Assembly: GCA_016928355.1 (NCBI GenBank)
Contig: JAFGKW010000045.1
Coordinates: 6,625 to 70,624, forward strand
DNA from: Methanomicrobiaceae archaeon
GTDB taxonomy: Archaea; Halobacteriota; Methanomicrobia; Methanomicrobiales; Methanomicrobiaceae
DNA length: 64,000 nucleotides
Direction of reading: 5' to 3'
Part shown: piece after piece, positions 1-64,000 of the stretch
Layout: each line of letters starts with the position of its first letter
Numbering within the stretch: position 1 is the stretch's first letter
Notes under the pieces: model-generated
The model's input: only the letters and a program-made list of their open reading frames with translations
Told to the model about the DNA's origin: nothing
Databases searched by the model: none
Translations under genes and position numbers: made by a program

Positions 1-654
1 GTTCCGGGTATCGATGTCGAGACGGATGTACTGCAGAAATGCATGTCCACCCTTGACACCGCCCTTTGCCGCCCGGACAATCTCTGTGTAATACGCCTTG
101 AAGAGCTCGTTTTCCATATGGGCAAACGATCCCGATTCAACAGCTCCGGCCATCTCCCGCTCGAATACGGGGTAGAGTACATGAGCTTTCAGGGCTTCGA
201 CGATCCTGTCGGCCGAATCTTCGGCGATGAGCCTGTCGAGGGCATTCTTGTCGAGGCTTCCTGCAGGGATTGTTATCTCCCTGATCCTGCCCTGCGGAAT
301 ATCCTGGGATTTTCCGCGAAGGATCGTCAGCACGTTCTGGATGTCCCACCGAAGGAGATAACTCCGGGTAAACCCTTTCAGGTGACCCGGTACAAGCTCG
401 ATAATCTTCTGGTACTCCTTTGCAAGATTCCACGAGAGTGCGATCTCCACCAGGTCTATACCTGAAAAGGACGAGGCAAGCTCGTCGATCTCAGCCTTGT
501 AGTGCGTCTCTTCGATGATCCTGGTTATCCCTGGCAGCTCCATGTTGAGCATGCGCATATACTCCTCACGCGGGATGAGGGTCGCCTTTCGCACCTTCAT
601 GCGAGTGCAGGCGTATATGTAGGGTGCAGGGCCTGTAGTATTTACTGCAGCCAT
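1..654 (-). CDS. atpC: A-type ATP synthase subunit C (3' end runs off the window start)
   Basis: Hand translation from ATG 654: MAAVNTTGPAPYIYACTRMKVRKATLIPREEYMRMLNM..., open to position 1. Purine-rich RBS upstream; position after subunit E matches operon order H-I-K-E-C. Not in the ORF track because it is truncated. Confidence 0.92.
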   Translation of the reverse strand, partial: MAAVNTTGPAPYIYACTRMKVRKATLIPREEYMRMLNMELPGITRIIEETHYKAEIDELASSFSGIDLVEIALSWNLAKEYQKIIELVPGHLKGFTRSYLLRWDIQNVLTILRGKSQDIPQGRIREITIPAGSLDKNALDRLIAEDSADRIVEALKAHVLYPVFEREMAGAVESGSFAHMENELFKAYYTEIVRAAKGGVKGGHAFLQYIRLDIDTRN

Positions 655-669
655 TTTCTGCCTCCCCCT

Positions 670-1248
670 CTACCCAAAGAGCGTCTCTGATGCGCCCCGG
701 AGTCCGGTCTCCCAGACCTCGGAAAGATAGGCGCCGTAACTGTAATCCAGCTGCAGCTGCCCGTCTTTGCTCTCGGCAATGACGCCACCGGAGATATCTT
801 TTGTTCCTGCCAGCGAGAATCCGGCGAGGGTCTTAAGCTCTGAGATTGCCGATTCGACTGCAGCCTTATCACGCTCACTGCAGTAGAATACACCCTCTCC
901 AAGCTCCTTTGCCGCTGCCTTGCAGAGCTCACGAACCGCCTTTTTATGGAAATCATCCGGCAGATCGCTGATTGCTTTGACAGTTGCAGCATAGACCTCG
1001 TCCAGCAGGGCCTTCTCCGCATTTAAGACCTGGCGCTTTACAGCCAGGTTTCCTGCGGCTATCTCCCTGTTGACGATCTGGGCGGACTGCTTAACAGCAT
1101 CCTCCTCAGCCGAGGTCTTGATGACTGCAACCTGCTCTCCGGCTTCTGCAAGAATCTTATCAGATTCTGCTTTGCCTTCAGCTTTGATTGCAGAGGCCTC
1201 TTTTTCGCCCTTTGCCTTAATCTCGCCGACTACAGCATCCAATGCCAT
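670..1248 (-). CDS. atpE: A-type ATP synthase subunit E
   Basis: N-terminal Ala/Glu/Lys coiled coil, C-terminal 'ISGGVIAES..G...LDYSY' motif; operon context. Confidence 0.95.
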   Translation of the reverse strand: MALDAVVGEIKAKGEKEASAIKAEGKAESDKILAEAGEQVAVIKTSAEEDAVKQSAQIVNREIAAGNLAVKRQVLNAEKALLDEVYAATVKAISDLPDDFHKKAVRELCKAAAKELGEGVFYCSERDKAAVESAISELKTLAGFSLAGTKDISGGVIAESKDGQLQLDYSYGAYLSEVWETGLRGASETLFG

Positions 1249-1274
1249 TGTCTTATCTACTCCTGGAAATTTGC

Positions 1275-1526
1275 TTATGTGAAGAGCAGAAGAAGTGCAA
1301 CAACAAGACCAAAGATAACCACTGTTTCCGGAATAACCGTGAAGAGAAGTGCGAGACCGAACATCTCCTTATTTTCTGCGGTTGCTCCTACTGCTGCTCC
1401 ACCAATACCGAGCTGTGCGAGACCGGTACCCATTCCTGCAAGACCTACTGCGAGACCTGCACCGATTGCTTTGAATCCGACTGCTGATGCTTCAGCAACT
1501 TCAATTGTCATAGTTTCTACTGCCAT
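1275..1526 (-). CDS. atpK: A-type ATP synthase proteolipid subunit K (c)
   Basis: 83 aa, Gly-rich hairpin GAGLAVGLAG, ion-binding Glu in 'IPET'. Confidence 0.96.
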   Translation of the reverse strand: MAVETMTIEVAEASAVGFKAIGAGLAVGLAGMGTGLAQLGIGGAAVGATAENKEMFGLALLFTVIPETVVIFGLVVALLLLFT

Positions 1527-1529
1527 TTT

Positions 1530-3503
1530 TTAATCCTCCGTAAATTTCCTGATTATACCAAACGGTTCGTATTTTCTTCCGCCGCCCTGGTAGAACTTTG
1601 TGAAAAATTCCACGTAGTGGAGACGAATCGAGTGTAGACCACCGCCAAGGAGACCAAGTGCGGTGTTCAATATGTGTCCTATAAGGAATACAACGATTCC
1701 CACAATTATCATTACAATGCTTACTATGCCGAAATCCGCCATCGCAGGCTCAATAATCATACCGATTGATATGAAGTTTGTAACCGCTGCAATTGCAACC
1801 GATGAAAGACCGACTGCAGCCAGACGCGTATAAGATAGTACGTGGCTGATGATTGTCGGGAGTTCCATAAGTTCGAGTGCGGATTCCCTTCCAATTCCAA
1901 CAATTCCAATAAGAATCATCAGGGCGCCGACAAGCAGGAATATATTGTACCCTGCAATCGCCATTGCACCTGTAAGATCAGGCATCATCGGGATCGGTGC
2001 AATCGTCCATATCGCCAGGAGAATCCCCCACATGACAATAATCCACCCAATCTGGGCGAAAACCACCTTGCTGCGGTGTTCTCCCGGGTGGAGCTGGATC
2101 ATTGCATTTCTGGCATGAATAGCTCTTCCAAGTGTAATATGCAGAATACCGATCCATGCCGTTACAATCAGCAGAAGGATCGCTTCAGGCCCGTGACCGC
2201 CGTGTGCCGCACCGATATTGAAATGGCGGCTCATGATGATCGGGTTCCACGGACATGCAAAACCAAGGAATTCGCTGTACAGCACACCAAATATTATACT
2301 TGATACACTGGCGTTTCTCAAAACATCGAGCAGCTGGTTTCCAGCAACACTGTCTTTGACAAGTTTGCGGAGCCCGAAGCTCATTATTAAGAGAACTGCT
2401 CCATATCCGATATCTCCGAGTATAAATCCAAAGAATATCGGGAACACGATCGCGACAAGAAGTGTCGGATCGAACTCGGTATACTGAGGCCTGGAGTATA
2501 TATCCATCAAAGCCTCTGTGGGCTTTGCCCAGTTCGGGCTGTTATACTCGATAGGTACAGCATCCTCATCGTAGTTGATCTCCTCTTCGGTGACGAACAC
2601 CTTTCCACCTGTGGAAGCCCGGAGATCGTTTGTAAGGCTTTCCACATCGTCTGATGGCACCCACCCTTCGGCAACAAATGCCTCATTGGTAGTTGCGAAT
2701 CTCAATGGTGCTTCTGCACGCTCAACATCTGCCGTGAGCAGTTCTTCGCATGCCACCAAAAATTCTGCGTGCTTTTCTTTCTGAGCAGAAATCTGCTCTG
2801 ATAACTGACCAATCTCGCTCTCGAGACGGGTAATCTCCTGATTGTACTTCTCAATGTTAGACTCCGCCGTGCCATCCTCAACAGGAATGGCAACAGCCGT
2901 AAACCCGTTGTCTACAAGAAACCTTTCGACTTCCTGTGACGACTCTTTGGGCACGACTGCAATCAGGAGGTTTCCGGGAACCTCGGCAGTGAAGAATTTT
3001 TCACTGTCCACCGGCAGCTCGACATCCTGCGGGATAGATCCTGCAAAAACGTCGAAACCGTCGTATCCCCGTAGTAATGAAAGATCCATCGGGACTTTTG
3101 CAAAGATTTCCAGGTCTTCCAGTTTCTGGATATACTCCCTGTGATTGCTCTCGAAAGAGTTCCTGCGTTCAACTAAAACGCCGATCTCATCCTCAATCTT
3201 TGGGAGTTCACTCTCAATCCTTGTTGAGAGCGCACCTTTTCCCTGCACCACTCCTGATTCTACATCGCCGGCTGAAATGCCGATCATGTTCGATAAGGAA
3301 CGGATCCTGAGAAGCTTTCCGGAAGTAGCGGAGGCTCCTTCGATCGGTTTCCCGATCTTAAAGCCTTCGTAGCCCTCCTCCCCCTGCTCGACAAAGTCCT
3401 CTATGTGAAAGACATTGTGACGGTACAACTCACGTATAACCGGTTCAAGCTGATCTTTAGACGCTGCGATGAGCAGCTTGCTCATCCTCTGGACTTTAAA
3501 CAT
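1530..3503 (-). CDS. atpI: A-type ATP synthase subunit I (a)
   Basis: Motifs GDIGYG, 'LSYTRLAA' (essential Arg), 'RLHYVEFFTKFY'. Confidence 0.97.
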   Translation of the reverse strand: MFKVQRMSKLLIAASKDQLEPVIRELYRHNVFHIEDFVEQGEEGYEGFKIGKPIEGASATSGKLLRIRSLSNMIGISAGDVESGVVQGKGALSTRIESELPKIEDEIGVLVERRNSFESNHREYIQKLEDLEIFAKVPMDLSLLRGYDGFDVFAGSIPQDVELPVDSEKFFTAEVPGNLLIAVVPKESSQEVERFLVDNGFTAVAIPVEDGTAESNIEKYNQEITRLESEIGQLSEQISAQKEKHAEFLVACEELLTADVERAEAPLRFATTNEAFVAEGWVPSDDVESLTNDLRASTGGKVFVTEEEINYDEDAVPIEYNSPNWAKPTEALMDIYSRPQYTEFDPTLLVAIVFPIFFGFILGDIGYGAVLLIMSFGLRKLVKDSVAGNQLLDVLRNASVSSIIFGVLYSEFLGFACPWNPIIMSRHFNIGAAHGGHGPEAILLLIVTAWIGILHITLGRAIHARNAMIQLHPGEHRSKVVFAQIGWIIVMWGILLAIWTIAPIPMMPDLTGAMAIAGYNIFLLVGALMILIGIVGIGRESALELMELPTIISHVLSYTRLAAVGLSSVAIAAVTNFISIGMIIEPAMADFGIVSIVMIIVGIVVFLIGHILNTALGLLGGGLHSIRLHYVEFFTKFYQGGGRKYEPFGIIRKFTED

Positions 3504-3819
3504 TGACCTTCACCTTGAACTGTGAAACAAGTTGTTCCACTGCTTTGTCAAGGTTGGAGGCTGCGTTCTTTTTGAGAGCTTCAGCTCGCTTCTCACCGTC
3601 TTTGACGATCTCTGCGTATTTTTTGGCTGCCTCAGCCCTTGCGTCTGCGATGCGCTTGTTCTTGTACTCTTCGGCATCTGACTTTGCTTTCGCAATAAGA
3701 TTTCCAGCTTCCTGCTCCGCGTTAGCGATTGCGCGCTTTTTCTCATCGTGAGCAGCGCTGACCATAGATTTGTACTCTTCTTCTGTCTCTTTGATGCTCT
3801 TGAGGACCTCAGTCTTCAT
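3496..3819 (-). CDS. atpH: A-type ATP synthase subunit H (G)
   Basis: 107 aa charged coiled coil, first gene of the operon, GAGGAGG RBS. Confidence 0.9.
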   Translation of the reverse strand: MKTEVLKSIKETEEEYKSMVSAAHDEKKRAIANAEQEAGNLIAKAKSDAEEYKNKRIADARAEAAKKYAEIVKDGEKRAEALKKNAASNLDKAVEQLVSQFKVKVNV

Positions 3820-3991
3820 CCAACCCTCCTCTCACGGCAATACATTAAGTATCATATAGGAAGGCTATTAATGATTTTTATTTCAGGTTGAGGTTAGCTT
3901 TTTTTTCAAGGGGATAAAACCGGGAACTCTTTCCCGGGTAACAGCACTCCGCCCCTCCCAAAAAAGGGTCAAACCACCCGGTTTTAAACAG

Positions 3992-4447
3992 TTAGAGCTT
4001 TGATATTGAGAAGAGATCCGCTTCGCCCTCCGGGACAAAAACCTCCACCCCTCCCGGTGCCGAAGATAGCCTCAGGTTCCCGAACTCTTCGGGTGCACAG
4101 ATCAAATCCTGCTCGGGATGCGTCCCGCGTGTGATGTCGCAGCGGGGAATTACCTCAGGGCCTGCAGATACAACCATCGACAGCCTAGCTGATCCCGGGT
4201 GAGCCTTCGGCAGAACGAAGACAGGCTGGTGATATGTCCGGACGAGTTCGATCAATATCGCCGCATGGCGGAGATCCCCTCCCTCCGGGGCGGATACCAC
4301 TATTAAATCGCCCTCTCCGACGGTCTGGCAGATCTCTTTTTCAAATGTCTCGATACAGAGAACGAAAAGCTCTGCTGCCTTTGCAACAAGTAAAAAAGGA
4401 TTACCTCTCCTGATTAAAAGAAGTTCTCTTTCAAGAGGGACAATCAT
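3992..4447 (-). CDS. Hypothetical protein
   Basis: 151 aa ORF translationally coupled (ATGA overlap) to an upstream small ORF; no recognisable motif. Confidence 0.7.
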   Translation of the reverse strand: MIVPLERELLLIRRGNPFLLVAKAAELFVLCIETFEKEICQTVGEGDLIVVSAPEGGDLRHAAILIELVRTYHQPVFVLPKAHPGSARLSMVVSAGPEVIPRCDITRGTHPEQDLICAPEEFGNLRLSSAPGGVEVFVPEGEADLFSISKL

Positions 4448-4596
4448 ACAAGATCTACAGATTCCGACTGGCAGGTGGGACAGACAGGGCGTTTTGAGAC
4501 ACTCTCAAATGTTGCCCCGCAATTCCTGCATTTGTATTTTTTTGATTTGACGCGATCATTCAGCTCGACGTCGAATCCTCCGGCTCCTGAACACAT
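4444..4596 (-). CDS. Small zinc-ribbon protein (50 aa)
   Basis: Hand translation MCSGAGGFDVELNDRVKSKKYKCRNCGATFESVSKRPVCPTCQSESVDLV*; two CxxC pairs; stop overlaps the next ATG. Confidence 0.8.
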   Translation of the reverse strand: MCSGAGGFDVELNDRVKSKKYKCRNCGATFESVSKRPVCPTCQSESVDLV

Positions 4597-4633
4597 TACA
4601 ATTTCACCTGAAAATAGATAGTCCGGGGATTAT

Positions 4634-5533
4634 TTAATCCTTTTTGGTTTTTGACGGCTCAACGTGAATTGTCACAAATATCCGTCCGAATTTTGTCTTC
4701 ATTGCCTCCTCAATCCGATCCGTCAGCTCATGAGACTCATTTACACTAAGAGTCCCGGGAACATTGAGATGAAATTCAATAAAACGGTCCGGACCGGCCC
4801 TCCGCGACTTGAATGCATGAAAACTCACATCATTCCCACAGAACCTCTTTATCATCTCAAGCATCTCCGCGGTCTCTCCCTCCGGAAGCGATCTGTCAGT
4901 AAGATGGCCTAATGCCCTCTTTATCAGATCATAGGCTGCATGCAGGATAACAAACGAAATCCCTATTGCAATAATCGAATCAAGCTCGGCAATGCCCGTA
5001 ATCCGGATAAGAACGAGCCCGACCATAACTCCGGCCGAGGTAAAGACGTCGGTACGAAGGTGCCAGCCGTCGCTCTCAAGGGCAATTGAGCCCGTCTCCT
5101 CTGCAACCGCGAAGAGCCTGGATGAAACATAGAAGTTCATCACAGTCGATATCAGCATGACAATAATTCCGACAAAAAGGAACTCCTGTGAGGCGATCTC
5201 ATGACCCCCTGCAAGATTCATGAAGGCCTCATAGAGAATTATAAGCGAGGCGGCAACGATCAGGACGGCCTCGACGATTCCCGAAATATCCTCGAACTTG
5301 CCGTGCCCGTATTCGTGGCACCCGTCGGGCGGAATCGCGGATTTTTTTACTGAGATATATGCTATTGCAGCTGCAACGAGGTCTACGGCCGAATGAACCG
5401 CTTCGGAGATGATGCTTATCGAACCGATGGATAAACCGGCACCAAGTTTCATAAAAACAAGGAAAGTATTGGATAATATCGATAAGCGGGCGACATTTTT
5501 CTTCTTAAGGTTCTCACCCGAAATATCTCTCAT
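4634..5533 (-). CDS. Cation diffusion facilitator (FieF-like) metal transporter
   Basis: HSAVD and HLRTD metal-site motifs, 'YGHGKFE', C-terminal 'IHVEP'. Confidence 0.93.
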   Translation of the reverse strand: MRDISGENLKKKNVARLSILSNTFLVFMKLGAGLSIGSISIISEAVHSAVDLVAAAIAYISVKKSAIPPDGCHEYGHGKFEDISGIVEAVLIVAASLIILYEAFMNLAGGHEIASQEFLFVGIIVMLISTVMNFYVSSRLFAVAEETGSIALESDGWHLRTDVFTSAGVMVGLVLIRITGIAELDSIIAIGISFVILHAAYDLIKRALGHLTDRSLPEGETAEMLEMIKRFCGNDVSFHAFKSRRAGPDRFIEFHLNVPGTLSVNESHELTDRIEEAMKTKFGRIFVTIHVEPSKTKKD

Positions 5534-5556
5534 GTTAATGCCCGATTATTCCCCTT

Positions 5557-6141
5557 TTAATAGAGGATATTAACATTGTCAATCTGCCAGGGAGCACTTC
5601 TCCTGATAATCAGTGACATTGAGGATGTGGAAGTGAGTTCAAGCGAAAAATCCTCTCCCGGACCTATCTCCTCACCGGGAGTCAGGTTGACATAAACTGT
5701 ATACACCTCATTCTCCTCAAGAACAGTATCTCCGGTGGCGGTAGAGGGTTTTATACTTATAATGCCCCATTTCCCCTCATCTATCATCGAATCATAAAGC
5801 GGTTCGTTCGCATCGTAGATCCTGATATCGTCTTTTGTCGTCCAGGTAAGAACCATCTTGTCGAATGCGACATATTTACCACCAGGAGCAAGACCAACAT
5901 TGAATCTAATGATGCCTATCTCGTCATCGGCACGCTTTAAGCCATGTACATTTCCAAGAATTTCAAGAGCTGAACCGGTCTGCTGAAGGGCGGAATATGC
6001 CGTTCTCTCGGTCTGTTGTGTTGCAAAATATCCGGCTCCGATTACAGCAAAGGCAAAAACAGAAGCAACTACAACAAAAGCAATCAGTACTATCGCCGCT
6101 TCCAGGCCGGTAAAGGCCCCGCTCCGCTCCCGCAAAATCAT
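5557..6141 (-). CDS. flaB: Archaellin (archaeal flagellin)
   Basis: Class III signal peptide 'ERSGA/FTGLEAAIVLIAFVVVASVF'. Confidence 0.9.
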   Translation of the reverse strand: MILRERSGAFTGLEAAIVLIAFVVVASVFAFAVIGAGYFATQQTERTAYSALQQTGSALEILGNVHGLKRADDEIGIIRFNVGLAPGGKYVAFDKMVLTWTTKDDIRIYDANEPLYDSMIDEGKWGIISIKPSTATGDTVLEENEVYTVYVNLTPGEEIGPGEDFSLELTSTSSMSLIIRRSAPWQIDNVNILY

Positions 6142-6348
6142 GACAATTGAACTCCGACAAATCCGGATTGTCGTTTTTATATGTATTATAACCTGACAAT
6201 TTATTTAGGCATTATTGTATATGCACTTAATCGGGAACAAAAAAATGAAAAATATTCGTTTTAATAAAGCTTTTGAAATGATATATTTCGCAGGGAAGGC
6301 AGCCGTTGCATATTTTTTTTCACAAGTAAAGAGATGTTCTGATATTTT

Positions 6349-8286
6349 TCATATGAACAGGTTGAATATCAGCAGCGAAATAATCAGCATAACCGCCACA
6401 TGCTTGATTCCGGATTTTACCATTCCTTCACCCATCTGCCCTGCAATAATTCCTGAAAAGATCGCCTGGATAAGACAGGTATGATACAGCAGCCGCCTGA
6501 AGACATCAATGTCCATCTCGGCAGCCATTGTAAAAGACGATGAGCCGGAGACCGAGGAACTTCCGGCAGTGACATTGCCAAGTTCCCCGATTATCTGGAG
6601 AAAGTTCGTATTAAGAACCGAGACTACGAAGATAAAGACGAAGAATGCCAGGTATATAATAACGGTATAGATGAACATCTCTCCGCCCCTCTCCTTTTTC
6701 AGTGTCTCGCTCATCCTCGCATCACCAGATGCAATACTCAGTACTTCTCCGATATCCCCGCTCATTTCACTCGCTTTGGTGATGAGCGTTACAGTCCTTG
6801 CAACAGCAGCGGTATTGACACGCTCTTCAAACCTGACAAGTGCGTCCCTGACACTCGCCCCCCATTCGAGATCCCTCTTAATCCTCCTGATCTCATAGGA
6901 GATAAGACCAAGATTTGCCTTAACAAGAACATCAATTGCACCGGCAAGAGTCAGACCCACCCTGTTTATTCCTGAGAGCCTGTCGAGAAAATCAGGAATT
7001 GAAGATTCAATTCCACGGAGTTTCCTCCGCCATAATTCAAAAAATAGCGCATATGGGACCACAATAATCAGCATTGCAATTATCAGGTGATCATCTATTA
7101 CATCATAATAGATCTCCGGATCCGCATATGCAGGAGTTAGAATGTACAGTACAATGAGATAGATCAGGAAGAGGGGGATCGTGAAGTACAGGGAACGGTT
7201 GGCATCAGTTATGAACCAATCAAGCGGATTTTTAATAAACGCACGGATTGCCTTCATCCTGTCATATCTGTCAAGCGCCCTGAAATTCTGTTCTTCACCT
7301 TCTTTCTCTTCGAGAACAACGTCATCGAACTGCTTCATTTCGACAATACGCGTGTACTTTTCAACGATCTCATCAGAAAGAGTCATCATATCGATGAAGA
7401 GGATGAATATACTCGCTCCTACGGGAAGTAGAATATATGTTATAACGCTCAGCTGCAGAACGGCTGAAGTCCCGACCATTCCCATAACAACCATTATTAT
7501 TATCAGGAAGAGCGGCCCGGCGACAAATACCGTGACATAGGACTCCGCAATTACCTGGAGTGTCGAGAGGAACTGCAGCTGCTCGAACCTTGCCTCCTCC
7601 TGGTACAGCCGAACCCTGCCTTCAAGATAATGGGCAATGTTTCCTCCGCTGCCTATAACCGATATAAGGTCCTCAAGAAAGTCCTTGAGTTTGGCCGAAG
7701 GGGTGGTCATGCTAAGATTACGGAGAGCTGTAAGAAGGTCATATCCAAAGTATTCGGCATCCCTCAGCACCTGCCTGAACTCGACTGCCACTTCCCCATA
7801 TACAGCTGCATTCTCTGATATAGACCTCATAATCTCCAGCATCTCAGCACCGCCCCTTCTCATGGCATACATATACGATACTGCATTATGAAGTGAGAGA
7901 TTGATCTTAGTTCCCCGCGATGATTTCTTAATTGCAGGATACTTCAACATCAGCCGGTAGGCGATTATCGTCGTCAGTACAAATATTAACAGAAATGTAA
8001 GCAGGCTGAAATTAGCCTGGTTAAGTTCGGGGACGTAGTATGAAGGTAAATGAATGTTGAATACATTGTAGATCTGTATTGATATTCTCGGGATGTATAC
8101 AAGGGAGGCAATAATGGATCCGGCAATCCCTATGCAAAAACCTGCGGCTAAGGCACTTATCAGGCATAACTGCATGAACCTGTAAAGCGTTATACCCATC
8201 CTTGCAGAGATCAGATCTGCATGGAGTTCGAGATATGCATCAGGATTCCTCTTCAGCCTCCAGCTGATATACCGGTCTACGATCAT
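6349..8286 (-). CDS. Type IV pilus/type II secretion inner-membrane platform protein (T2SSF, PilC/TadC-like)
   Basis: Two T2SSF-like halves, 'YGEVAVEF', 'TTPS..L..FL', multiple TM segments; overlaps the ATPase stop. Confidence 0.9.
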   Translation of the reverse strand: MIVDRYISWRLKRNPDAYLELHADLISARMGITLYRFMQLCLISALAAGFCIGIAGSIIASLVYIPRISIQIYNVFNIHLPSYYVPELNQANFSLLTFLLIFVLTTIIAYRLMLKYPAIKKSSRGTKINLSLHNAVSYMYAMRRGGAEMLEIMRSISENAAVYGEVAVEFRQVLRDAEYFGYDLLTALRNLSMTTPSAKLKDFLEDLISVIGSGGNIAHYLEGRVRLYQEEARFEQLQFLSTLQVIAESYVTVFVAGPLFLIIIMVVMGMVGTSAVLQLSVITYILLPVGASIFILFIDMMTLSDEIVEKYTRIVEMKQFDDVVLEEKEGEEQNFRALDRYDRMKAIRAFIKNPLDWFITDANRSLYFTIPLFLIYLIVLYILTPAYADPEIYYDVIDDHLIIAMLIIVVPYALFFELWRRKLRGIESSIPDFLDRLSGINRVGLTLAGAIDVLVKANLGLISYEIRRIKRDLEWGASVRDALVRFEERVNTAAVARTVTLITKASEMSGDIGEVLSIASGDARMSETLKKERGGEMFIYTVIIYLAFFVFIFVVSVLNTNFLQIIGELGNVTAGSSSVSGSSSFTMAAEMDIDVFRRLLYHTCLIQAIFSGIIAGQMGEGMVKSGIKHVAVMLIISLLIFNLFI

Positions 8287-10478
8287 AGAAATGCCTTCTT
8301 AAGATCACTCAGATTCTCCAACACATTTGCGGAATTGATTGCATATGCCTGGAATACCTTTGTTACGTTTATATAATCGATAATGCCCTGGTCGTGCATT
8401 GCCTGTATGATCTTCTGCCGCCTGACAATCTCTTCCGACATCTCCTCCTTGCTCCACCCCCTGACTTCCATTATTTTTGTATAAACCTGTGACCTCCCGG
8501 AATAGGAATGGATGTCAGAGACCGGATCATAATCGAAAACAGTGTTAACACGGAGGTTGCCTGTGCCCGGATCGATTCCCGCGATCTCGACGACCTCAAG
8601 GGCACGCCTTACCCTCTCCTTTCCCCTGAATACGAGCGCCTGAACGGTGACGATATCAAGCGCCTGCACCATGTTCCTTGGGACGTTCAACGGAGCATTC
8701 TCAAGCCTGTGAATAGCTGCATCGACACTGTTGGCATGGAGAGTCGAGAAAGTCGTATGGCCGGTATTCATAGCCTGGAAGAGAGTCTGGGCCTCAACAC
8801 CCCTCACTTCACCTACGAGTATGTACTCGGGTCTCTGCCTCATTGCAGCCTTTAGGAGATCGAACATATCTATCTTCGACCCCGAACTCTCTGTGACGGA
8901 CTCCCTCGTAACCGTTGCAATCCAGTTTTCATGGTAGAGGGTGATTTCCCTTGTGTCCTCTATGCTGACAATCTTTGAAAGCGGCGGGATAAACAGGGAC
9001 ACCGCATTCAGGGAGGTTGTCTTTCCGCTTGCAGTCCCGCCGACAAAAAGCAGGCTCTTGTTGTTCTCGATAGCAAGCCAGAAGTACACGAGCTGGTCGA
9101 CATTGAATGTTCCGTAGTCGATAAGTTCAATTGGGCTGAAAGGCTCTTCACGGAACTTTCTTATCGTAAACGAGGTCCCCCTGCTGGTGACCTCCTTTCC
9201 GAGAGTCAGCTGGAGACGTGACCCGTCAGGGAGGGTTGCATCAAGCATCGGCTGGGATACGGATATGTGCTTTCCGGATCTCTGGGCGAGGAGAATAGCA
9301 AGCGAGTATAGAGTATCCTCATCAAAGATCACATTTGTCCTGATGTTTCTATACTTCCGGTGGTACAGGAATATTGGTATCTCCGACCCGTCGCAGGATA
9401 TATCCTCGATGTTTGGATCGATCATTAGAGAGTCAAGCCTTGACCACCCAAGGAAGTTCCTGAAGAGATAATACTGGAGTTTAAAGAGGGTATCATCCTC
9501 AACCTTAACATTATACTCATGTAAAAGGCGACTCATCTTCTCCATTAAAACTTTCTTTTTGTCCTCCAGTATCTCCTCATCGGTCAGGATAAGGACATCT
9601 CTCATATCCTCATAGAGCCTTTCGGCAAGTTCCAGTTCGAATCTCGATAGTTTGGGTTCATAGAGCAGGTACTCCTCAAGGTTTGTAGAAGGGTTCCTTG
9701 CGATAACAACCCTGGAACGGCCCTCATGAATCCAGTAATCCTCCACAATAGTGTAACCATCCGGAAGAACAGGCTCTACAAGAGACCCGTCTGTCGCAAA
9801 GTCATATATCCGGATCGATTCAACCTTTTTCTTCAGGAATAAAAATCCCTTCTTCTTTTCCTCAACGACAACCTTCTTCTTCCTTCCCGGCCTGCCTATA
9901 TCAGCTGATCCCTTATCTCCTGCTCCCGAAGATATGGAAGTGCCGGTTATTGTATCCTCATCCGCAGAACGAATTGTTATTTCTATAGGTTCTCCTGATC
10001 CAGGTCCGGCCTCCGGTTCTGTGTAGGTCTCTTCAACAGGAACGGGCTTCTCCTGATCTTCCTTTCCGGCAGGTTCTATAGCTGCAGTTTCTTCTTCATC
10101 TCCGGAAGGCGTCACCTGAAAGGGAGTTCCCTGCTCCTCTTCGGTAACAACAATATCTTCATTGACCGCTTTTTCTTCATCACCGCCGGTGGTCTGAATA
10201 GGGTTTAAGACTTCCTCTTTCCTTTCAGCCGGCTCTATAGATCCCGGTTGAACCGGTTCAGCTGTTGGAATAATAAATTCTCCGGCAGAATCAGGGGATT
10301 CAGTAATTGCATCTTTTTTGTCTCCGGGTTCTCCGCTTTCGCCTTCAGGGGAATCCTCAGCACCGGCATCCTCCTCTCCCAAGACCCCTCTGATAAGTTC
10401 AGACAGATCCGGCTCTCCGGTTTCTTCACTGCCGGATTTTTCCTTCTTCTCTTTTTTATGATAACCGGGAAAAGGCAT
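8283..10478 (-). CDS. Type IV pilus assembly ATPase (VirB11/PilB/FlaI family) with long acidic N-terminal extension
   Basis: Walker A GGTASGKTT, 'SIEDTRE', 'RQRPEYILVGEVRG', His box 'TGH...STLHA'. Confidence 0.94.
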   Translation of the reverse strand: MPFPGYHKKEKKEKSGSEETGEPDLSELIRGVLGEEDAGAEDSPEGESGEPGDKKDAITESPDSAGEFIIPTAEPVQPGSIEPAERKEEVLNPIQTTGGDEEKAVNEDIVVTEEEQGTPFQVTPSGDEEETAAIEPAGKEDQEKPVPVEETYTEPEAGPGSGEPIEITIRSADEDTITGTSISSGAGDKGSADIGRPGRKKKVVVEEKKKGFLFLKKKVESIRIYDFATDGSLVEPVLPDGYTIVEDYWIHEGRSRVVIARNPSTNLEEYLLYEPKLSRFELELAERLYEDMRDVLILTDEEILEDKKKVLMEKMSRLLHEYNVKVEDDTLFKLQYYLFRNFLGWSRLDSLMIDPNIEDISCDGSEIPIFLYHRKYRNIRTNVIFDEDTLYSLAILLAQRSGKHISVSQPMLDATLPDGSRLQLTLGKEVTSRGTSFTIRKFREEPFSPIELIDYGTFNVDQLVYFWLAIENNKSLLFVGGTASGKTTSLNAVSLFIPPLSKIVSIEDTREITLYHENWIATVTRESVTESSGSKIDMFDLLKAAMRQRPEYILVGEVRGVEAQTLFQAMNTGHTTFSTLHANSVDAAIHRLENAPLNVPRNMVQALDIVTVQALVFRGKERVRRALEVVEIAGIDPGTGNLRVNTVFDYDPVSDIHSYSGRSQVYTKIMEVRGWSKEEMSEEIVRRQKIIQAMHDQGIIDYINVTKVFQAYAINSANVLENLSDLKKAFL

Positions 10479-10687
10479 TTTTCATAACTCCAGAGTATAT
10501 TATAAAATCCTGAGAGGATATTAATTGATTCTGATTTAATAAAAGATAATCATTTATATATATATTACCATAATTTGGCAGTCTGCCCATGCTTTTAAAC
10601 GCCGCAATTATATTTACTTCCTTCCACCCGGGACCGGTTTCAGCAAAATCTTTACATAAAAGGCAGATGAATGTATCATTAATTAAT

Positions 10688-11518
10688 ATGGATGATAATC
10701 TGAGGCAGCGGATGCCGACCGGGATCTCATCACTTGACCCTGTGCTTGACGGCGGGGTTCCACCTGGTTCGGTTGTGCTGCTCGTCGGGGAACAGGGAGC
10801 CGGGAGCAGAGAATTTGTTCAGAGCTCACTCATCTACCTCTCCAAGATGAAAGAGGCGGGTCAAAACGGAGAAAACAGGATTCTCCCCGAACAGATGATC
10901 TATATCTCATTTACAAGATTAACCTCATCGATAATCAATGAGATCAAGACTTCATACAAGGATGATCTTGTCGAGGGAGTAGAAAACTATATTTCATTTA
11001 TCGACCTCTCAAATTTTTATTTTGAAAAGAGCGTTGTACCAAGGGGATGGTACTCACAGTCCTCACTTCTTTCATCTATGGATAAAACAAAGAAATCTGA
11101 CAGTCTAATCGCAGAACTTACAAACAGCCTCAGGAAAATAAAAAATAAGAGCCTTATAGTCGTAGACTCACTAACCGATCTGAATATTACAATCACCGGA
11201 CCGGAAGACTGGAAACAGCTCATAGGATTCCTGAGAGGTCTGCAGAGGGTTGCGAAGACATGGAGATCCACAATATACATACTTGTCTCCGAAGGCATCT
11301 TCGAAAACAACAAACTGATGGAGGTTGCGGACTGCTGCGATGCAATAATCGACTTCAGGTGGGAGGAGACCACGGGAAGAAAAAGACAGAGAATAATGTA
11401 CTTCGTGAAATTCAGCGGAGCCATGCCCCATCTTGAGGAGAACGATCTGGTTAAATTCGCATCAAAGATCACGACCGAGGCAGGATTCGAGGTCAGCAAC
11501 ATCAGAGTGGTTATATGA
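10688..11518 (+). CDS. KaiC/RAD55-like RecA-superfamily protein with degenerate Walker A
   Basis: 'MPTGISSLDPVLDGGVPPGS' start, P-loop reads GEQGAGSREF (no Lys); start moved to ATG 10688 (ORF track begins at 10589). Confidence 0.85.
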   Translation: MDDNLRQRMPTGISSLDPVLDGGVPPGSVVLLVGEQGAGSREFVQSSLIYLSKMKEAGQNGENRILPEQMIYISFTRLTSSIINEIKTSYKDDLVEGVENYISFIDLSNFYFEKSVVPRGWYSQSSLLSSMDKTKKSDSLIAELTNSLRKIKNKSLIVVDSLTDLNITITGPEDWKQLIGFLRGLQRVAKTWRSTIYILVSEGIFENNKLMEVADCCDAIIDFRWEETTGRKRQRIMYFVKFSGAMPHLEENDLVKFASKITTEAGFEVSNIRVVI

Positions 11519-12213
11519 AGAAGAACAGGGTCAAAATGGGCATCGAAGGCCTGGACGATATGATGGAAGGCGGCCTCATTGAAGGGAGCATATGTGCAAT
11601 CATAGGGACATACGGTACAGGAAAGACCACCTTCGCTCTCCAGTTTGCATACGATGGACTCAAGAACAACGAGACGGTAGTATACATCAGTCTTGAGGAG
11701 AAGAAAGAGAGTATATATGAAAAGATCCAGGACCGCGGATTTGACCTTGAGAAATACCGTGACCTGACGCTCTTTGTCATTAAACTCGATCCGACGGACT
11801 TCAATCTCTCGATTAACAGCATCAGGAATGAACTGCCGGAACTTATCTACGAAATCGGCGCAAAAAGAGTGATAGTAGACCCGATATCACTCTTCGAGGG
11901 TCTCTTCGACGACGAATCCCAGAGAAGGCTTGAGATGTTCAGGCTCGTCGAGATTCTCCGTGACCTGAAATGTACTGTCATGATGACGAGTGAACATAAC
12001 AGAAACGATGCATACGCCAGCAGGTACGGACTTATCGAGTATCTCTCGGACACGGTTGTGGTCCTGAAATACATCCGCCCCGACGACCTCTCCGAGGTCC
12101 ATACCGCTGTTGAGGTCGTCAAGATGAGAAGCTCGAATCACTCCCGCGAGATCAAACCCTACGAGATCCAGGAAGATCGGATCAACGTATACTCGGAAGC
12201 CAGTGTCTTCTGA
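11515..12213 (+). CDS. KaiC-like ATPase (single domain)
   Basis: GIEGLDDMMEGG, Walker A GTYGTGKTT, 'SLEE', 'VKMRSSNHS'. Confidence 0.92.
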   Translation: MKKNRVKMGIEGLDDMMEGGLIEGSICAIIGTYGTGKTTFALQFAYDGLKNNETVVYISLEEKKESIYEKIQDRGFDLEKYRDLTLFVIKLDPTDFNLSINSIRNELPELIYEIGAKRVIVDPISLFEGLFDDESQRRLEMFRLVEILRDLKCTVMMTSEHNRNDAYASRYGLIEYLSDTVVVLKYIRPDDLSEVHTAVEVVKMRSSNHSREIKPYEIQEDRINVYSEASVF

Positions 12214-13023
12214 GGATTTTTCTTTTTTTGTCCGGTTGTCTGAACTGGCATTCTCTGCAATCCGGCTGCCGTTGTTGTCACAGGTGCAGGTGAAAAGCAA
12301 AATTGAAAATAATTCTAATCTTACCTTGCCTCCCAGTTTTTCTTTGAACCGCAAATAGATTTTGGCAATTATACCGGAATTATAACAAAGTAAACAATAT
12401 GCCTGTTTTGTTCCGTTCGTTGTTATCATCATCCGATGCATGGGCTCAACCCCATACGTGCCGTTCATCTCCGCATCAGGACAAACTGATGTGATATCCG
12501 CATATTTGATAATTGTTTTCCGGTCTATGCCAAATAGGTAAAACAGATGTGATTTGATCTGCACCGAATCCTCTGTAAAAATAAAAACAGCAGTCAGATT
12601 CCAACCCCAGATGAAAAATACAATCATTCCGAATATTACAATAATCAAACCAAAATTTACGTCATGGTTCATGAATTGAAAGATTATTGCAATTACAGAC
12701 AATAATATAAAAAACATAAAAAAAACTGAAACTCCGATTGTTGGTTGAAACAGCAACTGTTTCTCGTCTTCCTGTTCAGCCTCCCTGATCTCTTCTTCCT
12801 CCATTTCTTTCGTCAGGGGTTCCGTACAGTATTGGGAATACAGTTTCATTCCCAGGGTAATCAGGAGTAACAAACCAGCGGTACGTAAGAAAATCCCGGC
12901 GGTTTCACCAGGACCCGTTACGCCGGAAACAAATCCGCCAAGAAACCCTAAAAGGAGGATAACACAGAAAATTATCAATACATTCTTTATAGTTTCTTTC
13001 CTCTCTATCATCTCCGACAACAC
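11887..13023 (-). CDS. Membrane protein, paralog of 13122-13832; the natural end near 12304 appears lost (read-through)
   Basis: First 239 aa align with the neighbouring paralog; codon 240 (TCA, 12304-12306) aligns with the paralog's TGA; the extension is antisense to the kaiC-like gene. Confidence 0.7.
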   Translation of the reverse strand: MLSEMIERKETIKNVLIIFCVILLLGFLGGFVSGVTGPGETAGIFLRTAGLLLLITLGMKLYSQYCTEPLTKEMEEEEIREAEQEDEKQLLFQPTIGVSVFFMFFILLSVIAIIFQFMNHDVNFGLIIVIFGMIVFFIWGWNLTAVFIFTEDSVQIKSHLFYLFGIDRKTIIKYADITSVCPDAEMNGTYGVEPMHRMMITTNGTKQAYCLLCYNSGIIAKIYLRFKEKLGGKVRLELFSILLFTCTCDNNGSRIAENASSDNRTKKEKSSEDTGFRVYVDPIFLDLVGFDLAGVIRASHLDDLNSGMDLGEVVGADVFQDHNRVREILDKSVPAGVCIVSVMFTRHHDSTFQVTENLDEPEHLKPSLGFVVEETLEE

Positions 13024-13121
13024 ACCATAAAAAATTCTATTGGGTTTTTAGTATCTCTTTCATTGAATTCATCTGATAATCCAGTCATGGTTTGCAAATG
13101 TTGGAAAGAATAAAGGAGACA

Positions 13122-13832
13122 TCAGTCTAATTTTACTTTTACTTTATTCCCCAGTTTTTCTTTGAACCGTAACCAGATTTTAGCGATTATATCAGGATTA
13201 TAACAAATCAAACCGTACGTCTCTGTTTTTCCCTTCGATGTAATCATCATTCGATGCATGGGTTCAACCCCATAAGTACCGTTCATCTTTGCATCAGGAC
13301 TCACTGATGTGATATCCGCATATTTTATCACGGTTTTCCTGTCAATGCCAAGGAGGTACAACAGATGTGATCTGATTTGGACTGAATCCTCTGCGAAGAC
13401 GAAAACTGGCATCAGATACCAAAAGTAGAGCCCGAATCCAATCCCCAAGAAAGAACAAGAAATCATCCATAAAACATCGTTATTGAAGATCGCAACAATA
13501 AGAAACGATATCCCCAAAAATATCATAAACAGAAAACCAATATATCCTCCGATAGTTGGTTTAAACAGCAATTGTTTCTTCTCTTTTTGATCAGTTTCTC
13601 TGCTCTCTTCATCCTTCATCTCCTGCGCCAGGGGTTTATAATAGATTTGATAAATCAATCTTGTAACCAGACCCGTTAAAACCAGAAAAGCCCCGGTGCG
13701 TAGAAATACAGTCGCTGTTTCCAGAAGACCCGGATCCTTTATGCCAAAAAAAGATGCCCACGGAATAGCAAAAAGCACAAAAACACAGAAAATTATTAAT
13801 ACATTTTTTATGATTTCCTTCCTCTCCATCAT
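13122..13832 (-). CDS. Membrane protein (about 4 TM plus C-terminal soluble, possibly PH-like, domain)
   Basis: Hydrophobic segments, GGTGAAG RBS before ATG 13832; near-identical C-terminal domain to the adjacent paralog. Confidence 0.8.
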   Translation of the reverse strand: MMERKEIIKNVLIIFCVFVLFAIPWASFFGIKDPGLLETATVFLRTGAFLVLTGLVTRLIYQIYYKPLAQEMKDEESRETDQKEKKQLLFKPTIGGYIGFLFMIFLGISFLIVAIFNNDVLWMISCSFLGIGFGLYFWYLMPVFVFAEDSVQIRSHLLYLLGIDRKTVIKYADITSVSPDAKMNGTYGVEPMHRMMITSKGKTETYGLICYNPDIIAKIWLRFKEKLGNKVKVKLD

Positions 13833-13857
13833 CTTCACCAGTCTCGAATAAAAAAGA

Positions 13858-14136
13858 TTATATTTCTGCATCAGGTGCGGTTACCGGCGGTACCGGTGAT
13901 GCGGCCGGATCGTAGACCAGTGATAAGTAGCGTGCCGAGAAGACGAAAAGGAAGGGGTAGAAGGCGAGGTTGATTACCCAGCCGATGAACAGGATCATCG
14001 CGAAGATTGAGAGCACAAAGAAATAGATGATTGCGGTTACCAGTTTTAATGCCGTAAGAAGAACTGCAAAAGGATAATATTCTTTTTTCAGATCGTGATT
14101 TATACAGACGACAAAAAATCCTTCTAGATCTTCCAC
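13858..14136 (-). pseudogene. Probable C-terminal remnant of a DUF4013-like membrane protein
   Basis: 'ILFIGWVINLAFYPFLFVFSARYLSLVYD' resembles, from recall, the end of methanomicrobial DUF4013 proteins; only 92 aa. Confidence 0.4.
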
Positions 14137-14148
14137 TTCAGTTCCCTC

Positions 14149-15264
14149 TCAGAATGACGGCGGTTTGAAAGCCCCGTCGAAATGATACCTGACTATTTCC
14201 CGGATCTCCTCGTCATTGTTGCCGTCCATAGTTATGAGCGCATTATAAGTCTTTTCTATGTTCTGACTGGAGAACGCTTCACTAAGAGCAGGCAGGTTTT
14301 CCAGAACCAGACTGCAGATCTCCTCAAGACTGGCAAGATATCCTTTTTTTGTCTCATTGGAATATGATATTCCCAGCATACTGAAGACGTTTCTGGCCGG
14401 GATGACAATCATGTTCCGATCCCGAATGAGTTCTTCCCGTCCTTTGATGAAAGTGGAGCTGGAAATATAGGGGGCAATGAAAAAATAAAGAGATGCGGAA
14501 TCAGGGCTTTCTTGGTGAATGAAATAACTCAGGTATATTTCCCTGCCAAAATAGATATCCACGGAATCCCGGGAAACATTGTAAATAATACGATCGTGTG
14601 AGTGCAACGGAATTATCGTCTTCAGGATTTTTCCAAGTATTCCTCTGGGCAACACCCGCTGGCTGGGCCGGGACATAAGATCCCGCAACATCTCGTTATA
14701 TTCCCGGATTAGTTCCTTGGCACTTTTCTGCGGGGGTGGATTTTTAGCTATTTCTTCCAGGTACCTGCGACTCTCCTCTTTTGTCCAGTAATCGATAAGT
14801 TTCTTTGATTCTGTGTTGTAGATTGCAGATACCTCCCCGATGTGTTCGGGCTTAAACAGGTCAAGGATCTCAGGCAGGTGTTTTTTTATCTCGCCGGACA
14901 GGCGGTTTATTTCCTGTACCGTCCCCCTGTTATCAGGGAGACACCTTACAAATTCTCCGTCAACAAAAACGGGAGGCATCGGGATATGGATATTGAAGAC
15001 CGAAAAAATCATACGGGCGTCAAAAGATATATCCGTTTTATTGGCCTTGATCGAACAGTGCACGATCCCGTTCTCTTTTTCCCCCTTCTCATAAAACCTA
15101 AATAAAATATCAATCTCCGGTGAACTCAGATGGACGGAAATTGGCCTGTCATGTTCCCGGTATTCGATCATCTCCAGCCGGAAACCCCCGTCAGCCGTCA
15201 GCGGCATGACCGCTGACGGGATCTGCTCAAAATATCCCGAATCTTCTGTTTTATTCATATGCAT
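14149..15264 (-). CDS. Hypothetical soluble protein with internal duplication (candidate immunity protein)
   Basis: 371 aa, GGAG RBS, 27 bp downstream of the Cys-rich protein gene; two similar halves. Confidence 0.75.
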   Translation of the reverse strand: MHMNKTEDSGYFEQIPSAVMPLTADGGFRLEMIEYREHDRPISVHLSSPEIDILFRFYEKGEKENGIVHCSIKANKTDISFDARMIFSVFNIHIPMPPVFVDGEFVRCLPDNRGTVQEINRLSGEIKKHLPEILDLFKPEHIGEVSAIYNTESKKLIDYWTKEESRRYLEEIAKNPPPQKSAKELIREYNEMLRDLMSRPSQRVLPRGILGKILKTIIPLHSHDRIIYNVSRDSVDIYFGREIYLSYFIHQESPDSASLYFFIAPYISSSTFIKGREELIRDRNMIVIPARNVFSMLGISYSNETKKGYLASLEEICSLVLENLPALSEAFSSQNIEKTYNALITMDGNNDEEIREIVRYHFDGAFKPPSF

Positions 15265-15291
15265 TGGCTCCTGGTTTTCCCTTTTTTTTAC

Positions 15292-17028
15292 TCATATCAA
15301 AGCACACATAATTATTGTATTGATAATCTCGGCTGCGGCAGGGATCTCCACTTCATAAAGATATCTTGTCACACCTGTCGGCCCCGTTACAGGAACACGT
15401 TCTTCAGTCACAACACCTTTGAACTCATCCTTTAAGATCTTCATTTCTCTGGGAAAACCAGTTTCTGATTCCCAGAAAGGGTCATTAAGATTAGTTGGAG
15501 GTCTTTCGGTGACAAAAATCCTCCCCCCGTTTTCAGCCGCATCTTTTCCTGCAGCCCTTGTAAACAGGTCATTCCATTTCTGTATTTGTTCTTCAGTTAA
15601 TCCCCCTACATTGATATTGAACTTGTTTGCACCGACATCATCAGCAACCATTTGATAACTGTCGGCATTATCAATTCCAAGATATCTCCCGAATACGGTC
15701 TTGCCTATGGATGGATCAAATTCCCCACCGGCAACCTTCACAACACCGATGTTGTTGTAATAATTAAGCCAATTTTCTAACGTCGGATAGATACAGCCAC
15801 TACAGCCCGAACTACAGGTAGGACATGACACAGACGATGATAACATACATGAATCAAGATCATCCACACTTGGACAACATGCCAGAACCCCATTCACGGC
15901 CCCGCAAGTTGGGCGGGTACAACCTGCACATCCTGCCTCGTCCGAAGAATTTTTACATTCCGAAAGTCTCTCTGCACTCGGACAACAGGTATATATCCCG
16001 TTATAATCTCCCCCGCACATCAGTGTCGGTGTGACCGGCAGAACATCAAATTCGCATGATGTATCATCAGACCACCACACATAATGCCCGACATCCAGTC
16101 CAGTCATGTAAAACAGATAAGATGGTGCTCCTTCGCGTGGGCAGCTGCACGAGCCCCAGTCACAAAAGCAAAGGTTAGTCCATATATCACCGTTTTGGAC
16201 CGAAAGCCCCAATGCTCCTTCACCAGGATAACCATCGGAATATGATGTTTCGCCAACCGTGATGTCGGAACATGAACAGCTACGCGGAGTAGGGACTGGA
16301 GTAGGTGTTATTGTCGGGGAGGTGGATGTAACCGTAAAATTACAGGAATCCCACTGGCTTCCCAAAGCAGAAAACCAGGTGTAACTTCCGGCATTATCAA
16401 TTGTATAATAAACCTGACCGTTCTCGCCAATACCACAAGTCATACCTCCGCCCCATATACCCATACAGAGATCATTGGAAGGATCGTCGCTGGGATAGAG
16501 TGCAATATATTCGCAATCAGAAATCGGAGTGTAATATGAAGTTTCGCTGACATTGATATCTGCACAGGAATCATAAGTACACACGGTTTCGGTGGGAGTC
16601 ACAGTAGGAGTTGGATTTGTACTAATTGTCATCGTGAATTCGTCAACAGGGTGACTTTCACTTATCCAGTAATCCCATTGTTCGCAATTATAGGTCCCGT
16701 CATCAATGATATAATAAGAACCGGATATTGTAATCGATTCTTCAGGCACAAATATAACTTCTGCTCCTCCGTCAACAGAATTCACAAAAAGCTGACCTTC
16801 AGACCAATAATAGATATCATCTATTCCATATGGAAAACTTTCAGCCGCATAAGCTGCTGGTGTATACCAGGTACTGTATACTGAATTTCCTTCACTATCT
16901 ATCATTATATCTGTCGAAGATGCGTTTACTATTCCAGTCACGCAATTCGCAATTATAAAGAGAAGTAATAATTTTTTAATAGACTAAGCCCCCTTCATCA
17001 TTATTATTTTCAATCCTGTCGACTTCAT
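15292..17028 (-). CDS. Secreted Cys-rich repeat protein with PT linkers and a distinct C-terminal (toxin-like) domain; in-frame TAG in leader
   Basis: 549-aa ORF from GTG 16941; the upstream frame gives MKSTGLKIIMMKGA*SIKKLLLLFIIANCVTGIVNA, a signal peptide interrupted by TAG at 16984-16986. Confidence 0.75.
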
Positions 17029-17212
17029 CCAGATCCGCTGAATCACTCAGGCCTGATAAATATCCTGACCTGCAAGCCGCCCCTTAAGAGATTGATAATT
17101 GTAAGTTAAAATTTTATCATATTAAATATTACGTTTTATTAAAAAATTATGAATAATTTAATTGTAACTATTTTTTGAGCGTTGTTTTATCAAACCATCC
17201 CGGGGCCGATCC

Positions 17213-17470
17213 GGGCATAAGCCCCGTCATTCTTTATTAATTTTAGAGGGAGGGGGAGGTTTCCCCCTCCCTATTACCCTCTCCCTCATCGCGATAAGTC
17301 GCAAAGGGGATGGACGAGCATCCCCTTTTGCTCCAGGATAAACTGTTTCCAGATTCAATATCCGAATAAGGGCATTCTCCCGGTCGAGGCCACCCGGTCG
17401 GGTGGCGTCCAGACCGGGCTATCATGATTGCGCAAATTCGCGTAGCGAATTTAGCAAAGGGCTTATGCCC
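17213..17470. repeat. Hairpin-rich non-coding element with 12-bp terminal inverted repeats (MITE/REP-like or structured RNA)
   Basis: GGGCATAAGCCC (17213-17224) / GGGCTTATGCCC (17459-17470); four internal stems. Confidence 0.65.
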
Positions 17471-17549
17471 AATCAAATTTACAAAATGTATTATAAATGC
17501 TTCAAAGCAATCTGATACAATTATAACCCCCAAATCCCAATTTTAAATA

Positions 17550-18431
17550 ATGACAGGACGTATATCACGCGGGTGGCGGCTTTTTAAGGCCACATTCGGA
17601 ATTCTAAAAGCCGAAAAAAGCCTGGTGCTTTTCCCGGTAATTTCTGCAGTTTTAAGTCTGCTTGTTCTGGTAGTCTTCATCTTTCCTGCACTGGCACTAT
17701 TCAGTTCAACCGGTGCCGATACCGAAAGCTGGGGTATTACCCAGTGGGCGATGTGGGTGGCATTCATCTTCGTGTTCTACTTCATCACGTACCTGATTAC
17801 GATCTTTTTCAAGACTGCCGTAATCTCGAATGCCACTGAAGTCATGAACGGAAACGATCCGACAATGGGGCAGGGTATCGGCATATCGGCATCCCATATC
17901 GGAAAACTCGCAATATGGGCCCTGATACAGGCGACAATCGGACTGATTCTTAGTATGATCCGCAGCAGGGACAACCTGATTGCAACCATTTTATCTGCGT
18001 TTCTTGCTGCTGCATGGGAGCTTGTCACCTTCTTCGTGATTCCGGTCCTGATATTTGAGAACCAGGGCGTCCCCGGATCGGTTAAGGAATCATGGAATCT
18101 CTTCAAAAAGACATGGGGAGAGACGGTGGTCTCCGGGTTCTCCTTTATTGTCCTTTATATTCCGGCATTCATAATGATGTTCATCGCAATTGGCTCCCTC
18201 TTCACCGGAATTGGTGCACTGAGTATGGCAGCAGTCGGCCTTTTCCTCATAATTCTTGTTGCAACAGGCGTCCTCGCCTCGACACTGCACGGAATTCTCG
18301 TCGCACTCCTCTATAACTATGCAAGGACTGGAGAGATCCCGGGCATGGTCGACAGGGACCTTATCGAGAATGCATTCGTCGAGTCGAAGAAAGAAAAGAA
18401 AACGGCCGTTTCAGGCGGTGGAAATATCTGA
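17550..18431 (+). CDS. Conserved multi-pass membrane protein (DUF6159-like)
   Basis: 'GRISRGWRL', 'FFVIPVLIFE', 'SW.LFKKTWGE' pattern. Confidence 0.8.
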   Translation: MTGRISRGWRLFKATFGILKAEKSLVLFPVISAVLSLLVLVVFIFPALALFSSTGADTESWGITQWAMWVAFIFVFYFITYLITIFFKTAVISNATEVMNGNDPTMGQGIGISASHIGKLAIWALIQATIGLILSMIRSRDNLIATILSAFLAAAWELVTFFVIPVLIFENQGVPGSVKESWNLFKKTWGETVVSGFSFIVLYIPAFIMMFIAIGSLFTGIGALSMAAVGLFLIILVATGVLASTLHGILVALLYNYARTGEIPGMVDRDLIENAFVESKKEKKTAVSGGGNI

Positions 18432-18448
18432 ATTAAAAAAAACTTTTT

Positions 18449-18703
18449 TTATATTGTTATTCCTGCAAAGTTCAGGACAATAAGCAGAATCGCACCGGGA
18501 AGTCCGCCAAGTGCACATACAAGGACTGCCCCCCAGGTGAGCCTGAAAGACTCCATTCCCAGTATATTCAGCTGGCTTATGACAACTATGGTGACGATCC
18601 CAACAATTGAATTAATAATCAGTGTCGTCACGTTCTTGAGGAAATACCACAGGACAATAACAATACCTGCCGCGACAAGGACAGTAATCAGAGTACTTAT
18701 CAT
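18449..18703 (-). CDS. BofA-like (pro-sigmaK processing inhibitor family) small membrane protein
   Basis: 'INSIVG' ... 'ALGGLPGAILL' pattern. Confidence 0.75.
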   Translation of the reverse strand: MISTLITVLVAAGIVIVLWYFLKNVTTLIINSIVGIVTIVVISQLNILGMESFRLTWGAVLVCALGGLPGAILLIVLNFAGITI

Positions 18704-18705
18704 TA

Positions 18706-20010
18706 CTATTTACCAACGACCCGAATATTATTAAATCTCACCGATGGCATAATCACATTTCCAAGCTCTCTCGACTCCTTTGAAACCCCGGCTATCGATT
18801 TGAGCATCTCAAATATGTTTCCGGAGAGCATCGCCGCACGGACTGCATCACCGTCATTGCCACCTTCTCTCCATGTCGCATTGGATGTCTCGACTGAGAA
18901 GTCACCCGTAATTCCGTTTGCAGTATGGGCGCCGATTACATCATGAATATAGAGAGCCTTCTCATCGAATATGACCTGGCGATCGCCTTCGAAGTAAAGG
19001 TTATGGAAGCCAATCGAAGGGGAGCCGTCTGACCTCACGGCACTGCCGGTGGACTGTTCGCCGTATTTATAGGCTGTCTTTAAGTCGTAGCAGAATGTGT
19101 TTACCACACCATCCTTTATAAGATCGAGAACCCTCGCAGGGACACCCTCGGCATCCCTTGCCTTTGATCCCTGACCGTGGAACGGATCGTCACGAAGTGA
19201 GAATGACCCGTCAAGCCACTTCTCACCGAGTTTTCCGGCGAAATATGATCTGCCGGCTTTAACATTCTTACCCGAGAGTGCCGGAACCACGATTCCGCCA
19301 ATAAGCTGGGCGGCGGCAATCGGGGAGAGGATGACATCATAGCTTCCTGAATCGATCTCCCCTGCATCCACAGAATGAGCGGCAAGATATGCGGCCTTTT
19401 TCCCGATATCATAAGGATCAATCCTGTCTGCAAAGCATGACGAATCACTTTCGTAGCCGGTGGATGTCCCGGAGATGGTTTCAAGCGAGGCACCGGTGCG
19501 GGTCCTCACGCTTTCATAGACAAGTCCGTTTGAATTTGTCAGCTTGTAAAATGAAGAAGAGGCAGAGGCACCCCCGCCTGCGACATCTACATTATATTCG
19601 GATGCACCGTTTAGGAGCTCCTTAATATTGGCTGTAAGATAAGCTGAATCAAGAACAAGATTTTCATCAAATCTGCTCTCCGGCGTCCCTGTTGTTCCGG
19701 ATGCGTCCGGAAGACCTCCCCACTCCTGTGCATCGGCAAACTTCGAGCCGGCCTTTGCCGCATCGAGACACTCCTCCCATTTTAAGGGATTATTTGTTGT
19801 TGAACTACCGATCCGACCCCCGTCTATGATACGGATGCCGAATACCCAGGACTCCGAACCGCCGGCCTCACCGATCTCGTCCCCCTTCAATGATGCATGA
19901 ATGAACTTCCCGGTTCCATAGACCACCTCGACCTCATCTGCGATCTTTTGCCCTTTCCGGATGATATCGTCGATTATCGAATCACTGTCAAAATCACACA
20001 CCCTGACCAC
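18706..20010 (-). CDS. pmbA: TldD/PmbA family protein (PmbA/TldE subunit)
   Basis: 'DAEGVP', 'HTANGITGDFSV', no HExxxH. Confidence 0.9.
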   Translation of the reverse strand: MVRVCDFDSDSIIDDIIRKGQKIADEVEVVYGTGKFIHASLKGDEIGEAGGSESWVFGIRIIDGGRIGSSTTNNPLKWEECLDAAKAGSKFADAQEWGGLPDASGTTGTPESRFDENLVLDSAYLTANIKELLNGASEYNVDVAGGGASASSSFYKLTNSNGLVYESVRTRTGASLETISGTSTGYESDSSCFADRIDPYDIGKKAAYLAAHSVDAGEIDSGSYDVILSPIAAAQLIGGIVVPALSGKNVKAGRSYFAGKLGEKWLDGSFSLRDDPFHGQGSKARDAEGVPARVLDLIKDGVVNTFCYDLKTAYKYGEQSTGSAVRSDGSPSIGFHNLYFEGDRQVIFDEKALYIHDVIGAHTANGITGDFSVETSNATWREGGNDGDAVRAAMLSGNIFEMLKSIAGVSKESRELGNVIMPSVRFNNIRVVGK

Positions 20011-21322
20011 CTACCACTGCGTTCTTTAATAATATATGGGGAGAACCGTCAGTTACGGGGACACTCTGCCCTCCTTTTCCGCAATAACCCTGGTTGAGCC
20101 TGAGGTCGTCTCCGCAGAGGACTATGTTGTGCATAGTCTGAAGGATATCGCCAGACAGTGATACGTCCCTTATCATCCCGGCAAGCTCACCGTTCTCTAT
20201 CACATAGCCGTACTCTGCATTGAACTGGAAGACGCCCCTGCCCGGATCGACCTGTCCTCCTCTGGAGCCCTTTAGAAGAACTCCGGACCTGCATTCTGCT
20301 ATTATCTCATCGTAGGAGGAGTCGCCGTTTTCTATGTAGGTGTTGCTCATCCTCACCTGCGGGACCGCATCGCTTTCGGCACGGGCATGGCCGGCATCGC
20401 CGTCGCCGATCAGGGCAAGAGTCTGCCTGTTGTGGAGATAGGCGTTTAGGACGCCACTCTTTATAATCTCGGTCCTCTTTGGCATGACGCCCTCAGCATC
20501 AAGCGGCATGAAACCGAACTCGTGAAGGGTGGGATCATCAACAACGGAGAGGGAGGAATCGCCGATCCTCTCACCAATCCGGCCTTTCAATACAGAGATC
20601 CCTTCCTTTACAAGGTCTCCCTCACTTGCGTGGCCTACAGCCTCATGGGCAAAAACGCCTGCAAGCTCCTGGTCAAGGACTGCGTTCATCTTCCCGCCCT
20701 TTGCAGGGGCCGCATCAAGGAGTTTTAAAGCTCTTTCGGCAGCCTCAAGCCCCTTGTGCTCCTTATGGTACATATTCAGACCGGCAATTGTCCTCTCACT
20801 CTCCCTTGCAGCCTGCATATCGCCGTTTCTGCCAGCGATTGCATTTATACCGTAGCCTGAACGGCATACAGGGTATGAATACTCATTCCCACATGAATCA
20901 GTGAAGCAAACGGTTGAAGAGCCCTCCGAATATCCGGCACGGGTGCTTATAATCCCGTCTATGCGAGCCGCCGCCTCTATTGACTGCAGAAGACTGCATT
21001 TCTCCTCGAGTGATATATCGACGGGATTCCCGTCGATCTTCGGGACTTTGAGCATCCCGGATGGTGCATCGCCGAGGACTATCTCCTCCTCAGTGACCGA
21101 GGCAAATCTCATCGCCTCGCTGATAAAACCATTAATCTCTTTCTTCGTCCTGCTGCTGAAATTCTCGATGGTTACAATACCCCAGCCTTTTCTACCCAGA
21201 ACACGCAGAATAGCCGAATCAGAGAAGCTGCTTCCTGCCGAGTCGATCTTTCCGTTCTCGATATCTATGTGTGTTGAAACACCGCAGACATGCCGTATAT
21301 CGTAGTACCTTGGCTCTTCCAT
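19994..21322 (-). CDS. tldD: TldD metalloprotease
   Basis: HEAVGH metal motif, 'RMSNTY', 'CGKGGQSVPV'. Confidence 0.95.
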   Translation of the reverse strand: MEEPRYYDIRHVCGVSTHIDIENGKIDSAGSSFSDSAILRVLGRKGWGIVTIENFSSRTKKEINGFISEAMRFASVTEEEIVLGDAPSGMLKVPKIDGNPVDISLEEKCSLLQSIEAAARIDGIISTRAGYSEGSSTVCFTDSCGNEYSYPVCRSGYGINAIAGRNGDMQAARESERTIAGLNMYHKEHKGLEAAERALKLLDAAPAKGGKMNAVLDQELAGVFAHEAVGHASEGDLVKEGISVLKGRIGERIGDSSLSVVDDPTLHEFGFMPLDAEGVMPKRTEIIKSGVLNAYLHNRQTLALIGDGDAGHARAESDAVPQVRMSNTYIENGDSSYDEIIAECRSGVLLKGSRGGQVDPGRGVFQFNAEYGYVIENGELAGMIRDVSLSGDILQTMHNIVLCGDDLRLNQGYCGKGGQSVPVTDGSPHILLKNAVVGGQGV

Positions 21323-21364
21323 TAAAAAACTCCTGAAAAATGTGAATATTAGTTTTACCCGGGT

Positions 21365-23497
21365 TCAACTGCGGAGAGGGGAAACACCAGGTATGTTCTC
21401 GATAATCTCTACCGGAGTAATCTTTGCAAGCTCGTGTATCCTCTCCATGAAGTCCTTCTTCTTGTCAGGTACAAGTGCAATGTCGAGAACGTCCTCGAAC
21501 TTTTTGACCGGAATGATCTCGACCATCTCCTTGTAACGGTCCTCGATAAGGACATCGGCAAGGTTGGACTCGGGTATGATGACCGTCTTAATGCCTGCCT
21601 TTGCGGCGGCCTCGATCTTGTAGGTTACGCCGCCTATCGGGAGAACGTTGCCCCTTACCGAGAGTGAGCCTGTCATTGCAACATCCTGGCGCACAGGTAT
21701 TCCCTCGATTGCACTGATAACAGCTGTTGCAACGCTTATTGAGGCTGAGTCTCCCTCGACACCGTTGTATGTCCCGATGAACTGGATGTGTATATCCATG
21801 TCCTTGATGTCCTTCTGGGTCAGTTTCTTGATGATCGCACTGATGTTCTTGATGGACTCCTGTGCAATCTCCTTCAGGAGACCGGTTGCGATGACCTCTC
21901 CACCGACCTTGCTCTGGGTCGGTGTCGCCTCTGCCATAATTGGAAGCACCTGCCCGGAGTCGTGGCCGACTACTGCAAGACCGTTGACCCTGCCGACTTC
22001 GGCACCGCTGACGACTGTAAGTTCGTATTCGCGGCTCCTCTGGGTAATTTCGCCAGATATCTGGTCCTCGACCGACCTTGCGATCTCCTTTGCCTTTAAG
22101 ACGTGATCGGCGGTTGTAATCTCCGCATCCTCCTGCCGGGCCATATCGCCTGCGACACGTATAAGACCGCCCATATCACGGAGTTTGAGAGTGATGTGCC
22201 CCTTCCTGTTGCTCCTCCGGCGCGCCTCTCTCATGATCTCTTCTATTGCTCCCTTGTCAAACGGCGGGATTTTACCGTCGTTCTTTATCTCCTGGGCGAT
22301 GAAACGGATGAACTTCTTCTGGTTTTCGGGAGTATCAGGCATTGAATCCTGCATAAAGAGCTCATAACCATAGCCACGGATACGTGACCTGAGTGCAGGG
22401 TGCATGCCCTCCATTGCATCAATATTTCCCGCTGCAATCATTACAAACCTGCACGGGACAGGCTCGGTCTTGACCATTGCCCCGCTCGACCTCTCGCTCT
22501 GTCCGGTTATGGGAAACTCTCCTTCCTGCAGTGCAGTCAGAAGGTTCTGCTGCGAGTGGGGAGTTAAAGTGTTTATCTCATCTATGAAGAGCACTCCCTT
22601 GTTTGCCTTGTGAATTGCGCCGGCCTCGACACGGTCATGTGCCGGTGTCTCAAGACCGCCGGACTGGAACGGATCGTGGCGTACGTCCCCGAGAAGTGCT
22701 CCGGCGTGTGCACCGGTTCCGTCGACATAAGGTGCATTGCCGTCCTTCTGGCTGGATACAAGAAGCTTTGGAACCATCGCTTCCTCTTTCGGGCGTGTAT
22801 ACTGGAGTGCCATAAAGATGAATGCCGCACCAATGATTCCCATAAGGAACTGCCCGGTAATTATTGCATAGCCCATTATTCCAAAGACAAAGAGCATTAT
22901 CATTGTATTGCGGGTCTGGGCACGCTTCTTCGCCTCGGCCTTGTGGGCGTTGGCTATCTCCTTTCCCCTTCCCGCCTTGACAGTCCTTACGACGGGTGTG
23001 TTGGAGTCATCGGAGTTGGGATAGATCAGTATATCCTGGAGATCCTCTTTTGGAAGGAGTTCGGCCATTGCCTTTGCAAGCATCGATTTCCCGGTTCCGG
23101 GAGTCCCTATCATCATAACGTGCCTGCGCTGGATCGCCGCCTTTTTGATTACCTCGACCGCATGATCCTGGCCGATCACCTGGTCGATGAGCCTCTTGGG
23201 GACATCGATCTCAGAAGAGGAATTCAGGCTGTCAAGATCAATCTCCTCGGTCTTTATGCCGGCTTTATCTCCATCTTCTCCGGCGTGATCCTCTGTGTCG
23301 GCTGCGATGAGTTTCGGACCTTCACCGGACTTTTCAGGAGCCCCGGCTGCGGCATCCACACAGGCATCGTTTCCGGCATCCTCTACCTCGGCAGAATCAG
23401 AATTCCGGACAGGGACAGATGAGCCACCATTTGCCTGCGAATCCACATAACCACCAGGATTGTCGATATTTTCTTCTGTATTATCTTTATTATCCAT
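21365..23497 (-). CDS. lonB: Archaeal membrane-bound ATP-dependent protease LonB
   Basis: GTPGTGKS, two TM helices, 'EGDSAS' catalytic Ser, 'IGGVTYKIEAA' Lys; start may be TTG 23518. Confidence 0.96.
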   Translation of the reverse strand: MDNKDNTEENIDNPGGYVDSQANGGSSVPVRNSDSAEVEDAGNDACVDAAAGAPEKSGEGPKLIAADTEDHAGEDGDKAGIKTEEIDLDSLNSSSEIDVPKRLIDQVIGQDHAVEVIKKAAIQRRHVMMIGTPGTGKSMLAKAMAELLPKEDLQDILIYPNSDDSNTPVVRTVKAGRGKEIANAHKAEAKKRAQTRNTMIMLFVFGIMGYAIITGQFLMGIIGAAFIFMALQYTRPKEEAMVPKLLVSSQKDGNAPYVDGTGAHAGALLGDVRHDPFQSGGLETPAHDRVEAGAIHKANKGVLFIDEINTLTPHSQQNLLTALQEGEFPITGQSERSSGAMVKTEPVPCRFVMIAAGNIDAMEGMHPALRSRIRGYGYELFMQDSMPDTPENQKKFIRFIAQEIKNDGKIPPFDKGAIEEIMREARRRSNRKGHITLKLRDMGGLIRVAGDMARQEDAEITTADHVLKAKEIARSVEDQISGEITQRSREYELTVVSGAEVGRVNGLAVVGHDSGQVLPIMAEATPTQSKVGGEVIATGLLKEIAQESIKNISAIIKKLTQKDIKDMDIHIQFIGTYNGVEGDSASISVATAVISAIEGIPVRQDVAMTGSLSVRGNVLPIGGVTYKIEAAAKAGIKTVIIPESNLADVLIEDRYKEMVEIIPVKKFEDVLDIALVPDKKKDFMERIHELAKITPVEIIENIPGVSPLRS

Positions 23498-23579
23498 TAG
23501 TTTGTATACCTCTGACAAACGATAGTGCTTATATGGTTCATTTCGATACTTTAAGTACTTTCCAGAATAGGTAATCCTG

Positions 23580-24428
23580 ATGAAGATAATTGGTGCTGAA
23601 CATTCCCAGGTTCTTGCGGCGAAAACCGCCCGTATACTCGACGCCGAACTGTTGTCGGCAGAATTCAGATCATTTCCCGACGGTGAGCTTTATGTCAGAG
23701 CAGAGGCTTCGGGAGATGAACTTGTAATTATTGGAAGCGTGACCAACAGCGATTCGCTCATCCAGCTCCTCCTGCTCATCGATGCATGCGAGGCAGAAGA
23801 CCTGACTCTTGTGATTCCCTATATGGGTTATGCAAGGCAGGATAAGAAGTTCAGGCCGGGTGAGCCGATCAGTGCAAGAGCTGTTGCAAGGGCACTCTCG
23901 CAGGGGACAGACAGGGTTTTTACAATCAATGTGCACGAGGAGACCGTCCTCGATCATTTCACTGTCCCGGCAGAGAATATCAGCATCGCAGAGAGTATAG
24001 GGGACTATATCAGGAGGATGATCCCTAAAAACCCCCTCGTTCTGGCTCCTGATGAGGGCGCAGCAGACTTCGCAGCAGATGTTGCCAAATCTGCCGGATG
24101 CGAATACGACCATCTCCAAAAGACACGGCTCTCAGGAACAGAGGTAAATATAGCACCAAAGAATATCGATGCAAAGGGGAGATCCGTCATTATTGTCGAC
24201 GACATCATATCAACAGGAGGAACGCTTGCAATGGCTGCGGGGATGTTGAGAGAACAGGGTGCGGCAGAGGTTCATGCCGCATGCGTCCACGGAGTATTTA
24301 CAAACGGCGGTTACGCAAGGCTTGCATCAGCGAACATCAGGTCCATTGCGGCAAGTGATACGATAGAATCGGGAGCGAGCAGGATCTCTGCAGCCGAATC
24401 GATTGCTGCAGCACTAAAACAAAGATGA
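23580..24428 (+). CDS. prs: Ribose-phosphate pyrophosphokinase
   Basis: FPDGE, YMGYARQD, VDDIISTGGT. Confidence 0.96.
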   Translation: MKIIGAEHSQVLAAKTARILDAELLSAEFRSFPDGELYVRAEASGDELVIIGSVTNSDSLIQLLLLIDACEAEDLTLVIPYMGYARQDKKFRPGEPISARAVARALSQGTDRVFTINVHEETVLDHFTVPAENISIAESIGDYIRRMIPKNPLVLAPDEGAADFAADVAKSAGCEYDHLQKTRLSGTEVNIAPKNIDAKGRSVIIVDDIISTGGTLAMAAGMLREQGAAEVHAACVHGVFTNGGYARLASANIRSIAASDTIESGASRISAAESIAAALKQR

Positions 24429-24889
24429 AGAGAAAAACCGTCGTCCCCGATTCGACATTCTTTTTTCTTGAGATTCCCATTGAAGGAGATCTAATTGTTC
24501 CACCTGCCGTGGCAGATGAATTAAAGGACCTCAATTCGAAGATGAGGTTTGAAAAATATCTTCAGTGCGGACTTAAAATCTCCGAACCGCAGCAGGAATC
24601 AAGAGAAGAGGTGAAGAGAGCTGCTAAAAAAAGCGGTGACCTGTCAGTACTCTCCGCCACCGACATTGATGTTGCGGCCCTTGCATGGGAGAGAGAGGCG
24701 TCAGTTGCAACAGACGATTTTGCTCTTTCAAACACAGCCCAGCATATGGGTGTCGGGGTAATTCCCCTCCAGCAGAGACGTGCAAAGAAGAGAAAATGGA
24801 AATACAGGTGCTCCGGATGCGGCAGGTATTATGACGAACCCGGTACTTGTGAGGTCTGCGGACTGGAAATAAAAAGAAAGGTTAAATGA
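24425..24889 (+). CDS. nob1: Nob1 rRNA maturation endonuclease (PIN + Zn ribbon)
   Basis: 'LSATDIDV', 'TDD', CSGC...CEVC. Confidence 0.9.
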   Translation: MKRKTVVPDSTFFFLEIPIEGDLIVPPAVADELKDLNSKMRFEKYLQCGLKISEPQQESREEVKRAAKKSGDLSVLSATDIDVAALAWEREASVATDDFALSNTAQHMGVGVIPLQQRRAKKRKWKYRCSGCGRYYDEPGTCEVCGLEIKRKVK

Positions 24890-24910
24890 TTATAAACTGA
24901 TTCTTTCTTT

Positions 24911-25534
24911 ATGTCATCCCTTGAAGAACTCATCACCAAAGCCAGACTTCTTCACTCGGAGGGGAGGAGCACGAGTCAGATATCGGATGAACTCAGCCTC
25001 TCCGCGGAGACTGTAACATGGCTTTTGACCCAGCAGAAGACCGGCGGAGATGTGCCGAAGGACGTTCTTATAGACTGGTCGAGCATAAGCTGTGATTCAA
25101 ACAATCTCTGCCTTGCAGCCTCAATGATGGCGCAGAGGTACTATTTTGCCAGAGAGCAGGCAGGCCTTAACAGTGAGGGGAGCGGGGGTTTTCCTGATGT
25201 GGTTATAGGAATTGCACATTCAGGGATACCGCTTGCAACCCTTATTGCAGGGAACGAGGGATCGATGTTTGCAATGTTCCATCCCAGGAAACACGCACAG
25301 GGTGAAAGTCCCGCAGGATCGCTTAACAGCAGCTTTGCAGGAGTATCCAACAGGTCCTGCCTTATTGTCGATGATGTTGTAACCACCGGAAATACAATAA
25401 CAGAGACAATAGAATATATCAGAAAGCATGGCGGAGAACCCCTTGGGATCGTTGTTCTCTTCGACAAGAGAGGGTTGGAAGAGATCGACGGGGTTCCACT
25501 TTACTCGCTGGTAAGGGTTGAAAGGATTGACTAA
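24911..25534 (+). CDS. gfcR: PyrE-like HTH-phosphoribosyltransferase regulator (GfcR family)
   Basis: N-terminal HTH 'QISDELSLSAETVTWLL' plus PRT motif 'VDDVVTTGNT'. Confidence 0.85.
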   Translation: MSSLEELITKARLLHSEGRSTSQISDELSLSAETVTWLLTQQKTGGDVPKDVLIDWSSISCDSNNLCLAASMMAQRYYFAREQAGLNSEGSGGFPDVVIGIAHSGIPLATLIAGNEGSMFAMFHPRKHAQGESPAGSLNSSFAGVSNRSCLIVDDVVTTGNTITETIEYIRKHGGEPLGIVVLFDKRGLEEIDGVPLYSLVRVERID

Positions 25535-25552
25535 AACAGGAGAGATTAAAAA

Positions 25553-26023
25553 ATGACATTAATTGATGTAGTGGTTTTTGATATCGGGGGAACGCTTTAC
25601 GCACTTGACATTCAGCTTGCAAGGGAGATTGTGGATATGATGCCCATCACCCCCGTGCCCAGGGCACCGCCCCATATTGCAGGAATAATCAACCTGCGTG
25701 GAGAGATTACAAATATCCTGAACCTGAACAGGATACTTAATCTTCCCGAGCACGAGAATGAGGAGACACAGAAGATAATCGTCCTTGTTGCAGAGGCAAC
25801 CGGAGGTTCGAATGTCGGTATTATTGTCGACAATGTCAGAAGCGTTATCCAGGTAGAGGAGAACAATATCGAGAGTATGGACACCTCCTTTTCGAAAGAG
25901 GCGTTTGTCAAGGGCATAATCAAGGAAAAATCCGAGGATTCGGGTACATCAGGCAAGACAGATCTTATCATCTGGCTGGATGTAAACCTGATCCTTGAGG
26001 ATCTTAATATTGAAGAGCTCTAA
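25553..26023 (+). CDS. cheW: CheW chemotaxis coupling protein
   Basis: 'TPVPRAP...GIINLRGEI', 'GIIVDNV'. Confidence 0.93.
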   Translation: MTLIDVVVFDIGGTLYALDIQLAREIVDMMPITPVPRAPPHIAGIINLRGEITNILNLNRILNLPEHENEETQKIIVLVAEATGGSNVGIIVDNVRSVIQVEENNIESMDTSFSKEAFVKGIIKEKSEDSGTSGKTDLIIWLDVNLILEDLNIEEL

Positions 26024-26174
26024 TTTGCGGCATTAACTAACACCTTCTCCGGGAAAGGGATCATCCCGGGAAAAAATTTTTTAAGTTTTCGCCCGGCATG
26101 CGGGCAGATATCAAAAGATATATATAGAACTTCAAAACCACATTTATGGCAGATCATAATAGGAGTTATGTAAT

Positions 26175-27752
26175 ATGTTAGCCGGACAGCCCATTATTAT
26201 TTTACGCGATAATGTCGACGTGACAAGCGGAAGGGAGGCGCAGCACTCAAATATCATGGCCTGCAAAGCCATTGCAAGTGCTGTCCGCACGACCCTTGGT
26301 CCCCGCGGAATGGACAAGATGCTCGTATCCCCGTCAGGAGATGTCGTAATCACAAACGACGGTGCAACAATCCTTCATGAGATCTCAGTCGAACACCCTG
26401 CAGCAAAGATGATGATATCCGTCGCAGAGGCTCAGGATGATGAGGTGGGTGACGGTACGACGACATCCTGCATTCTTATCGGCGAACTTATGGAAGAGGC
26501 AAACAGACTTCTCGCAAAGGGGATTCACCCCACCATCATCGCAAAGGGATACGTCCTTGCAATGGAGAAGGCCCTTGAGATCCTCAATGAAAATGCAATT
26601 GTTTCGAAGGGTGAGGACAGGGATCTTCTTGTAAAGGTCTCAAACACTGCAGTGACAGGTAAGTCAATCGAGATGATGAGAGATATTATCTCAGCCATTG
26701 TAGTCGATGCTGTTCTTGCAGTTGCAGAGAAGGATGCAGAAGAGAACTACATCGTCGATGAGGATGATGTAAGGATCAAGACAGTCATCGGCGACAGCCT
26801 TGAGGACGCAGAGCTCCTTAAAGGATTCATGATCGACAAGACCCGCTGTGATGAAGGAATGCCCAAGAAGATCTCAAATGCAAAGATTGCTCTCCTCAGC
26901 CAGCCTCTCGAGATAAAGAAGACTGAGACAAAGGCAAAGATCAAGATTACCACATCAGAGCAGATGGAAGCATTCTCAGACAGTGAGAAGGAAAAGCTGA
27001 AGGAAATTGCTGAAAAGATCGTTGCATCAGGTGCAAATGTGGTTCTCTGCCAGAAGGGAATCGCCGATGCAGTCCAGTATCATCTCTCGCACGCGGGAAT
27101 CCTTGCAATCCAGGACGTTCCCGAGAAGGACATGAAGGCATTCTCACGTGCACTTCACGGGACGATTGTCAACTCCGTAAACGACCTCGAAGAATCAGTT
27201 CTTGGAAATGCAGAGAATGTAGAAGAGATGAAGGATATCAAAGCGACGAAGTTTACCGGATGTAAGAGAGGTAAAATCGTTACAATCCTCCTCAAGGGCT
27301 CAAACCAGATATATGTCGACGAACTTGAGCGTGCGGCATATGATGCAGCCCGTGTCGTAATGGATGCACTAGAGGACGGAAAATATGTGGTCGGCGCAGC
27401 GGCAATCGATACCGAGCTCAACCTCGGCCTCCATTCATATGCCGCAACAATCGGCGGAAGGATACAGCTTGCAATCGAGGCGTTTGCAAATATATTCGAA
27501 GCAATACCAAACACGCTTGCAGAGAACTCGGGACTTGACCCGATCGACACCGTTGTCGACCTGAAGTCAGCCCATGCAAACGGTGAGAAGTACGCTGGAA
27601 TCAATGTATTCACAGGAAAAGTCCAGAATATGTATGACGAAGGCGTAATCGAGCCGATGCGTGTCAAGAGGCAGGCAATCCAGAGTGCAACAGAGACAGC
27701 GGCCCTGCTTATCAGGGTTGACGATATGATGATTGCAAAATCATCACACTAA
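26175..27752 (+). CDS. ths: Thermosome (group II chaperonin) subunit
   Basis: [25 protein letters not shown]. Confidence 0.97.
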
Positions 27753-27907
27753 ATCAATATTCTTTTATACAATATATGCCAGAAAAAATCGTAAAAAATA
27801 GTATTTTAATTTAGATTTATCTCCGCCCCTGCCCGAAATCCCACAATTAGGGGTACCACAGAGAGGGAAAAGTGATAATCAACGCAAAATAAGTGATTTT
27901 CAATAAG

Positions 27908-28744
27908 TTAAAAGTATGATCCGCCCTTCTCAAAGGCCTCTCTTCTCTGCCGGGCCATCTTATAGAGTTCGTCTTCGATAACAGGCTCGCCAAGTACATA
28001 CCCCTTCCACATATCCGTGTACGGCTCTTCGGGGACGACGATTATCCCCCTGTTCTCCGAAACCCGGTCCAGGATCAGCGATGCAGCCTTATCGGCCGGG
28101 TATGCATCGTCCGGAATCCTGAGCTCTCCTTTGGCCTCGCCGTCTATGCCTTTGTTGAAGATCGGGGTTGCGATGTTTGCCGGACAGATTGTCGAAAACC
28201 TCAGGCCTTTTTCCGCGTACTCATACTTCAGGCACTCGGTCATGCCGGTTACACCATATTTGGTGAGGGAATAAAGCGCCTGGAAAGGAGGCGGAACGAT
28301 CCCGGCAATGGAGGATGTGTTTACTATATGGCCTGAACCCTGCTCAAGCATAATTGGAACGGCCGCCGAAACACCGTAGATGACGCTCCAGATGTTCGTA
28401 TCGATGATATTCCTCCAGTCGTCGATTGTCGCCCTATCGAACGGAATAGTTCCCCCCACCCCGGCATTGTTGAAGAGAAGATCGATACTTCCGGCTTCGG
28501 CCTTAACACGGGCAATCCCCTCCCGGACATCCTTCTCTTTCGTGACATCCATGACTAGCTTTCGCACATTGTCGCCATATGAAGAAAAATCCTCCGCGGC
28601 CTTTGATATCTTACCAGGGTTCCTCCCTGCCATATAAACGACCGCCCCCCTCTTCAAAAGCTCAGCCGAGACTGCATATCCTATACCTGAATTCGCACCT
28701 GTAACGATGCAGATTTTATTCCTGTAATATTCCGAATCTGTCAT
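27908..28744 (-). CDS. Short-chain dehydrogenase/reductase
   Basis: TGANSGIG, NNAG, YxxxK (YSLTK). Confidence 0.93.
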   Translation of the reverse strand: MTDSEYYRNKICIVTGANSGIGYAVSAELLKRGAVVYMAGRNPGKISKAAEDFSSYGDNVRKLVMDVTKEKDVREGIARVKAEAGSIDLLFNNAGVGGTIPFDRATIDDWRNIIDTNIWSVIYGVSAAVPIMLEQGSGHIVNTSSIAGIVPPPFQALYSLTKYGVTGMTECLKYEYAEKGLRFSTICPANIATPIFNKGIDGEAKGELRIPDDAYPADKAASLILDRVSENRGIIVVPEEPYTDMWKGYVLGEPVIEDELYKMARQRREAFEKGGSYF

Positions 28745-28776
28745 AATGGTTCCCCTTTTCCAAAAAAATCATCTTT

Positions 28777-29571
28777 TTATTCAATTACGCGTGCTCCCAT
28801 CGCATGAAGGAAGGTCTCACCCTCAAACAGAACCGACTGTGTAATCTTTTCAACCGGCAGCTCTGCAAGGCTGTTTACAATATAGTACTGGGCAGGATTC
28901 TGCATCGGGGTTAAGGTCGTCCACTTCAGGCTACCTTTCCCCGCCACCGCACGTTCGACCTTCATGCCCTGCGGGTACAGGACGAACTGGCTCAGTTCGG
29001 CGCCCGGAGCCCCGACCTTCGGGATATACCTCCACCCGATAGTGTTCACCGACGAGAAACCTGATCTTATTGTATCCATTTCAACACCGGTTATCTCATC
29101 TTCCGCTTCAAAATCCAGGTTCAGGAATGTGCTCCCTTCGTAACTGGCGTTTGTCATGTAATGCGGCTTCAGGATATGCAGGTCCTCTATATCGGCATAG
29201 ATCTTCGGAATCCCTGTCTGTTCACGCCCTCCGAGAATCGGTGCGGTCCTGTTCTCCCAGACGACAAGAGTATATGAGCCTTCAAGATCATCCTTTTTGC
29301 CCGTGAACCGGACAGGCGATGCGACATTGACGAGATTGTACTGCCCGCCCTGCATCCAGTCGATCTCCGTGAACTTGCTGAAGATTACCTGCACTTCAGG
29401 TGAGATCAGTTCAAATCCTTCCGGAATATACTGTTCCAGAAGGTTCCTGTCGGTTTCATAAGTCATTGCAAGCGTCGTCATTCTCTGGCGGACAACTCTG
29501 TCAGGATTAAACCTGCCGCCCCCGAAATGAACCGGCATCAGATATGTAAAATCGTCCTGTAGCCGAAACAT
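28777..29571 (-). CDS. Acetoacetate decarboxylase-like family protein
   Basis: '[10 protein letters not shown]' Schiff-base Lys motif; start set at ATG 29571. Confidence 0.85.
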
Positions 29572-29757
29572 AATTCTGTTTTTAAAAACACCTGTATATC
29601 TAATTATTCCTTCCAAAGTCCCCTGGATTTCTAATAAGTGAATGAAACCAAATTAAATTCAAATATATCTAAATGCTGAAGAAAACAGCCAAAAATAAAT
29701 CACAAATTATAACTCTTCAGTCAAATTACAGATTACTAATGCATCAGGGGGCAGTAT

Positions 29758-31062
29758 TTGGATAACCGTCAGGATGCAAAGGAGGAAAGAGGGTTGGGAC
29801 TGAACAATAACGACGGGAACAATAAGCGAATAAAAAAGGAATTTTTCGGGGAAATCTCATTTGAGGTAATAATTCTCTTTATATTTGGAATTTTTATGCT
29901 GATCTTCGGAGCTCTCCTGTTCAAAATTCATACAGGCGAACTGCCATACACACCTGACAGCACATACGGCCTCTTCCTGGTGATTATATCCCTTCAGATC
30001 ATTGCACTGGGTAGAACGCCTTTCGGCGACCTCAGGCGGTCGTGGATAGTAATTATTATAGGGATCTGCACCACAGCAGCCGGAATGACCGCATGCTTCA
30101 TCCCCGGTTATCTTTCAGAATTTGTTAGGATTCTTGCAGGACTCATGCTGTTTTTCGGAGGTATTTCACTTCTCGTTCAGCTGTTTTTTGCCGAAGACAA
30201 GGCAAAGCAATGGCTTGAGGTCCCTGGAATCCTCAGGCACCTGACCCTCGCATGTGCACTTGTATACATTATATCGGCTATACTCGGGATCGTAACACTT
30301 CTCCCCGGCATAACAGGAGACATACTGATCGCAACAATTCTCCTGGTCTACGGCTTTTGCATCTTCTATCTTGCATTCTGCCTTCATAAGACAAATGCCA
30401 CCTATCCGAAGGAAGAAGAAAGGAGCCTTCCCGGGCGACAGGAGAAAAGAACACTGTTATTTTCCGGGGGGGAAATTCCCCTCCAGGTCGCAATAATAAT
30501 TCCTGTCGGATTTCTGCTCCTGCTGCTCGGATTTCTGCTCGTCCCGGTAAACCTGGGAATTATCCCCTTCTCCCCCGATGGCCAGCTGGGCCTTTTGATG
30601 GTTGTAATGGCCATACAGATGATGTCACTTGGCGAGACTCCGGCAGGAGAATACAGCCGTTCATGGCTCCTTATGGGAATTGGAGTTGTATTTGCCGGAG
30701 CAGGAATATTCTCATGTGTTGTCCCTGGGATTATTACAGGACTCCTGGCCGGGCTTGTCGGGTTTTTGAACATTGCTGGTGGTGTGATCCTTCTTTTAAA
30801 ACGCTTAGGCCCGGCCCTTTTAACCCGCGGGAATGCAGGGGCAGAAAAGCCCATATTACCTCCTGTTCTTAAAAAACTGTTGATTACCCAGACTATCCTG
30901 AATTTCGTCTCGATAGGTTTCGGTGCATCGATGTTTCTGCCAGGAGTCGTTCCAGGGATGATCATTGCCGGAATTCTTGTAGTAAACGGAGTTCTAATCT
31001 TCGTACTGGCATCGGCCGTCCTGAAGATAGACATGATGATGAATGCGGGGATGAGAGGATAA
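29758..31062 (+). CDS. Polytopic membrane protein with two homologous halves (putative transporter)
   Basis: Repeated 'P(Y/F)xPD..GL..V....Q...LG.TP.G...RSW' in both halves. Confidence 0.8.
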   Translation: MDNRQDAKEERGLGLNNNDGNNKRIKKEFFGEISFEVIILFIFGIFMLIFGALLFKIHTGELPYTPDSTYGLFLVIISLQIIALGRTPFGDLRRSWIVIIIGICTTAAGMTACFIPGYLSEFVRILAGLMLFFGGISLLVQLFFAEDKAKQWLEVPGILRHLTLACALVYIISAILGIVTLLPGITGDILIATILLVYGFCIFYLAFCLHKTNATYPKEEERSLPGRQEKRTLLFSGGEIPLQVAIIIPVGFLLLLLGFLLVPVNLGIIPFSPDGQLGLLMVVMAIQMMSLGETPAGEYSRSWLLMGIGVVFAGAGIFSCVVPGIITGLLAGLVGFLNIAGGVILLLKRLGPALLTRGNAGAEKPILPPVLKKLLITQTILNFVSIGFGASMFLPGVVPGMIIAGILVVNGVLIFVLASAVLKIDMMMNAGMRG

Positions 31063-31156
31063 TCCTGTAAACCCTGGTTCCCTCCTTTTTTGTAAAAAAC
31101 TGATAATTGCCACTATGGATTAACAACCAATACATTCATTATACTGCATTCCCTCA

Positions 31157-31669
31157 ATGAGTAATATGACAGAAGAGACTGCAGTATTTGCCGGAGGGTG
31201 TTTCTGGCATATCGAAGAGGCGTTCGGGAAGTTTAAAGGAGTCGTTAAAACCCGTGTCGGATATACAGGGGGAATTACCTCAAATCCAACATATGAAGAT
31301 GTCTGTACCGGAATGACAGCCCATGCAGAGGCAGTCGAGGTAACATTCGCACCGGCGGCTGTATCATACGGTGAACTCCTAGAGGAGTTCTTTAGAATTC
31401 ACGACCCGACGACACCCGACAGGCAGGGGCCGGATGTAGGAACACAGTACAGGCCGGCGATCTTCTACACGAATGAGAGCCAGAAGAAAGTGGCCGAAGA
31501 GTTCATCAGGGAGCTTCAGGACTCAGGTAAGTTCGGCGGGAAAAAGATCGTGACCGAAGTCGAACCGCTCGGGACTTTCTGGGAGGCGGAGGAGTACCAC
31601 CAGAAGTATCTCTTTAAACTGAGAAAGCAGGGAGTAAACCCGGAATGCAGGATTGATACCGGCAGGTAG
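31157..31669 (+). CDS. msrA: Peptide methionine sulfoxide reductase A
   Basis: GCFW motif, 'AEEYHQKY'. Confidence 0.97.
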   Translation: MSNMTEETAVFAGGCFWHIEEAFGKFKGVVKTRVGYTGGITSNPTYEDVCTGMTAHAEAVEVTFAPAAVSYGELLEEFFRIHDPTTPDRQGPDVGTQYRPAIFYTNESQKKVAEEFIRELQDSGKFGGKKIVTEVEPLGTFWEAEEYHQKYLFKLRKQGVNPECRIDTGR

Positions 31670-31748
31670 ATGAAGATTGCCTGAAAGTCCTGTTTGGGGA
31701 GGATATATATATAAATAATTTTTTATACAAACGTGCTCTTTTTTTCAG

Positions 31749-31775
31749 GATTAGTCCCGATTATGAGGACTAATC
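31749..31775. promoter_or_regulatory. Perfect 9-bp inverted repeat upstream of the betaine transporter (candidate operator)
   Basis: GATTAGTCC-N9-GGACTAATC. Confidence 0.35.
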
Positions 31776-31999
31776 AGGGATTAAAAGACACATTTTCCCC
31801 ATATCATTCAATAAAGGGGACTGTATCTCTTATATCTATACAATCAGCCGCATAAAATTTATCAAAATTAATAAATAAAACATTTTTGAACACTTTTTGA
31901 GAAACTGACAGATTATACGGGGATTTGCAAACAGTTACTAAAGATAAAGCATATATACTATCAGCAGATATTGCCAATTATATCCGCCTGGTGGAAAAT

Positions 32000-33208
32000 A
32001 TGGAAGATACGGATAACGATAACAAAAAGATCAAACTGGAGGTCCGAAACCTTGTAAAGGTCTTCGGCCCTAAGCCCGAAAAGGCGTTGGCGCTTTTGGA
32101 CGAGGGTAAATCCAAAACGGAGATACTTGAGGCCACACAGCAGAATGTTGCCCTGAACAACGTCTCATTCGACGTATATGAAGGCGAGATCTTCGTCCTC
32201 ATGGGTCTTTCAGGCTGTGGCAAATCGACTCTTTTAAGGTGCTTAAACCGCCTCGTCGAGCCGACTTCCGGGAGTATACTTGTAGATGGGGACAATATAC
32301 CGGAGATGGACGAGGAGGAACTTCTGAATTTCAGGAGGCACAGGGTGGGGATGGTATTCCAGAGTTTTGCCCTCCTTCCCCACAGGTGCATCCTTGACAA
32401 TGTGGCATTCCCCCTTGAGATCCAGGGAATCTCCCAGGAAGAGAGGCATGAGAAGGCGGAGAAGGCCATCGGTCTCGTAGGTCTTGCCGGATATGAAAAC
32501 AGCCTGCCTTCCGAGCTTTCCGGCGGAATGCAGCAGCGTGTCGGGCTTGCAAGGGCTCTTGCCGGCGACAACGACATCCTACTGATGGACGAGGCCTTCA
32601 GTGCCCTGGATCCCCTGATAAGGAGGGAGATGCAGGATGAACTCCTCGACCTGCAGGAGCGGGTGAACAAGACGATAATCTTCGTAAGCCACGACCTTGA
32701 CGAGGCCTTAAAGCTCGGCGACCGGATTGCACTGATGAAGGACGGCTGTGTCGTCCAGGTGGGAACGGCCGAGGATATTCTAACCAACCCGGAGACGAAG
32801 TATGTCGAAAAGTTCGTAGAAGATGTTGATATGGCAAAGGTTCTCTCTGCAAAGGATGTTATGAAGAGGCCCGAACCGCTCGTCTCAGTCACATCCGGGC
32901 CTAACAACGCCCTCCACCTTATGGAGGAATACGGCATATCGAGCGTCTTTGCAGTTTCAAAGCACAGGAAATACGAAGGCCTTATCCTCGTCGACGATGC
33001 CACAGAGGCAAAAAAGAAAGGCCTTGGCCTTGAAGACATTATTAAAAGGGATATCCCTGCTGTCAGCCCCGATACACCTGTATCAGAGATAATGCCCCTT
33101 GTCGCCGACTCAGCGATTCCAATCCCGGTTCTCGATGATGAAGGTAAGATTAAGGGGATAATCATCAAGGGTTCGGTTCTTGCGGCCCTTTCAAGGATGG
33201 AGGTGTAA
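32000..33208 (+). CDS. proV: Glycine betaine/proline ABC transporter ATPase with CBS domains (ProV/OpuAA)
   Basis: GLSGCGKS, LSGGMQQRV, 'DEAFSALDPLIR', C-terminal CBS pair. Confidence 0.96.
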   Translation: MEDTDNDNKKIKLEVRNLVKVFGPKPEKALALLDEGKSKTEILEATQQNVALNNVSFDVYEGEIFVLMGLSGCGKSTLLRCLNRLVEPTSGSILVDGDNIPEMDEEELLNFRRHRVGMVFQSFALLPHRCILDNVAFPLEIQGISQEERHEKAEKAIGLVGLAGYENSLPSELSGGMQQRVGLARALAGDNDILLMDEAFSALDPLIRREMQDELLDLQERVNKTIIFVSHDLDEALKLGDRIALMKDGCVVQVGTAEDILTNPETKYVEKFVEDVDMAKVLSAKDVMKRPEPLVSVTSGPNNALHLMEEYGISSVFAVSKHRKYEGLILVDDATEAKKKGLGLEDIIKRDIPAVSPDTPVSEIMPLVADSAIPIPVLDDEGKIKGIIIKGSVLAALSRMEV

Positions 33209-33211
33209 AAG

Positions 33212-34066
33212 ATGGCCGATAAATCGTATGCAATATTTCCAAAGATTCCATTGGGAGACGGGGTGGAGTATATCGTCGACTGGATCGACACCTGGTTCGG
33301 GTGGCTTCTTGACGCGGTAAACTATATACTCGACATCTTCGTCTCGGCCATACAGGATCTCCTGCTCTTCATACCGTCGCTCATCATCATCCTACTCTTC
33401 GCTGCAGCAGGCTGGTATGTAACAAACAGGGACTGGAAGATGCCGGTTCTAATCGCTTTGGGGCTTCTTCTAATCCAGAACATGCGCCTGTGGCCCGAGG
33501 CGATGGAGACGCTTGCACTCGTGATAACAGCTGCGTTCGTCGCACTGATTATCGCCATTCCGACAGGAATTGCAGCATCTAGAAACGAGACCGTAGAACA
33601 GATCGTAAAGCCTGTCCTGGACTTCATGCAGACAATGCCTTCTTTCGTCTACCTGATACCTGCCGTGATATTCTTCGGTCTTGGGGATGTCCCGGGAATC
33701 ATCGCAACGGTCATCTTCGCGATGCCGCCTGCAATAAGGCTTACAAACCTTGGGATCAGGCAGGTGCCCAGGGAACTCAACGAAGTGGCCGATTCGTTTG
33801 GTGCAACACCGAACCAGAAGCTCTTCAAGGTTCAGCTGCCTGTGGCACTTCCGACGATCATGGCCGGTATTAACCAGTGCATCATGCTTGCACTGTCAAT
33901 GACCGTCATCGCCTCGATGATCGGCGCCGGCGGGCTGGGACTGAACGTGCTGATAGGAATCCAGAGGGTTGATATCGGCATGGGATTTGAGGCGGGTCTT
34001 GCAATCGTTATAATCGCCATAATACTCGACCGGCTCTCACAGAACCTGATTAAAACAGGGGGGTAA
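33212..34066 (+). CDS. proW: Glycine betaine ABC transporter permease (ProW/OpuAB)
   Basis: 'LDFMQTMPSFVYLIP', 'IRLTNLGIRQV'. Confidence 0.96.
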   Translation: MADKSYAIFPKIPLGDGVEYIVDWIDTWFGWLLDAVNYILDIFVSAIQDLLLFIPSLIIILLFAAAGWYVTNRDWKMPVLIALGLLLIQNMRLWPEAMETLALVITAAFVALIIAIPTGIAASRNETVEQIVKPVLDFMQTMPSFVYLIPAVIFFGLGDVPGIIATVIFAMPPAIRLTNLGIRQVPRELNEVADSFGATPNQKLFKVQLPVALPTIMAGINQCIMLALSMTVIASMIGAGGLGLNVLIGIQRVDIGMGFEAGLAIVIIAIILDRLSQNLIKTGG

Positions 34067-34194
34067 AACCCCACATATTTATATGGTGAGAAAGATAATT
34101 AACCGGAAAGGCTATTTTACCTTTTTTTGCCATAATCGGGCTTTTTTTGAAAGGCAGAACGCCCGCAGGAACGCCCGGTAAAGGAGGAATGGAA

Positions 34195-35094
34195 ATGAAT
34201 GGGAAATTAAAAACAATTACACTGGTGATTTCAATAATGCTCGCCTTTACACTCTTTGCAGGATGTACAGGGAGCGAAATGGGACCGGAAGGAGGACAGG
34301 CGGCGCCGACACAGGCTGCAGAGAGCAAAGGCGAGGTAAGCATCGGGTATGTTCTCTGGGATTCGGAGATCGCAAGCACGAACGTGCTGAAACAGGTCTT
34401 CGAGAAGGCCGGATATGAGGTTGACCTCGTAGCTGTGGATGCAGGGCCGCTTTACCAGGCTCTTGCAGACGGTCAGGTCGACTGCTCGGTATCTGCATGG
34501 CTTCCGGGAACCCACAAGAACTACTGGGATACGTACGGGGATGATATCGACCTCGTCGGAAAGAGTATGGAAGGAACGAGGATTGGCCTCGTTGTCCCGA
34601 CATATGTCACAATCGATTCGATAGAGGAGCTTAACGGCGTTTCCGACAAGTTTGACGGAAAGATCACCGGAATCGAACCCGGTGCCGGGATCATGCAGGC
34701 AACAGAACAGGCGATAGAGGACTACGGTCTCGACTACAAGCTTGTTTCATCCAGCAGTGCCGGAATGGCAGCTGAACTTGCCAAGGCATATAAGGACGAG
34801 GAATGGATCGTCGTAACAGGATGGACACCCCACTGGAAGTTTGCACGCTACGACCTCAAGTACCTCGAGGACCCGAAGGGCATCTATGGTGGTGAAGAAT
34901 ATATAGGAACACTTGCCCGCCAGGGTCTTGCAGAAGATAAGCCGGGCGTATACGCGATTTTAGAGAAGTTCGCATGGACTGCTGACGATATGTCAAGTGT
35001 AATGCTTGAGATCGAAGGCGGGAAGTCTGAAGAGGATGCAGCAGCCGCATGGATTGATGCAAACTCCGATACAGTAAACAGCTGGATCTCTTAA
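34195..35094 (+). CDS. proX: Glycine betaine-binding lipoprotein (ProX/OpuAC)
   Basis: Lipobox FAGC, 'WLP.TH', 'GWTPHW', 'LEDPK'; AGGAGG RBS before ATG 34195. Confidence 0.94.
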   Translation: MNGKLKTITLVISIMLAFTLFAGCTGSEMGPEGGQAAPTQAAESKGEVSIGYVLWDSEIASTNVLKQVFEKAGYEVDLVAVDAGPLYQALADGQVDCSVSAWLPGTHKNYWDTYGDDIDLVGKSMEGTRIGLVVPTYVTIDSIEELNGVSDKFDGKITGIEPGAGIMQATEQAIEDYGLDYKLVSSSSAGMAAELAKAYKDEEWIVVTGWTPHWKFARYDLKYLEDPKGIYGGEEYIGTLARQGLAEDKPGVYAILEKFAWTADDMSSVMLEIEGGKSEEDAAAAWIDANSDTVNSWIS

Positions 35095-35105
35095 ACTAAC
35101 TTTTT

Positions 35106-35309
35106 TTAGCCTCTCGAGGCTGTTTCGGCAATAACGTATTTATCTCCGGTTATGTACTCGTCCTCCGGGACAGGGATGCCGTCTTTGAAGACGATGACGG
35201 TGTCGGGGATCAAGCCTATTGAAAGCAGCATATCAGAGAGCTTTTCGCCTCCGGTAAATTCGTATTCGAGATCCTTCGACTGTCTTTTAATACGGACTTT
35301 GCACTTCAT
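35106..35309 (-). CDS. Ubiquitin-like MoaD/ThiS (SAMP-like) small protein ending in SRG
   Basis: 67 aa beta-grasp-like pattern 'L..IG..PD.VIV..DG..VP.D'. Confidence 0.75.
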   Translation of the reverse strand: MKCKVRIKRQSKDLEYEFTGGEKLSDMLLSIGLIPDTVIVFKDGIPVPEDEYITGDKYVIAETASRG

Positions 35310-35698
35310 CAGGCACCCCCCAGTGAGATTAACTCCCCGGTTACATCGATATGCACATGGACCATCTGGAAGAGGAGGGCAATGACATATATCAGCACTA
35401 CAAAGGTCAGCATGAGCATCAGCCGGAAATTTCTCTTCCGGAAGTTTTCTAGGATGTCTGAGGATATAGGAACGGCGGGAATGATCAGGAATATCAACCC
35501 AAAGATCGTGAGCGAGGCTATAATCGCCAGGTAGTCATAGTAAGGCGGAATCCGGATAATAAAATTTTCAAGGACAAAGTAATAGATCGACCTGTAACTT
35601 AGGATTGTTGCAATAAGGAGCAGGCCAAAGAAGGACGAGTACGAACCGACCAGACTGAGTTCCTCCCTTTCAAGTCCGAACATCTTTTCCCGGGGCAT
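35309..35698 (-). CDS. Hypothetical 3-TM membrane protein
   Basis: Three hydrophobic segments; stop overlaps the start of the ThiS-like gene. Confidence 0.7.
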   Translation of the reverse strand: MPREKMFGLEREELSLVGSYSSFFGLLLIATILSYRSIYYFVLENFIIRIPPYYDYLAIIASLTIFGLIFLIIPAVPISSDILENFRKRNFRLMLMLTFVVLIYVIALLFQMVHVHIDVTGELISLGGA

Positions 35699-35898
35699 AT
35701 TATCATTATTCTATAATGCGGTTTTTCATATAACATTGTCCAAAATCCCCTCAGGTCATGCAGCGGTATCCTTATTTCATTTAATGTCAAATATATAGAT
35801 TCAGCATTGTGCAAACGCGGAATGCAGACACTTTGAATGAAAATGATTGTCCCATTTTCATAATAAGTGCCGGAAGCAGTTGTTTCACAAATTAAATT

Positions 35899-35982
35899 GC
35901 CGAGATAGTCTAGTCCGGGAAGGCGGTAGCCTCGAAAGCTACTGGTGTTCGCACCTCGGGAGTTCAAATCTCCCTCTCGGCG
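35899..35982 (+). tRNA. tRNA-Ser(CGA)
   Basis: Acceptor GCCGAGA/TCTCGGC, anticodon arm GTAGC-CT CGA AA-GCTAC, long variable arm, GTTCAAAT T-loop, T-tract after; CCA not encoded. Confidence 0.97.
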
Positions 35983-36005
35983 TTTTTAGGTTTTGATTCT
36001 TTTAC

Positions 36006-36064
36006 TGAATATGTAAACTTATGCAATAATTTATCTGATAACGAACCATATTAAAATCAGGAAT
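36006..36064 (+). promoter_or_regulatory. 59-bp promoter-like block, copy 1
   Basis: 52/59 identical to 38008-38066; contains TTTAT box; precedes the antitoxin gene. Confidence 0.7.
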
Positions 36065-36101
36065 AATTCATTAAATTACGAATAAAAGGAGGTCAGGTAT
36101 T

Positions 36102-36305
36102 ATGATTGAAATAAAGCGCCAGTATATAATGTCCGAAGACAACAAGCCGGTCAGCGTAATAATCGATATATCAACGTTTGAAAAGATTGAATCGGTCATG
36201 GAGGATTTCGGGCTTGCTAAATATATCACAGAAGCTGACGAAGAAGAGCCCCTGAACCACTCCGATGCTCTCAAATATTACAGGGACTTAAAGGAATCCG
36301 CCTGA
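36102..36305 (+). CDS. Putative antitoxin (RelB-like partner)
   Basis: 67 aa, acidic, AGGAGG RBS, immediately upstream of the RelE-like gene. Confidence 0.75.
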   Translation: MIEIKRQYIMSEDNKPVSVIIDISTFEKIESVMEDFGLAKYITEADEEEPLNHSDALKYYRDLKESA

Positions 36306-36306
36306 A

Positions 36307-36579
36307 ATGCCAGAATGTTACTATAAAAAGGCATTCCTGAAAGATCTCTTTAAAATTCAAAATCCTGTCCAAAAACGCATTGAAGATCTTGTTTTCAATA
36401 AAATACCTGAATCAAAAGATATTTTTTCAGAATTTGATATCAGCAGAATGAAAGGAATGCCCGGATTTTTCAGGATGCGACAGGGGAGATACAGGATAGG
36501 ATTTGAATTGACTGAAGACAACAGGATAATATTTTACCGCGTGAAAAGCAGGGAAGAGATCTATTCTGTATTTCCGTGA
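36307..36579 (+). CDS. relE: RelE/ParE family toxin
   Basis: 'FRMRQGRYRIGF', C-terminal 'SREEIY'. Confidence 0.88.
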   Translation: MPECYYKKAFLKDLFKIQNPVQKRIEDLVFNKIPESKDIFSEFDISRMKGMPGFFRMRQGRYRIGFELTEDNRIIFYRVKSREEIYSVFP

Positions 36580-36615
36580 ATTTTTTTATGCCTGATTGCC
36601 GATATTGAAGACCGC

Positions 36616-36716
36616 TCTGTCACTACATATTGACAAAAAATTAATTTTAGACCTTTTGTCAGGTTTTGTTGACGAATAAGATTATGAAGAGGTTTTTGTC
36701 AGGAAAAGTTGACAAA
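36616..36716. repeat. Three palindromic boxes T(T/C)TGTCA-N8-TGAC(A/G)AA downstream of fic
   Basis: Copies at 36616-36637, 36655-36676, 36695-36716. Confidence 0.85.
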
Positions 36717-36744
36717 TATCGCAAAGTTCTGATTAAAAATTGGA

Positions 36745-37902
36745 TTATAATTGTGTCCCTTTCTGGATAATAGCGACATAATCAACGAATATATACTTTT
36801 TATGGCTCTTCTTTCCGGTGATCTCTGCCAGTATCCCGATCTCTTCAAACCTGTTCACAAGGAGGTTGGCTGTCTGCCTGCTTGTGCCGAGAAGGCCTGC
36901 GGCCTGCGTTGCGGTGATTAACGGGTAATCAAAGAGGGTGTCGATCAATTTTACCGCATGAACCCCGCCGATATTGTTCTCGATAAGCCTTGAGACGAGA
37001 GTGTTCTTCAGGCCGATTATCTCCTTTGCGGTCTCGATCGAGTTATCCGAGACCTCGATGATTCCCCTTAGGAAGAACTCTGTCCATGACTCCCAGTCGC
37101 CGCTGAATCTCACCTCATTTAAGAGCCGGTAGTACTCGTCGCGGTTCTTTTTCAGGTAGACACTCAGGTACAGCAGGGGTTTTGAGAGGATATTCTTCCA
37201 GTAGAGGTAGTATGTTATGAGAAGACGGCCCATTCTGCCGTTTCCGTCCAGGTACGGGTGTATGGATTCAAACTGGGCGTGGATTAATGCGATCTTTATC
37301 AGCGGGGGCAGCCTGTCCTTTTCGAGGATGAACCTTAGGAGGTCTTCCAGCAGACTCATTACCTCATCCGGCGGCGGAGGGACGTAGACCGCGTCGAATA
37401 TGGTTCCGCCCTGCACCCCGATCCAGTTCTGGACGTCCCTGATCCTGCCGGGGTGCATGTGCGTTCCCCGGCCTCCCTTTATGAGGAATTTGTGAATTTC
37501 ATTCAGTAATTCGAGTGAAAAATCTGCAAAACCGAGTTTTTCGATACCGTGATGCATCGCTTTGATATAGTTCATTACCTCGGCGACCTCGTTGATGTCG
37601 TCTCTGGGCTCTATCTTCGCCTCGAACTCGAGGACGCCCTGGAGCGATGCCTGGGTACCCTCGATCTGGGAGCTTAAAAGCGCCTCCTTCTTGATATACA
37701 TCGCGACGAAGAGGTCGGGATTCGGAAGGACGTACGTCACCCCGTCGAGCCGTGCCAGGGCCCCGTCGGCCTTTGACAGCAGGACCTGCAGGTTTTCATC
37801 CAGTTCCAGGCCGGCAGGAGGCAGGGGGTTGGGAACGAATGCCAGGTACCCCTGTTTCTGGAGAACAAGCCTCCCGGCCCGTTCGCTCTTCAGCGTCTTC
37901 AC
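36745..37902 (-). CDS. fic: Fic family protein (class II, with C-terminal HTH)
   Basis: HPYLDGNGRMGR catalytic motif, N-terminal SSQIEG inhibitory motif. Confidence 0.95.
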   Translation of the reverse strand: MKTLKSERAGRLVLQKQGYLAFVPNPLPPAGLELDENLQVLLSKADGALARLDGVTYVLPNPDLFVAMYIKKEALLSSQIEGTQASLQGVLEFEAKIEPRDDINEVAEVMNYIKAMHHGIEKLGFADFSLELLNEIHKFLIKGGRGTHMHPGRIRDVQNWIGVQGGTIFDAVYVPPPPDEVMSLLEDLLRFILEKDRLPPLIKIALIHAQFESIHPYLDGNGRMGRLLITYYLYWKNILSKPLLYLSVYLKKNRDEYYRLLNEVRFSGDWESWTEFFLRGIIEVSDNSIETAKEIIGLKNTLVSRLIENNIGGVHAVKLIDTLFDYPLITATQAAGLLGTSRQTANLLVNRFEEIGILAEITGKKSHKKYIFVDYVAIIQKGTQL

Positions 37903-37940
37903 AACAGGTAATAGATCTTCATGATAGATAAATCCGCTTT

Positions 37941-38002
37941 TTTGTCAGGCTTTGTTGACGAATTTCGGGGACGACGGGGATTTGTCAGGGGCGGTTGACG
38001 AA
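37941..38002. repeat. Two palindromic boxes TTTGTCA-N8-TGACGAA upstream of fic
   Basis: Copies at 37941-37962 and 37981-38002. Confidence 0.85.
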
Positions 38003-38007
38003 ATTTA

Positions 38008-38066
38008 TGAATATGTAAGCCTATGCAACAATTTATCTGATTCAGCACCATATTAAAATCAGGAAT
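38008..38066 (+). promoter_or_regulatory. 59-bp promoter-like block, copy 2 (ends at the hicB ATG)
   Basis: Direct repeat of 36006-36064. Confidence 0.7.
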
Positions 38067-38271
38067 GAAATTCAACGTGGTCATAGAAAGAGACGAAGAC
38101 GGGATATATATCGCAGAGATTCCCGAACTTCCGGGATGCCATACACAGGCAAAAGACATCCCTACCCTGATGGAGAGGATCAGGGAGGCGGCTGAACTCT
38201 ATACCGGAGAATGTGGAGAACTTCCAAAAATGGAATTTGTTGGTCTTCAGCTGATAGAAATAAATGTTTAA
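38065..38271 (+). CDS. hicB: HicB family antitoxin (short form)
   Basis: 'VIERDEDG.Y.AE.PELPGCHTQA'. Confidence 0.9.
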   Translation: MKFNVVIERDEDGIYIAEIPELPGCHTQAKDIPTLMERIREAAELYTGECGELPKMEFVGLQLIEINV

Positions 38272-38279
38272 AGCTACAG

Positions 38280-38504
38280 ATGAGCCACATCACACCACAG
38301 CCGCCTGAAAAAGTCTGCAAAGCCATAGAAAAACTGGGATTTATTCAGGTACGGCAAAAGGGAAGCCATATCTTTTACCGCCATCCTGACGGAAGGACCA
38401 CGATTGTCCCGTTTCATAAAGGCGAAGAGATCTCAAAAGGTCTGCTGTTAAAGATTATCCGGGATTGCGATATCTCTAAAGAAGATTTTTTCGGGTTGTT
38501 ATAA
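38280..38504 (+). CDS. hicA: HicA family toxin
   Basis: 'LGF...RQKGSH...HPDGR.T.VP.H...I.KG.L..I'; ATG at 38280. Confidence 0.9.
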   Translation: MSHITPQPPEKVCKAIEKLGFIQVRQKGSHIFYRHPDGRTTIVPFHKGEEISKGLLLKIIRDCDISKEDFFGLL

Positions 38505-38505
38505 C

Positions 38506-38557
38506 CCGGGAAGGTGATGGTGTTTGCGCCTCAGGAGTTTGAATTTTCTTTCTGGGG
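38506..38557 (+). pseudogene. Degenerate copy of tRNA-Ser (att-like scar)
   Basis: Exact CCGGGAAGG, then about 28/40 identity to the tRNA 3' half; anticodon arm missing; followed by the same T-tract. Confidence 0.75.
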
Positions 38558-38622
38558 TTTTTTTTGATTATTTTAATATTCATACATCAAATTCATGTAT
38601 TATTCCACCAAAATAGTGATTA

Positions 38623-41600
38623 ATGGACCTTATCCCCGGCATTTATGAACAATTGATAAATGAATATCTACAATTAAAACTCTCATCAGCAGAACCAAAC
38701 CTAACTTCATACAAGGAAAAAATTTCAAATTATGACCCTCAAGCGGTCCTCTCTCGATATCTGTATAAATTGTTTGAAAATACTCTCAGGAATGCCGAAG
38801 ATAAAAAGATCCCATTAGAGAAACAAATTGAAATCTGTAACAATATAATATCTCAAATCGCCTCCGACATAGATGATGATCTCATTAATCAATGCAAAAT
38901 TACTAAAGACGCGGAATTATTACTCGCAATTCTTGAAAGAGAAAAATCAGGATTGCTAAAAAAGGAAACTATTTCACGTCCAGAAACATCAATTGCTCAT
39001 AGTAGTCTATTTACAGGTTCACCATTTGAACCGGGATTGATCCATGAGATTAAAAAAGAGATTAAAAGTTCAGATAGAGTTGATCTTCTCATTTCTTTCA
39101 TTAAATGGAGTGGGATTCGTTTAATTTTAGAAGACTTAGAAGAATTTGTCAAAAAAGGGCGATTACGAATAATTACGACTTCATATACAGGTGCAACGGA
39201 CATCAAAGCAATTGAATCCCTCTCTAAACTCCCAAATACAACAATTAAAATTTCTTATGATACAGAACGAACTCGACTACATGCCAAATCTTACATATTT
39301 CACAGAAATAATGGATTTTCAACGGCATATATCGGTTCATCAAATCTTTCAAACCCTGCTGTTACAAGTGGACTTGAATGGAACCTAAAAGTAACCGAAC
39401 AGGATTCAAGAGATATTTTAAAGAAAATCGATGCGACATTTGATACATATTGGAATGACTCTGAATTCATTGAATATCATGAAGAGAGTAATGAAAAACT
39501 TCGCATCGCCCTTTCAAAAGAGAGGAAAAAAGAGAATGAAATAATTCCTATATTCAATATTAAGCCATTTCACTATCAAGAAGAGATCCTCGATAAATTA
39601 AAAGCAGAAAGAGAACTACACGAAAATTATAAAAATCTCATTGTGGCGGCGACAGGGACGGGTAAAACTGTCATATCTGCATTTGATTACAAATCAATCG
39701 TGTTAAACTCTAAAGGATATCCCAATCTTTTATTCGTCGCCCATCGTGAAGAGATACTAAACCAAAGTATTCAAACATTTAGAGGAATATTGAAAGACCC
39801 AAATTTTGGAGATCTTTTAGTTGGTGGGAATGAGCCTTCTCAAATCAATCATCTTTTCACATCAATACAGAGTTTTAATAGTAAAAAATTGACAGAGATC
39901 ACTGAAAAAGATACATATGATATGATTATTGTTGATGAATTCCATCATGCCGCAGCCCCATCATATCAAGATCTTCTATCATATTACGAACCACAAATTC
40001 TCATCGGACTTACAGCAACTCCGGAGAGGATGGATAACCTCGACATTTTAAAATATTTTAACAATAAAATCACCGCAGAGATTAGGTTGCCTGAAGCAAT
40101 AAATCGAAAATTACTCTCTCCTTTCCATTATTTTGGAGTTACTGACATTGTAAACTTAGATTCAGTTGAATGGACTCGAGGAAGATATGATCCCACCCAA
40201 TTAAGTGAACTATATACCGGAAATAAAGAGAGGGTTGAGAATATCATTCAGGCATTGAAGAGATATTCAACAGATATTGGAGAGATAATTGGACTTGGGT
40301 TTTGTGTGTCGATAGAGCATGCAAAATTTATGGCTGAGTCATTTAATGATGCAGGGATTCCATCCACATTCTTATATGCTAATAGTCCTCGTAGTGAAAG
40401 ATATTCTATTCAAAAAGACTTAGTTAACAAAAAATACAATTTCATCTTTGTTATCGATCTTTACAACGAAGGAGTTGACATTCCGGAGATTAACACTATC
40501 CTATTCCTCCGACCGACTGAGAGTCTAACAATTTTTATTCAACAATTAGGAAGAGGTCTAAGACTTGCAGACGGCAAGGAATGCTTAACAGTTCTTGATT
40601 TTGTTGGACGACATAATACAAATTATCAATTTGGAAAATACCTTAATTCATTACTCTCAGAAAATAAGAGATCTCTAATAACCCAAATTGAAGAAAACTC
40701 GTATTCCCTTCCAAAAGGTTGCCATATACATCTTGAAAAAGTGGCACAAGAAAGAGTTCTTGAAAACATCAAAGCCAATATAACAACAAGAAGAACATTG
40801 ATTGAAAATATAAAAACATTTGAAGAAAAAACTGGAGAAAAGTTATCTTTTAAGGCCTTTTTAAACTATTATTCCCTCAAACCAATTGACATATATCGCA
40901 AGAATACTTTCTATGGATTATGTTGTGAAGCAGGAATATTTCCAGATAACAAGGACAATAATTCTATATTCACAAGCAAATCAGGTATCAGACTTAGTAC
41001 AATAGATTCACCAAAATTCATCAGATTCATTAAATCATTCTTAGATAAGCCTGAAAAATATTCACTTGAGACCCTCTCTGAATCTGAAAAGAATATTATC
41101 TCAATGTTTTACTATTCTTTAACTGAAGATCCTATTACTCAATTAAATAGAGATTTGAAAGAGATATTCTCAGAAATATTTGAAAGTGAAATAATTAAAG
41201 AAGAGATCTATGATCTTTTAGACTACAACTTTGACAATATTGAATTTATACCAGAATCCATTGATCTTGGTTTTGAATCGCCAATTGAATTGCATTGTTC
41301 TTATACTCGCGATCAATTATTTGCTGGAATTGGACATTACACAATGACAGAAAAACCCTCTAAAGGAAGTCGTGAAGGAGTCCTATTCCTCGAAGATAAA
41401 CAGGTCGATATATTCCTAATTACATTGAACAAGACAGAGGAGCTCTATTCTCCAACCACAATGTATATGGATTATGCAATATCTGAAAAAATATTCCATT
41501 GGCAATCTCAGAGCACCACATCTGAAACATCACCAACTGGATTAAGATACATCAATCACGATAAGAATGGTAGTAAGATACTATTCTTCGTCCGTGAATT

Positions 41601-41757
41601 CAGGAAAGTCGACAATAACGCTCAACCCTACACCTTCCTTGGAACAGCACGATATATCTCACATAAAGGAAGCCGGCCAATGAGTATTATCTGGGAACTC
41701 GATTATGAGATGCCCCCGAATCTTTTCGTTAAAGCAAATAAAACCGTAATAGGCTAA
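38623..41757 (+). CDS. PLD (HKD) nuclease-SF2 helicase-DUF3427 protein, SauUSI-like type IV restriction enzyme
   Basis: LHAKSY...IGSSNLS, ATGTGKT, DEFHH, GLTATPER, QQLGRGLR, C-terminal FHWQSQS; AT-rich. Confidence 0.85.
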   Translation: MDLIPGIYEQLINEYLQLKLSSAEPNLTSYKEKISNYDPQAVLSRYLYKLFENTLRNAEDKKIPLEKQIEICNNIISQIASDIDDDLINQCKITKDAELLLAILEREKSGLLKKETISRPETSIAHSSLFTGSPFEPGLIHEIKKEIKSSDRVDLLISFIKWSGIRLILEDLEEFVKKGRLRIITTSYTGATDIKAIESLSKLPNTTIKISYDTERTRLHAKSYIFHRNNGFSTAYIGSSNLSNPAVTSGLEWNLKVTEQDSRDILKKIDATFDTYWNDSEFIEYHEESNEKLRIALSKERKKENEIIPIFNIKPFHYQEEILDKLKAERELHENYKNLIVAATGTGKTVISAFDYKSIVLNSKGYPNLLFVAHREEILNQSIQTFRGILKDPNFGDLLVGGNEPSQINHLFTSIQSFNSKKLTEITEKDTYDMIIVDEFHHAAAPSYQDLLSYYEPQILIGLTATPERMDNLDILKYFNNKITAEIRLPEAINRKLLSPFHYFGVTDIVNLDSVEWTRGRYDPTQLSELYTGNKERVENIIQALKRYSTDIGEIIGLGFCVSIEHAKFMAESFNDAGIPSTFLYANSPRSERYSIQKDLVNKKYNFIFVIDLYNEGVDIPEINTILFLRPTESLTIFIQQLGRGLRLADGKECLTVLDFVGRHNTNYQFGKYLNSLLSENKRSLITQIEENSYSLPKGCHIHLEKVAQERVLENIKANITTRRTLIENIKTFEEKTGEKLSFKAFLNYYSLKPIDIYRKNTFYGLCCEAGIFPDNKDNNSIFTSKSGIRLSTIDSPKFIRFIKSFLDKPEKYSLETLSESEKNIISMFYYSLTEDPITQLNRDLKEIFSEIFESEIIKEEIYDLLDYNFDNIEFIPESIDLGFESPIELHCSYTRDQLFAGIGHYTMTEKPSKGSREGVLFLEDKQVDIFLITLNKTEELYSPTTMYMDYAISEKIFHWQSQSTTSETSPTGLRYINHDKNGSKILFFVREFRKVDNNAQPYTFLGTARYISHKGSRPMSIIWELDYEMPPNLFVKANKTVIG

Positions 41758-42266
41758 AAACTTAAAAATCAGGCCTTGTAGAAATCCTTTGAACAGACAT
41801 CCCCAAAACCGGGTTTTAAGAATCAGAGCTTACATTTTTTGATAATGAAACATGTTGCAAAAAAATATTCCAGAGAGGATTTCTTCAGGAGATATATTGT
41901 TTTCTGGTATTATGGAATTATACAGTAAAGACTAAATAGGGCGTTAAAGCGGCATAAAACGCCGGTATTCACATCTTCACAGAAGCCCTGTATTCCATGA
42001 TCTCCACCCTTCACGATATAAACATCGTCTGAAAAAAAGAGGGCTATAACGTGCCACCATATCGGTGCGATCCGGGCCCTAATCGCTATAAAACCTACTT
42101 ATTCCCGTTATTTATATCCGGCCCCCAAAACCCTGTGTAAAACGCAGAAATAAGCTCAAATTAAAGGTTTTCGGGGTGCACCCCTGTCAAAAAAAAGAGG
42201 TATAATCACCCGATGACCATATCAGGATTTTAGCAAAACATCTTTAATGAAAGATTTCTACAGAGG

Positions 42267-43181
42267 TCAAAAATTCATAACCAGAATCTCACTCACCTCT
42301 CCCCTCTTCCCTGCATCCGAATTTATCATCCGCTTTGCAGGGACCCTCTCGATCCGAAAATCGCCATAAAGATCGTCGAAGAAATCATCCTCCGGATCGA
42401 CGTTCTTCGGGTCGGAGTTGGAGAGCATGATCTTTGCACCCTTTTTATCGCATTTTTTGAAGAAGTCCGCAAGCCTCCTCTGGCTTTCGTCGTCGAAACC
42501 CCCGCTTGAGTAGGATGTAAAAGAAGATGTAGAGTTCAGTGGCCGGTAGGGAGGATCGAAGTAGACAAACGAATCCTCCCTTACATACCGGAGGGAATCG
42601 GCAAAATCCCCCGGGTGGATCTTCGTATTCGAAAGAACCCCGGAGTCAGTTCTTAAAAGGTCGGAATTCAGGATCTTCGGGTTCTTATACCGCCCGAACG
42701 GGACATTGAACCCGCCCTTCGAGTTCACCCGGAAGAGGCCGTTGTAGCAGGTTCTGTTCATGAATATCAGCTCTGCCGCCCTCGGAATCCATTCCTTCGA
42801 GTATCTCCAGAAGCTGATCGCCTCTCTGCCTTTGTTGAACCGGTCGCGGATATCATAATAATAATCGCTCCGGCCGGACTCATCCAGCGAAAGATACTCG
42901 CCGGCCATCGATGCAAGGCAGTCGATGAGGTCCTCCGGATCGTCCCTTAAAACAGTGTAGGCCAGGACAAGTTCAGGGTTGCTGTCGAAGATATGGCATT
43001 CCCTGAAGGAATGAAGACTGTTTAAATGAAAGAATACCGCCCCGCCACCGATGAAGGGCTCGATGAAAGATGTTATCCCGCCGTTTCCAATATCCACGGG
43101 CAGCCGGTTTGTGAGTTCTTCAAGAAGCTGGGTCTTTCCCCCGGCCCATTTCAGGAAGGGTTTTGCAATGGTCTTAGCCAT
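42267..43181 (-). CDS. dam: Dam-family N6-adenine DNA methyltransferase
   Basis: KWAGGK, EPFIGGGAV, NGLFRVN..G.FNVPFG, DPPY. Confidence 0.93.
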   Translation of the reverse strand: MAKTIAKPFLKWAGGKTQLLEELTNRLPVDIGNGGITSFIEPFIGGGAVFFHLNSLHSFRECHIFDSNPELVLAYTVLRDDPEDLIDCLASMAGEYLSLDESGRSDYYYDIRDRFNKGREAISFWRYSKEWIPRAAELIFMNRTCYNGLFRVNSKGGFNVPFGRYKNPKILNSDLLRTDSGVLSNTKIHPGDFADSLRYVREDSFVYFDPPYRPLNSTSSFTSYSSGGFDDESQRRLADFFKKCDKKGAKIMLSNSDPKNVDPEDDFFDDLYGDFRIERVPAKRMINSDAGKRGEVSEILVMNF

Positions 43182-43198
43182 ACTCGCCTTAAAAAGAT

Positions 43199-43480
43199 TT
43201 ATTTCGTCCCTGTAACTTTGATGATGTGGTACCCGAACTGCGTCTTAACCGGCCCGACGACGTCGCCGTCCTTTGCCTTAAATGAGGCGTCCTCGAACTC
43301 CTTAACCATCATTCCCTTGCCGAACCAGCCGAGATCGCCGCCTTTCTTTCCCGAGGGGCATGTGGAATGCTTCTTTGCGAGATCCTCGAAGTTCCCGCCG
43401 GAGTTTATCTTTTCAAGGATCTCCTTTGCTTCCTTCTCTGTTTTTACAAGTATATGCGAGGCCTTTACTTTCTGTGCCAT
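43199..43480 (-). CDS. ppiC: Parvulin-type peptidyl-prolyl isomerase
   Basis: ASHILV, SCPS-like 'STCPS...GGDLG', 'TQFGYHII'. Confidence 0.95.
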
Positions 43481-43522
43481 TCACAGATATTGGACCGGTT
43501 TCGCAATATCTGTTTTGATGCC

Positions 43523-43858
43523 TCAGCCCCTGATCATAACAAGCATCATCTTAAACCTTGTCACGGCCGATACGGCATGGGGCTCGTTTGCAGGAAAGAT
43601 TATCGTATCGCCGGCCTTCATCGGATAAGTCTCTCCCGACAGGCGGACGGAGCATTCACCCTCAAGGATCGTCACCATAGCATCGAAGGGTGCGGTGTGC
43701 TCCGATATCTCCTCGCCGTCATCGAAAGAGAAAACCGTAACGCTCCCCGCACTGTTGCTTATAACCATCCGGCTCGCAACCGTTCCAATCTGGTATTCCA
43801 CAAGATCCCCAAGAACCATAACTTTTCCCTTAAGCTCATCACGGCTGTTGTTCACCAT
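43523..43858 (-). CDS. Cupin domain protein
   Basis: 'SEHTAPFDA...LEG', 'PANEPHAV'; start set at ATG 43858. Confidence 0.85.
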   Translation of the reverse strand: MVNNSRDELKGKVMVLGDLVEYQIGTVASRMVISNSAGSVTVFSFDDGEEISEHTAPFDAMVTILEGECSVRLSGETYPMKAGDTIIFPANEPHAVSAVTRFKMMLVMIRG

Positions 43859-44004
43859 AAAATCAGACTCCGTAAAAGAAAGATGAACCTCCACGGATTA
43901 ATAACCTGCGGCACACCGGAAACCCTAAATATTGACGAAGAGACTTTTTGCTATTATTAATCCCGGCGGGACGCTTCTTTTTTACGCCCCGGGGGGTGAT
44001 CGGA

Positions 44005-45027
44005 ATGACCAAAAAAAACAGACTTATAGGAATAGTCCGTCACAGGAGTTTTACAAAACTGCTTGACTTCTCCGGCGATGAGATCATGGTGCTCATAGAT
44101 CTCGCAATCAAACTTAAAGCGGCGAGAGCAGACGGAAACGAGACAAAACACCTGAAAGGTAAGCAGATCGCACTAATATTTGAGAAGGCGTCTACAAGGA
44201 CGAGGTGCTCATTCGAGGTTGCAGCCAGAGAACAGGGCGCCGGGGTCACCTACCTCGGGCCGGACGGCTCGCAGATAGGATACAAGGAATCGATAAAAGA
44301 CACCGGCAGGGTGCTCGGGAGACTCTACGACGCGATAGAGTACCGCGGGTTCTCACAGGAGAACGTCGAGACACTCGCAAAATACTCGGGCGTTCCGGTG
44401 TACAACGGCCTGACAGACGAGTTCCACCCGACCCAGGTGCTCGCGGATGTGATGACAATGATCGAACTTTCGGGAAAGAGTCCGGAGGATATATCGTTCT
44501 GCTTCATCGGCGACTGCAGGAACAATGTCGCACATTCACTGATGACCGGCGGGGCGATCTTAGGCATGGATGTCCGCATCTGCGGACCGGAGAGCCTGAT
44601 GCCCGATGAGGAACTTACGGCAACATGCCGGAGGATATCTGAAAAAACCGGGTCTAAACTCCTTCTCACACAGGATAAGAAAGAATCCGTAGAGGATGTG
44701 GACTTCATATACACCGATGTCTGGGTCTCGATGGGAGAGCCGTGGGAGAAGTGGCAGGATAGGATCGACCTTCTCCTGCCATACAGGGCAGATATGGAGC
44801 TCCTTGAGATTTCAGGGAACCCGGAGATAAAATTCATGCACTGCCTGCCATCGTTTCACAACAGGGAGACCGAACTCGGCGAGAAGATATACGAAAAGTT
44901 CGGGCTGGAGAGCCTCGAGGTTACGGATGAGGTCTTCGAATCGCGGCATTCGGTCGTCTTCGACCAGGCAGAGAACAGGATGCACACGATAAAGGCGATA
45001 ATGGTCGCCACGCTTTGGGAAGAATAG
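44005..45027 (+). CDS. arcB: Ornithine carbamoyltransferase (catabolic context)
   Basis: STRTR, HPTQ, DVWVSMG, HCLP, ENRMH. Confidence 0.95.
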
Positions 45028-45028
45028 G

Positions 45029-45940
45029 ATGAGAATCGTCGCAGCACTCGGTGGAAATGCACTCTTAAAGAGAGGAGAACCACTGGATGCCGGAGTCCAG
45101 AGGGAGAATATAAGAAAGGCCGCAGTGGCGCTTGCCCCGCTTGCAGAAGGATACGAACTAGTACTCTCCCATGGAAACGGACCCCAGGTCGGCCTCCTTG
45201 CACTCCAGGCGGCATCCTGCACCGGCAGCGAGCCCTACCCTCTTGACATCCTTGGTGCAGAGACCGAAGGCATGATCGGTTACATGATCGAGCAGGAGTT
45301 AAGAAACCTCCTACCACCAGAGATCCCTGTGGCGACAATACTCACGATGGTGGAAGTTGATGCCTCTGACCCGGCGTTTAAGAACCCTGAGAAGTATGTC
45401 GGCCCGGTATATACAAAGAAACAGGCGGATAAAACGGCTCAAAAAAGAGGCTGGTCCTTCAGGCAGGACGGTGATGCCTGGCGGCGTGTTGTCCCTTCAC
45501 CCGAACCGGTCCGTATATTCGAAATAAAGCCGCTCAGATGGCTCATAGAGAAAGGTGCGATCGTCATCTGCACAGGAGGAGGCGGGATACCTGTCGCAGC
45601 CTCAGGGGAAGGCAGATATTCAGGGATTGAGGCGGTAATCGACAAGGACCTTGCAAGCGGACTGCTCGCAGCAGATCTCTCTGCAGACTTCTTCATCATG
45701 GCGACCGATGTGAAAGGAGTTTATCTCAATTGGAGAGAAAGCAATGAAGAACTCATCAGGGAGACCACCCCGGAATTCCTGAGAGAACACAGGTTTCCTC
45801 CCGGTTCAATGGGGCCGAAGGTTGAGGCCGCATGCAGGTTTGTAGAATCGACGGGAAAGACAGCTGCAATAGGATCACTCGAAGAGATAAATGATATTGC
45901 AGCCGGAAAGGCAGGGACGATCGTCCGCAGGGAGGGATGA
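45029..45940 (+). CDS. arcC: Carbamate kinase
   Basis: [33 protein letters not shown]. Confidence 0.96.
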
Positions 45941-45943
45941 AAG

Positions 45944-47200
45944 ATGAAAACAGGCGTATTCTCGGAGACCGGAATGCTTAGAAAGGTGATTGTGCACAGG
46001 CCGGATATGGCATTGCGCAGGCTTACACCTGCAAACCATGACAATTTCCTCTTCGATGACGTTCTATGGGTGGACAGGGCGATAGAAGAGCACGATGCGT
46101 TCATAAGAGTGCTCGAAGAGAACGGTGTTGAAGTTCTCCGCCTCAACAGGCTTCTCGAAGAGACACTCACATCAGGCGAAGCGAGAGATTACATCCTTGA
46201 CAGCTTATTCCCCGGAGACTCCCCGGGAATCTCCATATCCGGAAGGCTGAAAGATGCACTTTGGGATGAGGAGGCTGAGATCCTTGCTGGATATCTCTCC
46301 GGGGGGCTTTTAGTTGATGAGATCGTGATCCCCGGCATGAGTGAATTAAAGAGCAGATCGCTTCTTGCTGCAGCTGCACGACCGGACTCGTTCATTATAC
46401 CTCCACTGCCAAACAGCATCTACACCAGGGATCCTTCAAGCTGGATCTATTGCGGCGTTTCACTCAACCCTATGTTCTGGAATGTCAGGCGCAGAGAATT
46501 ACTGAATATCTCTGCTATATACAGGTATCATCCACTCTTCACGGACTCTGAATTCGACTGCTGGCACCCCGCCGGAGGCGACTTTGCAGGCGTACCGCCG
46601 CCCGGTTTTCCGGAAGCATCGATGGAAGGCGGAGATATTCTGGTTCCGGGGAGAAAAACTGTTCTTGCAGGCCTCAGCGAAAGGACAACAGCAGGAATGA
46701 TTGAGAACCTGGCAGCAGCACTGTTTGAAAAACAGGCCGCAGAAAGGATAATCGTCTGCAGGATGAACAGGGACCGGGCTCACATGCATCTTGATACCAT
46801 ATTTACATTATTAAGCAATGACTCAGCTACAATATACCCGGATATTCTCGAAAAAACAGATGTCTGTTCGATTACCCCCGGAGAGGATGACAGCATGTTT
46901 TCAGTCCAGAAGGAGAAGGGCCTTGTGCCTGCAGTAGAAGATGCCCTTGATATCGACAGGCTCAACATCATTCCGACAGGAGGCGATCGCTATGAGGCCG
47001 AGAGGGAGCAGTGGGACGACGGAAACAATGTTCTTGCGATAAGACCAGGAGTGGTTGTGGCCTACATGAGGAACACATATACAAACAGAAATATGGAAAA
47101 AGAGGGAATTGACGTTATCGGGATTGAGGGTTTTGAGCTGAGCAGGGGAAGAGGAGGCACACATTGCATGACATGCCCGGTTTTAAGAGACGGAATCTGA
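45944..47200 (+). CDS. arcA: Arginine deiminase
   Basis: [31 protein letters not shown]. Confidence 0.96.
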
Positions 47201-48244
47201 TTAACTCTCCCATATATCCTTTATTTCATGTCCGGCAGCCCTTATACGCAGCCATTCCTCGTCCATGCGGGCAAACCTCAGCACCATCTCATCAGATGTA
47301 TCGGCAATCTCGCTGAGAACCGGATCATCATGACCCTTAAGGGCATTTTTCAGTTCATTTGATAATTTGATAACGCTCTCTGCGGTTTCATGGTAAAGAT
47401 CGCCCGACTCCCTCAGCATCTTTTCATATGTGACATCTTCGATTACTGCCATAACATTCATGATACCCGAACTTCCCTTAAGCGGAATTTTCGTAATTTT
47501 AAGGCTGTGCTCTGCATCTCCGCTCATTACATTATGATAGGTGGTGCTGACCCTGCCGTCGATAAAAACTCCCCTATAGTCATTGGATGCCCCCAAAAGA
47601 GGGAATATTCCGGCCTTTTCAGCAGATGCCCTGAAGATTGACTCGGGTATATTGAGAAAACTGCACAATTCTGTAAATTTATTGTTGTAAAGAACGATCT
47701 TCAGGTCTCTGTTCATGACAAAGACCGGATTTGTAAGGGATTCAAATACAAGGCCCTTCAGGGCGTTGCTGTCTGTTGCAGTAGCAGCGGATCTTACCGG
47801 AGGAGGGGAGAACGGCGGGGCTTCGACATGCCTGGGCGCCGTTTCTTCAGTCTGTGACCTCTTCTTAAGAACACGATGTTTGTGAATTGCCATCTCAATA
47901 TTGGAGTAAAGCTCCCTTTCCCTGAACGGTTTTATTAAAAACCCGTATGGCTGGGTTTTGAGAGCCCTCATCAGGGTCTGTTCATCAGAATGTGCGGTAA
48001 GGAAAACAACGGGTATGTCCAGGGTTTCGGCTATCCTCTCTGCCGCCTCGATTCCGTCGATATCTCCCCTTATCCGAATATCCATCAGTATAAGATCCGG
48101 CTCTTTCTCGATGGCCAGCCTGACTGCATCACCCCCGTTATCCGCAGTTCCCACAACCTCATAACCGAGAGCCTCAAGAGTATCCTCAAGTGTCATGGCA
48201 ACCATGACCTCATCCTCAACAACAAGTATCTTCTTCCCGCTCAT
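47201..48244 (-). CDS. Response regulator, REC-PAS with non-kinase helical tail
   Basis: ILVVEDE, LMDI, FLTAH, KPF; PAS-like 'NPVFVMN...YNN'. Confidence 0.88.
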   Translation of the reverse strand: MSGKKILVVEDEVMVAMTLEDTLEALGYEVVGTADNGGDAVRLAIEKEPDLILMDIRIRGDIDGIEAAERIAETLDIPVVFLTAHSDEQTLMRALKTQPYGFLIKPFRERELYSNIEMAIHKHRVLKKRSQTEETAPRHVEAPPFSPPPVRSAATATDSNALKGLVFESLTNPVFVMNRDLKIVLYNNKFTELCSFLNIPESIFRASAEKAGIFPLLGASNDYRGVFIDGRVSTTYHNVMSGDAEHSLKITKIPLKGSSGIMNVMAVIEDVTYEKMLRESGDLYHETAESVIKLSNELKNALKGHDDPVLSEIADTSDEMVLRFARMDEEWLRIRAAGHEIKDIWES

Positions 48245-48359
48245 TTCAAAATCGCTCCTTATGTTACCTTATTATACAGAATCTTAATAAATCTGATGAA
48301 TCATTTCCGGGGTCTCTCATATATCATACATCCCTGGAGTATAGCCGGAAAATCGAATT

Positions 48360-48761
48360 TTAATCGGATTCCCTGGCATTCTTCATAATTTTCTGTCGGA
48401 TTATGGCAGTCTCAATATTGGCATAGAGCTCCTTTTCCCTGAAAGGCTTTATCAGGAAACTGTATGGTTTCGTCTTAAGTACCCTTGAAAGTGTCTCCTC
48501 ATCCGAATGTGCAGTGAGAAAGATAACAGGTATATCCATCTTCTCATTTATCCTTTCAACAGTCTCTATACCATCAATATCTCCGTTCAGCCTGATATCC
48601 ATCAGTATTATATCAGGGTTTTCCTTCTCGGCAAGCTCTATTGCAGAGTAGCCGTTGTCAACGGTCCCGACAACTTCATACCCCATATTCACAAGAGAGT
48701 CCTCAATAGTCATCGCCACGATGACCTCATCCTCAACAATCAGAATTCTTATTTTATCCAT
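48360..48761 (-). CDS. Stand-alone receiver-domain response regulator
   Basis: ILIVEDE, LMDI, KPF. Confidence 0.93.
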   Translation of the reverse strand: MDKIRILIVEDEVIVAMTIEDSLVNMGYEVVGTVDNGYSAIELAEKENPDIILMDIRLNGDIDGIETVERINEKMDIPVIFLTAHSDEETLSRVLKTKPYSFLIKPFREKELYANIETAIIRQKIMKNARESD

Positions 48762-48773
48762 GACAATCTCCTC

Positions 48774-51700
48774 TTAATCCGGATGTATGGGGAACATAAA
48801 TATAAAACTTGTCCCTTCTCCGGTTCTGATTTCGATAGTTCCCCTGAGCTGTTCCAGCGCCAGCCTTCGAATCAGCCTCATACCAAGAGACTTCGATTTC
48901 TCAAGATCAAAGTCTTCAGGCACTCCTACTCCGTCATCAGAGATCTCAAGACGATAATGATCCCCTTCAATGCGGAATATAAGTGACAATTCGCCGGAAT
49001 CCCTCCCTGCAAATGCATATTTAATTGAATTCGATATAACCTCATTGATAATTAGACTGCAGGGGATTGCCACATTTATCGGCAGATTAACGCGTTTCAC
49101 ATCTGTTTTGAGGCTGATATCCTTGAATTCCGAAAATGCAAGAGAGTCAACAAGGATCTGTGCAAGATTGATGAAATGCTCCCCTGCACTTATCTCCGAA
49201 AGGTTGTCCGACCTGTAAAGAGCTTCGTGAACCATTGCAAGTGCCATAATCCGGTTTTCACACCTCAAAAGTGAATCCCTGGCAGAAACGTCCGCGATGG
49301 ATCTTGACTGCATCTTAATCAGGCCTGATATTATCTGCAGATTGTTCTTTACCCTGTGGTGGACCTCCTGCAGAAGAACTGTCTTCTCCTCCAGGGACTT
49401 CAGGATCTCCTCCTCATAGTTTTTTCTTTCTTTCTGGAGTATTATATCGTGAATTGCAAATGAGATATCGCTTGCAAGCTCATTAAAGAGGGCCAGTTCA
49501 TCTTTGTCATCAGAAAGGCCAACAGGTATCGAGATGATGATGACGCCGAAGATGTCATCGCCGTATTGAAGACGCCGGCATAAAAGCTCTCCCTTAATCT
49601 CTCTGGCATCACCTGAAATCTCAGGACCATTCAGTTCAGAAAGTGAGATTATCTCACTTGTTCGCAGGGCGTTGATAAGAACCTGGGGGGGATTTCCGGA
49701 TTTGGTATTGCGGATAATCTCCCCGATATCCTCCCTGTCTCCCGAACCGGAAGAATCCAGGTATGAGCCGTAACTGTCTGTCAGGATTACCCATGCATCA
49801 AGATAGCCCCTGGTCTCGACCAGCATCTCTGAAGCCCCTTTTATCAGCTTTTCAATATCAGTCTCCCTTACAATCAGCTCATTGACATTCCTGACCGCTT
49901 TTAAGACCTTGTTTAAATGCCTGATCTTCTCATCCGAATTCTTCCTTTCTGTAATATCAAGGTGGGTACCTGTTATCCTGACCGCCTTTCCCGAAGAGTC
50001 ACGCTCGACAACCTCTCCCTTAACAGATATCCAGCGCCACTCCCCGCTTTTGGCCTTCATGCGGTACTCGGCCTCGTAACCGGGCGTCCTACCATCAAGA
50101 TGATCATTAAGCCTCCTTTCCTTCTCTTCCCGGTCATCCGGATGAAGAATGTGGCCAAAGGACATCCGGCCCTCTTCGTAATCCTCAGGAGTATAACCCA
50201 GCATGGTGAACAGGGCATCGTTGTAGGAGAGTTTGTCGTCCCTTATATTCCAGTCGAAAATACCCAGTTTTGTACTTTTCAGTGCAAGATCAAGCCTTTC
50301 AGTGCTCTCGTATAGCTTTCTCTCGGCCTCTTTCCTTGAGGTTATATCAACTGCCATACCGATAAATGAAAGACCCCCCCTGTGGAACATATAACTACCG
50401 TAAACTTCGACATCAATTAGGCTTCCATCCTTTCTAACCCCTATAACCTCAAAATGGAAATCAGGAAGTTTTTCATCAATTTTATCAACAAATAATGATT
50501 CTATTCTTTTTGTTTCATCATAGATCATATGCCTGAAATCCGGATGTACAAGATCAATGATGTTTACCTTTCCGATAAGCTCCTCACGGCTGTACCCTAT
50601 CATCTCGGCAAATTTCGGGTTGACATAACTTAGAATATGATCCTGGATCAGAAAAACACCTACAAGGGATCTCTCAATTGGATTTCTGAATATCTCATCG
50701 GTCTCGGTTCTTTTTATTGCAGATGATATAATGTCGCCTGCGATCATTATCGCCTCCGTCTCAGTTGCCGACCATATTCTCTTCCTGCCCTCGACAAGGC
50801 ACATAAAGCCCCGGAAAGAGCCGTCAACCACAAGGGGAACGGCAAGAATGGTCTCAATTTTCAGTCTTTCAAAAATCCGGCGGTCATCTTCTGAAAGGGA
50901 GAGGAGATCCATAAATATGATATTCTCTCCTTCCCGTGAGTAATGGCTTTTCCCAGGCCACTCATCAAAAAGGCTGAGCTTTGAGAATGATTCCATTTCA
51001 GGAATGAACCTGTATTTCTCGTTTACCCATTTATATATTTTATCAGGAGTGAAAGAGCCTTCAAGTACTCTTTTTGTTTCAAAAAGGGATACTGAAGCCA
51101 CACCTGAGGCTTTCCCAAGTCTCTCAAGGCTCTCATAAATGTTATCCTCCCATTTATCAGCCCGGAGGAAATTCTCGGCAATAATACTGACTGCATCAAG
51201 AATGGCATCCCTTGATCTAATCTCATCTTCGTGTTTCTTCCTGACTGTAACATCGCGATCAATTACAAAAACAGCCTCTGATTCTTTCCATTTGCCCATT
51301 ACAGCCTTCATTTCCACAGGGATCAGGTCCCCGCCGGACTTAACAAGATCAAAAGACAATGAATCCTTCCTGCCCGAAATGAGACCTTCAATCTCATTAC
51401 TGAAAGAATCATAACTCTGGTGCCCGTGGATCCCTGAAATATTCATCATTTCCAGCTCCCGGGGGGTATATCCGAGTTTTCTGGATACAATGGAGTTGGT
51501 ATGGAGAATTTTTCCTTCCATATCAGATACGAAAATGAAATCATCAAGAGATTCAAAGAGGGACTCAAGGTTCGTTTTGATGCTCAGGATCTCGTTCTCT
51601 GCACGTATCCTCTTTAGAGCACTGCCGAAGATGTGTGCAATGGACTCAAACGAATTCTTTGAAGACTCTGAAAATTTCTTTCCTTTTTCAGAAACCGCAA

Positions 51701-52724
51701 ATATACACCCGACAGGTTTGTTTGTGAGGTAAACCGGAACAACGAGAACACTCCTTTCAAGGTGAGATTCTACATCATCGTCAAAAAAAACGCCAATTTC
51801 TCCGGTAACGGTCTCTTCAGTCTCTCCCTCTGCGATTATCTGCCCCATTCTGCAGCTCTGATCTATAAGAGAAAAGTCGTCTTCATATTTTTTTGGAAGG
51901 TTACGTGAGGAAAACAGTTGAAATCCCTTTTTTTTGTCATCCATAAGGTATATTCCGACTCCTGAAGTATCTGAAATATTAATCGCAGCATATGATGTGA
52001 ATGACGATGAGGCTTCGATATTTGAACCTCTCAAAAGGGCATGGCTCAGGGCGCTGACAATCTGGCTGTTCTCTTCAGCCATCTTGCGTCTGGTAATATC
52101 TGTTACAATCAGCATGATATATTTTCCAAAGAGCCTTTCAGCCAGAATTAAAAGTTCATTCTTTTCCCCATCAGGAGATTCATATTCAAGCTCAAATCCA
52201 GCTGTGTTATCCACACCTCCGGGATCGCTTTCGAAAATTTGCTGGATTGTGTCCCTGGTATTATCAAGTAGAAGATCCGGGTCATATTTAAAAGAAGGAC
52301 TTTTTTCGACGACTGCACCTTTTTCAAAGTCGTATATGCATATCCCCCTTGTCGTATTCTCGAGAAGGCTGTAATACTTCTTTTCATTATAGCGGATATC
52401 ACTGATAATGGCCGAGAGAAAGATACTGATACTAATGAATACATAGAACTGGATCATTGCGGGGACAAGTCCGGAAAATTCAGGAGAGGTTAAAAGGGCA
52501 TAAAAGACAAGAAACCCCATCCCTATAAAACTATTTATTATTGTACTTCTTTCAGGATAAATCAGGGCTACCAGGACTATTATTATAAAAAGAATCTGCG
52601 ATACAACAACAAACGGCTCTTTTGAGAGAAGAAAAATGACTATCTCAGATAAAAAAAATGTAACGAGAACAATCAGTGAAAGCCCGAACAGTTGCCTTTT
52701 CCACAGAAATATACCAAAGTCCAC
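48774..52724 (-). CDS. Membrane-anchored multi-PAS/GAF histidine kinase (HisKA_2)
   Basis: N-terminal TMs, PAS/GAF repeats, EVHHRVKNNLQ, NSIKYA, DDGVG. Confidence 0.93.
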   Translation of the reverse strand: MDFGIFLWKRQLFGLSLIVLVTFFLSEIVIFLLSKEPFVVVSQILFIIIVLVALIYPERSTIINSFIGMGFLVFYALLTSPEFSGLVPAMIQFYVFISISIFLSAIISDIRYNEKKYYSLLENTTRGICIYDFEKGAVVEKSPSFKYDPDLLLDNTRDTIQQIFESDPGGVDNTAGFELEYESPDGEKNELLILAERLFGKYIMLIVTDITRRKMAEENSQIVSALSHALLRGSNIEASSSFTSYAAINISDTSGVGIYLMDDKKKGFQLFSSRNLPKKYEDDFSLIDQSCRMGQIIAEGETEETVTGEIGVFFDDDVESHLERSVLVVPVYLTNKPVGCIFAVSEKGKKFSESSKNSFESIAHIFGSALKRIRAENEILSIKTNLESLFESLDDFIFVSDMEGKILHTNSIVSRKLGYTPRELEMMNISGIHGHQSYDSFSNEIEGLISGRKDSLSFDLVKSGGDLIPVEMKAVMGKWKESEAVFVIDRDVTVRKKHEDEIRSRDAILDAVSIIAENFLRADKWEDNIYESLERLGKASGVASVSLFETKRVLEGSFTPDKIYKWVNEKYRFIPEMESFSKLSLFDEWPGKSHYSREGENIIFMDLLSLSEDDRRIFERLKIETILAVPLVVDGSFRGFMCLVEGRKRIWSATETEAIMIAGDIISSAIKRTETDEIFRNPIERSLVGVFLIQDHILSYVNPKFAEMIGYSREELIGKVNIIDLVHPDFRHMIYDETKRIESLFVDKIDEKLPDFHFEVIGVRKDGSLIDVEVYGSYMFHRGGLSFIGMAVDITSRKEAERKLYESTERLDLALKSTKLGIFDWNIRDDKLSYNDALFTMLGYTPEDYEEGRMSFGHILHPDDREEKERRLNDHLDGRTPGYEAEYRMKAKSGEWRWISVKGEVVERDSSGKAVRITGTHLDITERKNSDEKIRHLNKVLKAVRNVNELIVRETDIEKLIKGASEMLVETRGYLDAWVILTDSYGSYLDSSGSGDREDIGEIIRNTKSGNPPQVLINALRTSEIISLSELNGPEISGDAREIKGELLCRRLQYGDDIFGVIIISIPVGLSDDKDELALFNELASDISFAIHDIILQKERKNYEEEILKSLEEKTVLLQEVHHRVKNNLQIISGLIKMQSRSIADVSARDSLLRCENRIMALAMVHEALYRSDNLSEISAGEHFINLAQILVDSLAFSEFKDISLKTDVKRVNLPINVAIPCSLIINEVISNSIKYAFAGRDSGELSLIFRIEGDHYRLEISDDGVGVPEDFDLEKSKSLGMRLIRRLALEQLRGTIEIRTGEGTSFIFMFPIHPD

Positions 52725-52852
52725 GATACTCAGTTACAAATTAAGATCCATTTATAGTTTTCCAGTTGGTTCGTAACGCCCTGAATTAAACAGATCAATG
52801 AACATTTACGGCGTCAATGATAAATTCCCGGCCTGCCTGTGTAACAGAGCAG

Positions 52853-55800
52853 TCAGAATTCAAGGGGGACTTTTATTATCCATTCAGTCCCTTTTCCACG
52901 CCCAAGCGAGACCCTCCCCTCAAGCTGGGAGGTCACGATATTCCTTACAAGGCTTAATCCGAGAGTACGTGCCTGATCCAGACAGAAATCCCCGGGAATA
53001 CCTGTACCCATGTCTTTGACCCGTATTTCAAGACAGTTCTCCCTCCTGGTAAGACTGATCGTTATTATACCGTCCTTTCCTTCAGGATATGCATATTTTA
53101 TGGCATTGATCAACAGTTCATTGATAACAAGACTGATCGGAGTTGCAAGGTTAAGGTCCAGTTCAACATCATCCCCTTCAATCTCAAGACAAAGCCTCTG
53201 ATCAGGATCGTAATTACCAAGAATTTCAGCCCCGATCTTTTTAAAATTCTCCTTTGCCGAAATGCTGGATATCGAATCCGACCTGTAAAGACCTTCATGT
53301 ACAGCTGCAATTGAAAAAATTCTCGACCTCGCCATCAGCAGGCCCTCTCTTACCTCTTTATGATCCATATTCCTGATCTGCATCATCAGAAGAGAGTTAA
53401 TGAGGGCAAGATTGTTCTTTACACGATGGTGAACCTCCTCAAGGAGCAGGGTCTTTTCATGAAGGGATCTTTCCAGCTCCTCTTTTGCACGGGTCTCATC
53501 CTCGATATCGATAAGGAAATTGAGGGTTGCAGGCCTTCCTCCCCATTTAATTAGAGTGGTTGTCAGATCATGAACTCTCTGTTCCCCGTCCTGGGAAAAA
53601 CACTCAATCTTATAATTCATAGGGAGACCCTGCTCCCCGGAAAGTCTCCTTTTGTGATAATCAGAGACTTTTCCAAGGTGATTTGGGCATATAAACATGT
53701 CAAAACTGCTGCCTTCCAGATCTCCCGGTGCAATACCAAGGAAATCAAAGAGACACTGGTTTGCATAGACAATTCTTCCGTCCTGGGCAATGAGGATCTT
53801 GACCTTTATATTCTCAACAAGCTGCCTGTATCTCTCTTCGCTTTCCATGAGGGTTTTTTCGGCCACTTTTTTATCTGAGATATCATAGGCCAGTCCGGCA
53901 GTCCCGGTAATCCTTCCCTCCTTATCCCTGAAGGGCTGGACATAAATGTATAAATCCCTGCCATGGTAGCTGCATTCAAGATCAAATGAATGGCCTTCAA
54001 GAGCACTCGAATAGTAAATTACGGCATTTTCAGGGGATATCCGTATGCTATCTGAGATCTCTTTTATCATATTCCTGATATCAAATCCCCTGATACTCTC
54101 AGGTGTAAAGCCAATATCCTTCAGGGGATCTCCAACAGCATAACTTATCTTCAGGTCCTCATCGGTTGTCCAGACAATTACAGGCATCTGGTTTACGAGA
54201 AGTGCTGAAAGCTCCTCGCTCCTCCTCAGCGATTCTTCAGCTCGGACCCTGTCGGTGATGTCAAGGACGATTCCGCCTATTGACCTCCCTTCATCTTCAG
54301 ACTCTACAGGGAATTTCAGGACATTGTAGATGCGCTCCCGGCCGTCTGCGAGACTTACTTTGTCTATCCGGTTCTGAAAACCTTCATTAAGAGCCTTCAG
54401 ATCAGATTCGGCGATAACTTTCGGATCCATATTCCTGAAGATATCAGCCTCTTTTTTGCCCAGCCAGTCCTCTGTATAGATATCATCATTGAGAGACTTG
54501 TTGGAGTTTACATACCTGATGAATCCGTCTGAAGATTTTATGAACGCATGTCCGGGAAGTGCATTCATGAAGGTCTTGAAACGTTCGTTCAGCTCTCTGA
54601 GATTGTCTTCGATGTCTTTTCTTTTGGTCTCGTCCCTTGCACAGCCGACAATCCCGATAAGGTTTCCCTCATCATCGTAGAACGGGGCCCTGTAAACATC
54701 CAGGTACTTCTTTTTACCCCTGATATAGAACCCTGATTCAATATTGACGGGCAGACCGGTTGTTAGTACCTGCGAATCCACATCCCTCTCATCTATATCG
54801 ACAGTAAACCAGAACGGATCATCAGGCCGGCCGGAGCGTTCTCTTTCGGAAAAATATTCTATATTCTTTCCAACCGGCTCATCCGTATCATCTGCATTCA
54901 GGATCTGTTCAGCAAATGTCCTGTTGACGAAATCGTATCTTTGATCCTTTCCCTTAACCCAGATAGCATCAGGAACATTGTCGCACATAAGCCTCATCAT
55001 CTTATAGAGACTCCGGTACTCCTCTTCCCTCTTTACAAGGGCGTCCTTCATTCTCTTCTGGTTTAACGCAGAGCCGATGATGCTTGCAGCCGTCATCAGG
55101 GCCTCATTCTCAATCTCAGAGCATGAACCGGCTTTCCGGCTCATCTCAATAGACATGAAGCCCCACCAGAAACTTCCACAGAATAGCGGGATGTTAATAA
55201 TCTGACCAGCGCCTGAAGACAACGGACTTTCAGTGCCGCTTTCCGGGTATCCGCCTTTGAGCCCGGTAATCTTACCGGCAGATATTACTTTCTCAAGATC
55301 CAGAGAGGAATCGTCATATATGAAGTCATCCCGAAGATCCGTCCGGTTCCCGGAATAATCCTCTGCAAACCATGTATAACCGGGTTTTGCACCAACTATC
55401 TTCCCTGAAGTACTATAGTTTCGATAAAGACGGATAGATTGTGATTCAATCGCCTTTCCAAGAAGATCGACCGTCTTTTTAAGACTCTCCTCAAAAGGCT
55501 CTTTTGAGAGGAAAAGTGTTGCAGCGCTGTTTACAGCCTTCAGGATGCTGTCCTTTTTAAGGAGCTCCTTTTCATATTTGAAGGTATTGTACTTATTGAC
55601 CGCAAGCTCGATACTGCTCTGAATTTCTACAAGATCAAACGGCTTTTTAATGAAACCGTATGACCACGGCTCAACAAGCCTTTCGGTATCTGCCGGATTT
55701 CCATATGCACTGACAAAAATTACCGGAACTTCAAGCAGTGAGTTTATCTCCCTTGCAGCATCGATACCATCCGATTTGCTCTTTCCAAGAGAGATATCCA

Positions 55801-55957
55801 TTATTATAATATCGGGGGCGGTCTCATGTGCCGCTCTCACTGCCTCCTCATAACTCCTGGCAGTGCCGCAGATTTCATATTTAAGGACCTTAAGGATTCT
55901 CCTGTAACTTCTGAGCATTCCTTCTTCGTCATCTACTACAAGAACCCTGATGGTCAT
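52853..55957 (-). CDS. Hybrid REC-GAF-PAS histidine kinase (HisKA_2)
   Basis: N-terminal REC, EVHHRVKNNL, NAIKYA, DMGTG. Confidence 0.93.
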   Translation of the reverse strand: MTIRVLVVDDEEGMLRSYRRILKVLKYEICGTARSYEEAVRAAHETAPDIIIMDISLGKSKSDGIDAAREINSLLEVPVIFVSAYGNPADTERLVEPWSYGFIKKPFDLVEIQSSIELAVNKYNTFKYEKELLKKDSILKAVNSAATLFLSKEPFEESLKKTVDLLGKAIESQSIRLYRNYSTSGKIVGAKPGYTWFAEDYSGNRTDLRDDFIYDDSSLDLEKVISAGKITGLKGGYPESGTESPLSSGAGQIINIPLFCGSFWWGFMSIEMSRKAGSCSEIENEALMTAASIIGSALNQKRMKDALVKREEEYRSLYKMMRLMCDNVPDAIWVKGKDQRYDFVNRTFAEQILNADDTDEPVGKNIEYFSERERSGRPDDPFWFTVDIDERDVDSQVLTTGLPVNIESGFYIRGKKKYLDVYRAPFYDDEGNLIGIVGCARDETKRKDIEDNLRELNERFKTFMNALPGHAFIKSSDGFIRYVNSNKSLNDDIYTEDWLGKKEADIFRNMDPKVIAESDLKALNEGFQNRIDKVSLADGRERIYNVLKFPVESEDEGRSIGGIVLDITDRVRAEESLRRSEELSALLVNQMPVIVWTTDEDLKISYAVGDPLKDIGFTPESIRGFDIRNMIKEISDSIRISPENAVIYYSSALEGHSFDLECSYHGRDLYIYVQPFRDKEGRITGTAGLAYDISDKKVAEKTLMESEERYRQLVENIKVKILIAQDGRIVYANQCLFDFLGIAPGDLEGSSFDMFICPNHLGKVSDYHKRRLSGEQGLPMNYKIECFSQDGEQRVHDLTTTLIKWGGRPATLNFLIDIEDETRAKEELERSLHEKTLLLEEVHHRVKNNLALINSLLMMQIRNMDHKEVREGLLMARSRIFSIAAVHEGLYRSDSISSISAKENFKKIGAEILGNYDPDQRLCLEIEGDDVELDLNLATPISLVINELLINAIKYAYPEGKDGIITISLTRRENCLEIRVKDMGTGIPGDFCLDQARTLGLSLVRNIVTSQLEGRVSLGRGKGTEWIIKVPLEF

Positions 55958-56065
55958 TCATTCACTCCTGAAAAAACTTATTCTGTGATCCACAAAGAGT
56001 CATCCTGATAATATATGATCATTACAGATCGAAAAAATTACTTTTTTATTAATTCTGACCGGGGA

Positions 56066-56518
56066 TTATTTTATTACCAGCGTTGAAACGGGACTGTGAT
56101 CCGATACATACCTGGATACACTTCCGAGAATCAGCCTGCTGCCAAGACCCTTGCCTGTTGAGCCGATAACTATCAGATCTGAATCGATCTTTGAGGCAAG
56201 ATCAAGTATTGCATGTCTGGGATCTCCTCCCTCCACGTGCAAAGTAAAAATGACCTCCTTCTCCCTGCAGATCCGGTCTATCATCTTCACGGCCTCATCC
56301 CTGTTCTTCTCCAGAAATCTTCTGCTGATCTCGTGGGGAGAGTCCACACCGCCATAAGAGGTTTCGGCCTCTATTGCCTTAAAAGCGTTAATATTCAGTA
56401 TATGGACCACATGCAGTTCTGTATTTTCGGCCATACAGTCATCGATTGCTGTTAAAAGAGCCTTTTCTGACTGTACGGAACCGTCGCAAGCAACAAGAAT
56501 CCTTGAAAACATAATCAT
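56066..56518 (-). CDS. Universal stress protein
   Basis: ILVACDGS, 'GDP', 'LIVIGS.G', 'LGSVS'. Confidence 0.93.
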   Translation of the reverse strand: MIMFSRILVACDGSVQSEKALLTAIDDCMAENTELHVVHILNINAFKAIEAETSYGGVDSPHEISRRFLEKNRDEAVKMIDRICREKEVIFTLHVEGGDPRHAILDLASKIDSDLIVIGSTGKGLGSRLILGSVSRYVSDHSPVSTLVIK

Positions 56519-56642
56519 TCTCTTCTTTTTTGGCTACTTATTATTTTTTAATTATGGGGCCTGGCATGCAGCTTAACAAAAGATTATAATATCTGAAAAT
56601 CCCTGTTAAAATATCGACAGTCTTCACCAGGAGTTTTTATGA

Positions 56643-56831
56643 ATGTGGGTACTGGTACGCAAACCTGATGGCACAGAACAGGAGATCGACATCTCCGAAG
56701 AGACATATCTTGAGATTGGAGATATTCTTGAAGACGGATCTGTAGTCTTGGAGATAAGGGATCCCGATGAGGATGACGACCTGATAGAACTTGGATTTTT
56801 TTCTGATGAACGGGATGAAGACCTGCTTTGA
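56643..56831 (+). CDS. Small acidic hypothetical protein
   Basis: 62 aa, very Asp/Glu-rich, AGGAG upstream. Confidence 0.6.
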   Translation: MWVLVRKPDGTEQEIDISEETYLEIGDILEDGSVVLEIRDPDEDDDLIELGFFSDERDEDLL

Positions 56832-56945
56832 AAAAATAACGATCAGGTGAATAAAAGGGACATAGGCATATGGGGACTCTAATCCCGGGATTTGTAGAGC
56901 AGTATAAATTAATCGGGGTCAAATATTTTTCAGGAGTCCTGGAAT

Positions 56946-57887
56946 ATGAATAATGAAAATATCATAGAGGTGAGCGGGCTTTCCCATTCATACGATGACC
57001 TCAGGGCCGTCGACAATATCAGCTTCAGGGTAAAAAAAGGAGAGATTTTTTCATTTCTCGGTCCGAATGGAGCAGGAAAGAGCACTGCAATCAACGTACT
57101 TATCACCCTTCTGCCGCTTCAGAAAGGAGAGGTATTTATTGCCGGCCATAATTTAAGCAGCAGCCCAAAATATGTCAGGGATTCAATAGGCATCGTTTTT
57201 CAGGAGATAACCCTTGACCGTGATATGACTGTAAGAGAGACCCTTGAATTTCATGGAAATCTCTACTCCATGGGACGGGACGAGATCGGGTCGAGGATCG
57301 AAGAACTGCTCGGACTCGTTGAACTCTCGGACAAAAAGGACATCCTAACGAAGAATCTTTCAGGGGGTATGAAGAGGCGGCTGGAGATTGCAAGGGGACT
57401 TATGACAAGGCCGAAGGTTCTTTTTTTAGACGAACCGACGATCGGTCTCGACCCCCAGACGCGGAGAAAGACCTGGGATTATCTCAGGATGGTCAACGAT
57501 GAGGGGACTACAATCTTCCTGACCACTCATTACATGGACGAGGCTGATATACTCTCGGACTGGATCTCGATAATCGACCACGGCAGGATTATCGCATCAG
57601 GGACTCCTGAAGATCTTAAAAACAGCCTGGGAGAGGACATCATCTGCCTTGAGACCGCTGACACGGAACTGGCCAAAACGGCGATTATCAATTATGATGG
57701 CATAAAATCAATAACAGAGTCAGGAGAGGGACTTGTAATAATGACAGACCGGGACGGGGCGCAGATACTCCCGGAGATTATCTCCGGACTGAACAGGGAT
57801 GAGATCACGATCTCATCGGTAAACCTGAAAAAACCGTCCATGGATGATGTTTTCATGCATTATACCGGAAAGGAGCTAAGAGACTGA
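56946..57887 (+). CDS. ABC exporter ATPase (DrrA-like)
   Basis: GPNGAGKS, LSGGMKRR, LDEPT, TTHYMDEA. Confidence 0.95.
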   Translation: MNNENIIEVSGLSHSYDDLRAVDNISFRVKKGEIFSFLGPNGAGKSTAINVLITLLPLQKGEVFIAGHNLSSSPKYVRDSIGIVFQEITLDRDMTVRETLEFHGNLYSMGRDEIGSRIEELLGLVELSDKKDILTKNLSGGMKRRLEIARGLMTRPKVLFLDEPTIGLDPQTRRKTWDYLRMVNDEGTTIFLTTHYMDEADILSDWISIIDHGRIIASGTPEDLKNSLGEDIICLETADTELAKTAIINYDGIKSITESGEGLVIMTDRDGAQILPEIISGLNRDEITISSVNLKKPSMDDVFMHYTGKELRD

Positions 57888-57888
57888 G

Positions 57889-58740
57889 GTGAAAAGAATG
57901 AAAATGGGATTTTTAAACGTTTACAAAAGAGATATGACAAGATTCTTCAGGTTCAAGCATCAGCTCTTCTCATCCCTTCTCCAGCCTGCATTATGGCTGG
58001 GATTCTTCGGAATGGCAATGGCCGGAAACTTCGACAGGATACTCAGCAGCACGGGAACAGCCGTACCGGCTGGTGTCATGAGCGTAGATTACCTGACATT
58101 TATGTGTGCGGGAGTCATAGCGGCGACCATCCTTTTTACAAACATATATGGAGGATTTATACTGCTCTTTGACAAGAACTGGGGAATATTAAGGGAGATT
58201 ATCGCAAGTCCCATGCCAAGGAGAGACCTCATCACCGGGATCGCGATGTCAGGAATCACGAAATCCTGGATACAGTCACTGATAGTGATCCTCTTCGGGC
58301 TTCTTCTCGGGGTCTCTTTCTTCTCGGGAAAGGGGCCCCTTGAAATACTGATCTCATTTGCAGGGATCTTTATATTCATTGCTCTCTTCGCAATGGCGTT
58401 TATATGTATATCCGCATTCATCGCACTGAAGATGGATTCTCCCGAGGGTTTTCAGGGCATATCGACACTCCTGACGATGCCGCTCTTCTTTGTGTCAAAC
58501 GCACTCTACCCGGCGACAGGCCTCCCGCCTGTACTCCAGCAGGTTGCGATGATCAACCCGCTGACACACCTGACGGCCGGGATCAGGTATTTTGCCATAG
58601 GTGACAATTTCTCGGCGATTGGAATGCAGTTTGTATACACACCGGGTGAGATTCTCATATCACTCCTTTACCTCGCGTTTTTTGCAGGGATTATGTTCCT
58701 CCTAGCGTGGAGGACCGTGGATAAAGTTGTCATCACATAG
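57889..58740 (+). CDS. ABC-2 type permease
   Basis: Six TM segments, 'NPLTH'. Confidence 0.92.
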   Translation: MKRMKMGFLNVYKRDMTRFFRFKHQLFSSLLQPALWLGFFGMAMAGNFDRILSSTGTAVPAGVMSVDYLTFMCAGVIAATILFTNIYGGFILLFDKNWGILREIIASPMPRRDLITGIAMSGITKSWIQSLIVILFGLLLGVSFFSGKGPLEILISFAGIFIFIALFAMAFICISAFIALKMDSPEGFQGISTLLTMPLFFVSNALYPATGLPPVLQQVAMINPLTHLTAGIRYFAIGDNFSAIGMQFVYTPGEILISLLYLAFFAGIMFLLAWRTVDKVVIT

Positions 58741-58795
58741 CCGGGAAGCAGGAAAGATAAGGATTCAAAACATAATTTACCGGGAGAACAGGAAC

Positions 58796-59368
58796 ATGAA
58801 GAAAGTTATACTACTCAACGGAAGCCCCCGTGCAGGCGGGAATACAGAGATCCTCTGCAGGGCCTGTGCAGAGGCCATTGAGAAGAACGGATGTGAGGCA
58901 GAGATTATCTCATTTCGGGGAAAATCATTCAGGTCATGCATCGCCTGCAACAAGTGCAAAGAGAATCCGGGCGAATGCGCAATAAAGGAAGACGGCCTTA
59001 ATGAGATTATTGAGAAGATAAAGAAAGCCGAAGGGCTTATAGTCGCATCTCCGGTATATTTCGGAACTGCAAGGGGAGATATGATGTCGGCGATACAGAG
59101 GATTGCAATGGTCTCATATGGCGGTGACCGGTTCTTATCAGGCATGGTCGGGGGTCCGATCGCAGTCGGAAGACGCGGAGGCCATACAGCAACAATACAG
59201 GAGCTCCTGATGTTCTATTTCATTAACGATATGATAGTCGCCGGCTCGGATTACTGGAATATCGCATTCGGAAAACTCCCCGGAGAGGTAGAAGAAGACT
59301 CTGAAGGTCTTGCGGTCATTGCAAAATTCGGCGGAAACGTAGCGAATATTATCAACAAACTGAACTAA
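58796..59368 (+). CDS. Iron-sulfur flavoprotein (Isf)/flavodoxin family
   Basis: GSPR..GNT, CIACNKC-x5-C, SPVYFG. Confidence 0.92.
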   Translation: MKKVILLNGSPRAGGNTEILCRACAEAIEKNGCEAEIISFRGKSFRSCIACNKCKENPGECAIKEDGLNEIIEKIKKAEGLIVASPVYFGTARGDMMSAIQRIAMVSYGGDRFLSGMVGGPIAVGRRGGHTATIQELLMFYFINDMIVAGSDYWNIAFGKLPGEVEEDSEGLAVIAKFGGNVANIINKLN

Positions 59369-59395
59369 AGGATGGTATAAATCCACATACGGTTT

Positions 59396-60238
59396 ATGGA
59401 AGAATTAATTATAAGGAAGGCTAAGCCGGCAGAAGTCGCCATTTTCATCGACAGGGCAGGAAAAGAAGGCTGGAATCCCGGAATTCATGATGGAGAGGCC
59501 TTTTATGCAGCCGACCCGGACGGCTGGTTCGTAGCAACAGCAGGCGAAGAGATTGCAGGAACACTGGTTCTTACAAACTATGACGATTCTTTTTCCTTTG
59601 GTGGTTTTTTCATCATAAAGGAGGAATTTCGACATCGAGGAGCCGGCTGGAAACTCTGGAGCACTGCAATTAAACATGTAGGCGACAGGAACCTGGGAGG
59701 TGACGGCGTTTACGAGATGCAGGATAAATATACGAAAAATGCAGGCTTTAAGTTTGCATACAGGAATATCAGATGGGAGGGAACTGCAGCAGGAAAGCTT
59801 CAGGAAGAACTTATTGAAGTGAAGGATCTTGCCTTCAGAGACATTTTGGATTATGATTCCCTTCACTTTCCCTCCAGAAGAGAAGATTTCCTTGAAAAAT
59901 GGCTTAATATGCCGGATTCAACCGCACTTGCATACACAGGTGCAGAAGGGAGAGTATCCGGATACGGAGTTATCAGAAAATGCCTGAGCGGCCATAAGAT
60001 AGGCCCGCTGTTTGCCGAAACAACGGAAATTGCTGAAATACTCCTGGATGGACTCACATCAACAATAGAAAATGAAACATTTTACCTCGACACACCGGAA
60101 TTAAACCTGGAAGCTGTAAAAATTGCCAGGCAGAGACACATGAATGAAGTTTTTGGAACTGCAAGAATATATACCGGAAATGCCCCAAAACTCCCATTAG
60201 AGAATATATTCGGAGTTACATCCTTTGAACTCGGGTAA
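59396..60238 (+). CDS. GNAT acetyltransferase (two-domain)
   Basis: 'EGWNPG', 'FRHRGAG', 'KIGPLFA', C-terminal 'TSFELG'. Confidence 0.9.
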   Translation: MEELIIRKAKPAEVAIFIDRAGKEGWNPGIHDGEAFYAADPDGWFVATAGEEIAGTLVLTNYDDSFSFGGFFIIKEEFRHRGAGWKLWSTAIKHVGDRNLGGDGVYEMQDKYTKNAGFKFAYRNIRWEGTAAGKLQEELIEVKDLAFRDILDYDSLHFPSRREDFLEKWLNMPDSTALAYTGAEGRVSGYGVIRKCLSGHKIGPLFAETTEIAEILLDGLTSTIENETFYLDTPELNLEAVKIARQRHMNEVFGTARIYTGNAPKLPLENIFGVTSFELG

Positions 60239-60359
60239 GTCATAAACCATATATGAGTTTATACAACAGATTTAGATAAGTTTGCAAAAAAATAGCGGGT
60301 TTTTAGAGGAGATAATCTCCTCTCATGCGGGGCATTCACTTTTTGCCAGACACTCTTAT

Positions 60360-60542
60360 TCAATCAGCTTCGTCCCTTTCTGAAACAAATGAAATTACAT
60401 CGCCGGATTTGATGCACTGACTGTAATTAAGTGATGATGTGCTGTACCCGCTGTTGGGCCAGTACTCATCATGTTCATACAGATCACTGTATTCCATCGG
60501 TTTGAAGACTTCGGACAGACCGTTAAAATGTATATGAACCAT
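60360..60542 (-). CDS. Small hypothetical protein
   Basis: 60 aa, GGAG just upstream, isolated in an AT-rich intergenic region. Confidence 0.45.
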   Translation of the reverse strand: MVHIHFNGLSEVFKPMEYSDLYEHDEYWPNSGYSTSSLNYSQCIKSGDVISFVSERDEAD

Positions 60543-60935
60543 TTCTCCAAATCAAAGATTTATTAGAGCCACATAAATAGTTGGTGGTCATGACAGAAGA
60601 AAAATCAGGAGATTTTTGATTTTTAGGAGGATTTAATAGCCCCAATCCGGAATTAGAGAATATATGTAGAATATTCGTATAAAAACGACAGATTTATATA
60701 AAAAATCAACCAGGAAAATTATGAATGAAAAGATTATATAACTAACAACAAATTAAACCCTAATATGAGCCTTTTTAAAATATAATCCGGAAATCGGGGA
60801 CTGAAGACGCGCGCAGACAGGAGATCGCACAGGAAAATCCGGCTTCGTTTCGGGCAGATTCCCAGATGAAAAATGGCGTGCCCGCAGCAGAGGAGTTCCA
60901 CGGAATTGAGCCTGATTAAAAACCTAAAAATTTCT

Positions 60936-62399
60936 TTATTCAACATTATTTCCCCCAATCTCTCCTCCGGTCCCGGAATCTGTATCCGAGAGGTTGTCAA
61001 AACCTCCTGCAGATTCAACATATTTCTTTATTCTCTCATACTCAAGCCATTTCATATCGATACTATAGAGCTGTTCTGAAATTTCGGAGAGTAATGCAGA
61101 TATCTGCATGGATTCAAAGGACGGGCTGATCTTTGAGGCATGCTTTTTTATCATATTCAGCGGTTCCTTCAGCCCTGCACAGAGGTCTCCAATTTCTTCT
61201 ACATTTCGGGTGTATGCACGAAGACTGATGGCCAACTTTTCATTTCTCTCCTCGAATTCGATAAACCTCGTGATATCGGACATTATTATGGCCGCATACG
61301 CAATTCTGCCATTCTCATACAGAGGAATCGTCTCAATCCTGTATGTCCTCAGCTCATTGTCAGTCTTCCACGATCTCTCGCGGACATACCCGGTCCCGGA
61401 CTGAAAAGTCTCTTCAAAGTCATACTCTCCCCCAAATACTGAATGTGGGAGAAAAGAAAATGCAGGCCCTTCACTTTTATTCGGGCTGATTCCTGCCTTT
61501 TCACACAGTTCACCAAAAGCCCTGTTGAAAAGGACTATATGGATACCGGAATCGATCATGAATACCGGATTTTCCACTGCATCAAGAATGATCCTATAAT
61601 GCCCTGCCACATCCCCTTCAGTCTTTACCGGAACATCACCGGAGGGTATGAATACAAAGAAGAACTCGGCAGGATTCCATCGCCCGGGCCTCACATACCC
61701 TACGTTCATTGAGATCTCTTTCTTTTCGCCTGATTTTGTGACAAGCATGAGATCGTCGACCCACGAGAGGAGGGCCCTCTTCTCAAATACATCTTTCTTC
61801 AGCGAATCCATTGCAGACTGAAGCTTCTCCCTGTCAAGACAAAAAATGTCAAAGAAACTGTTCCCGATAACCTCGTCCCTGGTCCTTCCGCCGAAAACCT
61901 CTGCAGCAGAGTTTATCCTTGTCACGATCCCTTTCTCATCGGTAGCGACAACCGGTTCGGATACGAAGTTCAGGGTGGAATCCACTGCCTCCTTCGGCCC
62001 TGTATCCACCTTCTTCATAATCCTGTGCTTGTGAAGCGTAATCTCGATGTTACTGTAGAGTTCCCTGTCATTGAAGGGCTTTATGAGATAACCAAATGCA
62101 TTCGTCTTCAGTGCTCTCTCCAGTGTCGCCTCGTCGGAATGAGCTGTGAGGTATATTACAGGAATATCATAACTGGAATAAATCCGGTCCGCAGCTTCAA
62201 TTCCATCCATATCCCCTTTAAGAATTATATCCATTAAGACAAGATCCGGTTTCAGATCCCGGGCCATCTCGATCGCCTCTGCTCCGCTGGCCGCCTCACC
62301 CACTACATTATACCCGAGGCTCTTCAGGGTCTCGGATATTTCAAGTGCAACAAGAGCCGAATCTTCGACAATCAGTATTTTTTTATTCATATTCCACAC
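60936..62399 (-). CDS. Response regulator, REC-PAS-PAS with degenerate HisKA-like tail
   Basis: ILIVED, LMDI, KPF; two PAS-like segments; no HATPase motifs. Confidence 0.88.
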   Translation of the reverse strand: MWNMNKKILIVEDSALVALEISETLKSLGYNVVGEAASGAEAIEMARDLKPDLVLMDIILKGDMDGIEAADRIYSSYDIPVIYLTAHSDEATLERALKTNAFGYLIKPFNDRELYSNIEITLHKHRIMKKVDTGPKEAVDSTLNFVSEPVVATDEKGIVTRINSAAEVFGGRTRDEVIGNSFFDIFCLDREKLQSAMDSLKKDVFEKRALLSWVDDLMLVTKSGEKKEISMNVGYVRPGRWNPAEFFFVFIPSGDVPVKTEGDVAGHYRIILDAVENPVFMIDSGIHIVLFNRAFGELCEKAGISPNKSEGPAFSFLPHSVFGGEYDFEETFQSGTGYVRERSWKTDNELRTYRIETIPLYENGRIAYAAIIMSDITRFIEFEERNEKLAISLRAYTRNVEEIGDLCAGLKEPLNMIKKHASKISPSFESMQISALLSEISEQLYSIDMKWLEYERIKKYVESAGGFDNLSDTDSGTGGEIGGNNVE

Positions 62400-62442
62400 G
62401 AATCTTCGAATTATTTTTCATTATCTGCCGTTGAATGCAATA

Positions 62443-63789
62443 CTATTCTTTCGACGGGAATGTTATGATAATTTTCGTTCCGGCATCAGATACAAATTCG
62501 AGCGTGCCATTGAGCTGGTTGACAAGGGCCCTGACAATTCTAAGGCCCAGAGTCTTTGTATTTTCAATTCTGAATCCAGGAGGAAGACCTGCACCATCGT
62601 CGGAGTATACATATCTATAACGGTCTCCCGGCTCCTTTTCAACCGAGATCCTGATCATTCCCCTCTTTTCACCGGAAAATCCATACTTCAGGGAATTGGA
62701 GATCAGCTCATTAGTTATAAGTGCCAGCGGAACGACACCATCAATATCGAACTCGATATCCTCACTGCAAATGACTTCAAAGGAGACATTCTGCCCTGAA
62801 GACATATACTCGATGAGAAGATCCCTTGCAAGCTTCTCCAGGTAAGCCCCAATTCCGATTGCCGAAAGACTCTCTGAGCGGTATATGTTTTCATGAACAA
62901 GGGCCATAGTATATACCCTGTTCTGGCATTCCTTCAGCGACCACCGGGCGTCCTCATCAATTGTCCTGTTTCTCTGGAGTTTTAAGATACTTACGACCTC
63001 CTGGAGATTATTTTTAACGCGGTGGTGTATCTCCTTCAGGAGCGTTTCCTTCTCCTCTAGCGATTTTTTAATCTTCTCTTCGGCAGTTACGCTCTCCGTA
63101 ATGTCCACAAGGACCATAATACTCGATTCCGGGATGTTTGCGTCCCCGTACAGGAAACTGGTAAAGACACTACATATGTGTGTTCTTCCGGATTCGTCGA
63201 CCACCCGTATAACAAACGATTCCTGTTCTTTTCCGGGTACGGGCGGGTTCATCAGCCTCTCACCTACCTCTATTAGGCAGTCCTCGGGAATTATCGGAAG
63301 ATGCTGCACCTTCTTCCCCTCTACAAACTCCCTGTCATAACCAAAGACAGAGAAGAACCTTGAGTTCACATCGACTATGGCTCCGTCCGGCCTGAGTACA
63401 ATGACAGGTGCAGGAGATGTTTCAAAGAGAAGCCTGTAGATATTTTCACTCCTGTGAAGTGCTGTAGAAAGAAGGGTCACTATAAGCGCAACTCCCAAAA
63501 GGACGGTAATATTTTCAATCACCCTCAGTTCAAAGAACTTCTGGGGAAAATATTCCCAGACCAGAACTGAAAAAAAAGCGAGGATTATAAATGAGACAAA
63601 AAGTCCCTGTCTCCTGAAGAAGAATGTGGCGATTACAATCGGGATCATGAACAGGCTTATTGCGGGATACGGGGATTCCATGGTCAGGGTAAAGATATTG
63701 ACCCCTGCTGCAAGTACCGTGAATATCGCTACAATCGCAATCCAGTGGCTGTACTGGAGATATTCTTCAAATTTTACATTCTTCAGCAT
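62443..63789 (-). CDS. Membrane PAS histidine kinase (HisKA_2)
   Basis: About 4 TM, PAS, EIHHRVKNNLQ, NSLKYG, DDGAG. Confidence 0.93.
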   Translation of the reverse strand: MLKNVKFEEYLQYSHWIAIVAIFTVLAAGVNIFTLTMESPYPAISLFMIPIVIATFFFRRQGLFVSFIILAFFSVLVWEYFPQKFFELRVIENITVLLGVALIVTLLSTALHRSENIYRLLFETSPAPVIVLRPDGAIVDVNSRFFSVFGYDREFVEGKKVQHLPIIPEDCLIEVGERLMNPPVPGKEQESFVIRVVDESGRTHICSVFTSFLYGDANIPESSIMVLVDITESVTAEEKIKKSLEEKETLLKEIHHRVKNNLQEVVSILKLQRNRTIDEDARWSLKECQNRVYTMALVHENIYRSESLSAIGIGAYLEKLARDLLIEYMSSGQNVSFEVICSEDIEFDIDGVVPLALITNELISNSLKYGFSGEKRGMIRISVEKEPGDRYRYVYSDDGAGLPPGFRIENTKTLGLRIVRALVNQLNGTLEFVSDAGTKIIITFPSKE

Positions 63790-63848
63790 AATAACCGGAT
63801 AAGTTCAAATCAGCCTCTATATAGATAATACTGCCGTAAATTTGTAAA

Positions 63849-64000
63849 TTATAGTAAAAGCGAACCAAGCTCCTTCAGAACTTCCTCTTTCGTCCTGACA
63901 ACAACAGATGACTCCTCGAGCATCAGGTTTACAAGTTCATGGAAGCCAACACACCTAAAATCGGTTCGAAGAGAGATTACTGTCTTTCCTTTTGCAAAAC
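63849..64000 (-). CDS. Nucleoside 2-deoxyribosyltransferase family protein, C-terminal part (5' end beyond window)
   Basis: Hand translation ...FAKGKTVISLRTDFRCVGFHELVNLMLEESSVVVRTKEEVLKELGSLLL*. Confidence 0.75.
   Translation of the reverse strand, partial: FAKGKTVISLRTDFRCVGFHELVNLMLEESSVVVRTKEEVLKELGSLLL

Follow-up and report, generated by a model that had tools for sequence, protein, structure and literature searches.

An inserted gene block in a methanogen genome encodes a likely toxin–immunity cassette with a CdiA/Rhs-type tip on a cysteine-rich carrier

Do the five minus-strand ORFs inserted into the genome of a Methanomicrobiaceae archaeon encode a polymorphic toxin with its immunity genes and, if so, what would that toxin do? 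The window, meaning the whole stretch of 64,000 nt that was analysed, had been described in an earlier note as holding an AT-rich, co-oriented toxin–immunity–orphan array between other genes (Table 1). The block is an insertion: its flanks (window positions 12227 and 17329) lie only 149 nt apart in one genome of the same genus (G002) and ~420 nt apart at the matching site in another (G003), and its co-oriented ORFs stand between a KaiC-like gene on one side and a DUF6159 gene on the other. GC content is indeed below the genome mean (0.422 versus 0.456), but the difference is modest, with 12.6% of 3326 equal-sized genome windows as low and the 371-aa gene at the mean itself (0.456); GC3 was 0.36–0.42 in the carrier and membrane genes versus 0.52–0.64 in 7 flanking genes. 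A separately assembled contig from the probable source run (depth 28) showed 0 differences over 12550–17600, an agreement that is not independent biology because the reads are probably the same. Searches of the cassette proteins against Pfam, NCBIfam and PADLOC returned no match at curated cut-offs. G000:C3 bears another array of pre-toxin-like ORFs, whose tips differ.

Table 1 Features of the inserted block and its flanks (window coordinates).
Feature	Position	Strand	Remarks
KaiC-like flanking gene	11515-12213		
Inserted block	12228..17328	.	No counterpart at matching site in G002, G003
Paralogous membrane protein, 239 aa	12304..13023	-	56% identical to 249-aa protein
Membrane protein, 249 aa	13122..13871	-	Homologs behind Rhs genes
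Gene remnant	14033..14125	-	Inside 92-aa ORF 13858-14136
371-aa soluble protein, likely immunity	14149..15264	-	
Carrier-toxin ORF (P0001)	15292..16980	-	562 codons from ATT 16980
C-terminal toxin-family domain	15295..15789	-	165 aa
Two CCPS-containing Cys-rich repeats	15793..16017	-	Kept in G003 homolog
Module 3	16039..16284	-	Cys-containing; 12-aa stretch common with module 2
Module 2	16327..16587	-	6 Cys
Module 1	16621..16920	-	1 Cys, aromatic and acidic
Signal-peptide-like leader	16921..16980	-	Residues 1-20; judged by hydropathy and eye
AAGGGGG run and in-frame TAG	16984..16995	-	Run 16995-16989; TAG 16986-16984; severs upstream ATGs
DUF6159 flanking gene	17550-18431		

The first gene switches abruptly to a nearly Cys-free C-terminal domain (the tip) with a single Cys and the motifs quoted in the earlier note, which had likened it to the C-termini of Rhs and LXG toxins. 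The Rhs half of that comparison held and CdiA joined it, but we identified no LXG carrier. An archaeal Rhs protein (P0005) ends in the same tip (34%, E = 1.1e-13 among 1.84 billion proteins), placed after the Rhs core motif DPSG, and its core is 59–64% identical to four Rhs proteins in genomes of the window's order. A related tip stands on a different N-terminal part in another archaeal carrier, from G578, and as a query led to a CdiA C-terminus (E = 0.01) in a Paraburkholderia CDI locus that includes bcpO and a ShlB/FhaC transporter gene. When a profile of bacterial tips only was run on 10,279 ORFs, the G578 tip came first (E = 5e-5), with P0005 next (E = 7e-4); the window tip ranked fourth at E = 0.76, which counts against the relationship. 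Profile–profile alignment (hhalign) of the bacterial set with the window and G003 tips alone gave P = 9.5e-6 and a score of 37.8, compared with a maximum of 19.6 among 100 column shuffles. In 14/14 bacterial loci the domain closes its reading frame, and 8 of 21 further proteins bearing it also contain PF13332, a haemagglutinin repeat. At least four carrier types bear the same tip (Cys-rich, archaeal Rhs, the G578 carrier and bacterial CdiA-like/Rhs). As in polymorphic toxins, a C-terminal domain is common to unrelated carriers and, because bacterial CdiA and Rhs proteins end in it too, the window carrier is likely to be a polymorphic toxin.

Neither Pfam nor NCBIfam has a model for the tip family. 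Its invariant residues are G431, S441, G485, P494 and E512 (P0001 numbering), the last (codon 15447-15445) being invariant in 23/23 alignment rows. A phylum-wide scan with the archaeal alignment found the tip in 1 of 401 genomes, the window's own; searches of genome, metagenome and viral contigs with archaeal tip alignments, and of phages with a bacterial tip, yielded no loci, and of the PDB sequence searches one gave a single chance-level match (E = 0.23) and the other nothing. Matches to a repetitive protein (P0006, E = 3.6e-4) and to plasmid helicases and methylases (E ≥ 0.08) were taken as chance and left out. An intact homolog, P0007, belongs to a named cultured strain.

The soluble gene follows the carrier after the 27 bp originally noted (15265-15291). 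Its product joins in tandem two ~165-aa domains, distantly related to each other, which G003 and G578 encode as separate ORFs; in G578 the tip gene is followed by homologs of both halves. Across 251 related genomes the tip occurs in 3 and the partner in the same 3, always adjacent and directly downstream, a co-occurrence that rests on three related genomes. A model of the tip–partner complex scored 0.71 versus 0.07 for the best control, a mark reached by 116/157 solved pairs and 2/215 mismatched pairs; contact agreement between runs was at least 27% and partner pLDDT at least 69, with one of three runs at 0.28. The best contacts fall on residues 180-196 of the partner, a linker for which G578 has no clear equivalent. 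The modelling supports binding of the tip by the 371-aa protein, which is likely its immunity protein and, since it carries neither leader nor membrane segment, would guard the cytoplasm. It has no Pfam match, and genes downstream of bacterial tips showed no likeness to either half.

Further downstream, the suspected gene remnant proved real: over 94 nt it is 82% identical to a segment of a 183-aa gene that stands intact behind the homologous cassette in G003. The two membrane genes are indeed paralogous. Homologs of the membrane pair lie directly behind an Rhs gene in four of the six other genomes with a match, and the 249-aa gene is likely an orphan immunity gene belonging to an Rhs family whose tip is hydrophobic and rich in Gly and Ala. 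The remnant and both paralogs provide the downstream orphans of a polymorphic toxin locus; no orphan toxin tip lies within the block. Co-occurrence in 3/251 genomes, the Rhs genes next to homologs of the membrane pair and the complex model all back the toxin–immunity–orphan layout, and we consider it highly probable that the locus is a toxin–immunity cassette.

We then asked what the tip might do. A model built from the 23-row alignment (pLDDT 87.8) replaced a first fold from three rows (pLDDT 59.5), which was discarded together with its winged-helix matches (Z ≤ 4.6) and Foldseek list. Among the top 50 structural matches to the new model, 17 were TIR/SEFIR domains (9), deoxyribosyltransferases (7) or the ADP-ribosyl-cyclase (ARC) toxin 9ro8, a class that had been named before the structural search. 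The 9ro8 match, which would stand for a CD38-like fold (Z 4.1, rmsd 4.3, 99/131 aligned), was level with the TIR and deoxyribosyltransferase folds, and the best Z, 4.2, is under the 7–8 that the tool gives as typical for unmatched models; Foldseek returned nothing at E ≤ 0.001. In the ESM Atlas, the sole named cluster for a bacterial tip member was ADP-ribosyl cyclase (score 0.90, 183/256 features; PF02267 on 45% of cluster members), and the window tip scored below 0.9 with no named cluster. PF02267, the sequence mark of Tox-ARC, matched 0 of 23 tip-family members at E ≤ 5, and searches of genomes for the ARC family found 0/4 (including G000, G003 and G578), 0/5 and 0/251, the 0/4 being weak because the family never passed the cut-off in controls. 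According to its published description, the Pantoea ARC toxin needs W273, E299, W323 and E356 (PMC12605009); by spacing, only the last Glu has a clear counterpart in the tip; the second Trp is conserved in bacterial members and shifted or absent in archaeal ones, and no equivalent of the first Trp or of the first Glu is evident.

The tip model, the invariant glutamate and the language-model match together weakly suggest an ADP-ribosyl-cyclase/TIR-like NAD(P) glycohydrolase and, given a toxin–immunity cassette, NAD(P)-cleaving chemistry is fairly probable. The strongest rival keeps the cassette and gives the tip another activity, either on other N-glycosidic substrates (nucleotides, RNA) or nuclease-like. 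All genomic evidence for the cassette fits it equally, the structural scores are weak, three of four ARC active-site residues have no clear counterpart and the invariant set of the tip (G, S-Y, N, E) is unlike that of ARC. We nonetheless rate it as rather unlikely, as two methods applied to two family members arrive at the ARC/TIR/deoxyribosyltransferase class, and the W-to-E spacing of the bacterial member P0023 (61 to 94) equals the 33 residues of W323–E356 in the Pantoea toxin.

The carrier bears on how such a tip would leave the cell. A leader-like stretch is present by hydropathy, as the signal peptide of the earlier note required, but it opens at ATT 16980 and not at ATG 17028, from which the in-frame TAG separates it. 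The first ATG/GTG/TTG start, GTG 16941, gives 549 aa and no leader (best 11-residue hydropathy 1.1, versus 2.9 for the ATT-started leader). The ATT lies 8 nt past the AAGGGGG run, a likely ribosome-binding site; in the G003 homolog a comparable purine run precedes an ATG and the leader is intact, and the window leader resembles that of an Rhs protein in G003. Amber read-through was rejected, with TAG an ordinary stop here (147/1295 long ORFs), no CTA-anticodon tRNA among the 37 found and the purine run placed just before the ATT. Because its leader begins at ATT, the window copy may be weakly expressed or silent.

Behind the leader, the three proposed repeat modules reduce to two: modules 2 and 3 are weak repeats (E = 0.004 over the shared stretch) but module 1 is unrelated and has no relative that we found; the G003 homolog has a different, unrelated module in its place. 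The PT linkers and the two CC-P-S repeats (47% identity over 19 aa, E = 6e-5) are as described; the cysteines, which the earlier note took to form Cys-knots, could equally bind metal, the host being an anaerobe. Only module 2 recurs elsewhere: a P0004 module matches it at 75% identity over 77 aa. P0004 has no toxin tip, and its other Cys repeats also occur N-terminally in a G575 Rhs protein with a signal peptide. This stalk joined to a different toxin tip, a pattern the earlier note had suggested looking for, did not appear in 61 genomes, 10 selected genomes, one metagenome scan or one protein search. P0001 has no Rhs match in Pfam or NCBIfam, and contains neither YD/Rhs repeats nor an Rhs core.

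These features also bear on an improbable rival, in which a toxin-derived enzyme has been domesticated for a non-killing role at the surface or outside the cell, for example as an ecto-NADase or cyclase. A precedent is Nac1, an ARC enzyme described as bearing a signal peptide, being non-toxic and having lost the second glutamate (PMC12356396); the window and G003 tips carry insertions absent from bacterial tips and a 15-aa hydrophobic tail seen in no other members; the tip is conserved (84%) while the N-terminal part varies, the reverse of classic polymorphism; and there is no Rhs shell or entry domain. However, Nac enzymes are defined in that account by having no immunity neighbours (PMC12356396), whereas here a partner is adjacent in 3/3 genomes, is cytoplasmic and predicted to bind the tip, and orphan immunity-like genes pile up behind the carrier. 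That the carrier is a structural or S-layer-type protein, its neighbours unrelated and its likeness to toxin tips due to chance, is very improbable and already largely refuted: archaeal surface proteins often have PT linkers and Cys-rich modules and the window tip is only 17–28% similar to bacterial tips by direct comparison, but the match to the Rhs tip (E 1e-13), the shuffle-controlled profile match, the patchy distribution (3/251), the different insertion sites and the linked partner all stand against it.

The reading that we favour, as somewhat more likely than not, is that the block encodes a probably Sec-exported, Cys-rich carrier with a CdiA/Rhs-type tip, a likely polymorphic toxin that is predicted to cleave NAD(P) and is likely neutralized by the adjacent 371-aa protein. 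Its first step is a matter of observation, as the block is inserted, the carrier modular, the tip present on several carriers, and tip and partner side by side in each of the three archaeal genomes that have either one. The carrier would then be exported through Sec, its Cys modules would bind, or stabilize it against, a target surface, and the freed tip would enter the target cytoplasm by a route not evident in the sequence. There it is predicted to act as an alpha/beta N-glycosidase of the class formed by ADP-ribosyl cyclases, TIR enzymes and nucleoside deoxyribosyltransferases, using E512 as its catalytic glutamate and killing neighbouring cells by NAD(P) cleavage. The remnant and two membrane genes would be immunity genes left from earlier cassettes, and the ATT-started carrier may leave mainly an immunity array here, the G003 homolog having an ATG and full leader.

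Among the closest known systems, the Sec-exported polymorphic toxins of the Neisseria MafB type are described as combining a signal peptide, a lineage-specific N-terminal part, an exchangeable C-terminal toxin, an adjacent immunity gene and downstream orphans (PMC3482391), a plan that the window block, with its signal-peptide-like leader, resembles. MafB-N is conserved, whereas the window carrier has a variable, Cys-rich N-terminal part in an archaeal host, its block lacks an orphan toxin cassette and its tip family is outside Pfam. Rhs polymorphic toxins of methanogens, for which Methanosarcina acetivorans is named (PMC3482391), are alike in bearing the same tip on the archaeal-type P0005 and in the membrane paralogs behind signal-peptide Rhs genes; Rhs cores occur in 10/251 genomes of the window's order and none was found in the window's own (84% complete), and the 562-aa Cys-rich carrier differs from them in lacking Rhs or YD repeats. 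The Tox-ARC toxins Tac1 (PMC12356396) and Pantoea ARCtox 9ro8 (PMC12605009), as described there, likewise carry a small alpha/beta tip on CdiA or Rhs proteins with a late invariant glutamate; structural and language-model likeness is weak, the window tip differs in PF02267 and in the first Trp and Glu, and Imm74 is given as the usual Tox-ARC partner. The word 'archaea' is absent from the main text of both papers. The ABP systems of Gram-positive bacteria also combine, in their published outline, a secreted polymorphic toxin with cytoplasmic immunity and no named injection machine (PMC13460014), but ABPs need a co-secreted serine protease, of which the window block has none, and the window has an acidic, Cys-rich carrier. 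In 2021, the polymorphic toxin systems predicted in archaea were described as without experimental characterization (PMC8416519), and the tested archaeal toxin pairs that we found are haloarchaeal and belong to an injection system (PMC11566945). Among the papers listed by our literature search none names the tip family, although Makarova et al. 2019 (mBio) and the Additional File of Zhang et al. 2012 may include these loci, and none concerns Mpet_0965; for Rhs toxin/immunity proteins of Methanomicrobiales, the only match concerns Thermococcales.

The locus offers a small, clonable, predicted toxin–partner pair from a methanogen with a candidate catalytic residue and, in P0007, an intact homolog in a cultured strain, and it defines a toxin-tip family of bacterial CdiA and Rhs proteins that neither Pfam nor NCBIfam covers. 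Though this is less likely than not, methanogens of this order may fight with small Sec-exported toxins, requiring no Rhs shell or injection machine, in which shuffled Cys modules choose the target and the warhead belongs to an unnamed family of NAD-cleaving proteins, intermediate between ADP-ribosyl cyclases and TIR enzymes, that bacterial CdiA/Rhs toxins also carry. A toxin acting selectively on methanogens, and the route by which it enters them, would be of consequence for methane ecology.

The block between a KaiC-like gene and a DUF6159 gene is an insertion, because its flanks lie only 149 nt apart in G002 and ~420 nt apart in G003, two genomes of the same genus. G003 also holds the closest homolog of the carrier (P0001, the first gene of the block), and its cassette copy stands at a different site, behind a prefoldin-like gene and a tRNA-Asp. 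The description of the block as AT-richer in the earlier note held in part: GC is 0.422 versus 0.456, and the carrier and membrane genes have a low GC3, but the 371-aa gene does not and 12.6% of 3326 genome windows are equally low in GC. The genome is 84% complete (1.93 Mb), with the window being part of its contig C54. Beside the cassette lies a dispersed repeat of ~220 bp, probably a small element of mobile or intergenic type, with 48 blastn matches in its own genome and dozens in four same-genus genomes, some near the G003 cassette. The cassette also adjoins a likely surface-filament assembly locus, which contains two KaiC-like genes and others that we take to be archaellin-like, FlaJ-like and FlaI-like.

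Locations of the cassette, its surroundings and related arrays
Feature	Location	Description
Filament-locus flank	window 5557-12213	
Inserted block	window 12228-17328	five minus-strand ORFs; flanks adjoin in G002 and G003
Gene remnant	window 14033-14125	
Carrier C-terminal tail	window 15295-15339	last 15 residues
Dispersed repeat	window 17244-17463	
Rhs family	L028:9633-13880	
Rhs family	L030:9565-14007	
Rhs family	L031:6410-10453	
Rhs family	L032:8967-13382	
Second array, same genome	G000:C3:1-3411	
Rhs-rich region	G564:C1:56726-122943	ten Rhs cores in ~66 kb of one genome of the window's order

We searched 1.84 billion representative proteins with the tip (the C-terminal 165 aa of the carrier), which returned itself, the G003-type homolog (84%), an archaeal Rhs protein (P0005; 34%, E = 1.1e-13) and a fourth match taken as chance. 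In P0005 the match stands after the DPSG motif, bearing out the proposal that the C-terminal domain resembles Rhs-type toxin tips; four Rhs proteins encoded in genomes of the window's order match its core at 59-64% identity. An intact homolog of 366 aa (P0007; Mpet_0965 at NCBI, from Methanolacinia petrolearia DSM 11571) falls in the same protein cluster as the G003 homolog, which points to a Methanomicrobiales methanogen as the window's source. A query with the 371-aa protein identified G578, another genome of the order, in which both halves of that protein lie downstream of an ORF whose C-terminus is a similar domain (hhalign P = 0.002). That domain matched the extreme C-terminus of CdiA from a Paraburkholderia CDI locus (E = 0.01), which led on to a Leptotrichia haemagglutinin (E = 6e-15), 21 further proteins and 14 bacterial loci, two of them short fragments. 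The domain ends its frame in 14 of 14 loci, on haemagglutinin-type proteins and one Rhs protein (L044). Judged by sequence profiles, the archaeal-bacterial relation is not circular, because a bacterial-only profile against 10,279 ORFs ranked G578 first, P0005 second and the window's domain fourth (E = 0.76), and profile-profile comparison of the window and G003 tips with a set of 19 bacterial tips (without two truncated members) gave P = 9.5e-6 and a score of 37.8, with 100 shuffles all lower (maximum, 19.6). No Pfam or NCBIfam model was found for any member of the family.

Across 251 genomes of the order, the tip occurs in three and the 371-aa partner in the same three, directly downstream, although these are related genomes and the count is not a statistical test. 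The partner consists of two distantly related domains in tandem (hhalign 94%, P = 1.5e-7), each encoded by its own ORF in G003 and G578, and it has no membrane segment. A model of the tip-partner complex scored 0.71 versus 0.07 for the best control, a mark reached by 116 of 157 solved pairs versus 2 of 215 mismatched pairs (runs: 0.71, 0.71 and 0.28; contact agreement at least 27%; partner pLDDT at least 69). The model is support for binding, not proof, because the best modelled contacts involve partner residues 180-196, a linker without clear conservation, and parts of two rows in the partner alignment were misplaced.

Before any folding, the strand and helix pattern, together with a late invariant glutamate, had suggested an enzyme of the TIR or deoxyribosyltransferase type. 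The tip model, from a 23-row alignment, is of high confidence (pLDDT 87.8, pTM 0.83). It had no Foldseek matches, and a wide structural search gave a highest Z of 4.2, under the usual background of the tool; among the top matches listed, 17 of 50 and 7 of 12 were TIR/SEFIR, deoxyribosyltransferase or the Pantoea ADP-ribosyl cyclase (ARC) toxin. In the ESM Atlas, a bacterial member retrieved ADP-ribosyl cyclase as its sole named cluster (0.90; PF02267 on 45%), and the window's own domain retrieved nothing at 0.9. The last glutamate is essential in ARC toxins, as reported for Tac1 (E573; PMC12356396) and the Pantoea toxin (E356; PMC12605009). The tip family shares such an invariant glutamate (E512), but no clear counterparts of the remaining ARC residues are seen, and we therefore did not file the tip as Tox-ARC. 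The tip likely acts like an NAD(P) glycohydrolase of the TIR/deoxyribosyltransferase/ARC structural class. The main rival, a non-toxic exported enzyme, has a precedent in Nac1, as described in PMC12356396, but the linked cytoplasmic partner speaks against it.

The carrier itself is a mosaic. No relatives of module 1 were found; module 2 recurs in another protein (P0004) at 75%, and module 3 has only 12 aa in common with module 2. A 1415-aa Rhs protein of G575 with a signal peptide carries the C-terminal Cys repeats of P0004 at its own N-terminus (54-56% identity), and the G003 homolog keeps both CCPS repeats and the tip (82% over 249 aa) but with a different N-module. The hydrophobic tail of the carrier is near-identical in G003 and absent from every other family member.

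Orphan genes were also proposed behind the predicted toxin-immunity pair, and comparison with other genomes agrees. The remnant matches 94 nt of a 183-aa gene, and the intact form of this gene stands behind the G003 cassette. Homologs of the membrane paralogs were found in six of 250 other genomes. In G003, G290, G376 and G575 they stand immediately behind Rhs genes whose tips are hydrophobic and rich in Gly/Ala; G575 has them twice, in tandem, and in G376 the preceding gene is an orphan Rhs tip. No Rhs gene was found ahead of them in G487 and G442. The paralogs likely encode membrane immunity proteins against another toxin. The four tabulated Rhs proteins have signal-peptide-like leaders, cores that are 57-78% identical and related tips of the hydrophobic, Gly/Ala-rich kind, and a gene of the membrane family comes after each. 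Their N-terminal modules, in contrast, are four unrelated ones, so that the variable part is the N-terminus and not the tip. The second polymorphic-toxin-like array of the same genome, whose upstream part extends past the contig end, has two ORFs with a pre-toxin-like motif common to the G578 carrier, different tips and small genes after each. Another architecture is seen at L067, L068 and L069, with Rhs-core proteins of 2337-2743 aa followed by genes whose N-termini are presumably peptidoglycan-binding-like.

A carrier start at ATG 17028 proved untenable, as that frame stops at TAG 16986-16984. The hydrophobic leader instead begins at ATT 16980, with an AAGGGGG run 8 nt upstream; in the G003 homolog a comparable purine run precedes an ATG, and the leader is complete. 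The sequence over 12550-17600 is identical in a second assembly of the run that is the probable source, which probably draws on the same reads. With its non-standard start, the carrier copy in the window may be only weakly expressed or silent. Zhang et al. 2012 (PMC3482391) describe both Sec-exported polymorphic toxins and Rhs toxins of Methanosarcina. No paper on the carrier gene, or on systems of this kind in Methanomicrobiales, came up in the literature searched, although the archaeal survey by Makarova et al. 2019 may cover these loci. What appears to be new is a short, Rhs-free, Cys-rich mosaic carrier with an unnamed tip family. Together, these results indicate that the block is likely a real toxin-immunity cassette, possibly silenced in this genome.
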